This document shows, in pieces, positions 1 through 37,408 of a stretch of DNA of 37,408 nucleotides; positions within the stretch are counted from its first letter, which is position 1, and every line of letters begins with the position of its first letter. The DNA is taken from positions 1-37,408 of IMG/VR virus record IMGVR_UViG_3300037424_003033, one strand, 5' to 3'. Source of the DNA: a virus. Lineage: Duplodnaviria; Caudoviricetes. Both the position numbers and the translations under genes were made by a program. The notes below the pieces were generated by a model. That model made no database searches. It had not been told where the DNA came from and saw only the letters and a program-made list of their open reading frames with translations.

Positions 1-109
1 ATGTTTTCCCTGTTGTTTTCGTTCGACGTGTACAGCCTAACCAGGGCCAGAAGCCGCCGCCAGGGCACGCTGCAGGCGGTTTTGGAAGGGCGTTTAAAGG
101 GGGTTTCCA

Positions 110-595
110 ATGGCGCGGCGTAACTGGAAAAGGGTGGCCCCGACCAGCCTCCGGCACGCGATGGAACTGTGCCTGGAGTACGGGCGGGAGAAGCGGAACC
201 TGTCGGTGGACCGGGTAGCGGACCTGATGGGGCTGGCCAACAAGTGGGTGATCTACAAGTGGCTGGAGAGCGGCAAGCTGCCGGCCAACCTGATCCGCCC
301 CTTCGAGCACGCCACCGGCGCCACCTTCATGACCCAGTACATCGCCACCAGCGCGCACAAGCTGCTGGTGGATATCCCGACGGGTAAGCCGGCCAAGGAC
401 GACGACGTGCTGGCGCTACAGACGAGCTTCAACGAGTCGGTGAACCTGCTGGCCCGGTTCTATCGGGGCGAGGTGAGCGCCGAGGAGACCAAGGCGGTGC
501 TGGACAAGACGATGGGCGAGATTGCCGGGCACCGGGAGAACGTCAACAAGTCGCTGGCGCCGGAGCTGGGGCTGTTTGAGGAGGGAATGGAATGA
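110..595 (+). CDS. Early phage HTH DNA-binding/regulatory protein
   Basis: 161 aa ORF with HTH-like LSVDRVADLMGLANKWVIYKWLESG; lies just upstream of the transposase. Confidence 0.75.
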   Translation: MARRNWKRVAPTSLRHAMELCLEYGREKRNLSVDRVADLMGLANKWVIYKWLESGKLPANLIRPFEHATGATFMTQYIATSAHKLLVDIPTGKPAKDDDVLALQTSFNESVNLLARFYRGEVSAEETKAVLDKTMGEIAGHRENVNKSLAPELGLFEEGME

Positions 596-996
596 GCGAT
601 ATGGACCCCGCTTGGCGCCTGCTGCGCCGCTTTGTGGAGCGCGAGCGCGAACTGGCCAAGGAGGTTGACCAGGCCGCGCGCGCCGTGGTTGAGGCGTTTT
701 GCTCAGCTTGTCCGCTGCGCGATGCGAAGCCTACCCCTGATCCGGGCCTTCTTCACGACCTCCCTGAATCACTCCACGAAACCAATCCGGCGGCACCACA
801 TGAGCGGTGCGTTCTCCGGTATGCGGAGCGGATGAGAGAAATCGCTGCGGATCGTCGCGAAGCGTCGTCAGCAGCACCAGATAGCGACGGTAGAGGCGGC
901 CGCCATGCCCGTCCCTCTCGGGCTCTGGCATGGCTGACCAAAGCTCTTCGAGTCTTGCGGCTAGTCGCGAGGAATCGATGGAGTCGCTGGACATGA
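592..996 (+). CDS. Hypothetical protein; 3' part overlaps an antisense gene
   Basis: ATGA overlap with the upstream gene and GAGGAGGG SD; most of the ORF overlaps the - strand ORF 731-1105. Confidence 0.35.
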   Translation: MSDMDPAWRLLRRFVERERELAKEVDQAARAVVEAFCSACPLRDAKPTPDPGLLHDLPESLHETNPAAPHERCVLRYAERMREIAADRREASSAAPDSDGRGGRHARPSRALAWLTKALRVLRLVARNRWSRWT

Positions 997-1105
997 GTTC
1001 AAACAACAGGCAATCGATGAGCCGCTCCAGTGGCGCGGTGACCTGCTCCCTGAGCATGTCCATGACGGTTATGACAATGGCTTGTCGGTCTTCTGGTTCA
1101 AGCAT
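731..1105 (-). CDS. Antisense moron-like hypothetical protein (124 aa, MLEPEDRQAIVITV...)
   Basis: ATG at 1105-1103 preceded by AAGGGAGGG SD; extended -10 upstream; plausible helical protein sequence. Confidence 0.65.
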   Translation of the reverse strand: MLEPEDRQAIVITVMDMLREQVTAPLERLIDCLLFELMSSDSIDSSRLAARLEELWSAMPEPERDGHGGRLYRRYLVLLTTLRDDPQRFLSSAPHTGERTAHVVPPDWFRGVIQGGREEGPDQG

Positions 1106-1106
1106 C

Positions 1107-1170
1107 GGGAACCCTCCCTTGGGTGTTGGTTTGTTGGGGAACGGCCATCGTACCAAGGGGTGGGGTTCCC
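1107..1170 (-). promoter_or_regulatory. Extended -10 promoter (TGGTACGAT) within an inverted repeat that covers the SD of the antisense gene
   Basis: Reverse complement of 1147-1155 is TGGTACGAT; IR arms GGGAACCCTCCCTTGG (1107-1122) and CCAAGGGGTGGGGTTCCC (1153-1170). Confidence 0.5.
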
Positions 1171-1189
1171 ACCTATTTGGGGGTGCGGC

Positions 1190-3199
1190 ATGACGGAGCG
1201 CGCCTACACCATCACCGAGATTGCCCAGGCGCTGGGCGTGACCCGCAAGAGCGCCCACATGCGGGCCCAGCGCGAGAGCTGGCCCTTCGAGGAGTCCACC
1301 GGCCGGGGCGGCAAGCGGCGGCTGTTCCCACTGGAGGGGTTGCCGGAAGAGGTTCAGGTGAAGCTGCTCCATGCCTACGGTGAGCCGGAGGCGACGGACG
1401 ACGCCCCTCCGGTGGAGTTGAGCGACGTGCCGGCACAGCGTCAGCGACCGGTCCATAGCGAGGAGGCGATGTCGGCCCGCTGGGAGCGGCTGCGCGACGC
1501 ACAACGGGAGAAGGCCGAGGCCAAGTGCGCGGCCATCCGGGCGGCGGTGGCGGCGCATGAGCGCAGCGGCGTGCCCCTGACCGAGGCGCTGCGCCATGCC
1601 GCCGAGGGTACGCCCTGGAGCTATGCCACCCTGCGGGACGCCTATTACGGCAAGGGGTTAAAGGCCGGACTGGTGGACTACCCGCGCCATCTGTGGGCGC
1701 TGGTGTTGGCGCCTGGGCACCTGGGGCGCGTGGCCACCGCCGAGTGCGACCCGACGGCCTGGGCGGCCTGGAAGGCGGACTACCTGCGCCAGGAGGAGCC
1801 GCCGCTGGAGATGACCTATCGCACCCTGCAACGGATGGCCAATACCCACGGCTGGACCATCCCTGGCAGCCCGAAGTCGCTCAAGCGCCGGCTGGACAAG
1901 GAGATGAGCTACCGGGCGCAGGTGTTCATGCGCAAGGGGCCCCAGGCGTTGGCGCGGATGTTCCCGCCGCAGCGGCGCAACCGCACTGCCCTGCACGCCC
2001 TGGAGCTGGTGAACGCCGACGGCCATACCTTCGATGTGTTCGTGAAGTGGCCAGATGGCGAGATCGGGCGGCCCATCCTGGTGGGTTGGCAGGATATCCG
2101 CTCCGGCAAGATCCTCTCCTGGCGCATCGACAAGACCGAGAACTCCGACGGCTACCGTCTCTCCTTTGCCGACCTGCTGCGCCAGTACGGCATCCCCGGC
2201 GGAGCCATCCTGGACAACGGGCGCGGCGCGGCCAGCAAGATCCTGACCGGCGGCATGTCCACGCGCTTTCGCTTCCCTCGCAAGGAGGAGGAGCCGCACG
2301 GCCTGTTCACCCACCTGCTGGGCGAGGAAAACACTCACTTCGCCAAGCCCTACCACGGCCAGTCCAAACCCATCGAGCGCGCCTTCCGCGACCTGGCCAC
2401 CGACGTGGCGAAGGATAAGCGGCTGGAGGGTGCCTACACCGGCAAGAACCCGCAGGCCAAGCCTGAGAACTACGGCAGCCGGGCGGTGGAACTGGAGCGC
2501 TTCCTGGAGGTTCTGGCCGACGGCATCCGCCAGCACAACGCCCGGCGCGGACGGCGCGGCATGGGGATGGATGGGCGCAGCTTCGACGAGGTGTTCAGCG
2601 AGAGCATGGAGGCGAGCGCCCACCTGATTCAGCGGCCCACCAAGGCCCAGCTGTCCCGCTGGCTGCTGGCGGCGGTGGATATCACGGCCAACAAGCTGAC
2701 CGGGGCGGTAAAGGTCCACGGCAACGAGTACGTCTCCGACGCGCTGACCGAGGCCCTGGCCGGCCGCTCCGCCAAGGAGCGCCGGGTGGTGGTGCGGCTC
2801 GACCCGGAAGACCTGCGCCTGCCGGTGATGGTGGAGACCCTGGACGGGCGACTCATCGGCGAGGCCAAGCTCAACGGCCCGGTGAACTACCTCGACAAGC
2901 AGGCCGCCCGCCAGCGGGCGCGGGACGAGCGGCGCCTGGAGCGCCTGGCCAAAGAGGAGGCGACCATTCACCAGCGGATGGACCGCGCCGAGTACGAGCG
3001 GCTGCTGGATGCCGCCGCCGAGGCGGATCGCGAGGAGCTGGGGCAGGCCGAGCAAGCAGACTCGAAGGTGGTGCGCGGGGCCTTCAAAAAGGAGCGGCGC
3101 GACTACGACGAGGACGGCGACCAGATGGTGGCCAACGGCGACAGCCTGATCCTGGCCGTCGCCGAGCAGTGGCGAAGCAAGAGCATTTTGGAGGATTGA
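1190..3199 (+). CDS. MuA-like DDE transposase (669 aa)
   Basis: N-terminal Mu-type HTH (YTITEIAQALGVTRKSAHMRAQRESW); DDE residues in VNADGHTFD, ILDNGRG, SKPIERAF; ATG 1190 preferred over TTG 1082. Confidence 0.95.
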   Translation: MTERAYTITEIAQALGVTRKSAHMRAQRESWPFEESTGRGGKRRLFPLEGLPEEVQVKLLHAYGEPEATDDAPPVELSDVPAQRQRPVHSEEAMSARWERLRDAQREKAEAKCAAIRAAVAAHERSGVPLTEALRHAAEGTPWSYATLRDAYYGKGLKAGLVDYPRHLWALVLAPGHLGRVATAECDPTAWAAWKADYLRQEEPPLEMTYRTLQRMANTHGWTIPGSPKSLKRRLDKEMSYRAQVFMRKGPQALARMFPPQRRNRTALHALELVNADGHTFDVFVKWPDGEIGRPILVGWQDIRSGKILSWRIDKTENSDGYRLSFADLLRQYGIPGGAILDNGRGAASKILTGGMSTRFRFPRKEEEPHGLFTHLLGEENTHFAKPYHGQSKPIERAFRDLATDVAKDKRLEGAYTGKNPQAKPENYGSRAVELERFLEVLADGIRQHNARRGRRGMGMDGRSFDEVFSESMEASAHLIQRPTKAQLSRWLLAAVDITANKLTGAVKVHGNEYVSDALTEALAGRSAKERRVVVRLDPEDLRLPVMVETLDGRLIGEAKLNGPVNYLDKQAARQRARDERRLERLAKEEATIHQRMDRAEYERLLDAAAEADREELGQAEQADSKVVRGAFKKERRDYDEDGDQMVANGDSLILAVAEQWRSKSILED

Positions 3200-3200
3200 C

Positions 3201-3482
3201 ATGCAACAGAGCGAGATCCGCGACCGCATCAACGCGACGGTCGATGAGTGCGAATGGATTGTGGATACGCGCCGCCGGTGGCTGGAGGGGCTGGAAGCCG
3301 GGAAGTATTCCGAGCGCCTGCTGCAGGCCGGGGTGAGCAAGCGGGAGCTGATGGCCGCCTACCGGGCCGAGCTGGAGACCGCGCAACGAGTGATTGACGA
3401 CCTGGAGCCCATTTGTCGGGCGATGGGTTGGGAGAAGCCCGGCGGGGCGGCCACCCCGCCGGACGGTGGAAGCGCTGCATAG
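3201..3482 (+). CDS. Hypothetical protein between A and B
   Basis: GGAGG SD inside the end of the A gene; 93 aa helical ORF. Confidence 0.7.
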   Translation: MQQSEIRDRINATVDECEWIVDTRRRWLEGLEAGKYSERLLQAGVSKRELMAAYRAELETAQRVIDDLEPICRAMGWEKPGGAATPPDGGSAA

Positions 3483-3517
3483 GGCAGCACAACAACAACG
3501 ACCAGGGAGTATAGCAA

Positions 3518-4474
3518 ATGAGTGAAGCATCCGTAATCGCCCTTCACGGGCTCGAAGAAGAACAGACCCTGCGCGACCGCGTGCGGGTGGAAATGGAGAC
3601 CGGCGGCCTGTCCCAGGGCAAGGCGGCCACCGAGATCGGGATCTCCAGCACCGCCCTGTCGCAATGGCTGGCGGAGAAGTACCCCGGCGACATCCCGACC
3701 CTGGAGCGCAAGGTCGCCCGCTGGCTCGACTCGCGCACCGAGCGGGCCAAGCTGGCCGCCACCCTGCCGACCGCGCCGGCCTACGTGGAGCTGCCCACCT
3801 CGCGGCGTATCGCCGCCGGGCTCTCCTACGCCCAGATGGCCGGGGATATCACCGTCATCTACGGCGGGGCCGGCATCAGCAAGACCACCACCGCCAAGGA
3901 GTACGCGGCGGGCCATCCCAATGTGTGGCTGGCCACCATGACCGCCAGCACCAACACCCTCGGCCCCTGCCTGGAGCGGGTGGCGCTGGCCTGCGGGCTG
4001 CGCCCCACCAACACCCGCGCCGCCCGCATCGAGGCCGACCTGGTGGAGCGGCTGGAGGATACCAACGGCCTGCTGATCATCGACGAGGCCCAGCACCTCA
4101 ACACCCGCGCCATCGAGGCCCTGCGCGGCCTGCACGACGCCACCGGCGTGGGGCTCGCCATCATGGGCAACGAGCTGGTCTATGCCCGCATCACCGGCGG
4201 CCGCCGCTCGGCCGAGTTCGCCCAGCTGTTCAGCCGCATCGGCAAGCGGGTGCGGCTGAACCGGCCCACCCAGGCCGACGTGGACGCCCTGCTCTCGGCC
4301 TGGTCCGTCAGCGGCCGGGAGGAGCGCGAAGCCGTGCTCGAGATCGCCCGGCGCCCCGGCGCCCTGCGCGGGGTCACCAAGGCGCTGCGCCTGGCCTCCC
4401 TGTTCGCCCAGGGCGAGAAGGTGCAGCTGCGCCACATCCGCGCCGCCTGGCGTGACCTCGGGGGTGAGGGATGA
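3518..4474 (+). CDS. MuB-like AAA+ transposition ATPase
   Basis: N-terminal HTH, Walker A variant GGAGISKT, Walker B LLIIDEAQHL, AQLFSRIG arginine-finger region; follows the transposase. Confidence 0.93.
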   Translation: MSEASVIALHGLEEEQTLRDRVRVEMETGGLSQGKAATEIGISSTALSQWLAEKYPGDIPTLERKVARWLDSRTERAKLAATLPTAPAYVELPTSRRIAAGLSYAQMAGDITVIYGGAGISKTTTAKEYAAGHPNVWLATMTASTNTLGPCLERVALACGLRPTNTRAARIEADLVERLEDTNGLLIIDEAQHLNTRAIEALRGLHDATGVGLAIMGNELVYARITGGRRSAEFAQLFSRIGKRVRLNRPTQADVDALLSAWSVSGREEREAVLEIARRPGALRGVTKALRLASLFAQGEKVQLRHIRAAWRDLGGEG

Positions 4475-4779
4475 GCGCCGTCATGCCGCTGCGCGGCCGC
4501 GAGGCCCGCAACGCCCAGAACGACCACATCCTGGCGGTGCAGGTGACCGCCCGCCAAGGCGTGGCCGCCCTGGTGCGCGAGGGCTTCACCGTGCTGCGCA
4601 TCGAGCTGGAGGGTGCCAAGCCGCTGGTGGTGATCCAGGCCTGCCCGCGCTGCGAGCGCCTGGGCGGCAGCTGGCACCGCCGCGAGCACGGCGCCGAGGG
4701 GTGCCTGTTCCACTGGCAGGCCGACGCCCACGGCTGCCGGGTGCAGTGGCTGACCCGCACCGACCGGGCCGGCGGATAA
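4471..4779 (+). CDS. Hypothetical phage protein
   Basis: ATGA-coupled to B; 102 aa. Confidence 0.75.
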   Translation: MSAVMPLRGREARNAQNDHILAVQVTARQGVAALVREGFTVLRIELEGAKPLVVIQACPRCERLGGSWHRREHGAEGCLFHWQADAHGCRVQWLTRTDRAGG

Positions 4780-4795
4780 CCGAGGGGGAGGAGCG

Positions 4796-5263
4796 ATGAA
4801 AGAGCTACGCGAGGAGATCCTGGCCATCCTGGCCGACGGACCCCAGCCCAGGGCGGCGATCATGCGCCGCTCCGAGCTGGCCACCGACAGCAAGCAGGTG
4901 AGCAACACCCTCTATCAGCTCAAGGCCAAGGGGGTGATCGGGCGCGACGCCGAGGGCAACTACCACCTGGCGCAGGGGGGGGGATCTGCTCCGCCCGCCG
5001 CCGCCCCGGAGGCTCCGGCGCCAGCATCGGCCAAGAGCGCCACCAGGCCCAAGGCCGAAAAGCCAAAGGCCGAGCGGCCCAAGCCGGCCCGCCCGGACGG
5101 CGGCCGCCTGCTCACCCTCCTGGAGCGCAACGCCAGCGACACCCGCACCGCCCTGGAGCGCTACATCGAGGGGCTGGGCGATCCGGTGCTGGAGCAGCTG
5201 CTGGCCAGCGCCGGCAGCGCCGCCGAGGCCCTGGCCAGCTACCGCGGGAGGGCCGAGGCGTGA
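4796..5263 (+). CDS. Winged-helix protein with Ala/Pro/Lys linker
   Basis: GAGGAG SD; wHTH-like KQVSNTLYQLKAKGVIGRDAEGNYHL. Confidence 0.75.
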   Translation: MKELREEILAILADGPQPRAAIMRRSELATDSKQVSNTLYQLKAKGVIGRDAEGNYHLAQGGGSAPPAAAPEAPAPASAKSATRPKAEKPKAERPKPARPDGGRLLTLLERNASDTRTALERYIEGLGDPVLEQLLASAGSAAEALASYRGRAEA

Positions 5264-5475
5264 GCGAGAGCATTGGAGTCTGTGAGGGGTTGTGCGGCGG
5301 CCTGGTGTCGCACCACCTGGAGGGCGGGCTGTGCCCGCAGTGTCGCGCCAACCCCAACATCCGCGGGGATGGTGTTGACCAGTACGACGGCCAGCCCCTC
5401 GGGGCCGAGGCGGACGTGCGGCACGCCGTGGTCTACGGCACGCCCGCGCTGCGCCTGGCCGTGCTGGGCAAGTAA
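5260..5475 (+). CDS. Small Cys-rich hypothetical protein
   Basis: GTGA overlap; CEGLC...CPQC possible zinc site. Confidence 0.6.
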   Translation: MSESIGVCEGLCGGLVSHHLEGGLCPQCRANPNIRGDGVDQYDGQPLGAEADVRHAVVYGTPALRLAVLGK

Positions 5476-5489
5476 TAGGAGCTAGAGCC

Positions 5490-5828
5490 ATGTTCGGGAA
5501 GGAAGACGTGTTAAAGGCCCTGCGCGGCCACATCGGCCGCGACAACGGCCAGCGGGCCGACCTGCTGGTGATGGAGATCACCGGCTCCACACAGCGCGAC
5601 CTGGTGGGCGAGCGGCGGCTGCGCTCGCTCATCACCGAGCTGCGCCTGGAGGGGCATCACGTCTGCGCCCACCCGACCACCGGCTACTTCATCGCCGCCA
5701 GCGAAGAGGAGCTGAACCAAACCTGCGTGTTCCTGTACGAGCGGGCGATGGCCTCGCTCTGCCAGGTGGCGCGCATGCGCAACGTCAGCCTGCCGGACTT
5801 GGCGGGCCAACTGAGAATCGACCTTTAA
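5490..5828 (+). CDS. Conserved phage HTH protein
   Basis: AGGAG SD; ERRLRSLITELRLEGHHVCAHPTTGYF winged-helix pattern. Confidence 0.8.
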   Translation: MFGKEDVLKALRGHIGRDNGQRADLLVMEITGSTQRDLVGERRLRSLITELRLEGHHVCAHPTTGYFIAASEEELNQTCVFLYERAMASLCQVARMRNVSLPDLAGQLRIDL

Positions 5829-5842
5829 GGAGGCAACAACCC

Positions 5843-6460
5843 ATGAACGACCAAACCATCCCTGACGGGTACATGCGCAACGCCGCCGGCCACCTGGTGC
5901 CGGTGGAGCAGGTGCGCGAACACGACAAGCTGCGCGACCAGGTGGCCCGCGAGCTGGCCCAGGAGGCCGAGGAGCTGAACGCCCGGCTCAAGGCCTTCAA
6001 GGCCAAGGCCCTGGGTGATATCGCCGACCTGGTGAGCCTCGCCGCCCAGCGCTACGAGGTCCACCTCGGCGGCAAGAAGGGCAACGTGACCGCCGCCACC
6101 TACGACGGCGAATACAAGGTCCAGCGCTCCTACGCCGAGCGGGTCACCTTCACCGAGGAGCTGGAGGCCGCCAAGGCACTGGTGAACGACTGCATCATGC
6201 GCTGGAGCGAGGGCGCCAACGCCAACATCCGCGCCCTGGTGGACCGCGCCTTCCGCACCGACAGCAAGGGGCAGATCAAGACCTCCGCCATCCTGGAGCT
6301 GCTGCGCCTCGACATCGAGGACGACGAGTGGCAGCGGGCGATGGAGGCCCTGAAAGACTCCATCCAGACCGCCGGCACCGCGGTGTATATCCGCGTCTAC
6401 AAGCGGGTAGGCGACTCCGACCAGTATCAGGCCGTGCCGCTCGACCTGGCGGCGGTGTGA
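5843..6460 (+). CDS. DUF3164-family phage protein
   Basis: AAGGAGG SD; IPDGYMRNAAGHLVP, GGKKGNVT, YIRVYKR...VPLDLAAV typical of this Mu-like family. Confidence 0.88.
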   Translation: MNDQTIPDGYMRNAAGHLVPVEQVREHDKLRDQVARELAQEAEELNARLKAFKAKALGDIADLVSLAAQRYEVHLGGKKGNVTAATYDGEYKVQRSYAERVTFTEELEAAKALVNDCIMRWSEGANANIRALVDRAFRTDSKGQIKTSAILELLRLDIEDDEWQRAMEALKDSIQTAGTAVYIRVYKRVGDSDQYQAVPLDLAAV

Positions 6461-6463
6461 GCC

Positions 6464-6658
6464 ATGAAGCTGCAAATCAACACCAAGGGCAGCTGGCGGG
6501 GTGTGCTCAGCTACGACGAGACCGACGACGAGCGGGTGCGCTGGCATGCGGCGCACCTCGCCAGCATCGGCGGCGGCAAGCTGCGCGTACTCAAAGACGA
6601 CGGCAGCCCGGCGGCGCACTGGAGCGCAACCGAAGGCTGGCGGGAGTGGAACAGATAA
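6464..6658 (+). CDS. Hypothetical protein
   Basis: 64 aa ORF 3 nt after DUF3164, consistent codon usage. Confidence 0.65.
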   Translation: MKLQINTKGSWRGVLSYDETDDERVRWHAAHLASIGGGKLRVLKDDGSPAAHWSATEGWREWNR

Positions 6659-6660
6659 AC

Positions 6661-6721
6661 CGCGAAACACCCCGCACGGGGTGTCGGTCAGGGGTGGCGC
6701 CCTGGTCCTGATGAGCAGCCA
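6661..6721 (+). ncRNA. Type II hammerhead ribozyme
   Basis: GAAA 6664-6667; stem III 6667-6674/6677-6684; GUC cleavage triplet 6683-6685; stem I 6686-6693/6700-6707; CUGAUGA 6708-6714; 2-bp stem II; pseudoknot UGGC 6695-6698 with GCCA 6718-6721. Confidence 0.85.
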
Positions 6722-6835
6722 GCCCCTCGCGTGTCGCCAGTCTGCGGACGGCGTAATCGCCCAGGGGTGCGACACCTGCCCAGTGGTGTGACAGCCGGGA
6801 GAGACCGGCCCTGATTCGTTACCGGGAGGAACGCC

Positions 6836-7372
6836 ATGCGACAAGTAGTACTGGACACCGAAACCACCGGCCTGGAACCGGCAGAGGGGCACCGCATCAT
6901 CGAGATCGGCGCCGTCGAGCTGCTGGGCGGCCAGCCCACCGGCGAAGAGCTGCGCCTGCTGCTCGACCCGGAGCGGGAGATGGACGCCGACGCCGTGGCC
7001 GTGCATGGCTACCAGTCCGAAGACCTGGCCGGCCGCCCCCGCTTCCGTGACGTGGCCGAGCCCGTGATCGAGTTCCTGCGCGATGCCGAGGTGCTGATCC
7101 ACTTCGCCGAGTTCGACCTGGGATTCATCAACCGGGAGCTGGCCCTGCTCGGCCCCGGCTGGGGCGAGCTGACCGACTACTGCCGCGTGACCTGCACCCG
7201 CGAGCTGGCCATCGGCTTCCTGCTCGAGCTGGCAAGCCACCGCCTGGACGCCCTCTGCGACCACTACGGCATCGACCGCAGTCACCGCGAGCGCCACGGC
7301 GCCCTCATCGACGCCCGCCTGCTGGCGGCGGTCTATGCGGCCATGTGTGCCGGCAAGGGGGTGGCGGCATGA
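6836..7372 (+). CDS. dnaQ: DnaQ (DNA Pol III epsilon)-like DEDDh 3'-5' exonuclease
   Basis: ExoI VVLDTETTG, ExoII HFAEFD, ExoIII HGALIDA, SLDAL-like RLDALCDHYGID; GGGAGG SD. Confidence 0.9.
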   Translation: MRQVVLDTETTGLEPAEGHRIIEIGAVELLGGQPTGEELRLLLDPEREMDADAVAVHGYQSEDLAGRPRFRDVAEPVIEFLRDAEVLIHFAEFDLGFINRELALLGPGWGELTDYCRVTCTRELAIGFLLELASHRLDALCDHYGIDRSHRERHGALIDARLLAAVYAAMCAGKGVAA

Positions 7373-7599
7373 GTGACCCGAAGCCCATCACCGTGGACGA
7401 GTGCCTGCGCCTGCTCCAGGCGATGGCCGAGGACCTGCGCGAGTACGCCGACGCGGCCCGCGAGGCCGGGGACAACATCGAGGCCACCGAGCAGCTGCTG
7501 GCCGACTACGACGCACTGTTCAAGCGCTCGCCAGGCTACTGGCTGAACGCCATGCGCGAAGCCGACGCCGAACCGCTGACCGCGCTGGAGGATTTGTGA
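7369..7599 (+). CDS. Hypothetical protein
   Basis: ATGA overlap with dnaQ; MSDPKPITVDEC... Confidence 0.7.
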   Translation: MSDPKPITVDECLRLLQAMAEDLREYADAAREAGDNIEATEQLLADYDALFKRSPGYWLNAMREADAEPLTALEDL

Positions 7600-7997
7600 T
7601 GGCCGACAAATGGAAACAGTTGGAAGAGGCCCTGTCCGGCGTGTTCGGGTTCGCCAAGGCCCGCGCCGGCGGCCATGAGGTGAGCATGCAGAAGAAGCTG
7701 AGCGGCGAGAAGCTGGTGATTGAGGTCTACGTGGACGGCTGGTTTAAGGGTGAATGGACCAAGGCCGAGAACGGCGAGCCGGTCCACCCCGAGGCGCGTT
7801 TCTATCGCCCGATGCGTTCTCGCCTCTATCCGCTCAAGAAGCATGCCGCGCTCAAGAAGGTGTTCGGCAAGAAGAAGGCCGACGAAATGACGGCCATGCG
7901 GACCTTCGCCTTCATGCCCTCCTGGAACAGCCCCCGCTCCCTGGTGCGGCACTTGAAAAAGCACTTCCCGGATCTGGAGCTGTTGTCCAATGACTGA
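7599..7997 (+). CDS. Hypothetical Lys-rich phage protein
   Basis: TGATG overlap, GGAGG SD; MADKWKQLEEAL... 132 aa. Confidence 0.75.
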   Translation: MADKWKQLEEALSGVFGFAKARAGGHEVSMQKKLSGEKLVIEVYVDGWFKGEWTKAENGEPVHPEARFYRPMRSRLYPLKKHAALKKVFGKKKADEMTAMRTFAFMPSWNSPRSLVRHLKKHFPDLELLSND

Positions 7998-8385
7998 CCA
8001 ACGCCGCGCCGACCTCGCCAAGATCCACCTGGCCAAGAAACAGCTGGGACTGGAGGATGACGCCTACCGCGATCTGTTGTGGGTGGTGGCCCGCGTGCGC
8101 TCCGCCTCCGACCTGGACGAGTTCGGCCGCAAGAAGGTGCTGGCGCACCTGCGCAAGTGCGGCGCCAAGTTTCACCAGAAGGGCCGCCCCAAGGCGGGCG
8201 GCGACAAGGCTCCGCTGCTGCGCAAGGTGTACGCCCTGCTCGGCGACCGCCCGGCCGGCTACGCCGAGGGCATCCTGCGGCGCATGTTCGGCGAGGCCGC
8301 CCCGGCCAAGCTGGAGTGGGCCAGCCCCGAGCAGCTGCGCAAGGTGGTGGCAGCGCTGAACTACGACAAGCGGAGGCGCACATGA
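7990..8385 (+). CDS. gemA: GemA / Mu gp16 (DUF1018) family protein
   Basis: LAKIHLAKKQLGLEDDAYRDLL...SASDL signature and position. Confidence 0.88.
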   Translation: MTDQRRADLAKIHLAKKQLGLEDDAYRDLLWVVARVRSASDLDEFGRKKVLAHLRKCGAKFHQKGRPKAGGDKAPLLRKVYALLGDRPAGYAEGILRRMFGEAAPAKLEWASPEQLRKVVAALNYDKRRRT

Positions 8386-8612
8386 AGACCGTCAACACCA
8401 TATCCCGCTGGGCGGCGTTCGTGTGGTTGTGGCGCCACGATTCCGAGGCGAGGTGGTTTTGGTTGTGGCAGTTTCTGAAAGGTCACAACCTGCGCGAGGA
8501 AGTGGCCTGTAATCTGCGCGACTTCGGCCTAACCAAAGGTGACGGGCTGCCGCTCGGCCGCAACCGGCTGCGCATCCGCTTCACGGTCAGCAAGGAGTCC
8601 GTATGCAACTGA
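8382..8612 (+). CDS. Hypothetical protein (76 aa, Trp-rich)
   Basis: ATGA overlap with gemA and GGAGG SD; fills the gap to the next gene. Confidence 0.55.
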   Translation: MKTVNTISRWAAFVWLWRHDSEARWFWLWQFLKGHNLREEVACNLRDFGLTKGDGLPLGRNRLRIRFTVSKESVCN

Positions 8613-9058
8613 CCTGCCCCCGCTGCGCCGAGCGCTTCTCCCTGGAGTCCGCCGTCGAGGACGAGAGCGGCCGCGCCCTGATGGCGCTGCTGGGCCGGGT
8701 GGGTGTGCTGTCGCGGGAGCTGGTGGCCTATCTCGGCCTGTTCCGTCCGCGCACCCAGGCGCTGCGCTGGTCCCGCGCCCTGGCGCTGGCCGAGGAGGTG
8801 GAGGCGCTGGCCGCCCAGCACGGCGAGGCGGTGATCGCCCAGGCCATCCGCGAGACGGTGGAGGCGATGCGCCCGAAGATGGGCGAGGGCTGGAAGCCGC
8901 TCAAGAACCACAACTACCTGCTGCGGGTGCTGGAGTCGGTGGCGGCCCGTGGTCAGGCGCTGGCCGAAGTCGCACCCGTAAACGGCCATCAAGGCGACCT
9001 TAAACCCCGCTCCAAGACGGCGCTGGCGATGCTGGCGCTCCAGGAGGGCGGAGAATGA
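8603..9058 (+). CDS. Conserved phage protein with N-terminal CPxC
   Basis: AAGGAG SD; MQLTCPRC, YLGLFRP, PLKNHNYL motifs seen in Mu-like prophages. Confidence 0.8.
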   Translation: MQLTCPRCAERFSLESAVEDESGRALMALLGRVGVLSRELVAYLGLFRPRTQALRWSRALALAEEVEALAAQHGEAVIAQAIRETVEAMRPKMGEGWKPLKNHNYLLRVLESVAARGQALAEVAPVNGHQGDLKPRSKTALAMLALQEGGE

Positions 9059-9420
9059 GCGGCGCGCCGAAGTGGTTCCGGGTGGCTATCGCCGACGGGC
9101 TCACCCGCCTGATCGCCCTCTCCCTGCCCGGCACCCCCTCGCACGAGACTATCGCCCTGACCAAGGAGGCGTGGATCGAGTCGCTGTTCGAGGGGCGCGC
9201 CTGGGTGGAGGATGACGCCGGGCGCATCGCCGCCGGCTTTCGCTCCCTTGCCCGCAAGGTGGATCGCTGGCCGCCGCCCAAGCTGCTGCTGGAGCACCTG
9301 CCGGCCCGCCCCGAGCGCAAGAAGCTGGAGGCGCCCAAACCCTCCCCCGAGGAGCGCGAGCGCAACCGCCAGCGCGTGCGGTCCATGCTGCGCGACGCCA
9401 TGAAAGGGGTGCGTCGATGA
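9055..9420 (+). CDS. Conserved hypothetical phage protein
   Basis: ATGA overlap; LIALSLPGTP...RWPPPK motif. Confidence 0.75.
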   Translation: MSGAPKWFRVAIADGLTRLIALSLPGTPSHETIALTKEAWIESLFEGRAWVEDDAGRIAAGFRSLARKVDRWPPPKLLLEHLPARPERKKLEAPKPSPEERERNRQRVRSMLRDAMKGVRR

Positions 9421-9848
9421 TGTACGCGCCCGGCGCCATCCCCGAGCATCATCTGCCGGCTTCCGTGCGGGAGCTGGTGGAGGTGATCGGGCTGGCCGCC
9501 GCCCTGGCCATCGTGGAGGCCAGGGGCGGGGTGCGGCTGTCCGTACCCACCAAGGCGACTGCCGATCATTGGCTGGTGGAGGTGATCGGGCTCCCGGCGC
9601 TGGAGCAGCTGGTGGCCGTCTATGCGGGCGAGGAGCTGGAGATCGCCCGCTGCGCCGCCGCCCTGCGCACCCTCCAGGAGCGGCGCATCGTCGCCGAGTT
9701 CGAGAGCGGCGCCAGCAACGCCGAGCTGGCCCGCAAGTACCAGTACACCGAGCGCGGCATCCGCAAGCTGCGCCGCCGCGTCGAGGGCGAGATCCGGGGC
9801 GAAACCGCCCAGGGCTCGCTGTTTGCGTTCGACTCGCCCAGCGAGTAA
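9417..9848 (+). CDS. Mor/C-family late transcription activator
   Basis: LPASVRELVEVIG...GGVRLSVP, C-terminal HTH NAELARKYQYTERGIRKL; last gene before the lysis cassette. Confidence 0.88.
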   Translation: MMYAPGAIPEHHLPASVRELVEVIGLAAALAIVEARGGVRLSVPTKATADHWLVEVIGLPALEQLVAVYAGEELEIARCAAALRTLQERRIVAEFESGASNAELARKYQYTERGIRKLRRRVEGEIRGETAQGSLFAFDSPSE

Positions 9849-9879
9849 TCTGCACCCGCCATCTCCGCCCAAAAGGGCG

Positions 9880-9935
9880 CCCCGGAACACGTTCCCCCGT
9901 CACCCTCTCCCGGCTCCCGCCTAGCATGGCGGACC
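9880..9935 (+). promoter_or_regulatory. Late promoter 1 (Plys-like) with activator dyad GGAAC-N2-GTTCC and -10 TAGCAT
   Basis: 24-mer 9880-9903 is 23/24 identical to 17775-17798; same 18-nt spacing to the -10 and 8 nt from -10 to ATG. Confidence 0.75.
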
Positions 9936-10454
9936 ATGAGCCGAGTACAGCTATCCCGCAATTTCTATCTGGACGAGTTCACCCGCTCGCAGACCGCTGC
10001 GCGCCACGGCATCGACGTGGCCGTCATCGAGGGCGGGGTGATCTACTCCAACCTGCGCCGCCTCTGCCTGCATGTGCTCCAGCCGCTGCGTGATGCGCTC
10101 GGCCCCGTGCATGTCACCTCCGGCTATCGCCCGCCCAAGCTCAACCGCCTGATCGGCGGCTCCTCCACCTCCCAGCACCAGTACGGCCAGGCCGCCGACA
10201 TCGTGGTCAGTGGCCACAGCCCGCTGGAGGTGGCGCGCTGGCTGCGCGACCACGGCAAGGCCTACGACCAGCTGATCCATGAGTTCGGCGAATGGGTGCA
10301 TGTGTCGGTGCCGGGTTCGGGCAAGTCGCCGCGCAACGAGCGGCTGACGGCGGTCAAGGTGCCGCGCCTCATTGGCAAGCCGCGCACCGTGTACGTGCCG
10401 GGCCTCTATACCGTGGACGCCGCGCTCGCCCAGCTCGGGCGGGACGTGGCCTGA
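9936..10454 (+). CDS. Endolysin, peptidase M15 family
   Basis: LSRNFYLDEF, VTSGYR, SQHQYGQAAD, WVHVS zinc-peptidase motifs. Confidence 0.9.
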   Translation: MSRVQLSRNFYLDEFTRSQTAARHGIDVAVIEGGVIYSNLRRLCLHVLQPLRDALGPVHVTSGYRPPKLNRLIGGSSTSQHQYGQAADIVVSGHSPLEVARWLRDHGKAYDQLIHEFGEWVHVSVPGSGKSPRNERLTAVKVPRLIGKPRTVYVPGLYTVDAALAQLGRDVA

Positions 10455-10469
10455 AAAGGAGCAAGACCG

Positions 10470-10697
10470 ATGCTGATGCTCAAAGACAGCCGGGGCAATC
10501 CCTCCATTACCCTGACCTTCGTCACCGTCTCCCTGGTGGTGGTGGTGGTCAAGTTCGCCCTGGCCGGGCTGACCCTGCCGGGGTTGGGCGAGGTGCCCGC
10601 CATGAGCGGGGTGGACTTCGCCGCCGCGGCCGGTGCCGTGCTCGGCATCTGGTGGGGGCGGGAGAAGACCGAAAAGGAGGCCCAGCGTGCTGACTAA
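10470..10697 (+). CDS. Putative holin (two hydrophobic segments)
   Basis: 75 aa, two TM-like stretches, charged C-tail, inside the lysis cassette; AAGGAG SD. Confidence 0.65.
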   Translation: MLMLKDSRGNPSITLTFVTVSLVVVVVKFALAGLTLPGLGEVPAMSGVDFAAAAGAVLGIWWGREKTEKEAQRAD

Positions 10698-10944
10698 GCT
10701 GCTCGGGCTGCTGGCGCTGATCGGGGGCGGCCTGGCCGCCCTCTTCCGCGCCCAATCGAAACAGCACCAGGCCGAGGCGTCCCGCCAGCGCGAGCGCGCC
10801 GAGCAGGCCGATGCTGTGGCCGACACCCACCGCCAGGCGCAGCGGGAGTTGGCCGAGGTGCAGGAAACCCACCGCGAGGAGAAGAAGGATGCGCAAGAGC
10901 GCCTGGCCGCTGGCCGTCGCGATCACCTTGACGGCGATTGGTAG
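10687..10944 (+). CDS. Putative i-spanin (Rz-like)
   Basis: GTG 10687 after AAGGAGG; N-terminal TM LLGLLALIGGGLAALF then coiled coil. Confidence 0.7.
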   Translation: MLTKLLGLLALIGGGLAALFRAQSKQHQAEASRQRERAEQADAVADTHRQAQRELAEVQETHREEKKDAQERLAAGRRDHLDGDW

Positions 10945-11170
10945 CCTCGCCGGCTGCGCCAGCCAGCCCGAGGTCCGCTATGTCACCGAGCCGCTGCCGC
11001 TGCCGGCCCGCCCGGTGCTGCCGCGCTTGAGCGCCGAGGATGTGGCCTGTCTGTCCGAGGATGCCTACCGCCGTCTGGTGGAGCGCGACATGGGGCGGCG
11101 CCACTACGCCGAGGAGCTGGAGGCCGTGATCCGCTCGACCCACACGGAGGATGAGCAGGGTGGCCGATGA
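10889..11170 (+). CDS. Putative o-spanin lipoprotein (Rz1-like)
   Basis: Signal peptide with lipobox LAGC, Pro-rich segment, overlaps the i-spanin 3' end. Confidence 0.75.
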   Translation: MRKSAWPLAVAITLTAIGSLAGCASQPEVRYVTEPLPLPARPVLPRLSAEDVACLSEDAYRRLVERDMGRRHYAEELEAVIRSTHTEDEQGGR

Positions 11171-11375
11171 CGCTGACCGCGCCGGGGAGCGCATCGAGCG
11201 CTTCGACCGTGACGCCCTGGCCGCGCAACTGGAGCGCGGCCGGCGCCGGTTTACGCCTTACATGCTCGACGGTGAGCCGCATTGCCCGGACTGCCTGGAG
11301 CCACTACCACAGCACCGCCAGGAGGCCGGGATCTGCGTGCCCTGCCTGGAGTTGAGAGAGAAGCGAGGGGGATAA
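11151..11375 (+). CDS. TraR/DksA C4-type zinc finger protein
   Basis: DDADRA acidic motif and CPDC...CVPC. Confidence 0.8.
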   Translation: MSRVADDADRAGERIERFDRDALAAQLERGRRRFTPYMLDGEPHCPDCLEPLPQHRQEAGICVPCLELREKRGG

Positions 11376-11726
11376 ATGGACATTGATTACGGCGCCTGGC
11401 GCTTCTGGTGGGACTTCGCGCAGACCCTGATCCTGGCGGCCATCGGCATCTACACCTGGCTGGTCAACCGCACCCGCGTGAACTCGGCCCGCATCCGCGA
11501 GCTGGAAACCGACATCGACGGGCGGCTGGACAAACACGACGAGCGCCTGACGCGGGTCGAGGAGATGATCAAGCACGGCCCCACCCATACCGACCTGAAG
11601 CGCATCCACCAGCGCATGGACGAGGCGGCCACGGCCATCTCCAGCCTGGCCGGCGAGTTCAAGGGGGTGAAGGGCACGCTGGATCTGATTCATCAGTACC
11701 TGCTCAACGAGGGGAAACGCCGATGA
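11376..11726 (+). CDS. Mu gp25-like (DUF2730) membrane-anchored protein
   Basis: N-terminal TM, coiled coil, terminal YLLN; position. Confidence 0.75.
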   Translation: MDIDYGAWRFWWDFAQTLILAAIGIYTWLVNRTRVNSARIRELETDIDGRLDKHDERLTRVEEMIKHGPTHTDLKRIHQRMDEAATAISSLAGEFKGVKGTLDLIHQYLLNEGKRR

Positions 11727-12019
11727 GCTTTGAGAGCTTCGAGACCGAACACCAGCGCCTGGTGGTGCTCCAGGTGCTGGAAGAGGACGCCGACTACGCC
11801 AAGAACGAAACCGTGCTGCAGGCCGCGCTTTCGGCCCTGGGCCACGGCATCAGTGGCGACCGCCTGCGCACCGAGCTGGCGTGGCTGTCCGAGCAAGGGC
11901 TGGTGGTCGTCGAGGCGGTGGCCGGCATGCAGGTGGCCAAGCTCACCCGCCGGGGCGAGGACGTAGCCCTGGGCCGCTCCCGCGTGCCGGGCGTGGCGCG
12001 GCCGCGGCCGGGGGTGTGA
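11723..12019 (+). CDS. Mu gp26-like protein
   Basis: RLVVLQVL, ELAWLSEQGLV, LTRRGEDVA...VPGVARPRP signature; ATGA overlap. Confidence 0.85.
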   Translation: MSFESFETEHQRLVVLQVLEEDADYAKNETVLQAALSALGHGISGDRLRTELAWLSEQGLVVVEAVAGMQVAKLTRRGEDVALGRSRVPGVARPRPGV

Positions 12020-12150
12020 CGGTGCTGGTGCGCCCCGACCATCGCGCCGCGCTGCGCACCGTGTTCCTGTTTCTGGGCGGCACGCTTGGGGCGATGGAGG
12101 CGGTGGAGCGGCTGGACGACCGCATAGCCGAACGCGAGGAGGTCCGATGA
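12016..12150 (+). CDS. Small hypothetical protein (44 aa)
   Basis: GTGA overlap upstream and ATGA overlap downstream. Confidence 0.4.
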   Translation: MTVLVRPDHRAALRTVFLFLGGTLGAMEAVERLDDRIAEREEVR

Positions 12151-12314
12151 TGCGGGAAAGGTTTCAGCAGTTATGGAAGAGCTGGGGCAGGCCGGTGACG
12201 TTTGCGCTCCTGCTCTGTTCGTCCGCCTTCCTGGCGGGTTTTTGGTTTACCAAGGGCGCCACTGCTGCGGGCGGCCTGGTGACCATCACCGTGACCTATC
12301 AGGACCAGGAGTAA
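12147..12314 (+). CDS. Small membrane protein (55 aa, MMRERFQQLWKSWGRPVTFALLL...)
   Basis: Translated by hand (below the track cutoff); GAGGAGG SD, one hydrophobic segment, stop 3 nt before the next ATG. Confidence 0.55.
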   Translation: MMRERFQQLWKSWGRPVTFALLLCSSAFLAGFWFTKGATAAGGLVTITVTYQDQE

Positions 12315-12317
12315 CCG

Positions 12318-12902
12318 ATGCCCCGCCCCAGCAAAATCGACCAGCTGCCGGATGAGGTGCGCGATGCCCTGAACGGCTGGCTGCGCGACCCGGCCATCAC
12401 CCAGGAGGAGGCGACCGAGCGCACCAACCAGCTGCTGGAGGCCGTCGGTCACCCTGAGCGGGTGAGCAAGTCCGGGGTGAACCGTTACTCCCTGCGCATG
12501 GAGCAGGTGGGCGAGCGGCTGCGCCAGTCCCGCCAGGTGGCGGAGATGTGGATCGGCAAGCTGGGCGCGGTGCCCCAGGGCCAGATGGGTCACCTTATCA
12601 ACGAGATCCTGCGCACCCTCGCGTTCGATATGTCGATGCAGCTACAGGACGACGCGGTGGCCGCCATCGACCCCGAGGAGCGGGCCGGGGTGATCTCCAT
12701 GCTCAAGGAGCTGTCGCTGTCCGTGATGCGTCTGGAGCGGGCCGCCTCGGAGAACGTCAAGCGCGAGGAGGAGATCCGCAAGCAGGAGCGGGCCAAGGCA
12801 GCCGAGGAGGCGGCCAGCGCCGCCGAGCGCACCCTGGCCAGCCAGGGCATGAGCCGGGCATCCATCGACACCATCAAACGCGAGATCCTGGGGATTGCAT
12901 GA
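12318..12902 (+). CDS. Mu gp27-like (DUF3486) putative small terminase
   Basis: MPRPSKIDQLP, VSKSGVNRY, IKREILGIA; directly before the large terminase. Confidence 0.88.
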   Translation: MPRPSKIDQLPDEVRDALNGWLRDPAITQEEATERTNQLLEAVGHPERVSKSGVNRYSLRMEQVGERLRQSRQVAEMWIGKLGAVPQGQMGHLINEILRTLAFDMSMQLQDDAVAAIDPEERAGVISMLKELSLSVMRLERAASENVKREEEIRKQERAKAAEEAASAAERTLASQGMSRASIDTIKREILGIA

Positions 12903-14422
12903 GTGCCAGTGCCGCCGAGCTGCCCGAGTCCGTCCTGCTGCCGTATCAACAGCGCTGGGTTGCCGATGATGCGCAGCTGAAGATTGCCGAGAAGTCGCGC
13001 CGGACGGGTCTCACCTGGGCCGAGGCGGCCGACGCGGTGCTGACCGCCAGCGCCGCCAAGAGCGCGGGCGGGACCAACCACTATTACGTGGGCTCCAACA
13101 AGGAGATGGCCATCGAGTTCATCGAGGCCTGCGCCATGTGGGCCAAGGCCTTCAACCGGGCCGCCAGCGCCATCGAGGAGGAGATCCTGGCCGACGAGGA
13201 TAAAGACATCCTCACCTTCAACATTCGCTTTTCCTCCGGCTTCAAGATCCAGGCGCTCAGCTCCCGCCCCTCCAACCTGCGCGGCCGCCAGGGCAATGTG
13301 ACCATCGACGAGGCGGCCTTTCATGAGCAGCTGGCCGAGGTGTTGAAGGCTGCGCTGGCGCTCACGATGTGGGGCGCCAAGGTGCGTTTAATCAGCACTC
13401 ACAACGGCGTTGAAAACCTGTTTAACGAGATCATCGAAGACAGCCGCGCCGGCCGTAAGCGCTACAGCGTCCACCGCATCACCCTGGACGACGCCTGCGA
13501 GGATGGGCTCTATCAACGCATCTGCCAGGTGCGCGGGCTGGAGTGGACCCAGGCGGCCGAGGACCAGTGGAAGGCCAACCTGCTGCGCGACACCGCCACC
13601 CGCGAGGACGCGCTGGAGGAATACTACTGTGTGCCCAAGTCTGGCGGCGGCGCCTATCTCTCCCGCGCCCTCATCGAGGCGCGCATGGTCGAGGCCCCGG
13701 TGCTGCGCTTCGAGGGGTCCGCCGATTTCAACGCCTGGCCGGAGCATCTGCGCGAGGCCGAGGTGCGCGACTGGTGCGAGCAGGAGCTGCGTCCGCTGCT
13801 GGAGCGGCTGGACCCGGCCCTGCCTCATGCCTTCGGCGAGGACTTCGGGCGCTCCGGCGACCTGACCGTGATCGCCCCGGTGGCGCTGGGGCAGGACCTG
13901 CGCCGCCGCTTCCCGTTCCTGGTCGAGCTGCGCAATGTGCCGTTCAAGCAGCAGGAGCAGGTGCTGAACTACATCGCCGACCGGTTGCCGCGCCTGATGG
14001 CCGGCGCCCTGGACGCCCGCGGCAACGGCCAGTACCTGGCCGAGCAGACCGGCTACCGCTACGGCGCCGGGCGCATCGAGGCGGTGATGCTCTCCCAGTC
14101 CTGGTACCTGGAGAACATGCCCAAGCTCAAGGCCGCCTTCGAGGATGACCGCCTGAGTCTGCCGCGTGACCTGGACGTGATGAACGACCTGCGCGCCATT
14201 CAGGTGATCAAGGGCATCCCCAAGCTGCCGGACGCCAAGACCGGCGACAACAAGAACCGCCACGGCGACGCGGCCGTGGCCATCGCCCTGGCCTACTACG
14301 CCTCCACGATGGACGTGGAGGTGTTCGGCTACCACGCGGTGCCCAATCGCCATGACCCGAGCGCCGACCGGCTGCCGCGGCGGGTGCGCACCACCGGCGG
14401 CTTTAAGCGAGGTGTTATCTGA
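12899..14422 (+). CDS. Terminase large subunit (Mu gp28-like)
   Basis: LLPYQQRW, EKSRRTGLTW, IDEAAFH Walker B, GEDFGRSGD and RHGDAAVA nuclease motifs; ATG 12899. Confidence 0.93.
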   Translation: MSASAAELPESVLLPYQQRWVADDAQLKIAEKSRRTGLTWAEAADAVLTASAAKSAGGTNHYYVGSNKEMAIEFIEACAMWAKAFNRAASAIEEEILADEDKDILTFNIRFSSGFKIQALSSRPSNLRGRQGNVTIDEAAFHEQLAEVLKAALALTMWGAKVRLISTHNGVENLFNEIIEDSRAGRKRYSVHRITLDDACEDGLYQRICQVRGLEWTQAAEDQWKANLLRDTATREDALEEYYCVPKSGGGAYLSRALIEARMVEAPVLRFEGSADFNAWPEHLREAEVRDWCEQELRPLLERLDPALPHAFGEDFGRSGDLTVIAPVALGQDLRRRFPFLVELRNVPFKQQEQVLNYIADRLPRLMAGALDARGNGQYLAEQTGYRYGAGRIEAVMLSQSWYLENMPKLKAAFEDDRLSLPRDLDVMNDLRAIQVIKGIPKLPDAKTGDNKNRHGDAAVAIALAYYASTMDVEVFGYHAVPNRHDPSADRLPRRVRTTGGFKRGVI

Positions 14423-15999
14423 TGGACGAGATCCGAATCCTGGGGCCGGACGGGCGCCCCATTCAAAAGAAAGAGCTGACCCGCGAGGTGGCCCGCGCCT
14501 CCCTCACCGGCGTGCGCCAGGTGTGGAATGCCGAGTCGATGGTCTCGGGCCTGACTCCTGACCGCCTGGCGATGCTGCTCCAGTCCGCCGCCGAGGGCGA
14601 TCACCGCGACTACCTGACCCTGGCCGAGGAGATGGAGGAGCGCGACCTGCACTATGCCTCCGTGCTCGGCACCCGCAAGCGGGCCATCTCCGGCCTGGAG
14701 CCGACCGTCGAGGCGGCCGCCGAGGATGCCCAGGCGGTGAAACTGGCCGACGCGGTGCGCGAGCTGGCGCGCCGACCGGAGTTCGGCGAGATGGTGGACG
14801 ACTGCCTGGACGCCCTGGGCAAGGGCTACAGCGCCGTGGAGATCCTGTGGGACCGCAGCGGCCGCCAGTGGTGGCCGGAGCGCTATGTCTGGCGCGACCC
14901 GCGCTTCTTCCTGTTCGACCGCGAGGACGGCCACACCCTGCGCCTGCTGGACGAGGCCGACGCCTTCAATGGGCTGCCCCTGCCACCCTACAAGTTCCTG
15001 GTGCATGTGCCGCGGCTCAAGTCCGGCCTGCCGGTGCGCGGCGGGCTGGCCCGCCTGGTGGCCATCGCCTACATGTGCAAGGCCTACAGCATCACCGACT
15101 GGGTGGCCTTCGCCGAGGTGTTCGGCATGCCGCTGCGCTTGGGCCGCTACGGGCCGAGTGCGAGCGAGACCGACATCCAGACCCTGATCAGCGCCGTGGC
15201 CAACCTGGGCACCGATGCCGCCGCCGTGCTGCCGGACTCCATGCGGATCGACTTCCAGGAGGCGGGCAACCGCTCCGACGGGGCGGACCTGTTCGAGCGC
15301 CTGGCCACCTTCCTGGACAAGCAGATCAGCAAGGCGGTGCTGGGCCAGACCGCCACCACCGAAGGTACTCCCGGCAAGCTCGGCAACGAGGACGCCCAGG
15401 ACGAGGTGCGCCAGGACATCCTCAAGGCCGACGCCCGCCAGCTGGAGAACACCCTCAACCGCGACCTGGTGCGCCCGTTCATCGACCTGAACTTCGGCCC
15501 CCAGGCGGTCTATCCGCGCCTGCGCCTGCCGGTCTCCGAGCCCGAGGATCTGGCCGCCCTGGTCGATGCACTGGACAAGCTGGTGCCGCGAGGGCTCAAG
15601 GTGGAGCAGTCGGTGGTGCGCGACAAGCTGGGCCTGCCGGACCCGGACGAAAGCGCCGACCTGCTGTTGCCGGCGCCAGCCGCCACCGACCCAGCCATGA
15701 ATCGCGAACACAAACCCGGCTGCAGCTGCTGCCGCGACACAGCGGTCAACCGGGAGACCGACCCGGTAACCGATGCCCTGGACGAGCTGGAGGCCGAGGG
15801 CCTGGCGGAGTGGGAGGAGCAGCTCGCGCCCATCTTCGACCCGGTGCGCCGCCTGGCCGAGGAGGCCGAGAGCTTCGATGAGTTCCTGGCCGGCCTGCCG
15901 GGGCTGCGCGAGGAGATGGACAGCGAGGAGCTGGTCAAGCGCCTGGCGCTCGCCACCTTCAAGGCCCGCGGCATGGGGGATGCCACCGATGAGGGGTAA
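14422..15999 (+). CDS. Portal protein (Mu gp29, DUF935)
   Basis: EEMEERDLHY, FAEVFGMPLRLGRY, ISKAVLGQT motifs. Confidence 0.92.
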   Translation: MDEIRILGPDGRPIQKKELTREVARASLTGVRQVWNAESMVSGLTPDRLAMLLQSAAEGDHRDYLTLAEEMEERDLHYASVLGTRKRAISGLEPTVEAAAEDAQAVKLADAVRELARRPEFGEMVDDCLDALGKGYSAVEILWDRSGRQWWPERYVWRDPRFFLFDREDGHTLRLLDEADAFNGLPLPPYKFLVHVPRLKSGLPVRGGLARLVAIAYMCKAYSITDWVAFAEVFGMPLRLGRYGPSASETDIQTLISAVANLGTDAAAVLPDSMRIDFQEAGNRSDGADLFERLATFLDKQISKAVLGQTATTEGTPGKLGNEDAQDEVRQDILKADARQLENTLNRDLVRPFIDLNFGPQAVYPRLRLPVSEPEDLAALVDALDKLVPRGLKVEQSVVRDKLGLPDPDESADLLLPAPAATDPAMNREHKPGCSCCRDTAVNRETDPVTDALDELEAEGLAEWEEQLAPIFDPVRRLAEEAESFDEFLAGLPGLREEMDSEELVKRLALATFKARGMGDATDEG

Positions 16000-16744
16000 C
16001 CTGCCGGCGCCGCACTACCAGGACGAGGCGGCCACCCTCTACCAGGGCGAGGCCCTGGCGCTGCTGCGCGCCCTGCCGGCCAACAGCGTGGACGCCCTGA
16101 TCACCGACCCGCCCTACTCCTCGGGCGGGCAGTTCCGCGGCGACCGTACCCAGGCGACCAGCGCCAAGTATCAGAACAGCGAGGTGCGCCGGCTCTACCC
16201 GGAGTTCGCGGGCGACACCCGCGACCAGCGCGGCTACTTCGCCTGGTGGACCCTGTGGGGCACCGAGTGCCTGCGGGTGCTCAAGCCCGGCGCCCCGGTG
16301 GTGGTGTTCACCGACTGGCGCCAGTACCCGGTCACCTCCGACGCCTTCCAGGTGGCGGGCTTCATCTGGCGCGGTACCGCCGTGTGGGACAAGACCCGCG
16401 GCTGCCGTCCCGCCCTGGGGCGCTACCGCCAGCAGGCCGAGTTCCTGCTGTGGGGCTCGTCCGGGCCGATGGCGCGCAACGAGCAGGTGGGCGCCCTGCC
16501 TGGCGTGTTCACCCATGCACCCCATGCCGGCGGCAAGCACCACATTGCCGGCAAGCCGCTGCCGCTGATGGAGGAGGTGGTGGCCATCTGCCCGTCGGGC
16601 GGGGTGGTGCTGGACCCGTTCGCCGGCTCGGCCTCCACCGGGGTGGCGTGCCGACGCACCGGCCGGCGCTTTATCGGCATCGAGCTGACGCCGGAGTACT
16701 CGCTGGTGGCGGCTGCCCGGCTGGCTGCGGCAGGGGGGGGGTGA
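15989..16744 (+). CDS. Orphan N6-adenine/N4-cytosine DNA methyltransferase (beta-type motif order)
   Basis: ITDPPY catalytic motif precedes VLDPFAGSAST SAM-binding motif and FIGIEL. Confidence 0.9.
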   Translation: MRGNLPAPHYQDEAATLYQGEALALLRALPANSVDALITDPPYSSGGQFRGDRTQATSAKYQNSEVRRLYPEFAGDTRDQRGYFAWWTLWGTECLRVLKPGAPVVVFTDWRQYPVTSDAFQVAGFIWRGTAVWDKTRGCRPALGRYRQQAEFLLWGSSGPMARNEQVGALPGVFTHAPHAGGKHHIAGKPLPLMEEVVAICPSGGVVLDPFAGSASTGVACRRTGRRFIGIELTPEYSLVAAARLAAAGGG

Positions 16745-16750
16745 TCGCTT

Positions 16751-17554
16751 ATGCCGCCTGAGTTCACGCCCAAGCCCGGCTACACCTTCCCCGGCGTGGT
16801 GCCCCGCGAGGCCCTGGACTACTTCCGCGCCAAGGGCTGGCAGGTGGGCTTCTCCCATCTGGACGTGTTCCGCGAGGAGCACGCCACCGCCTTCACCGTG
16901 GCCAAGGGGATGGAGGCCGACGTGCTGCGCGACATCCGCGAGGCGGTGGACGCGGCCCTGGCCGAGGGCAAGACCTTTGCCCAGTTCAAGGCGGAGCTGC
17001 AGCCACGCCTGGAGGAGCTGGGGTGGTGGGGCCGCAAGGAGATGACCGATCCGCTGACCGGTGAGGCCCGCGAGGTGCAGCTCGGCAGCCCGCGCCGGCT
17101 CAAGACCATCTACCGGGCCAACCTGCGCACCGCCCGCGCTGCCGGCCAGTGGGACCGGGTGCAGCGCACCAAGCGGGCGCTGCCCTATCTGCTGTACAGC
17201 CTCGGCCCCAGCGAGAACCACCGCCCGCTGCATGAGTCCTGGGCCGGGCGCATCCTGCCGGTGGACGATCCGTTCTGGCAGACGCACTACCCGCCGAACG
17301 GCTGGGGTTGCAAGTGTCGGGTGCGCCAGGTGAGCGCCCGCGAGGCCGAGCGCCGCGGCGGCCCGAGCCAGGCGCCGGAGGTGACCACGCGGGAGTGGGT
17401 GAACAAGCGCACCGGCGAGGTGGTGGAGGTGCCCCGCGGTATCGACCCCGGCTGGGACACCAACCCCGGCGCCGTCGGCCGGCTCACCCAGGCCGAACGC
17501 CTCCTCGAGGACAAGGAGAAGGCGCTCGCCCGAGCGGTGGGTGATAATGCCTAA
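16751..17554 (+). CDS. Head morphogenesis protein (Mu gp30/F)
   Basis: AFTVAK, RRLKTIYRANL, DDPFWQTHYPPNGWGCKCRV, IDPGWDTNPG. Confidence 0.92.
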   Translation: MPPEFTPKPGYTFPGVVPREALDYFRAKGWQVGFSHLDVFREEHATAFTVAKGMEADVLRDIREAVDAALAEGKTFAQFKAELQPRLEELGWWGRKEMTDPLTGEAREVQLGSPRRLKTIYRANLRTARAAGQWDRVQRTKRALPYLLYSLGPSENHRPLHESWAGRILPVDDPFWQTHYPPNGWGCKCRVRQVSAREAERRGGPSQAPEVTTREWVNKRTGEVVEVPRGIDPGWDTNPGAVGRLTQAERLLEDKEKALARAVGDNA

Positions 17555-17774
17555 CAAGTCCGCCCGGCAGGGTGTCTAATTCCTAACTTCGACCCTCTAA
17601 CCGGGACTATCTCTCAGAAGCCACCAGAGGCCGCGAGAGCGGCCAACGGCTACCACGGCATCACCTAACACCCCTTAAACGTTTCTGGAGCGAATTAAAC
17701 GGGGTTGCGGCGATGATTGCCTGCCCCTGCACCCTCTGCTAGGGTTGCTCCGTCTCCTCTCCCCCGGAATCCCT

Positions 17775-17830
17775 CCCCGGAACAGGTTCCCCCGTCACTC
17801 CCCCGGCGCCGCCCCGTAAGGTGGCGTCCC
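17775..17830 (+). promoter_or_regulatory. Late promoter 2 (PI-like) with activator dyad and -10 TAAGGT
   Basis: CCCCGGAACAGGTTCCCCCGTCAC, 18 nt, TAAGGT 17817-17822, 8 nt, ATG 17831; mirrors 9880-9938. Confidence 0.75.
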
Positions 17831-18862
17831 ATGTACGGACATCCCAGCCTAACCACTGCCATGTGCGCCGCGCTCGCTCCCCGCGAGAGTATGGCGCTGT
17901 GCTTCGAGCTGCCCGTCGACGGCACCGCGCCGGAGTGGGTGGAGCTGATCCCCGCCGGCCCGGAGGTGGTGGGCCGCGACGGCCGCCGCTGGCTGTTCGA
18001 CCGCCCCGAGCAGGTGGTCGCCGCCAGTCTCGACGGCAGCCGCGATATCCCGCTGGACTGGGAGCACGCCACCGAGCTGCGCGCCCCCAAGGGCGAGACC
18101 GCCCCGGCCGCCGCCTGGATTGCCCAACTGGAAGTACGCGACGGCGCCCTGTGGGGCCGGGTCGAGTGGACCGAGCGCGGCCGCCAGTCCGTGGCCGCCC
18201 GCGAGTACCGCTATCTGTCCCCGGTGTTCCAGTTCGAGCGCGAGAGCAAGCGCATCGCCCGCCTGACCTCGGCGGGGCTGACCAACTCCCCCAACCTTCA
18301 TTTAACCGCCCTTAACCGGGGCTCCAACGACCCTAAAGCAGAGGAGACAACCATGACCCTGCCTGAACTCATCCGCAAGGCGCTGGGCCTCGGTGAAGAC
18401 GCCACCGTGGAACAGGCCGCCACCGCCATCAACCAGATGAAACAGGACCGCGACACCGCCCTGAACCGGGCCGAGTCGCCAAGCCTGGACAAGTTCGTGC
18501 CGCGGGCCGACTACGACGCCGCCCTGGAGCGGGCCAGCAACGCCGAGAAGGCGCTGGCCGACAAGGACGCCGCCGCCCTGGATGCGGACATCGAGACCGC
18601 CATCAACCAGGCGCTGGAAGACGGGAAGATCACCCCGGCCACCGTGGAGTACCACAAGGCCCAGTGCCGGGCCGAGGGCGGGCTGGATCGCTTCCGCGAA
18701 TACGTGAAGGCCGCCCCGGTCATCGCCGACGCCAGCGGCCTGGACGGCAAGAAGCCGGAAGGCGAGGACCAGGGCAAGGCCCTGAACGCCGAGCAGGCGA
18801 AGATTGCCGCGATGTTCGGCAACTCCGCCGACGACCTGGCCAAGTACGGCGCGGACGCCTAA
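17831..18862 (+). CDS. Prohead protease/scaffold (Mu gpI)
   Basis: WVELIPAG, GRDGR, PLDWEH, APAAAWI, EYRYLSPVF, AGLTNSPNL; start inferred from promoter geometry. Confidence 0.9.
   Translation: MYGHPSLTTAMCAALAPRESMALCFELPVDGTAPEWVELIPAGPEVVGRDGRRWLFDRPEQVVAASLDGSRDIPLDWEHATELRAPKGETAPAAAWIAQLEVRDGALWGRVEWTERGRQSVAAREYRYLSPVFQFERESKRIARLTSAGLTNSPNLHLTALNRGSNDPKAEETTMTLPELIRKALGLGEDATVEQAATAINQMKQDRDTALNRAESPSLDKFVPRADYDAALERASNAEKALADKDAAALDADIETAINQALEDGKITPATVEYHKAQCRAEGGLDRFREYVKAAPVIADASGLDGKKPEGEDQGKALNAEQAKIAAMFGNSADDLAKYGADA
18353..18862 (+). CDS. Internally initiated scaffold protein (Mu gpZ-like)
   Basis: In-frame ATG 18353 preceded by GAGGAG in an A-rich linker; helical Ala-rich product. 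Confidence 0.7.
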   Translation: MTLPELIRKALGLGEDATVEQAATAINQMKQDRDTALNRAESPSLDKFVPRADYDAALERASNAEKALADKDAAALDADIETAINQALEDGKITPATVEYHKAQCRAEGGLDRFREYVKAAPVIADASGLDGKKPEGEDQGKALNAEQAKIAAMFGNSADDLAKYGADA

Positions 18863-18906
18863 CCAGCGCGCCTAACCGCCTTCTAGTTACCGAGGAGACC
18901 TAACCA

Positions 18907-19308
18907 ATGGCACTGACCAAAGACCGCAACACCCAGATGAAGGACGGCGAGCTGGTGGCCGTTCCCGTCGCCGCCGACGCCGTGATCTACGCCGGCGCCC
19001 TGGTGGTGGCCAACGCCACCGGCTACGCCGCCCCCGGCTCGGCCGCCACCACCCTGACCTACCTCGGCCGCGCCGAGGAGGCGGTGGACAACACCGGCGG
19101 GGCCGATGGCGCCGTCACCGTGCAGGTGCGCCGCGGCAAGGCGTTCAAGTGGGCCAACTCTGGCTCGGACGCGGTGACCCAGGCCGAGCTGGGCAAGACC
19201 TGTTACATCGAGGACGACGAGACCGTGGCCAAGACCGACGGCACCGGCACCCTGTCGGCGGCCGGCACCGTGGTGGCGGTCGATTCGGACGGCGTCTGGG
19301 TCGAGTAA
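18907..19308 (+). CDS. Putative capsid decoration/cement protein
   Basis: GAGGAG SD; beta-rich 133 aa (PVAADAVIYAGALV...GVWVE) between protease and capsid genes. Confidence 0.75.
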   Translation: MALTKDRNTQMKDGELVAVPVAADAVIYAGALVVANATGYAAPGSAATTLTYLGRAEEAVDNTGGADGAVTVQVRRGKAFKWANSGSDAVTQAELGKTCYIEDDETVAKTDGTGTLSAAGTVVAVDSDGVWVE

Positions 19309-19352
19309 CCCGGCAGACCTTCATCCATTCCCTATAAAGGAGAGCGACAACC

Positions 19353-20417
19353 ATGAAGCGCACCCTGTTTACCACTCTCGCCATCGTCGCGGGCCTGCTG
19401 GGCTCGGCGGCGGTGTTCGCGTTCGGCGGCGCCATGCCGTCGGGTCAGGTGGCGGTCAATCACCTGGCCGGCATCGACCTGCAAGACCTCGGCTTCCTCG
19501 GGGCGGCGGGTCTCATCATCAACAAGAGCACCCTGGATGCGGTGTTCCAGAACCTCAAGACCACCTTTAACAAGGCGTTCGATGCGACCCCGGCGCACTG
19601 GGAGAAGATCGCCATGTTGGTGCCGTCCGGCTCCAGCCAGAACGATTACAAATGGCTGAGCAACTTCCCGCGCATGCGCAAGTGGATCGGCGACAAGGCG
19701 GTCAAGGCGCTGGAGGCCTTCGGCTACACCGTGACCAACGACGATTGGGAGGCCACCGTCGAGGTCAACCGCAACGACATCGAGGACGACAACCTCGGCA
19801 TCTACGCGCCCCAGGCGCAGATGGCGGGCTACTCGGCCAAGCAGCTGCCGGACGAGATTGTCTTCGACCTGGTGAACGGCGGCTTTGCCAACGCCTGCTA
19901 TGACGGCCAGTACTTCTTCGACACCGACCACGAGGTGGCCGGCGCGTCGGTGAGCAACAAGGGCACCGTGGCCCTGTCCATCGCCACCCTGGCGGCGGCT
20001 CAGGCCTCCTACGGCGCAGCCCGCACCGCCATGAAGAAGTTCAAGGATGATGAGGGGCGCCCGCTCAACATCACCCCGAACATCCTGCTGGTGCCGCCCG
20101 CGCTGGAGGATACCGCCAACGCGCTGATGACCAACGACCGCCTGGAAGACGGCAAGCCCAACCCCTACAAGGGCACCGCCGAGGTGGTGGTCGATGCGCG
20201 GCTCACCTCCGACACCGCCTGGTTCCTGCTGGACACCACCAAGCCGGTGAAGCCCTTCATCTACCAGGAGCGCAAGAAGCCGGTCTTCGTGCAGCAGACC
20301 GACATGAACGCGGACAACGTGTTCATGCGCAAGAAGTACCGCTTCGGCGCCGAGGCCCGCGCCGCCGGTGGCTACGGCTTCTGGCAGCTGGCCTATGGCA
20401 GCACCGGCGCCGGCTAA
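19353..20417 (+). CDS. Major capsid protein (Mu gpT family) with a hydrophobic N-terminal extension
   Basis: YKWLSNFPRMRKWIG, CYDGQYFFDTDH, KPFIYQERK, GYGFWQLAYGS; AAGGAG SD. Confidence 0.93.
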   Translation: MKRTLFTTLAIVAGLLGSAAVFAFGGAMPSGQVAVNHLAGIDLQDLGFLGAAGLIINKSTLDAVFQNLKTTFNKAFDATPAHWEKIAMLVPSGSSQNDYKWLSNFPRMRKWIGDKAVKALEAFGYTVTNDDWEATVEVNRNDIEDDNLGIYAPQAQMAGYSAKQLPDEIVFDLVNGGFANACYDGQYFFDTDHEVAGASVSNKGTVALSIATLAAAQASYGAARTAMKKFKDDEGRPLNITPNILLVPPALEDTANALMTNDRLEDGKPNPYKGTAEVVVDARLTSDTAWFLLDTTKPVKPFIYQERKKPVFVQQTDMNADNVFMRKKYRFGAEARAAGGYGFWQLAYGSTGAG

Positions 20418-20530
20418 GGCTGAGCGCCCCAGCCCCTGGGCATAACTGAGGGACCGGGGCGGCCGTAGCGAGGGAACGCAACCACTCCCGTGCGGCCGCC
20501 CACTTCTTCGGAGTGAGCAAGGAGACACCG

Positions 20531-20812
20531 ATGGCACAAGCCAAGACCAACAACCCGGCCGGCCAGAAACAGGCCGAGAGCAAGGCAGCCGAGAGCAAGG
20601 CGGCCGAGCAGAAGACAGCCGGCGGCGGCAACAAGGGCAAGAAGGTGCCCGTATTGCGCGTCCAGGCCAAGGCGGCCCGCTTCCGCCGCGCCGGCCTGAC
20701 CTTTGGCCGCGAGGAGCAGGTGATCGCCCTGGACAAGCTGACCGACGAGCAGGTGGCGGCCATCAAGGCCGAGCCGATGCTGGCGGTCATCGAGGACGAG
20801 GCGGAAGCGTAA
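20531..20812 (+). CDS. Mu gp35/HI1506-like protein
   Basis: AAGGAG SD; FRRAGLTF...IKAEPMLAV motif; AESKA repeats. Confidence 0.8.
   Translation: MAQAKTNNPAGQKQAESKAAESKAAEQKTAGGGNKGKKVPVLRVQAKAARFRRAGLTFGREEQVIALDKLTDEQVAAIKAEPMLAVIEDEAEA
20573..20617 (+). repeat. In-frame 15-bp tandem repeat x3 (AESKA AESKA AEQKT)
   Basis: GCCGAGAGCAAGGCA / GCCGAGAGCAAGGCG / GCCGAGCAGAAGACA. Confidence 0.7.
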
Positions 20813-20815
20813 GCG

Positions 20816-21238
20816 ATGCCCTACGCCACGCAACAGCAGGCCACCGACCGCTACGGCGCGGACGCCCTCCTGGTCATTGCCGACCGGGACGGCGACGGGG
20901 TGATCGACGCCGACGTGCTGGACCAGGCGCTTGCCGACGCCAGCGCCGAGATCGACACCTACCTGGCCGCCCGCTATCAGCTCCCGCTGGCCACCGTGCC
21001 GGAGGTGCTGGTGCGCCTGTGCGTGGATATCACCGTCTACCGCCTGGCCGCCGATGCGGACATGGCCACCGACGAGCGCCGCAAGCGCTACGAGGACGCG
21101 GTGGCGCTGCTGGTGCGCATCAGCAAGGGCGATGTGTCCCTGGGGCTGCCGGTGCCGCCGCCCTCCTCCAATGGGGTGGTGTCGGTCACCAGCCAGCCCC
21201 GGCGCTTCGGTCGCGGCAGCGGCCTGCGGGGGTTGTGA
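20816..21238 (+). CDS. Head-tail adaptor, Mu gp36 (DUF1320)
   Basis: YAT, ALADASAEIDTYLAARYQLPL, RYEDAVALL. Confidence 0.9.
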   Translation: MPYATQQQATDRYGADALLVIADRDGDGVIDADVLDQALADASAEIDTYLAARYQLPLATVPEVLVRLCVDITVYRLAADADMATDERRKRYEDAVALLVRISKGDVSLGLPVPPPSSNGVVSVTSQPRRFGRGSGLRGL

Positions 21239-21702
21239 TGGCCGGTACCGGGCTTCGCATCGACAGCGAGATCCAGGGCATCGACGCCCTGCAGCGCCGT
21301 CTCGCCGCGCTGGCCAACCCGGCCGCCCGTGGCGAGCTGCTGGAGAGCATGGGCGCGGTGGTGGAGTCGCAGACCCGCCGCCGCATCGAGGAGGAGAAGA
21401 CCGCCCCCGACGGCGAGCCCTGGGCCGACTGGTCCGAGGAGTACGCCAAGACCCGCCACGGCGGCCACAGCCTGCTGATGGGCGAGGGCGACCTGGGCGA
21501 CTCCATTCAGTTCGCCGTGACCGGCGATGCGGTGGAGGTGGGCACCAACCTGATCTATGGCGCCATCCACCAGTTCGGTGGCGACGAGGTGGGGATACCT
21601 ATCCCGGCCCGCCCCTACCTCGGCCTGTCGGACGATGACGGCGCCGAGCTGGTGGGCATCGTGAACGACTGGATCGACGCCACCCTGGAGGCCGGGCTAT
21701 GA
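21238..21702 (+). CDS. Virion morphogenesis protein (Mu gpG-like)
   Basis: APDGEPW, VGTNLIYGAIHQFGG, IPARPYLGLS; TGATG overlap. Confidence 0.88.
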   Translation: MAGTGLRIDSEIQGIDALQRRLAALANPAARGELLESMGAVVESQTRRRIEEEKTAPDGEPWADWSEEYAKTRHGGHSLLMGEGDLGDSIQFAVTGDAVEVGTNLIYGAIHQFGGDEVGIPIPARPYLGLSDDDGAELVGIVNDWIDATLEAGL

Positions 21703-22253
21703 GCCTGCTCACCCTGCGCCAGGCCATCGTGGACGACCTGACCGCCAACCTGCCGGCACTGAAGACCTGCGAGGGTCACGGCGGGCGCTTCGACGCCAAC
21801 GAGGTCAAGCGGGTGGCGGCCAAGGCCCCGGCGCTGTTCGTGGCCTGCCTGGGCGTGAGCGACACCGACGAGGCCCCGGACGGTATCGCCGGGACCGTGC
21901 AGTGGGGCGCCTTCGTGGTGGCCCGCGACACCGGCGCCAGCGGCCGCGATGAGGGCGGGCTCGCCATCCTCCAGGCGCTGCTGCTGCACCTGCCGGGCAA
22001 CCGTTGGGGGCTCGACCAGGCCGAGGGGCGACCCCAGGCCATCCGCGCCCAGAACCTCTACTCGGCCACGGTGGACAAGATGGGGGTGGCCATGTGGGCC
22101 GTCTCCTGGCGCCAGCGCATGGTGATCGGCGCGGAACTCGACCCGGCCACCCTGGACGTGTTCGCCACCTTCGACGCCGTGTACGACCTCGACCAGCCGA
22201 CCGGCAGCGGCGAGCCCGAGGCCAACGACCACCTGACCGGATTGGATCAATAG
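21699..22253 (+). CDS. Mu gp37-like tail terminator/completion protein
   Basis: HGGRF, APALFVA, QNLYS motifs; position before gp38 and sheath. Confidence 0.78.
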   Translation: MSLLTLRQAIVDDLTANLPALKTCEGHGGRFDANEVKRVAAKAPALFVACLGVSDTDEAPDGIAGTVQWGAFVVARDTGASGRDEGGLAILQALLLHLPGNRWGLDQAEGRPQAIRAQNLYSATVDKMGVAMWAVSWRQRMVIGAELDPATLDVFATFDAVYDLDQPTGSGEPEANDHLTGLDQ

Positions 22254-22264
22254 GAGACCCGACC

Positions 22265-22453
22265 ATGAGCCAGACCCTGTACATCAAGCCGGCCAAAGGC
22301 GTGAAGGTGCGCGACCCCAAGACGGGCGAGCACCTGCCCGAGGCCGGCGCCGAGGTTACCAAGAACCGCTACTGGCTGCGCCGCCTGGGCGATGGCGACG
22401 TGGTGGAGACCAGCAAGCCGAAGGCTGCCGCCAAGGCCACCAGCAAGGAGTAA
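22265..22453 (+). CDS. Mu gp38-like (DUF2635) protein
   Basis: IKPAKGVKVRDP...YWLRRLGDGDV; AGGAG SD. Confidence 0.85.
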   Translation: MSQTLYIKPAKGVKVRDPKTGEHLPEAGAEVTKNRYWLRRLGDGDVVETSKPKAAAKATSKE

Positions 22454-22459
22454 TGACCG

Positions 22460-23938
22460 ATGCCACCTATCAGCTTCAATGACATCCCGAGCAACATCCG
22501 GGTGCCGCTCGTCTATATCGAGTTCGACAACACCCGCGCCGTGCAGGGCACCCCGGCCATCAGCCACAAGATCCTGGTGTTCGGTCAGCGCCTGGAGGCG
22601 GGCACCGTGAATGCCGGCGTGCCGACCCGCATCACCTCCGACGCCCAGGCCGAGGACGCCTTCGGGCGCGGCTCCATGCTGGCGGAGATGCTGAAGGCGC
22701 TGCGCGTGGCCAACCGCTACACCGAGACCTGGGCCATCGCCCTGGATGATGACGCGGCGGCCGCTGCGGCCACCGGCAGCATCGACACCGCCGGCGCCGC
22801 CACCCAGAGCGGCACGCTCAACGTCTACATCGGCGGCCAGCGGGTGCGCGTGGGCATCGCCTCCGGCGACGGCGGCGCGGCCATCGCCACCGCCCTGGCG
22901 GCGGCCATCAATGCCGACACCACCCTGCCGGTGACCGCCGAGGTGGACGGCGTGACCGACACCAAGGTCAACCTGACCGCCCGCAACAAGGGCGAGGCGG
23001 CCAACGACATCGACCTGCGCACCAACTACTACCAGGGCGAGCGCACCCCGGCCGGCATCACCGTGACCATCACCGCCATGAGTGACGGCGCCGCCAACCC
23101 GGACATAGCCGACGGCATCGCCGCAATGGGCGACGAGTGGTGGAACACCCTGGTGATGCCCTACACCGACACCGCCAACCTCGACGCGCTCAAGCTGGAG
23201 CTGGCCGACCGCTGGGGGCCGCTGCGCATGGTGGACGGCATCGCCTACAGCGCCTACCAGGGCACCCACGGCGAGACCGGCACCTTCGGCGAGGGTCGCA
23301 ACGACCACCTGGTCACCTGCATGGGTACCGGCGACTCGCCGACCCCGCCCTATATCTGGGCGGCGGTCTATGCCGGCGTGGCCGCCTTCTCCATCACCAA
23401 CGACCCGGCCCGGCCGCTCCAGACCCTGCCGCTGCCCGGCATCCTGCCGCCGGCCCTGGAAGACCGCTGGACGATGGAGGAGCGCAACCTGCTGCTGTAT
23501 GACGGCATCAGCACCTACATGGTGGGCAGCGACGGCACGGTCAGCATCGAGCGGGCGATCACCACCTACCAGGAGAACAGCTTCGGCGTGGCCGACCCCT
23601 CCTATCTGGACGTGACCACCCCGGCAACCCTGGGCTATATCCGCTTCGCCACGCGGGCGCGCATCACCCAGAAGTTCCCGCGCCACAAGCTGGCCAACGA
23701 CGGCACCCGCTTCGGCGCCGGCCAGGCCATCGTGACGCCCTCCATCATCCGGGCCGAGCTGCTGGCGCTGTTCCGGGAGCTGGAGCTGAAGGGGCTGGTG
23801 GAAGACTTCGACCAGTACAAGACCGACCTGATCGTGGAGCGCAACGCCGACGACCCGAACCGCGTGGACGTAATGAGCCCGCCGAACCTGGTCAACCAGC
23901 TGCGCGTCTTCGCCGAGCAGATCCAGTTCATCGTTTAA
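22460..23938 (+). CDS. Tail sheath protein (Mu gpL)
   Basis: ISFNDIPSNIRVPLVYIEFDN, FGRGSML, DPARPLQTL, KFPRHKLA. Confidence 0.95.
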   Translation: MPPISFNDIPSNIRVPLVYIEFDNTRAVQGTPAISHKILVFGQRLEAGTVNAGVPTRITSDAQAEDAFGRGSMLAEMLKALRVANRYTETWAIALDDDAAAAAATGSIDTAGAATQSGTLNVYIGGQRVRVGIASGDGGAAIATALAAAINADTTLPVTAEVDGVTDTKVNLTARNKGEAANDIDLRTNYYQGERTPAGITVTITAMSDGAANPDIADGIAAMGDEWWNTLVMPYTDTANLDALKLELADRWGPLRMVDGIAYSAYQGTHGETGTFGEGRNDHLVTCMGTGDSPTPPYIWAAVYAGVAAFSITNDPARPLQTLPLPGILPPALEDRWTMEERNLLLYDGISTYMVGSDGTVSIERAITTYQENSFGVADPSYLDVTTPATLGYIRFATRARITQKFPRHKLANDGTRFGAGQAIVTPSIIRAELLALFRELELKGLVEDFDQYKTDLIVERNADDPNRVDVMSPPNLVNQLRVFAEQIQFIV

Positions 23939-23947
23939 GGAGGCCAC

Positions 23948-24301
23948 ATGGCACAGGTAACCGGAAAGGCCATCATCCGTGTCGATGGCGAAGAGATCCC
24001 GACCGAGAACGGCGCCAAGCTGAACCCCGGCGGCGTCAACCGCAACCCGGAGGCGCACGGCGGCAACGTCTACTACCGCGAGGAGGATGTGGCGCCGGAG
24101 TTGACCGCCCAGGTGATGCACACCGCCGATATCGACATCAAGGCGCTGGGCGCCATCGACAACGCCACGGTGATCTTCGAGGCGGACACTGGGCAGCGCT
24201 ACATCATGCGTGGCGCCTTCACTACCAAGCCGGTGGAGCTAGATGCCGGCAATGGTCGCGCCGACCTGGTGATGTCTGCCCGCGCCTGCGACAAGGAGTA
24301 A
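23948..24301 (+). CDS. Tail tube protein (Mu gpM)
   Basis: 117 aa after the sheath; AAGGAGG SD; FEADTGQRY. Confidence 0.88.
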   Translation: MAQVTGKAIIRVDGEEIPTENGAKLNPGGVNRNPEAHGGNVYYREEDVAPELTAQVMHTADIDIKALGAIDNATVIFEADTGQRYIMRGAFTTKPVELDAGNGRADLVMSARACDKE

Positions 24302-24307
24302 GCGGAT

Positions 24308-24700
24308 ATGGCGCAACTGAAAGTGACGCTCAAGCACGGGTTAAAGGTGGGTGAAGACACCCTTGCTGAGGTGACCCTGCGGGAGGTGACTGCGGGGGAC
24401 ATCATCGAGGCCCAGGACGAGAGCGAGAAGCTGGTCTATGCCGCCGATGGCGGCAAGCTGGTGCCCACGCTGGTGGCCAGCCCTACGATGGTTGGGGTGC
24501 ATGTGCTGCGCCGCCAGGTGGCCCGTATCGGCGACATGGACGGTCCGCTCTCCCTGGAGCAGCTGAAGCGCCTGCACCCAGACGACCTCAACCTGCTTCA
24601 AGCCAAGGCCGACGAGATGGACGGCGCGACCGAGGCCGAGGCGGCGTCCCGCGAGGTGGCGCAGCGGGGGCGAGGCGATGGCGACGGCGGTGGCGCTTGA
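24308..24700 (+). CDS. Tail assembly chaperone (Mu gp41-like)
   Basis: LKHGL, LREVTAGDI, LKRLHPDDL; between tube and tape measure. Confidence 0.88.
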   Translation: MAQLKVTLKHGLKVGEDTLAEVTLREVTAGDIIEAQDESEKLVYAADGGKLVPTLVASPTMVGVHVLRRQVARIGDMDGPLSLEQLKRLHPDDLNLLQAKADEMDGATEAEAASREVAQRGRGDGDGGGA

Positions 24701-24809
24701 GGGCGTCGAGCCGGTCATGGTCCGTCTTGGCTGGCGCCTGGCGGAAGTCCGAGCACAGCCGCTTAGGCGGCTGTTGCGTTACCTGAGTTCGGGAGCGAAG
24801 ACCCAGTGA
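24665..24809 (+). other. -2 frameshift site CGG GGG CGA and extension ORF of the long chaperone form
   Basis: CGG GGG CGA at 24665-24673; the -2 frame from 24669 reads GEAMATAVALEGVEPVMVRLGWRLAEVRAQPLRRLLRYLSSGAKTQ* and its TGA overlaps the tape measure GTG. Confidence 0.8.
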
Positions 24810-26620
24810 GCGACCTGCGCGCCTCCATCAGCATCGACCTGGCCGGCAACCTGGAGCGCCGCGCCCAGCGTTACGGTCAGTCGCTGGGGCGGTTTTCGCA
24901 GCAGGGCAACCGCTACCTGCGCGGGCTCTCGCGCACCGCGCAAGCCACCGGCCGCATGCTCGACCGGGTGGGTAACCGCTACACCGCCCTGCTGACCGGG
25001 GCGGCCGGCGCCGGCACGGCGCGCATGGTGATGCAGCTGGAGGAGCGCTTCACCCGCCTGGGCATCCAGGCCAACGTCGGCGCCGACCAGGTGAACCGTC
25101 TCAAGCGCTCCATCTACGAGGCCGCGCAAGCGCCCGATGTGCGGGTGGACCCCGGTCAGGTCACCGCCGCCGTTGAGGCGATTGTCGAGAAGACCGGCGA
25201 CCTGAAGTTCGCCCAGGACAACCTGCGCAACATCGGCCTGGCCATCCAGGCCACTGGCGCCGAGGGCCAGAACATCGGCGAGATCCTGGCCGAGATGCAG
25301 AAGGCCGGCATCACAGGGCCGGAGGCTGTGCTGCAGGTGCTCGACACCCTGAACCAGCAAGGCAAGGCCGGCGCCTTCACTCTCCAGAATCTGGCCGCTC
25401 TCGGCCCTCGGGTGGTGTCTGCCTACATGGCGATGCGCCCGGCCAGCTCCGAGGCATTCCGCGAGATGGGGGCGGTGCTCCAGGTGATTCGCCAGGGCAC
25501 CGGCAGCTCCGAACAGGCGGCCACCTCCTTTGAGGCGCTGATGCGGGTGCTGGGCGACACCACCAAGCTGGAAGTGTTGCAGCGGGGCGGCATCCAGGTG
25601 TTCGACCCGGAGGCGCTGAAGGCGGGCCGGCGCGAGCTGCGGCCTATCAACCAGATCATGGAGGAGATCATCACCCGCGCCCGCGGCGACCGGACCATCA
25701 TCCAGAAGGTGCTGGGCGACTCCGAAGCGGTGCGCGCCTTCAACGCGGCGGTGGGTGAGTTTGGCCGCCTCGGCGGCGTGGAGAGCCTGAACAAGTTCAT
25801 GGCCATCCACGGCGACGGCAGCGCCACCATCAACGATTCGGCACGGGCGGCGAAGACGGCCAGCGCGGCGATGCAAAGCCTCTATACCGCCTGGCAGAAG
25901 TTCGCCGACAGCGAGCTAACCGGCCCGATTCAGTCGCTGGCGGACAGCCTGAACAGCCTTGAGCCAGGCACCGTGGACCGCTGGATGCAGGTCGGCAAGT
26001 GGGCGGCCATCATCGGTGGCGGTGCGGTGCTGGCCAAGAAGCTGGGCGTTGGGAAGCTGGCCGGTCGGATGCTTGGCAAAGGCGGCGCCGCCGGTGCGCT
26101 AGGCAGCGCGGTCGGCATGGCCGGCGTGACACCGGTGTTTGTGGTCAACATGCCGGGCGGCCTCGGCGGCAAGGGCGGCCTGCCCGGGCTGGGCGGTGGC
26201 AAGGGTGGTCCATCGGTGCGCACACCTGGCCGCTGGCAGCTGCTGCGCGCTGCGCCGAACCTCAAGACCATCGGGGCGATGGGCGCCGGCGCGGTCGGTA
26301 CGGCGGGCGCGGCGGTGGCGGCGGCCGGTGCGGCCGGCTGGGGCATCGGCCGGATGATCGACAAGTACCTGCTGAGCGATGACACCCGCGACACCATCGG
26401 CGGGACCATTGCCACCGTCCTGGCAAAGCTGGGTAACGAGGAGGCGCAGCGCGCCCTGGATGTGAATCTGGCCGCCCGCGCCGGCATGGCACCGCCCAGT
26501 GGTCGGGTGACGGCGGTGGTGGAGCTTGACGACAAGCGTGCCCGCGTGCGCGAGGTGCGCAGCGACAGTCCGGACCTGGACATGGAGGTCGATTCCGGGC
26601 TGACGATGATGGGGCCTTAG
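24806..26620 (+). CDS. Tail tape measure protein (604 aa)
   Basis: Ala/Gly-rich helical protein after the chaperones; TPVFVVNMP motif. Confidence 0.9.
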   Translation: MSDLRASISIDLAGNLERRAQRYGQSLGRFSQQGNRYLRGLSRTAQATGRMLDRVGNRYTALLTGAAGAGTARMVMQLEERFTRLGIQANVGADQVNRLKRSIYEAAQAPDVRVDPGQVTAAVEAIVEKTGDLKFAQDNLRNIGLAIQATGAEGQNIGEILAEMQKAGITGPEAVLQVLDTLNQQGKAGAFTLQNLAALGPRVVSAYMAMRPASSEAFREMGAVLQVIRQGTGSSEQAATSFEALMRVLGDTTKLEVLQRGGIQVFDPEALKAGRRELRPINQIMEEIITRARGDRTIIQKVLGDSEAVRAFNAAVGEFGRLGGVESLNKFMAIHGDGSATINDSARAAKTASAAMQSLYTAWQKFADSELTGPIQSLADSLNSLEPGTVDRWMQVGKWAAIIGGGAVLAKKLGVGKLAGRMLGKGGAAGALGSAVGMAGVTPVFVVNMPGGLGGKGGLPGLGGGKGGPSVRTPGRWQLLRAAPNLKTIGAMGAGAVGTAGAAVAAAGAAGWGIGRMIDKYLLSDDTRDTIGGTIATVLAKLGNEEAQRALDVNLAARAGMAPPSGRVTAVVELDDKRARVREVRSDSPDLDMEVDSGLTMMGP

Positions 26621-26814
26621 CGACTTGACAGGTTGGCCATGTTCTCGCGGGCGGCTTGCTTGACCCAGCCGTTGTAGAGATAGGACCAACAGAGAATGAA
26701 GGCCACAGGAAAAACCCACCAGGGAAGGATGTCCCAGGTGCCGTAAGCGAATAGCCCGGTAAGGGCTAGGGATAGCGCGGCAGCAACCGCAGCAAGGCGT
26801 TGAGTAGTTTGCAT
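26617..26814 (-). CDS. Antisense moron-like small membrane protein (65 aa)
   Basis: ATG 26814-26812 with GGGAGA SD; two hydrophobic segments; lower GC than flanks. Confidence 0.65.
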   Translation of the reverse strand: MQTTQRLAAVAAALSLALTGLFAYGTWDILPWWVFPVAFILCWSYLYNGWVKQAARENMANLSSR

Positions 26815-26860
26815 AGCTGATCTCCCGTTCAGCGTTTGACACATTGGAGATGTTAGTACA

Positions 26861-28087
26861 GTGACCTGGCGCGACAAAATCAAGTCCGGTTCCGTCGAAG
26901 GGGTGCCGCTGCAGGGCTCATTCCGCGGGGTGCGCTTCATTGTGCCCCAGGCTTCGCTGGAGTTTGGGCGCCGGGTGCAGGTGCATGAGTATCCGCAGCG
27001 CGATATCCCGTATGCCGAAGACCTCGGCCGCAAGGCGCGCCGCTTCAAGGTGGAGGTGTTCGTCGATGGCGCCGACTACCTTGCCGCCCGCGATGCGTTG
27101 ATCGAGGCCATCGAGAAGCCAGGCCCTGGCACGCTGGTGCATCCCTGGTACGGCACGCGCCGGGTGGCGGTGGCCGAGGCGCGGGTGCGCGAGTCGAGCC
27201 GCGACGGCGGCCGGGCCACTTTCTCGCTGACCTTTGTCGAGGCTGGCGAGGCGCAGTTGCCGACCTCCCAGACCGACACCGCGGCAGCCGTCACGGCGGC
27301 GGCCGATGCGCTGGAGACCGAGGCGGTGGCCGACTTCACCGAGACCTTTACCGCCGCCACCGAAGGCAAGCCGGCGTGGGTCTTCTCGGAGCTGGAGGGC
27401 GAGCTGGACCGGACCCTGGGAGAGCTGACCCGCATGGTGGGCGATGTGGCCGGGCCGATTGCGGCCGCCATCCGCACGCCGGGCAATATGGCGGTGGCGC
27501 TCATCGGCGCCATCGGCACCATCGAGAGCGTGGCCGCCGAACCGCTGCGCGCACTCAACATGTACGGCAACCTGTTTGGCGCCGGCAGCTCCAGTCCGTC
27601 GGTGCCGACCACCACCGGCACGCGCAAGGGGCAGGCTAGGGCTGCCGATGCCATGCAGCAGCTGACCCGCCGCGCCGCCCTGTGTGGCGCCTGCCGCTCG
27701 GCGGCCTCGACCGACTTTACCGCCCGTGTGACCCGTGATGGCGTGACCGCCTCGCGGGACGACGCGCTATCCATTCGCGCCCAGCTGCTCGACGCTCTGG
27801 ACGATCAGATGGAGGCGACCGACCCGGTGAGCGGCGCGCCGCTGGACGACGGCATCTATCAGGCGCTGGCGGCGCTGCGCTCGGCGGTGGCTGAAGACCT
27901 GCGCACCCGCGGGGCGCAGCTGCCGTCCATCACCATCTACACCCCCAAGGTGACGCTGCCGGCGTTGGTGGTGGCGCACCAGGTGCATGGGGATGCGACC
28001 CGTGCCGATGAGATCGCCGCCCGCAACGGAGTGCGCAACCCCGGCTTCGTTGCTGGCGGCAGTTCGCTGGAGGTGCTGAGTGCCTGA
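26861..28087 (+). CDS. DNA circularization protein (Mu gpN-like)
   Basis: SFRGVRF, GRRVQVHEYP, EDLGR, GPGTLVHPWYG, PALVVAHQVHGDATRADEI. Confidence 0.92.
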   Translation: MTWRDKIKSGSVEGVPLQGSFRGVRFIVPQASLEFGRRVQVHEYPQRDIPYAEDLGRKARRFKVEVFVDGADYLAARDALIEAIEKPGPGTLVHPWYGTRRVAVAEARVRESSRDGGRATFSLTFVEAGEAQLPTSQTDTAAAVTAAADALETEAVADFTETFTAATEGKPAWVFSELEGELDRTLGELTRMVGDVAGPIAAAIRTPGNMAVALIGAIGTIESVAAEPLRALNMYGNLFGAGSSSPSVPTTTGTRKGQARAADAMQQLTRRAALCGACRSAASTDFTARVTRDGVTASRDDALSIRAQLLDALDDQMEATDPVSGAPLDDGIYQALAALRSAVAEDLRTRGAQLPSITIYTPKVTLPALVVAHQVHGDATRADEIAARNGVRNPGFVAGGSSLEVLSA

Positions 28088-29141
28088 CGTTCGTCTCAAG
28101 CTCGGCGGCCAGGTCTACGGCGGCTGGACCCGCATCCGGGTGATGCGCTCCATCGAGAGTGTGGCCGACACCTTTGAGTTGACCTTGACCGAGCGCTGGG
28201 GCGAGCAGGCGGCGCCCCGGCCGATTCGCGCCGGCATGCCGTGCGAGGTGTGGATCGGTAACGAGCGGGTGGTCACCGGCTACGTGGACGAGGCGCTGCC
28301 TGCCTATGACGGACAGACCCACACCATCGCCGTGAGCGGCCGCAGCAAGGCCGGCGACCTGGTGGACTGTTCTCTGGCTGGCGAGGCGGGAAAGCCGCTG
28401 CAATGGAAGGGGCAGACCCTTCTGGCCATCGCCAAAGACCTGGCCGGACGGTTCGGCATCGAGGTGAGCGCCACGGCCGACGTGGGGGCGCCGTTCAAGA
28501 TTGAGGCACTGGAGCCGGGCGAGACTGTGTGGGACTTCCTGGAGGGGCTGGCGCGCCGCCGTGCCGTGCGCATCGTCTCGAAGACCGACGGCAATCTGGT
28601 GATCACCCGTGCCGGCACTGCCCGTATCGACACCGCCCTGCGCCTGGGTGAGAACATCCGTTCCGCCTCGGGGCAGTTCACCACGCGGGAGCGATTCAGC
28701 GACTACATCGTGCAGGGACAGCAGACCGGCGACGACTGGGGCAGCGGCGACGCCGCGGCGCACATGCAGGGCGCGGCGAGCGACGAGGCCTTGAAGGGGC
28801 TTGGCCGGTACCGGCCGCTGGTGGTGGTGGCGGATGGGCCGTCCACCACGGCCGACTGCAAGCGCCGGGCGGAGTGGCAGCGCAACACCGCCTATGGCCG
28901 CGGCCAGGGCGTGGTGTACACGGTGGCCGACTGGCGCCATGCCTCCGGCCTGTGGGTGCCCAATCACCTGGTGCCGGTGGATGATGCCTGGATGGGCATC
29001 GAGGCCGACCGGCTGATCATGTCGGTGCAGTTCCTGCTGGACGACAACGGCCAGCGCGCCGAGCTGCGCGTGATGCCGCCCGAGGCGGCCGACCTGGTGG
29101 CGCTGCCGGACCCGGACAAGGAGGGCTCGCCGTGGGGCTGA
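28080..29141 (+). CDS. Baseplate hub protein (Mu gpP/gp44)
   Basis: YGGW, VTGYVD, GRSKAGDLVDCS, EPGETVWDFL, ERFSDYIVQGQ. Confidence 0.92.
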   Translation: MPDVRLKLGGQVYGGWTRIRVMRSIESVADTFELTLTERWGEQAAPRPIRAGMPCEVWIGNERVVTGYVDEALPAYDGQTHTIAVSGRSKAGDLVDCSLAGEAGKPLQWKGQTLLAIAKDLAGRFGIEVSATADVGAPFKIEALEPGETVWDFLEGLARRRAVRIVSKTDGNLVITRAGTARIDTALRLGENIRSASGQFTTRERFSDYIVQGQQTGDDWGSGDAAAHMQGAASDEALKGLGRYRPLVVVADGPSTTADCKRRAEWQRNTAYGRGQGVVYTVADWRHASGLWVPNHLVPVDDAWMGIEADRLIMSVQFLLDDNGQRAELRVMPPEAADLVALPDPDKEGSPWG

Positions 29142-29731
29142 GTGTGCGAGGCATCAATCGCCTGCTGGCCCCGCTCAAGCGCCGGGTGCAGCTGCTGGTT
29201 ACCCGCTCGGTGGTGCGCCTGGTGGACCCGGCCGCCATGTTGCAGCAACTCCAGGTGGAGGCGCTGGCCAACGAGGTACTGGACCAGGTGGAGCACTGGG
29301 AGCCCTATGGCTACACCAGCCGGCCACACCCCGGCGCCGAGGCGCTGCTGCTCTCCCTGGGCGGTCGCCGCGGCCATACCGTGGCCGTCAACGTGGCCGA
29401 CCGCCGCTTCCGCCTGAAAAACCTCAAGCCCGGCGAAGTCGCCCTCTATGACGACCTGGGCAATGTGATCGTGTTCGAGCGCGACCAGGTGCGGGTGGAG
29501 GCGGTGCAGCATATCGACGTGACCGCGCCCACCTGCCACATCACGGCGACCACCACCCACGACGGCAATGTGACCATCAACGGCAATGTGGTGGTGGACG
29601 GCAACATCACGGCCAGCGGCGATATCACCGACGGCGTGGGCTCCATGCAGGGCATGCGTGACACCTACAACGGCCACAACCACCCCGGCGACTCGGGCGG
29701 TACCACTGGCTCGCCGAATCAGGGGATGTAA
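29132..29731 (+). CDS. Baseplate spike (Mu gp45 / gpV family)
   Basis: EPYGYTSRP, LKPGEVALYDDLG, beta-repeat and terminal HNH metal-binding tip. Confidence 0.9.
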   Translation: MGLSVRGINRLLAPLKRRVQLLVTRSVVRLVDPAAMLQQLQVEALANEVLDQVEHWEPYGYTSRPHPGAEALLLSLGGRRGHTVAVNVADRRFRLKNLKPGEVALYDDLGNVIVFERDQVRVEAVQHIDVTAPTCHITATTTHDGNVTINGNVVVDGNITASGDITDGVGSMQGMRDTYNGHNHPGDSGGTTGSPNQGM

Positions 29732-29734
29732 GCG

Positions 29735-30190
29735 ATGGACCTGGCGATTCTCTACAACGGCCGCGCCTTCACCTTCGACCTGGCCACCGCCGGGGCGGAC
29801 CTCGCCACCGAGGACGGGCTGCGGGCGGCGGTGCTGGTGAGCCTGTTCACCGACCGGCACGCCGAGGCGGACGACCCGCTGCCGGGGGCACCGAACAGCG
29901 CCGACCGCCGGGGCTGGTGGGCGGATGCCTGGCCGGAGCTGGACGGGGACCGCATCGGCTCCCGGCTGTGGCTGCTGGGCCGCGAAAAGCAGACGGCGGA
30001 CGTGCTCCAGCGGGCGCAAGTCTACAGCGAGGAGGCGCTGGCCTGGCTCATCGAGGATGGCGTGGCGCTGGCGGTGAGCGTGACCGCCGAGTGGATGGCT
30101 ACCGGGGTGCTGGGACTGCATGTGGCCCTTCGCCTGGCGGACGGCGGGCGCTTTGAGGATGTTTTCGATTACCCATTGGAGGCCGCGTAA
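29735..30190 (+). CDS. Baseplate protein Mu gp46
   Basis: AVLVSLFTD, RGWWAD, GSRLWLL, EALAWLIEDG. Confidence 0.92.
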   Translation: MDLAILYNGRAFTFDLATAGADLATEDGLRAAVLVSLFTDRHAEADDPLPGAPNSADRRGWWADAWPELDGDRIGSRLWLLGREKQTADVLQRAQVYSEEALAWLIEDGVALAVSVTAEWMATGVLGLHVALRLADGGRFEDVFDYPLEAA

Positions 30191-31264
30191 ATGGCGTTTA
30201 ACCGACCGACCCTGCCGCAGCTGATTGACCGCATCGCGGCGGATATCGAGAGCCGCCTGGCCGGCACCGACCCGCGCCTGCGCCGGGCGGTGCTGGGGGT
30301 GCTGGCGCGCACCCTGGCGGGTGCGGCGCATGGGCTGCACGGGCATCTGGACTGGCTGGCCAAGCAGATTGTGCCGGACACGGCAGAGGCGGAGATTCTG
30401 GACCGCTGGGCGAGCTGGTGGGGCGTGAGCCGCAAGGCGGCCGCGGCGGCCACTGGCGAGGTGACCTTCGCCGGCAACGAGGGGGCGACCATCCCGGCCG
30501 GCACGAGCGTGCAGCGCTCCGATGGCATCGAGTACACCACCGATGCCGAGGCCACCATCACCGGCGGCACGGCCACGGTGGCGGTGACTGCCGCCAGCGC
30601 CGGGCAGGATACGAGCGCGGCGGCCGGGGTGTCGCTGTCGCTGGTCTCGCCGGTGGCAGGGGTGCAGTCGGCGGCCACGGTGGCGGCGGGCGGCCTGACC
30701 GGCGGCGCCGACGAGGAGACCGATGCGGCCCTGCGCGAGCGGCTGCGCTCGCGGGTGCAGAACCCGCCCCACGGTGGCAGCGAGGCCGACTATGAGGCCT
30801 GGGCGCTGGAGGTGGAGGGGGTGACCCGTGTGTGGGTGTTCCCGCAGTGGACCGGCGACGGCACGGTGGGGCTGTTCTTCGTGCGCGACGACGACGCGGA
30901 CTTCATCCCTGACGCGGCCGAGGTGGCGGCGGTGCAGGACTACGTGGACGCGCTGCGCCCGGTGACGGCGGCGCTGACCTGTTACGCGCCCACGGCGGTG
31001 GCGGTGGATATGACCATTCAGCTCTCGCCCAATACGGCCAGCGTGCAGGCGGCGGTGCAGGCGGAGCTGGAGGATCTGTTTCGGCGCGAGGCGGGGGTGG
31101 AAGACGGGGCCGGCTCCGGCACGGTGCTGCTCTCCCATATCCGCGAGGCCATCAGCCGGGCCGAGGGCGAGACCGACCATGTGCTGGTGAGCCCGGCCGC
31201 GGACGTGACCCTCTCGGCGGGCGAGATCGCCACCGTCGGCAACCTGACCTTCCAGGCGCTCTAA
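30191..31264 (+). CDS. Baseplate wedge J-like protein (Mu gp47)
   Basis: FNRPTL, GGADEETD, PPHGGSEADYEAWALEV. Confidence 0.93.
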   Translation: MAFNRPTLPQLIDRIAADIESRLAGTDPRLRRAVLGVLARTLAGAAHGLHGHLDWLAKQIVPDTAEAEILDRWASWWGVSRKAAAAATGEVTFAGNEGATIPAGTSVQRSDGIEYTTDAEATITGGTATVAVTAASAGQDTSAAAGVSLSLVSPVAGVQSAATVAAGGLTGGADEETDAALRERLRSRVQNPPHGGSEADYEAWALEVEGVTRVWVFPQWTGDGTVGLFFVRDDDADFIPDAAEVAAVQDYVDALRPVTAALTCYAPTAVAVDMTIQLSPNTASVQAAVQAELEDLFRREAGVEDGAGSGTVLLSHIREAISRAEGETDHVLVSPAADVTLSAGEIATVGNLTFQAL

Positions 31265-31265
31265 C

Positions 31266-31859
31266 ATGCCCGGCGCGAACGAATACAAGGCCCAGCTGCA
31301 GGCGCTGCTCCCGCCGGGGCGGCTGTGGGATGCGCTGCGCGAGGGCGGCAGCCTGGCCGACCAGCTGCTGGCGGCGCTGGCGGTGGAGTTCGCCCGCGTG
31401 GACGAGCGCGGCGATGCGCTGCTGGACGAGACCGACCCGCGCACGGTGTACGAGCTGCTGACCGAGTGGGAGGCCTTCGCCGGCCTGCCCGACACCTGCA
31501 CCGGGGAGCTGACCACCATCAGCCAGCGCCGCGAGGCGCTGCTGGAGCGGCTGACCTCGACCGGCGACCAGTCCGCCGCCTACTTCATCGCCCTGGCCGA
31601 GCGGTTGGGCTACACGGTGACTATCACCGAGTACACCCCGCCCTATGTTGGCCAGGCCGTGGCCGGCGATGCGCTCACCTACGGCGGCTGGGTGCATGCC
31701 TTCACCGTCAACGCGCCGGAGACCACCGTCACCGACGCCGTGGCCGGCGGCGCCTCGGCCGGCGAGCCGCTGCGCTCTTGGGGCAATGCCGTGCTGGAGT
31801 GCGCCATCCGGCGCCGCAAGCCGGCCCATTCTGTTGTGCTGTTTACCTACGGAGGATAA
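31266..31859 (+). CDS. Baseplate protein Mu gp48 (DUF2313/YmfQ)
   Basis: LQALLPPG, ELLTEWE, GLPD, LECAIRRRKPAH. Confidence 0.9.
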   Translation: MPGANEYKAQLQALLPPGRLWDALREGGSLADQLLAALAVEFARVDERGDALLDETDPRTVYELLTEWEAFAGLPDTCTGELTTISQRREALLERLTSTGDQSAAYFIALAERLGYTVTITEYTPPYVGQAVAGDALTYGGWVHAFTVNAPETTVTDAVAGGASAGEPLRSWGNAVLECAIRRRKPAHSVVLFTYGG

Positions 31860-31862
31860 CCA

Positions 31863-32195
31863 ATGATCGGGGCACCCAAGCACCTGAACACCAAAGACGA
31901 CTACGAGTACGCCCATGCGCTGGCGACGGAGGGGAAGATCCCCGCTGATGCCATGCGCAAACAGTGGGAGGGGTTGCTGGCTACGCGCCAGGTGTACGCC
32001 TACGACCGCGACCTGGGCGCCACCGAAGACCCGGACGGCCCGGAGCCGGAGTACAGGGTTATCACCGACACTGCCGAGGACGGCACCGAGACGCGCAAGC
32101 AGTACAAGCTGGGGCCAAACCCTGGGGCGGCGATTGATCGCCTTGGCTACACCGTGGCCGAGGTTGAAGCGAAACTGGCAGAGCTGGGAGGTTAA
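31863..32195 (+). CDS. Hypothetical protein upstream of the DGR target
   Basis: GGAGG SD; 110 aa ORF filling the gap between gp48 and the fibre gene. Confidence 0.8.
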   Translation: MIGAPKHLNTKDDYEYAHALATEGKIPADAMRKQWEGLLATRQVYAYDRDLGATEDPDGPEPEYRVITDTAEDGTETRKQYKLGPNPGAAIDRLGYTVAEVEAKLAELGG

Positions 32196-32200
32196 GCGAC

Positions 32201-33433
32201 ATGCAGAAGATTGGAGATGTAGCCGGCAGTAATGCCGACATCAACGACGAGTGGACCAACGGCGACCCGCAGAGCGGCACCCCGGCCACCATTCTGATGG
32301 CCGAGTACCTGAACACGCTGCAGCGTGAGCTGGTGGCCATCGCCGAGCACAACGGCGGCGCCCTGGACCCTGAAAACGACGCGCAGCTCATCAGCGCCAT
32401 CCGTCTGGTGGGACAGCCGGCCGGTGGTGTTTCGCTGATGGGTGAGATTGCCAAGGGCACCGGCGACACCCTCGACCTGCCCGAGGGGCAAATCAACATC
32501 GGCGGCAACGGCCTGGGCTACCTGCTGACTGCCCAGACCGACTGGGACCCGACGGCAGCCGAGAACCACGACGGCACCGTGGTGGGTCTGACTCTGGGCG
32601 ATAACGTCTATATCTACGCCGTGCAGCAGGCGTCGGGTATCGCCAAGTGGCTCGCCTCCATGAATAGCACCGTGCCGACCGGCTACACCAGCACCAACAG
32701 CCGCAAGGTGGGCGGCTTCCACTACGGCCGCTACCGCCCCCTGGCGAACCGCTACGACGCGGCCTATACGCCCCTGGCGCAGATCCTGCCGAACAGCTGC
32801 TGGGACCTTCAGCACCGCCCCAAGTGCGACCCCACCGGCATGGCGGAGGTGATCCCTGGGCGCCTGTGGGCGGATATCTACCTCAACAGCGAGGGTGCCG
32901 GCACCTGGCCGGAGACCGTCCCGGTCAGCGCCTACGGCGCCACCCCGCTCTCCGGCACTGAGGGCTATTCCCGCTACCTGGACCTCCCGGTCCTGGCTGC
33001 CAACGCCGGCAAGCGCCTGCCCTACCTGCACGAGTTCTACGTCTACGCCGACGGCGCGCCCCAGGGTAATGACGGCAACAACGACACCGCCTGGAGCGCC
33101 ACCACCAACAGCGGCCGCACCACCACCGGGGCGGTGGCCAAGTCTGTGGCCTGTTCCGGTATCGTGGATGCCGTGGGCAACCTGTGGGAGCCCTGTCTCG
33201 ACCTCTACGACGACGGCAACGCCGCCTGGGCGTGGGATACCACCATCCTGGATAACGGCAAGGATGCGGCCCAGGCTCGCGGTGATCTCTACCACTCCCG
33301 TTGGCGCTTCTGGGTGGCCGGGGGCAATTGGGGCAACGGCGTCCGCTGCGGCTCGCGCTGCGCGCACTCCGACGTCAGCCCGGAGAACGTGAGCACGAGT
33401 ACGGGTCTGCGCTGCGTCTGTGACTCCCTGTGA
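32201..33433 (+). CDS. mtd: Receptor-binding/tail fibre protein, Mtd-like DGR target
   Basis: Mu-type fibre N-terminus (GDPQSGTPAT...LNTLQRELV...QLISAI); Mtd-like motifs SRKVGGFHY, WDLQHRP, WADIYL, GKRLP, GNLWE; C-terminal GGxW...GSR...GLRCVCD CLec-type VR. Confidence 0.9.
   Translation: MQKIGDVAGSNADINDEWTNGDPQSGTPATILMAEYLNTLQRELVAIAEHNGGALDPENDAQLISAIRLVGQPAGGVSLMGEIAKGTGDTLDLPEGQINIGGNGLGYLLTAQTDWDPTAAENHDGTVVGLTLGDNVYIYAVQQASGIAKWLASMNSTVPTGYTSTNSRKVGGFHYGRYRPLANRYDAAYTPLAQILPNSCWDLQHRPKCDPTGMAEVIPGRLWADIYLNSEGAGTWPETVPVSAYGATPLSGTEGYSRYLDLPVLAANAGKRLPYLHEFYVYADGAPQGNDGNNDTAWSATTNSGRTTTGAVAKSVACSGIVDAVGNLWEPCLDLYDDGNAAWAWDTTILDNGKDAAQARGDLYHSRWRFWVAGGNWGNGVRCGSRCAHSDVSPENVSTSTGLRCVCDSL
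33300..33424 (+). repeat. DGR variable repeat (VR)
   Basis: 125-nt ungapped match to 33826-33950 with 10 mismatches, all opposite TR adenines. Confidence 0.97.
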
Positions 33434-33792
33434 CCATGAGCCCTGATGAGGCCCCGCGGCAGCGGGGTCTTGTTCTTTTGAACAAGACCGAGAAGCTGAT
33501 CGCCGACCTTGGGCCGGTCCTCGACAAGATCCCCAGGCATCAACGCTACCGCTACGGTGCCAGGCTGGAAGATGCCCTGTGGGAGCTGGTGAGCCGCATC
33601 ATCGAGGCGGCGGCCAGCGGCCAGAAAAGCAAGGTGTACCGAGCGGACGAGCAAGTCCGCTTTATTCATTCCCTGCTGAGGCATGGCGCCGAGCGAAAGC
33701 TGATAGGCGCCAAGCGCGTGGGCGAGGCGGCGCAGCAGCTCAAGGAGGTGGGCGCCATGATTGGCGCCTGGCGTCAGCGGTTCAAGCAGTAA
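33430..33792 (+). CDS. avd: DGR accessory variability determinant (Avd, four-helix bundle); start GTG 33430 or ATG 33436
   Basis: About 120 aa, basic and helical; IPRHQRYRYG and EVGAMIGAW motifs; between target and TR. Confidence 0.9.
   Translation: MTMSPDEAPRQRGLVLLNKTEKLIADLGPVLDKIPRHQRYRYGARLEDALWELVSRIIEAAASGQKSKVYRADEQVRFIHSLLRHGAERKLIGAKRVGEAAQQLKEVGAMIGAWRQRFKQ
33449..33470 (+). promoter_or_regulatory. DGR target-recognition hairpin downstream of the VR
   Basis: AGGCCCCGC-GGCA-GCGGGGTCT: 6 perfect GC pairs, extended through one G-T; 4-nt loop; 15 nt after the target stop. Confidence 0.7.
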
Positions 33793-34128
33793 CCGAATAA
33801 GGGGTGGTGTGGGTTTCGGCGTCTTGTTGGCGCTTCTGGATGGCCGGGGGCAATTGGGACAACGGCGTCCACTGCGGCTCGCGCTGCGCGAACTCCAACA
33901 ACAACCCGGAGAACGTGAACACGAATACGGGTCTGCGCTGCGTCTGTGACCACCTATTTTGCAGAGAGGACGGCAACGGCGTTGCCGTCACCTAGCATCC
34001 CTGTAACAGGGGGTCAGCCACATCATCCCGGCCCTGGCAGTGCCAGGCCGAATACGACAGGCCGGGCGGCGCGAGTAGCGCAAGCGAAAGCCCCGCCAGG
34101 TCGCCCAAACAAGAAGAACGGAGCAAGG
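33793..34128 (+). ncRNA. DGR RNA (5' flank, TR and structured spacer)
   Basis: Perfect 9-bp hairpin 33969-33989, further stems in 33998-34100, 12-bp pairing of 33801-33812 with 34018-34029. Confidence 0.7.
33826..33950 (+). repeat. DGR template repeat (TR)
   Basis: AAC-rich intergenic copy of the VR (9 AAY codons in the VR frame) between avd and the RT. Confidence 0.97.
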
Positions 34129-35157
34129 ATGGGAGCCAAGCACAAACGGCTTATTGAGCGCATCATCGACTGGGACAATCTGGAGCGAGCCCACCGCCTG
34201 GCGCGGCGCGGCAAGCGTGACCGCTTCGAGGTGGGGCTGTTCGAGGCGAACCTCTGGGAGGAACTGGGCACCCTACAGATGGAGATGCTGTGGGGCACCT
34301 ATCGCCCCGGCCGGTACCGGGCCTTCCTGGTGTATGAGCCCAAGCGCCGGGAGATACTGGCGGCGCCCTACCGGGACCGGGTGGCGCAGCATGCCATCTG
34401 TGCCCTCTGCGGCCCGATATGGGACAAGGGCATGATTTACGACAGCTATGCCTGCCGGCCAGGCAAAGGCTCCCATGCCGGCGCCGCCAGGGTAGAGCGG
34501 TGGCTCCGCGGAATGGTGGCCACCGGCCCAGCGTGGGTGGTCAAGATGGACGTTTCCAAATACTTCGCCAGCATCCGGCACCAGCTCGCCAAAGAGGCGG
34601 TGCGGGACAAGATAAGCTGCCCCGACACCCTCCGGCTGCTCGACCGCATCATCGACAGCACCGCCGACCCGGACGACCCGGACCCGACCGGCATCCCCGT
34701 GGGCAACCTGACCAGCCAATGGATCGCCAACCTGGTGGGCAACCGAATCGACCAGTGGGCCAAGCGGGAGCTGCGGCTACGGCGCTACGCCCGCTACATG
34801 GACGATATGGTGGCCATTGTGCGCACCAAAGAGGAGGCCCTGGCCATCCGTGACGCTTTCGCCAACCAACTGGCCAGCATGGGCATGCGCTTCAGCAAGA
34901 GCAGCGTCCTGCCGGCCAGTCGCGGGGTCAACTTCCTGGGCTACCGGATATGGCCCCACAAGCGCCTGCTGCGGCAGGATTCAGTCCGGCGCATCAAGCG
35001 CAACCTGCGGGCCATGCAGTGGGAGTACGCCAGAGGCCTGATAGGCCCCGAGAAGGTCCGCCAGCGCATCGCCGCCTGGCTGGCCCACGCCGACTACGCC
35101 CAGGCCGATAACCTGAAGCGTAAAGTGCTAGGTGGAGTGGTGTTTAAGAGGGGGTAA
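34129..35157 (+). CDS. brt: DGR reverse transcriptase (342 aa)
   Basis: EPKRREI, YRDRVAQHA, KMDVSKYFASI, GIPVGNLTSQ (DGR-type GxxxSQ), YARYMDD, FLGY; no maturase or endonuclease tail. Confidence 0.96.
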   Translation: MGAKHKRLIERIIDWDNLERAHRLARRGKRDRFEVGLFEANLWEELGTLQMEMLWGTYRPGRYRAFLVYEPKRREILAAPYRDRVAQHAICALCGPIWDKGMIYDSYACRPGKGSHAGAARVERWLRGMVATGPAWVVKMDVSKYFASIRHQLAKEAVRDKISCPDTLRLLDRIIDSTADPDDPDPTGIPVGNLTSQWIANLVGNRIDQWAKRELRLRRYARYMDDMVAIVRTKEEALAIRDAFANQLASMGMRFSKSSVLPASRGVNFLGYRIWPHKRLLRQDSVRRIKRNLRAMQWEYARGLIGPEKVRQRIAAWLAHADYAQADNLKRKVLGGVVFKRG

Positions 35158-35173
35158 ATTCGGCTTAAAATGC

Positions 35174-35221
35174 TTTCGCCATTCAATTGGCGAAGTTTCG
35201 CCAAACAAGTGGCGCGTTACA
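35174..35221 (+). repeat. Prophage right end: two tandem 22-bp transposase-binding sites and terminal CA
   Basis: TTTCGCCATTCAATTGGCGAAG (35174-35195), TTTCGCCAAACAAGTGGCGCGT (35196-35217), then TACA; next 5 bp CCGGA fit the Mu target consensus NYSRN. Confidence 0.8.
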
Positions 35222-35260
35222 CCGGAGGCGATCAGGAAATTCGCCGAAGGGGAATTGTAG
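35222..35260 (+). pseudogene. 3' remnant of an interrupted host gene, possibly purN (PEAIRKFAEGEL*)
   Basis: 12 codons plus TAG directly after the phage end; resembles the recalled PurN C-terminus EHxxYPxAIxxFAEGxL. Confidence 0.45.
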
Positions 35261-35516
35261 GGATGAATCCCATCATTCGTAGGGCGTGTGGGCGTGAGGG
35301 CGTGAGGGCGTGTAGGATGGGATGCATCCCATCAAACAGTCAAACCTGACGATGGGATGCATCCCATCCTACGATCCCAGCATCTCCTCCAGCTCGTAGG
35401 TTGGGGTGAGCCCGCGAACCCCAACGGATATTTGCCGGATTCATGGTCATGTTGGGGTTCGTTCCTCACCCCAACCTACGGGCTCTCACGACCTCACGTC
35501 CTCACGTCCTCACGCC
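35257..35516. repeat. Host GTAG-family REP/REPIN cluster
   Basis: Perfect inverted 22-mers 35312-35333/35351-35372; second inverted pair 35396-35425/35451-35479; outer inverted 8-bp tandem arrays 35282-35313 and 35486-35516. Confidence 0.85.
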
Positions 35517-37408
35517 TTTAACTCCTCCAACTCCTCCCACCGCACATAGGCCTTGGCCAGCTCCTGCTCCACCGCCTCGAGCCGCTCGCGGCTGTTGGCG
35601 ATCGCCGCCGCCTCCTGCTGGTAGAAGGCGGGATCGCCCATGGTGGCGTGCAGCGCTTCCACCTCCGCCTCCAGCTCCTCGATGCGCTTTGGCAGGGACT
35701 CGAGTTCACGCTGGTCCTTGTAGCTGAGCTTGCTGCGCCTGGCCGCGGGTTTGCTCTCCTCGTTCTGCACGGCAGGAGCCAGCTTTGGCTTCTCCGCCGC
35801 GGTCCGTTCCGTCTCCTGCCGGCGCTGGCGCAGCCAGTCGTCGTAGCCGCCGACATACTCGTTGAGCCGCCCATCGCCCTCGAAGGCGATTGTACTGGTC
35901 ACCACGTTGTTGAGAAAGGCGCGGTCGTGGCTCACCAGCAGCAGGGTGCCGGGGTATTCGAGCAGCAGCTCCTCGAGCAGGTCGAGGGTCTCGACGTCCA
36001 GGTCGTTGGTCGGTTCGTCCATCACCAGCAGGTTGGAGGGTTTGGTGAAGAGCTTGGCCAGCAGCAGGCGGTTGCGCTCGCCGCCGGAGAGCGAGCGCAC
36101 CGGGCTGCGCGCCCGCTCCGGGGTGAAGAGGAAATCCTGCAGGTAGCCCATGATGTGCTTGCTCTGGCCGTTGATCTCGACCCGGTCGCTGCCCTGAGCG
36201 ACGTTGTCCAGCACAGAGGCCTCCTCGTCGAGCTGCGCCCGGTGCTGGTCGAAGTAGGCGATCTCCAGCTTGGTGCCGAGCTTCACCGAGCCCTGCTGCG
36301 GCACCAGCTTGCCCAGCAGTACCTGCAGCAGGGTGGTCTTGCCCGAGCCGTTGGGACCTAGGATACCGACCTTGTCGCCGCGCATGATGGCGGTGGAGAA
36401 GTCGCGGAACAGGGTCCTGCCGTCGTAGGCAAAACCGATATCGGTCGCCTCGATCACCACCTTGCCGGAACGCTCCGCCCCCTGCGCGGCGATCCGCGCC
36501 TTGCCGCCGCGTTCGCGCCGTTCGCTGCGCTCGTCGCGCATCGCCTTGAGGGCGCGCACCCGCCCCTCGTTGCGGGTGCGCCGCGCCTTGATCCCCTGGC
36601 GGATCCACGCCTCTTCCTGCGCCAGGCGCTTGTCGAACAGGGCGTTCTGCTGCGCCTCGGCCTCCAGCGCCTCCTCCTTGCGCCTGAGGTAGGTCTCGTA
36701 GTCGCCGGGCCAGGAGGTGAGCTTGCCGCGATCGAGCTCAATGATGCGGGTGGCCAGGCGCTGCAGAAACATGCGGTCGTGGGTGATGAACAGCAGGGTC
36801 CCGTTCCAGCCAAGCAGGAACTCCTCCAGCCAGGCGATGGACTCGATATCGAGGTGGTTGGTCGGCTCATCGAGCAGCAGCAGGTTCGGCTCGCGCACCA
36901 GTTCGCGCGCCAGCAGCACGCGGCGCTTGAGTCCCCCGGAGAGGGCGGCAAAGTCGGTCTCCGCCGGCAGGCCGAGGCGCGAGACAACAGACTCCACCTT
37001 CTGGTTCAGCAGCCAGCCGTCGGCCGCCTCCAGCTCGTGCTGGATGCGCTCGAGCTTGCCCATCAGCTTCTCGTCACCATCGCCCAGTTGCTGGCTGATG
37101 TGGTGATACTCGGCGAGCAGCGCGCCGGTCCTGCCGAGGCCCTCGGCGATCACGTCGAACACCGCGCCGCTGATGTCGTGCGGCACCTCCTGGGTCAACC
37201 GCGCCACCTTCAGCCCCTGCTCGCACACCACCTCACCGCCGTCGGCCTGCAGCTCGCCGTTGAGCAGCTTCATCAGGGTCGACTTGCCGGTGCCGTTGCG
37301 CCCGACCAGGCAGAGCCGCTCGCCCGGCTCGATCTGCAGGTTGATGCCGTCGAGCAGCGGCGGTCCGCCGAAGGCCAGGGTCACGTTACGCAGCGTCATC
37401 AACGCCAT
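35510..37408 (-). CDS. uup: ABC-F family ATPase Uup (host gene)
   Basis: Two ABC domains (GRNGTGKST/LSGG/DEPTNHLD; GPNGSGKTT/LSGGE/DEPTNDLD), WIRQGIKARRTRNEGRVRALK linker, KLSYKDQREL C-terminal domain. Confidence 0.95.
   Translation of the reverse strand: MALMTLRNVTLAFGGPPLLDGINLQIEPGERLCLVGRNGTGKSTLMKLLNGELQADGGEVVCEQGLKVARLTQEVPHDISGAVFDVIAEGLGRTGALLAEYHHISQQLGDGDEKLMGKLERIQHELEAADGWLLNQKVESVVSRLGLPAETDFAALSGGLKRRVLLARELVREPNLLLLDEPTNHLDIESIAWLEEFLLGWNGTLLFITHDRMFLQRLATRIIELDRGKLTSWPGDYETYLRRKEEALEAEAQQNALFDKRLAQEEAWIRQGIKARRTRNEGRVRALKAMRDERSERRERGGKARIAAQGAERSGKVVIEATDIGFAYDGRTLFRDFSTAIMRGDKVGILGPNGSGKTTLLQVLLGKLVPQQGSVKLGTKLEIAYFDQHRAQLDEEASVLDNVAQGSDRVEINGQSKHIMGYLQDFLFTPERARSPVRSLSGGERNRLLLAKLFTKPSNLLVMDEPTNDLDVETLDLLEELLLEYPGTLLLVSHDRAFLNNVVTSTIAFEGDGRLNEYVGGYDDWLRQRRQETERTAAEKPKLAPAVQNEESKPAARRSKLSYKDQRELESLPKRIEELEAEVEALHATMGDPAFYQQEAAAIANSRERLEAVEQELAKAYVRWEELEELKA

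What the first reader, a model, noticed from the sequence alone, without database searches (positions are those of the whole stretch)
32201..35221. Complete DGR in place of the gin/G-segment/mom module of a transposable phage
Seen: target-VR, hairpin, avd, TR, spacer and RT are intact and contiguous, and the RT stop is only 64 nt from the terminal CA. VR and TR align ungapped over 125 nt with 10 differences, all at TR adenines (VR 33314, 33333, 33345, 33365, 33371, 33374, 33375, 33378, 33393, 33399). Established: this is the signature of mutagenic retrohoming, and Mu changes host range at this locus by Gin inversion. Inference: a two-state switch is replaced by continuous hypermutation in a genome that copies itself by transposition, so sibling copies could diversify each other in trans. 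DGRs are known, including in some transposable gut phages, so any novelty lies in this lineage and architecture.
Basis: partly seen in the sequence, partly recalled or inferred. Interest (0 to 1): 0.9.

Follow-up and report, generated by a model that had tools for sequence, protein, structure and literature searches.

The report
Active hypermutation cassette in Mu-like prophage
A Mu-like prophage carries an intact diversity-generating retroelement that has rewritten adenine positions at the tip of a gene for its likely host-binding tail protein into at least three different versions; the arrangement is real but already known from other Mu-like phages, and none of the relatives examined carries the Gin switch it was thought to replace.

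Summary
Observation confirmed. VR 33300-33424 and TR 33826-33950 align ungapped over 125 nt, and all 10 differences face TR adenines. Mtd-like target, GRNA hairpin, avd, structured spacer and a YMDD RT are intact, and the phage end lies 64 nt after the RT stop. The element has acted recently: near-identical copies give three VR alleles, and sibling L001 differs at 12 VR sites, all TR-A, with an identical TR.

The cassette occupies the position of Mu's S/U/gin/com/mom module. But 0 of 39 capsid-nearest relatives carry a Gin-type recombinase, and phage B23 has one plain fibre there. The cassette likely displaced a fixed fibre, not a two-state switch. It is mobile: its RT clade mixes transposable and integrase phages, and two different phages share it at 99.4%.

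It is not new. Published Mu-like phage YPCBV-1 has the same cassette (RT 81% identical) at the same place; Mushu, hankyphage and BalMu-1 are further cases. This scan noted a similar case before (e1-3695721).

Small extras: a fibre anchor fused to the target, two unexplained changes just upstream of the VR, and YPCBV-1's 'metabolic' ORF53 is really the DGR target.

The parts
1082..4474 (+). MuA transposase and MuB ATPase of the prophage that carries the cassette
   Evidence: PF02914 E=6e-53, PF09039, PF09299; PF09077 E=5e-27
30191..31859 (+). Baseplate wedge gp47 (J) and gp48, the last conserved Mu-type tail genes before the cassette
   Evidence: PF04865, PF10076; 41% and 32% identical to Mu gp47 and gp48
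31863..32195 (+). 110-aa ORF of no known family that travels with the cassette; predicted fibre adaptor or chaperone (inference)
   Evidence: No Pfam, NCBIfam or PHROG hit; no usable Atlas hit by features; homologue beside the target in 26 of 27 loci examined, 23 aligned
32201..33433 (+). DGR target, 410 aa: N-terminal tail-fibre anchor (about aa 12-70) fused to an Mtd-like body with a C-terminal CLec/FGE-type domain
   Evidence: PHROG tail-fibre hits aa 12-70 and phrog_11262 aa 129-410; Mtd E=4e-20 over aa 127-410; top five Foldseek hits are Mtd, E 5e-13 to 4e-11, on a model of mean pLDDT 57
33300..33424 (+). Variable repeat (VR), codons 368-408 of the target
   Evidence: three alleles in near-identical phage copies
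33425..33433 (+). IMH-like 3' boundary, where VR and TR diverge just after the shared GC-rich end
   Evidence: the last shared bases resemble the BPP-1 VR end; function inferred
33449..33470 (+). GC-rich DNA hairpin/cruciform, 9 pairs (one G-T), loop GGCA (GRNA), 24 nt after the VR and inside the 5' end of avd
   Evidence: Lowest-energy fold of the 48 nt after the VR in 24 of 25 loci, siblings included; consensus of 7-10 bp, GRNA loop, 4-34 nt from VR (PMC3240598)
33430..33792 (+). avd (accessory variability determinant)
   Evidence: NF033474 101 bits, cut-off 80; PF22296; phrog_3206
33826..33950 (+). Template repeat (TR): 25 adenines in 16 codons, about 5e14 possible peptides, no stop reachable
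   Evidence: identical in sibling L001
33951..34128 (+). Structured spacer RNA between TR and RT
   Evidence: z = -3.0; 14 of 38 consensus pairs show a compensatory change across 15 loci; invariant UGACC/GGUCA pairing between TR 3' end and spacer
34129..35157 (+). DGR reverse transcriptase, 342 aa, YMDD
   Evidence: BPP-1 Brt structure 8ub7 E=2e-65, against E=2e-17 for the best group II intron RT; DGR side of the tree
35158..35221 (+). Right end of the prophage, ending CGCGTTACA
   Evidence: Similar motif 18-64 nt after the RT stop in 11 of 12 loci examined, window included; junctions in runs X2-X4
35222..37408 (.). Host DNA: last 12 codons of a PurN-like gene cut by the insertion, palindromic repeats, and uup (35510-37408, minus strand)
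   Evidence: Translation against a PurN C-terminus, by eye; NF050005; nearest named Uup relatives are uncultured Gammaproteobacteria at about 77-80%

Best explanation
This is an intact BPP-1-type diversity-generating retroelement at the right end of a Mu-like prophage, and it has rewritten adenine-templated positions in the last 41 codons of an Mtd-like protein that likely forms the phage's receptor-binding tail tip. Inferred from BPP-1: an avd-TR-spacer RNA is copied by the RT-Avd complex, adenines are miscopied, and the cDNA replaces the VR at the IMH/GRNA-hairpin site while the TR stays fixed, so each event yields a new predicted binding surface and occasionally a new host specificity. Shown: the A-only difference pattern, three VR alleles on near-identical phage copies, insertion of the phage at different host sites, and the same cassette lineage in transposable and integrase phages. 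Inferred: the 3.3-kb unit (110-aa ORF, target, avd, TR, RT) is a portable receptor-binding module that entered a gin-less Mu-like lineage by exchange at the tail-fibre position, displacing a fixed fibre gene; here the fibre's baseplate anchor is fused to the target.
For: 10 of 10 VR/TR differences at TR-A. L001, 99.8% identical over 8,371 nt: 12 of 16 differences lie in the 125-nt VR, all at TR-A, TR identical. Runs X2/X3 carry a third allele: 14 of 15 listed differences at TR-A, out of 17 on the contig, 2 not shown. Other sibling pairs with identical TR: 14 of 14 and 17 of 17 VR differences at TR-A. Across 24 loci with unbiased boundaries, 260 of 269 differences face TR-A, where A is 17% of TR bases. 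The RT lies in a 21-row clade (100/99) next to Brt (94/92), apart from four group II intron RTs (100/100). Target matches Mtd. Mobility: identity to YPCBV-1 is 81/83/70% for RT/Avd/target but 36-52% for the adjoining baseplate, with no capsid hit; to B23 it is 71% for the capsid with no DGR. L049 (MuA) and L050 (integrase) align only over 3.1 kb, at 99.4%. Only 1 of 39 capsid-nearest relatives has an RT, 34% identical, from another DGR.
Against: The alleles are consensus contigs from different samples. They show that diversification happened recently, not that it is running now; no within-population read data were seen. Receptor binding and tropism switching are inferred from homology to Mtd only. 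YPCBV-1, with the same cassette, infected only its isolation host in a small panel (PMC9769972 passage). The target model is of modest confidence (mean pLDDT 57). Two allele differences (33287, 33299) lie just outside the TR-templated region and are not explained. The direction of cassette transfer was not tested with rooted trees. The contig lacks the left end, so inducibility is unknown.
Confidence: 0.93

Rival explanations
1. One reading: the DGR directly replaced a Gin/G-segment/mom module in this lineage, exchanging a two-state switch for continuous hypermutation.
For: Same position as Mu's S-U-U'-S'-gin-com-mom, between gp48 and the right end; gp47 and gp48 are Mu homologues; no gin or mom in the window. 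Com plus a methyltransferase survive at this place in L002 and L022.
Against: PF00239 in 0 of 47 records (39 capsid-nearest relatives, 7 MuA carriers of the cassette, the window), with the control ringing in 12 of 14. No resolvase among 83 ORFs downstream of gp48 in 20 loci (some truncated or not transposable). B23 has a single fibre. L115 keeps a D12 methyltransferase right after the RT.
Confidence: 0.08
2. The cassette is intact but no longer active; the alleles are relics of earlier activity, sorted among samples.
For: Each run shows one listed VR allele as a contig; no RNA or raw-read data were seen.
Against: Alleles differ at 12 or more VR sites while 8.2 kb outside the VR and its 5' edge differ at 3 sites, so they arose after the copies last shared an ancestor. 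All parts are unbroken, and contigs drop rare variants.
Confidence: 0.12
3. The diversified protein is not the primary receptor-binding fibre but an accessory adhesin or decoration, as proposed for Mushu's Hoc-like target, or an enzyme, as YPCBV-1 ORF53 was annotated.
For: Weak FGE-sulfatase hit (E=3e-4); weak FGE/EgtB fold hits (E 5e-3 or worse); the ORF53 annotation.
Against: Mtd is the best match by sequence and fold by many orders. The N-terminus is a tail-fibre anchor. No other fibre gene lies between gp48 and the phage end.
Confidence: 0.07
4. The repeat pair is an ordinary duplication or assembly artefact and the RT belongs to a group II intron or retron.
For: Best NCBIfam RT hit is the group II intron model, far below its cut-off (111 of 300 bits).
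Against: A-specific differences (P=2e-8); Avd above cut-off; RT tree; one contig of run X1 spans 31800-35251 without a difference, though X1 may be the window's source.
Confidence: 0.01

Closest known systems
Chromohalobacter phage YPCBV-1 (OP380511; PMC9769972, passages seen)
   Same: Mu-like myovirus with the same cassette at the right end: RT 80.9%, Avd 83%, target 70% identical; 126-nt TR/VR with 14 of 14 differences at TR-A; RT stop 63 nt from the terminal CA. The paper names avd and RT as DGR genes.
   Different: Anchor (ORF51), 110-aa homologue (ORF52) and Mtd-like body (ORF53) are separate genes there; here the anchor is fused to the target and the small ORF comes first. Head genes differ (no capsid hit). 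The passages seen describe no TR or VR and call ORF53 an auxiliary metabolic enzyme.
Bordetella phage BPP-1 DGR (mtd-avd-TR-brt), the prototype
   Same: Gene order, Mtd-like target (E=4e-20), RT 40% identical and nearest named relative of this RT clade in the tree, GRNA hairpin, similar VR 3' end.
   Different: BPP-1 has a tRNA attachment site and a separate fibre gene beside mtd; here the phage is transposable and the target carries its own anchor.
Transposable phages with DGRs: Mushu (PMC5883640, passages), hankyphage (PMC6199706 and PMC12135933, passages), BalMu-1 (NC_030945 annotation)
   Same: Replicative transposition together with a DGR, shown active in Mushu and hankyphage; BalMu-1 has tail genes, FGE-type target, avd, TR and RT near its right end (10 of 11 differences at TR-A).
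   Different: Other host phyla; RTs 32-41% identical for Mushu and BalMu-1 and on other branches, so separate acquisitions; Mushu's target is Hoc-like.
Phage Mu Gin/G-segment tropism switch (AF083977 annotation)
   Same: Same genome position; both alter host recognition.
   Different: No shared gene or mechanism; not found in the relatives examined.

Membership tests
Diversity-generating retroelement (BPP-1 type) | RT of the DGR clade with intact catalytic motif | tested here: met
   YMDD; Brt E=2e-65; tree
Diversity-generating retroelement (BPP-1 type) | TR/VR pair differing at TR adenines, VR at the 3' end of a gene, TR intergenic | tested here: met
   10 of 10 at A; 260 of 269 across 24 loci
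Diversity-generating retroelement (BPP-1 type) | Avd accessory gene | tested here: met
   NF033474 above cut-off
Diversity-generating retroelement (BPP-1 type) | CLec-fold target | tested here: met
   Mtd by sequence and by fold on a moderate-confidence model
Diversity-generating retroelement (BPP-1 type) | IMH boundary and GC-rich hairpin with GRNA loop downstream of the VR | tested here: met
   33449-33470, loop GGCA (consensus). In a longer 91-nt fold an overlapping alternative hairpin wins.
Diversity-generating retroelement (BPP-1 type) | VR variable and TR invariant among close copies | tested here: met
   (between samples, consensus contigs only)
Diversity-generating retroelement (BPP-1 type) | RT- and Avd-dependent retrohoming and tropism switching | not testable with these tools
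   Needs mutants and a host
Mu-like transposable phage | MuA DDE transposase and MuB, Mu-type head and tail genes | tested here: met
Mu-like transposable phage | Terminal CA and insertion at varied host sites | tested here: met
Mu-like transposable phage | Left end (TG), repressor and 5-bp target duplication | not testable with these tools
   The contig starts inside the early region; the genome held is the window alone
Mu Gin/G-segment switch | Serine invertase and inverted fibre cassettes | tested here: not met
   No Gin by tblastn or PF00239; no long inverted repeat around the fibre locus among the 25 longest listed

The most novel reading that the evidence does not exclude
This RT clade defines a plug-in hypervariable fibre tip (110-aa adaptor + Mtd-like head + avd + TR + RT) that docks onto Mu-type, P2-type and other tail stubs and is swapped intact between transposable and integrase phages of distant hosts (Halomonas, Bordetella, Pusillimonas, Desulfobulbus, Chromatiales). 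In this phage the anchor has fused to the head, and diversification leaks past the 5' edge of the template (changes at -1 and -13), which would be a template-independent layer of mutagenesis at the cDNA integration junction. Cassette shuffling is well supported; the adaptor role and the 5' leak are speculative.
Probability: 0.12. Interest if true: 0.55.

Novelty: new member of a known kind. Interest (0 to 1): 0.24.

Why it matters
As a system it is ordinary: DGRs in temperate and transposable phages are documented, and this very cassette lineage is published in YPCBV-1. Its value is practical and corrective. It gives natural allele series for a gammaproteobacterial, BPP-1-like DGR outside the gut. 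It shows that the cassette moves as a unit between unrelated phage backbones. It removes the idea that such DGRs descend from a Gin switch in this lineage. It corrects an 'auxiliary metabolic gene' label (SUMF1/EgtB/PvdO) that is really a hypervariable tail protein. Because YPCBV-1 is a cultured phage with a host, DGR action during replicative transposition in a proteobacterium can be tested directly.

Tried and rejected
Second target: a scan of both strands with 30-nt TR pieces (A as wildcard, up to 2 mismatches) found only the VR and the TR itself; the host genome is not held, so host targets are untested. No RNA holder listed. 5'-flank changes as a general trait: not seen in two other sibling pairs (0 within 30 nt upstream in L061/L062 and L048/L049). 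Binding of the 110-aa ORF to the target: no prediction was obtained, so it stays open. Mom search: 0 of 47 without a positive control, weak on its own. Promoter/terminator scan: at chance level. A-tolerant boundary scoring is biased towards adenine; it was replaced by symmetric scoring. L067's integrase may belong to a neighbour, since it has a Mu-type tail and end motif; it is treated as ambiguous. Paper searches: 'BalMu-1' + 'reverse transcriptase' and DGR + invertase + tail fiber + Mu phage gave no papers; the library lacks most subscription journals. No supplements were opened; DGR catalogues in supplements (for example Roux et al., 10.1101/2020.04.01.020958, passages seen) may already list these loci.
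Full report
Observation. The window is a Mu-like prophage: MuA and MuB, Mor, Mu-type portal, protease, capsid, sheath, and baseplate gp44-gp48. Host DNA follows from 35222. The held genome is the window alone and it lacks the left end. The longest direct repeat is a pair 526 nt apart. The VR encodes codons 368-408 of a 410-aa protein. The 25 adenines fall in 16 codons, allow about 5e14 peptides and cannot produce a stop.

Anatomy. The target matches BPP-1 Mtd over residues 127-410 (E=4e-20). An AlphaFold model of modest confidence (mean pLDDT 57) has Mtd structures as its five best fold matches. Residues 12-70 match tail-fibre N-termini (B23 fibre E=2e-7). Avd passes the NCBIfam cut-off. The RT starts at 34129, has YMDD and matches Brt at E=2e-65, against 2e-17 for the best group II intron RT. 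A 9-pair hairpin with loop GGCA lies 24 nt after the VR and is the best fold of that stretch in 24 of 25 loci, siblings included. This fits the 7-10 bp, GRNA-loop, 4-34 nt consensus (PMC3240598, passages). In a longer fold, an overlapping hairpin at 33466-33489 competes with it. The spacer is structured (z=-3.0), and 14 of 38 consensus pairs covary over 15 loci. A 110-aa ORF of no known family precedes the target and accompanies it in 26 of 27 loci examined.

Phage end. The terminal CA is at 35220-35221, 64 nt after the RT stop; a similar motif ends 11 of 12 loci examined, the window included. In runs X2, X3 and X4 the phage contigs stop matching at 35221/35222 and continue with other DNA, and X2 and X3 hold the host side joined to other letters. 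The phage therefore occupies different sites in different samples. In the window it cuts a gene whose last 12 codons resemble the PurN C-terminus (by eye). The host is an uncultured gammaproteobacterium by its Uup relatives; the four runs laid are sediment metagenomes.

Activity. L001 is 99.8% identical over 8,371 nt. Of its 16 differences, 12 lie in the VR, all at TR-A; one is at 33299, directly 5' of the VR; 3 are elsewhere; the TR is identical. Run X4 carries the L001 allele and may not be independent of it. X1 equals the window and may be its source. X2 and X3 carry a third allele: 15 of 17 differences were listed, 14 at TR-A and one at 33287; one further unlisted difference lies somewhere in 33395-33943. 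Two other sibling pairs with identical TRs show 14 of 14 and 17 of 17 VR differences at TR-A, and none within 30 nt upstream. Over 24 loci scored symmetrically, 260 of 269 differences face TR-A (siblings included, one exact duplicate dropped). These are consensus contigs: they date the activity to after the copies diverged, but do not show it running today.

Did it replace gin? The cassette lies where Mu has S, U, U', S', gin, com and mom. From 80 capsid-anchored loci I took the 39 on records of 28 kb or more. Of these, 32 have a Mu transposase domain, none has a resolvase/invertase (control 12 of 14), and 1 has an RT, 34% identical, belonging to another DGR with 17 of 18 differences at TR-A. 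Of 134 ORFs called downstream of gp48 in 23 baseplate-anchored loci, 83 from 20 loci were scanned: none is a resolvase; several are plain fibres, and 5 loci have a methyltransferase, 2 of them with Com. Some of these loci are truncated or not transposable. Mu Gin gave only two weak hits, in distant loci, among the 207 other sequences held. B23, with a 71% identical capsid protein, has one 697-aa fibre and no DGR or gin. L115 keeps a D12 methyltransferase after the RT. The match to gin/G/mom is positional; the likely predecessor was a fixed fibre gene (inference).

A mobile cassette. The RT falls in a 21-row clade (100/99) beside Brt (94/92, long branch), away from four group II intron RTs; Mushu and BalMu-1 RTs branch elsewhere. 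Among 25 records that carry the cassette or its target, 7 have a Mu transposase (the domain search covered 18 of the 25) and 6 a tyrosine integrase, none both. One of the six (L067) is ambiguous, and the other 12 records, mostly incomplete, gave neither. Upstream tails are Mu-type or P2-type. L049 (MuA) and L050 (integrase) align only over the 3.1-kb cassette, at 99.4%. Against YPCBV-1 the cassette is 70-83% identical but the adjoining baseplate only 36-52%. Named carriers include Halomonas saccharevitans, H. salipaludis, Bordetella hinzii, Pusillimonas caeni and Desulfobulbus elongatus. The anchor is fused to the target only in the window's phage and L067; in YPCBV-1, L047, L051, L053, L054, L056, L057, L066, L069, L114 and L202 it is a separate short ORF before the 110-aa gene.

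Mechanism. Shown: parts, order, adenine bias, alleles, ends, mobility. Inferred from BPP-1 and from general knowledge of DGRs: RT-Avd copies the TR RNA, miscopies adenines, and the cDNA replaces the VR at the IMH/hairpin site, changing the binding surface of the tail tip. Trans action among copies made by replicative transposition is plausible, since plasmid-borne avd-TR-brt complements BPP-1, but it is untested. Since siblings share one TR, it would change the rate rather than the repertoire (inference).

Comparison with what is known. YPCBV-1 (PMC9769972; abstract and passages) is a cultured Mu-like phage reported with DGR genes. It carries this cassette at the same place, although its target was labelled an auxiliary metabolic enzyme. 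Mushu and hankyphage are transposable phages with demonstrated DGR activity (passages seen). BalMu-1 has the same layout in its record. I found no paper on DGR versus invertase at this locus in two searches; no supplements were read.

Verdict. A real, intact, recently active DGR and a new member of a known kind. The gin-replacement story is not supported. Residual interest lies in cassette shuffling, the anchor fusion and two unexplained changes at the 5' edge of the VR. Interest 0.24.

Noticed in passing
window 33287 and 33299: Two sibling alleles each have an A where the window has C, 13 nt and 1 nt upstream of the TR-homologous VR, against about 3 differences in 8.2 kb elsewhere. Not opposite a TR adenine; not seen in two other sibling pairs. 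Selection, junction error or an older, longer TR are all open.
   Followed up: partly
window 35222-35260: The prophage appears inserted 12 codons before the stop of a purN-like gene; runs X2 and X3 hold the site without the phage.
   Followed up: partly
L112 (YPCBV-1) 33159-34208: ORF53, published as a SUMF1/EgtB/PvdO auxiliary metabolic gene, is the DGR target: 70% identical to the window's target, VR with 14 of 14 differences at TR-A.
   Followed up: yes
window 33466-33489: A perfect 10-bp hairpin with a TTTT loop overlaps the 3' arm of the GRNA hairpin and wins in a longer fold; it could compete with target recognition.
   Followed up: no
window 15773-16744: An N6/N4 DNA methyltransferase sits between portal and gpF, not at the mom position; a candidate stand-in for Mom-type protection (inference).
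   Followed up: no
L114 2558-11918 and L115 2558-11916: Prophage tail and DGR region 97.5% identical between Bordetella hinzii and Pusillimonas caeni, a cross-genus pair; a D12 methyltransferase follows the RT.
   Followed up: partly
L049 and L050 7801-10903: Only the 3.1-kb cassette is shared (99.4%) between a transposable and an integrase-type phage.
   Followed up: yes
L298 (G042) 591-2294: A second, unrelated DGR (RT 34% identical) at the right end of another Mu-like capsid relative.
   Followed up: partly
window 31863-32195: Conserved 110-aa protein with no family hit; Atlas structure neighbours are unnamed viral proteins, TM 0.5-0.6.
   Followed up: partly
window 6836-7372: An RNase T/DEDD-type exonuclease in the early region (PF00929).
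   Followed up: no
window 35260-35520: Host palindromic repeats of very high copy number in the metagenomes between the purN-like end and uup.
   Followed up: no
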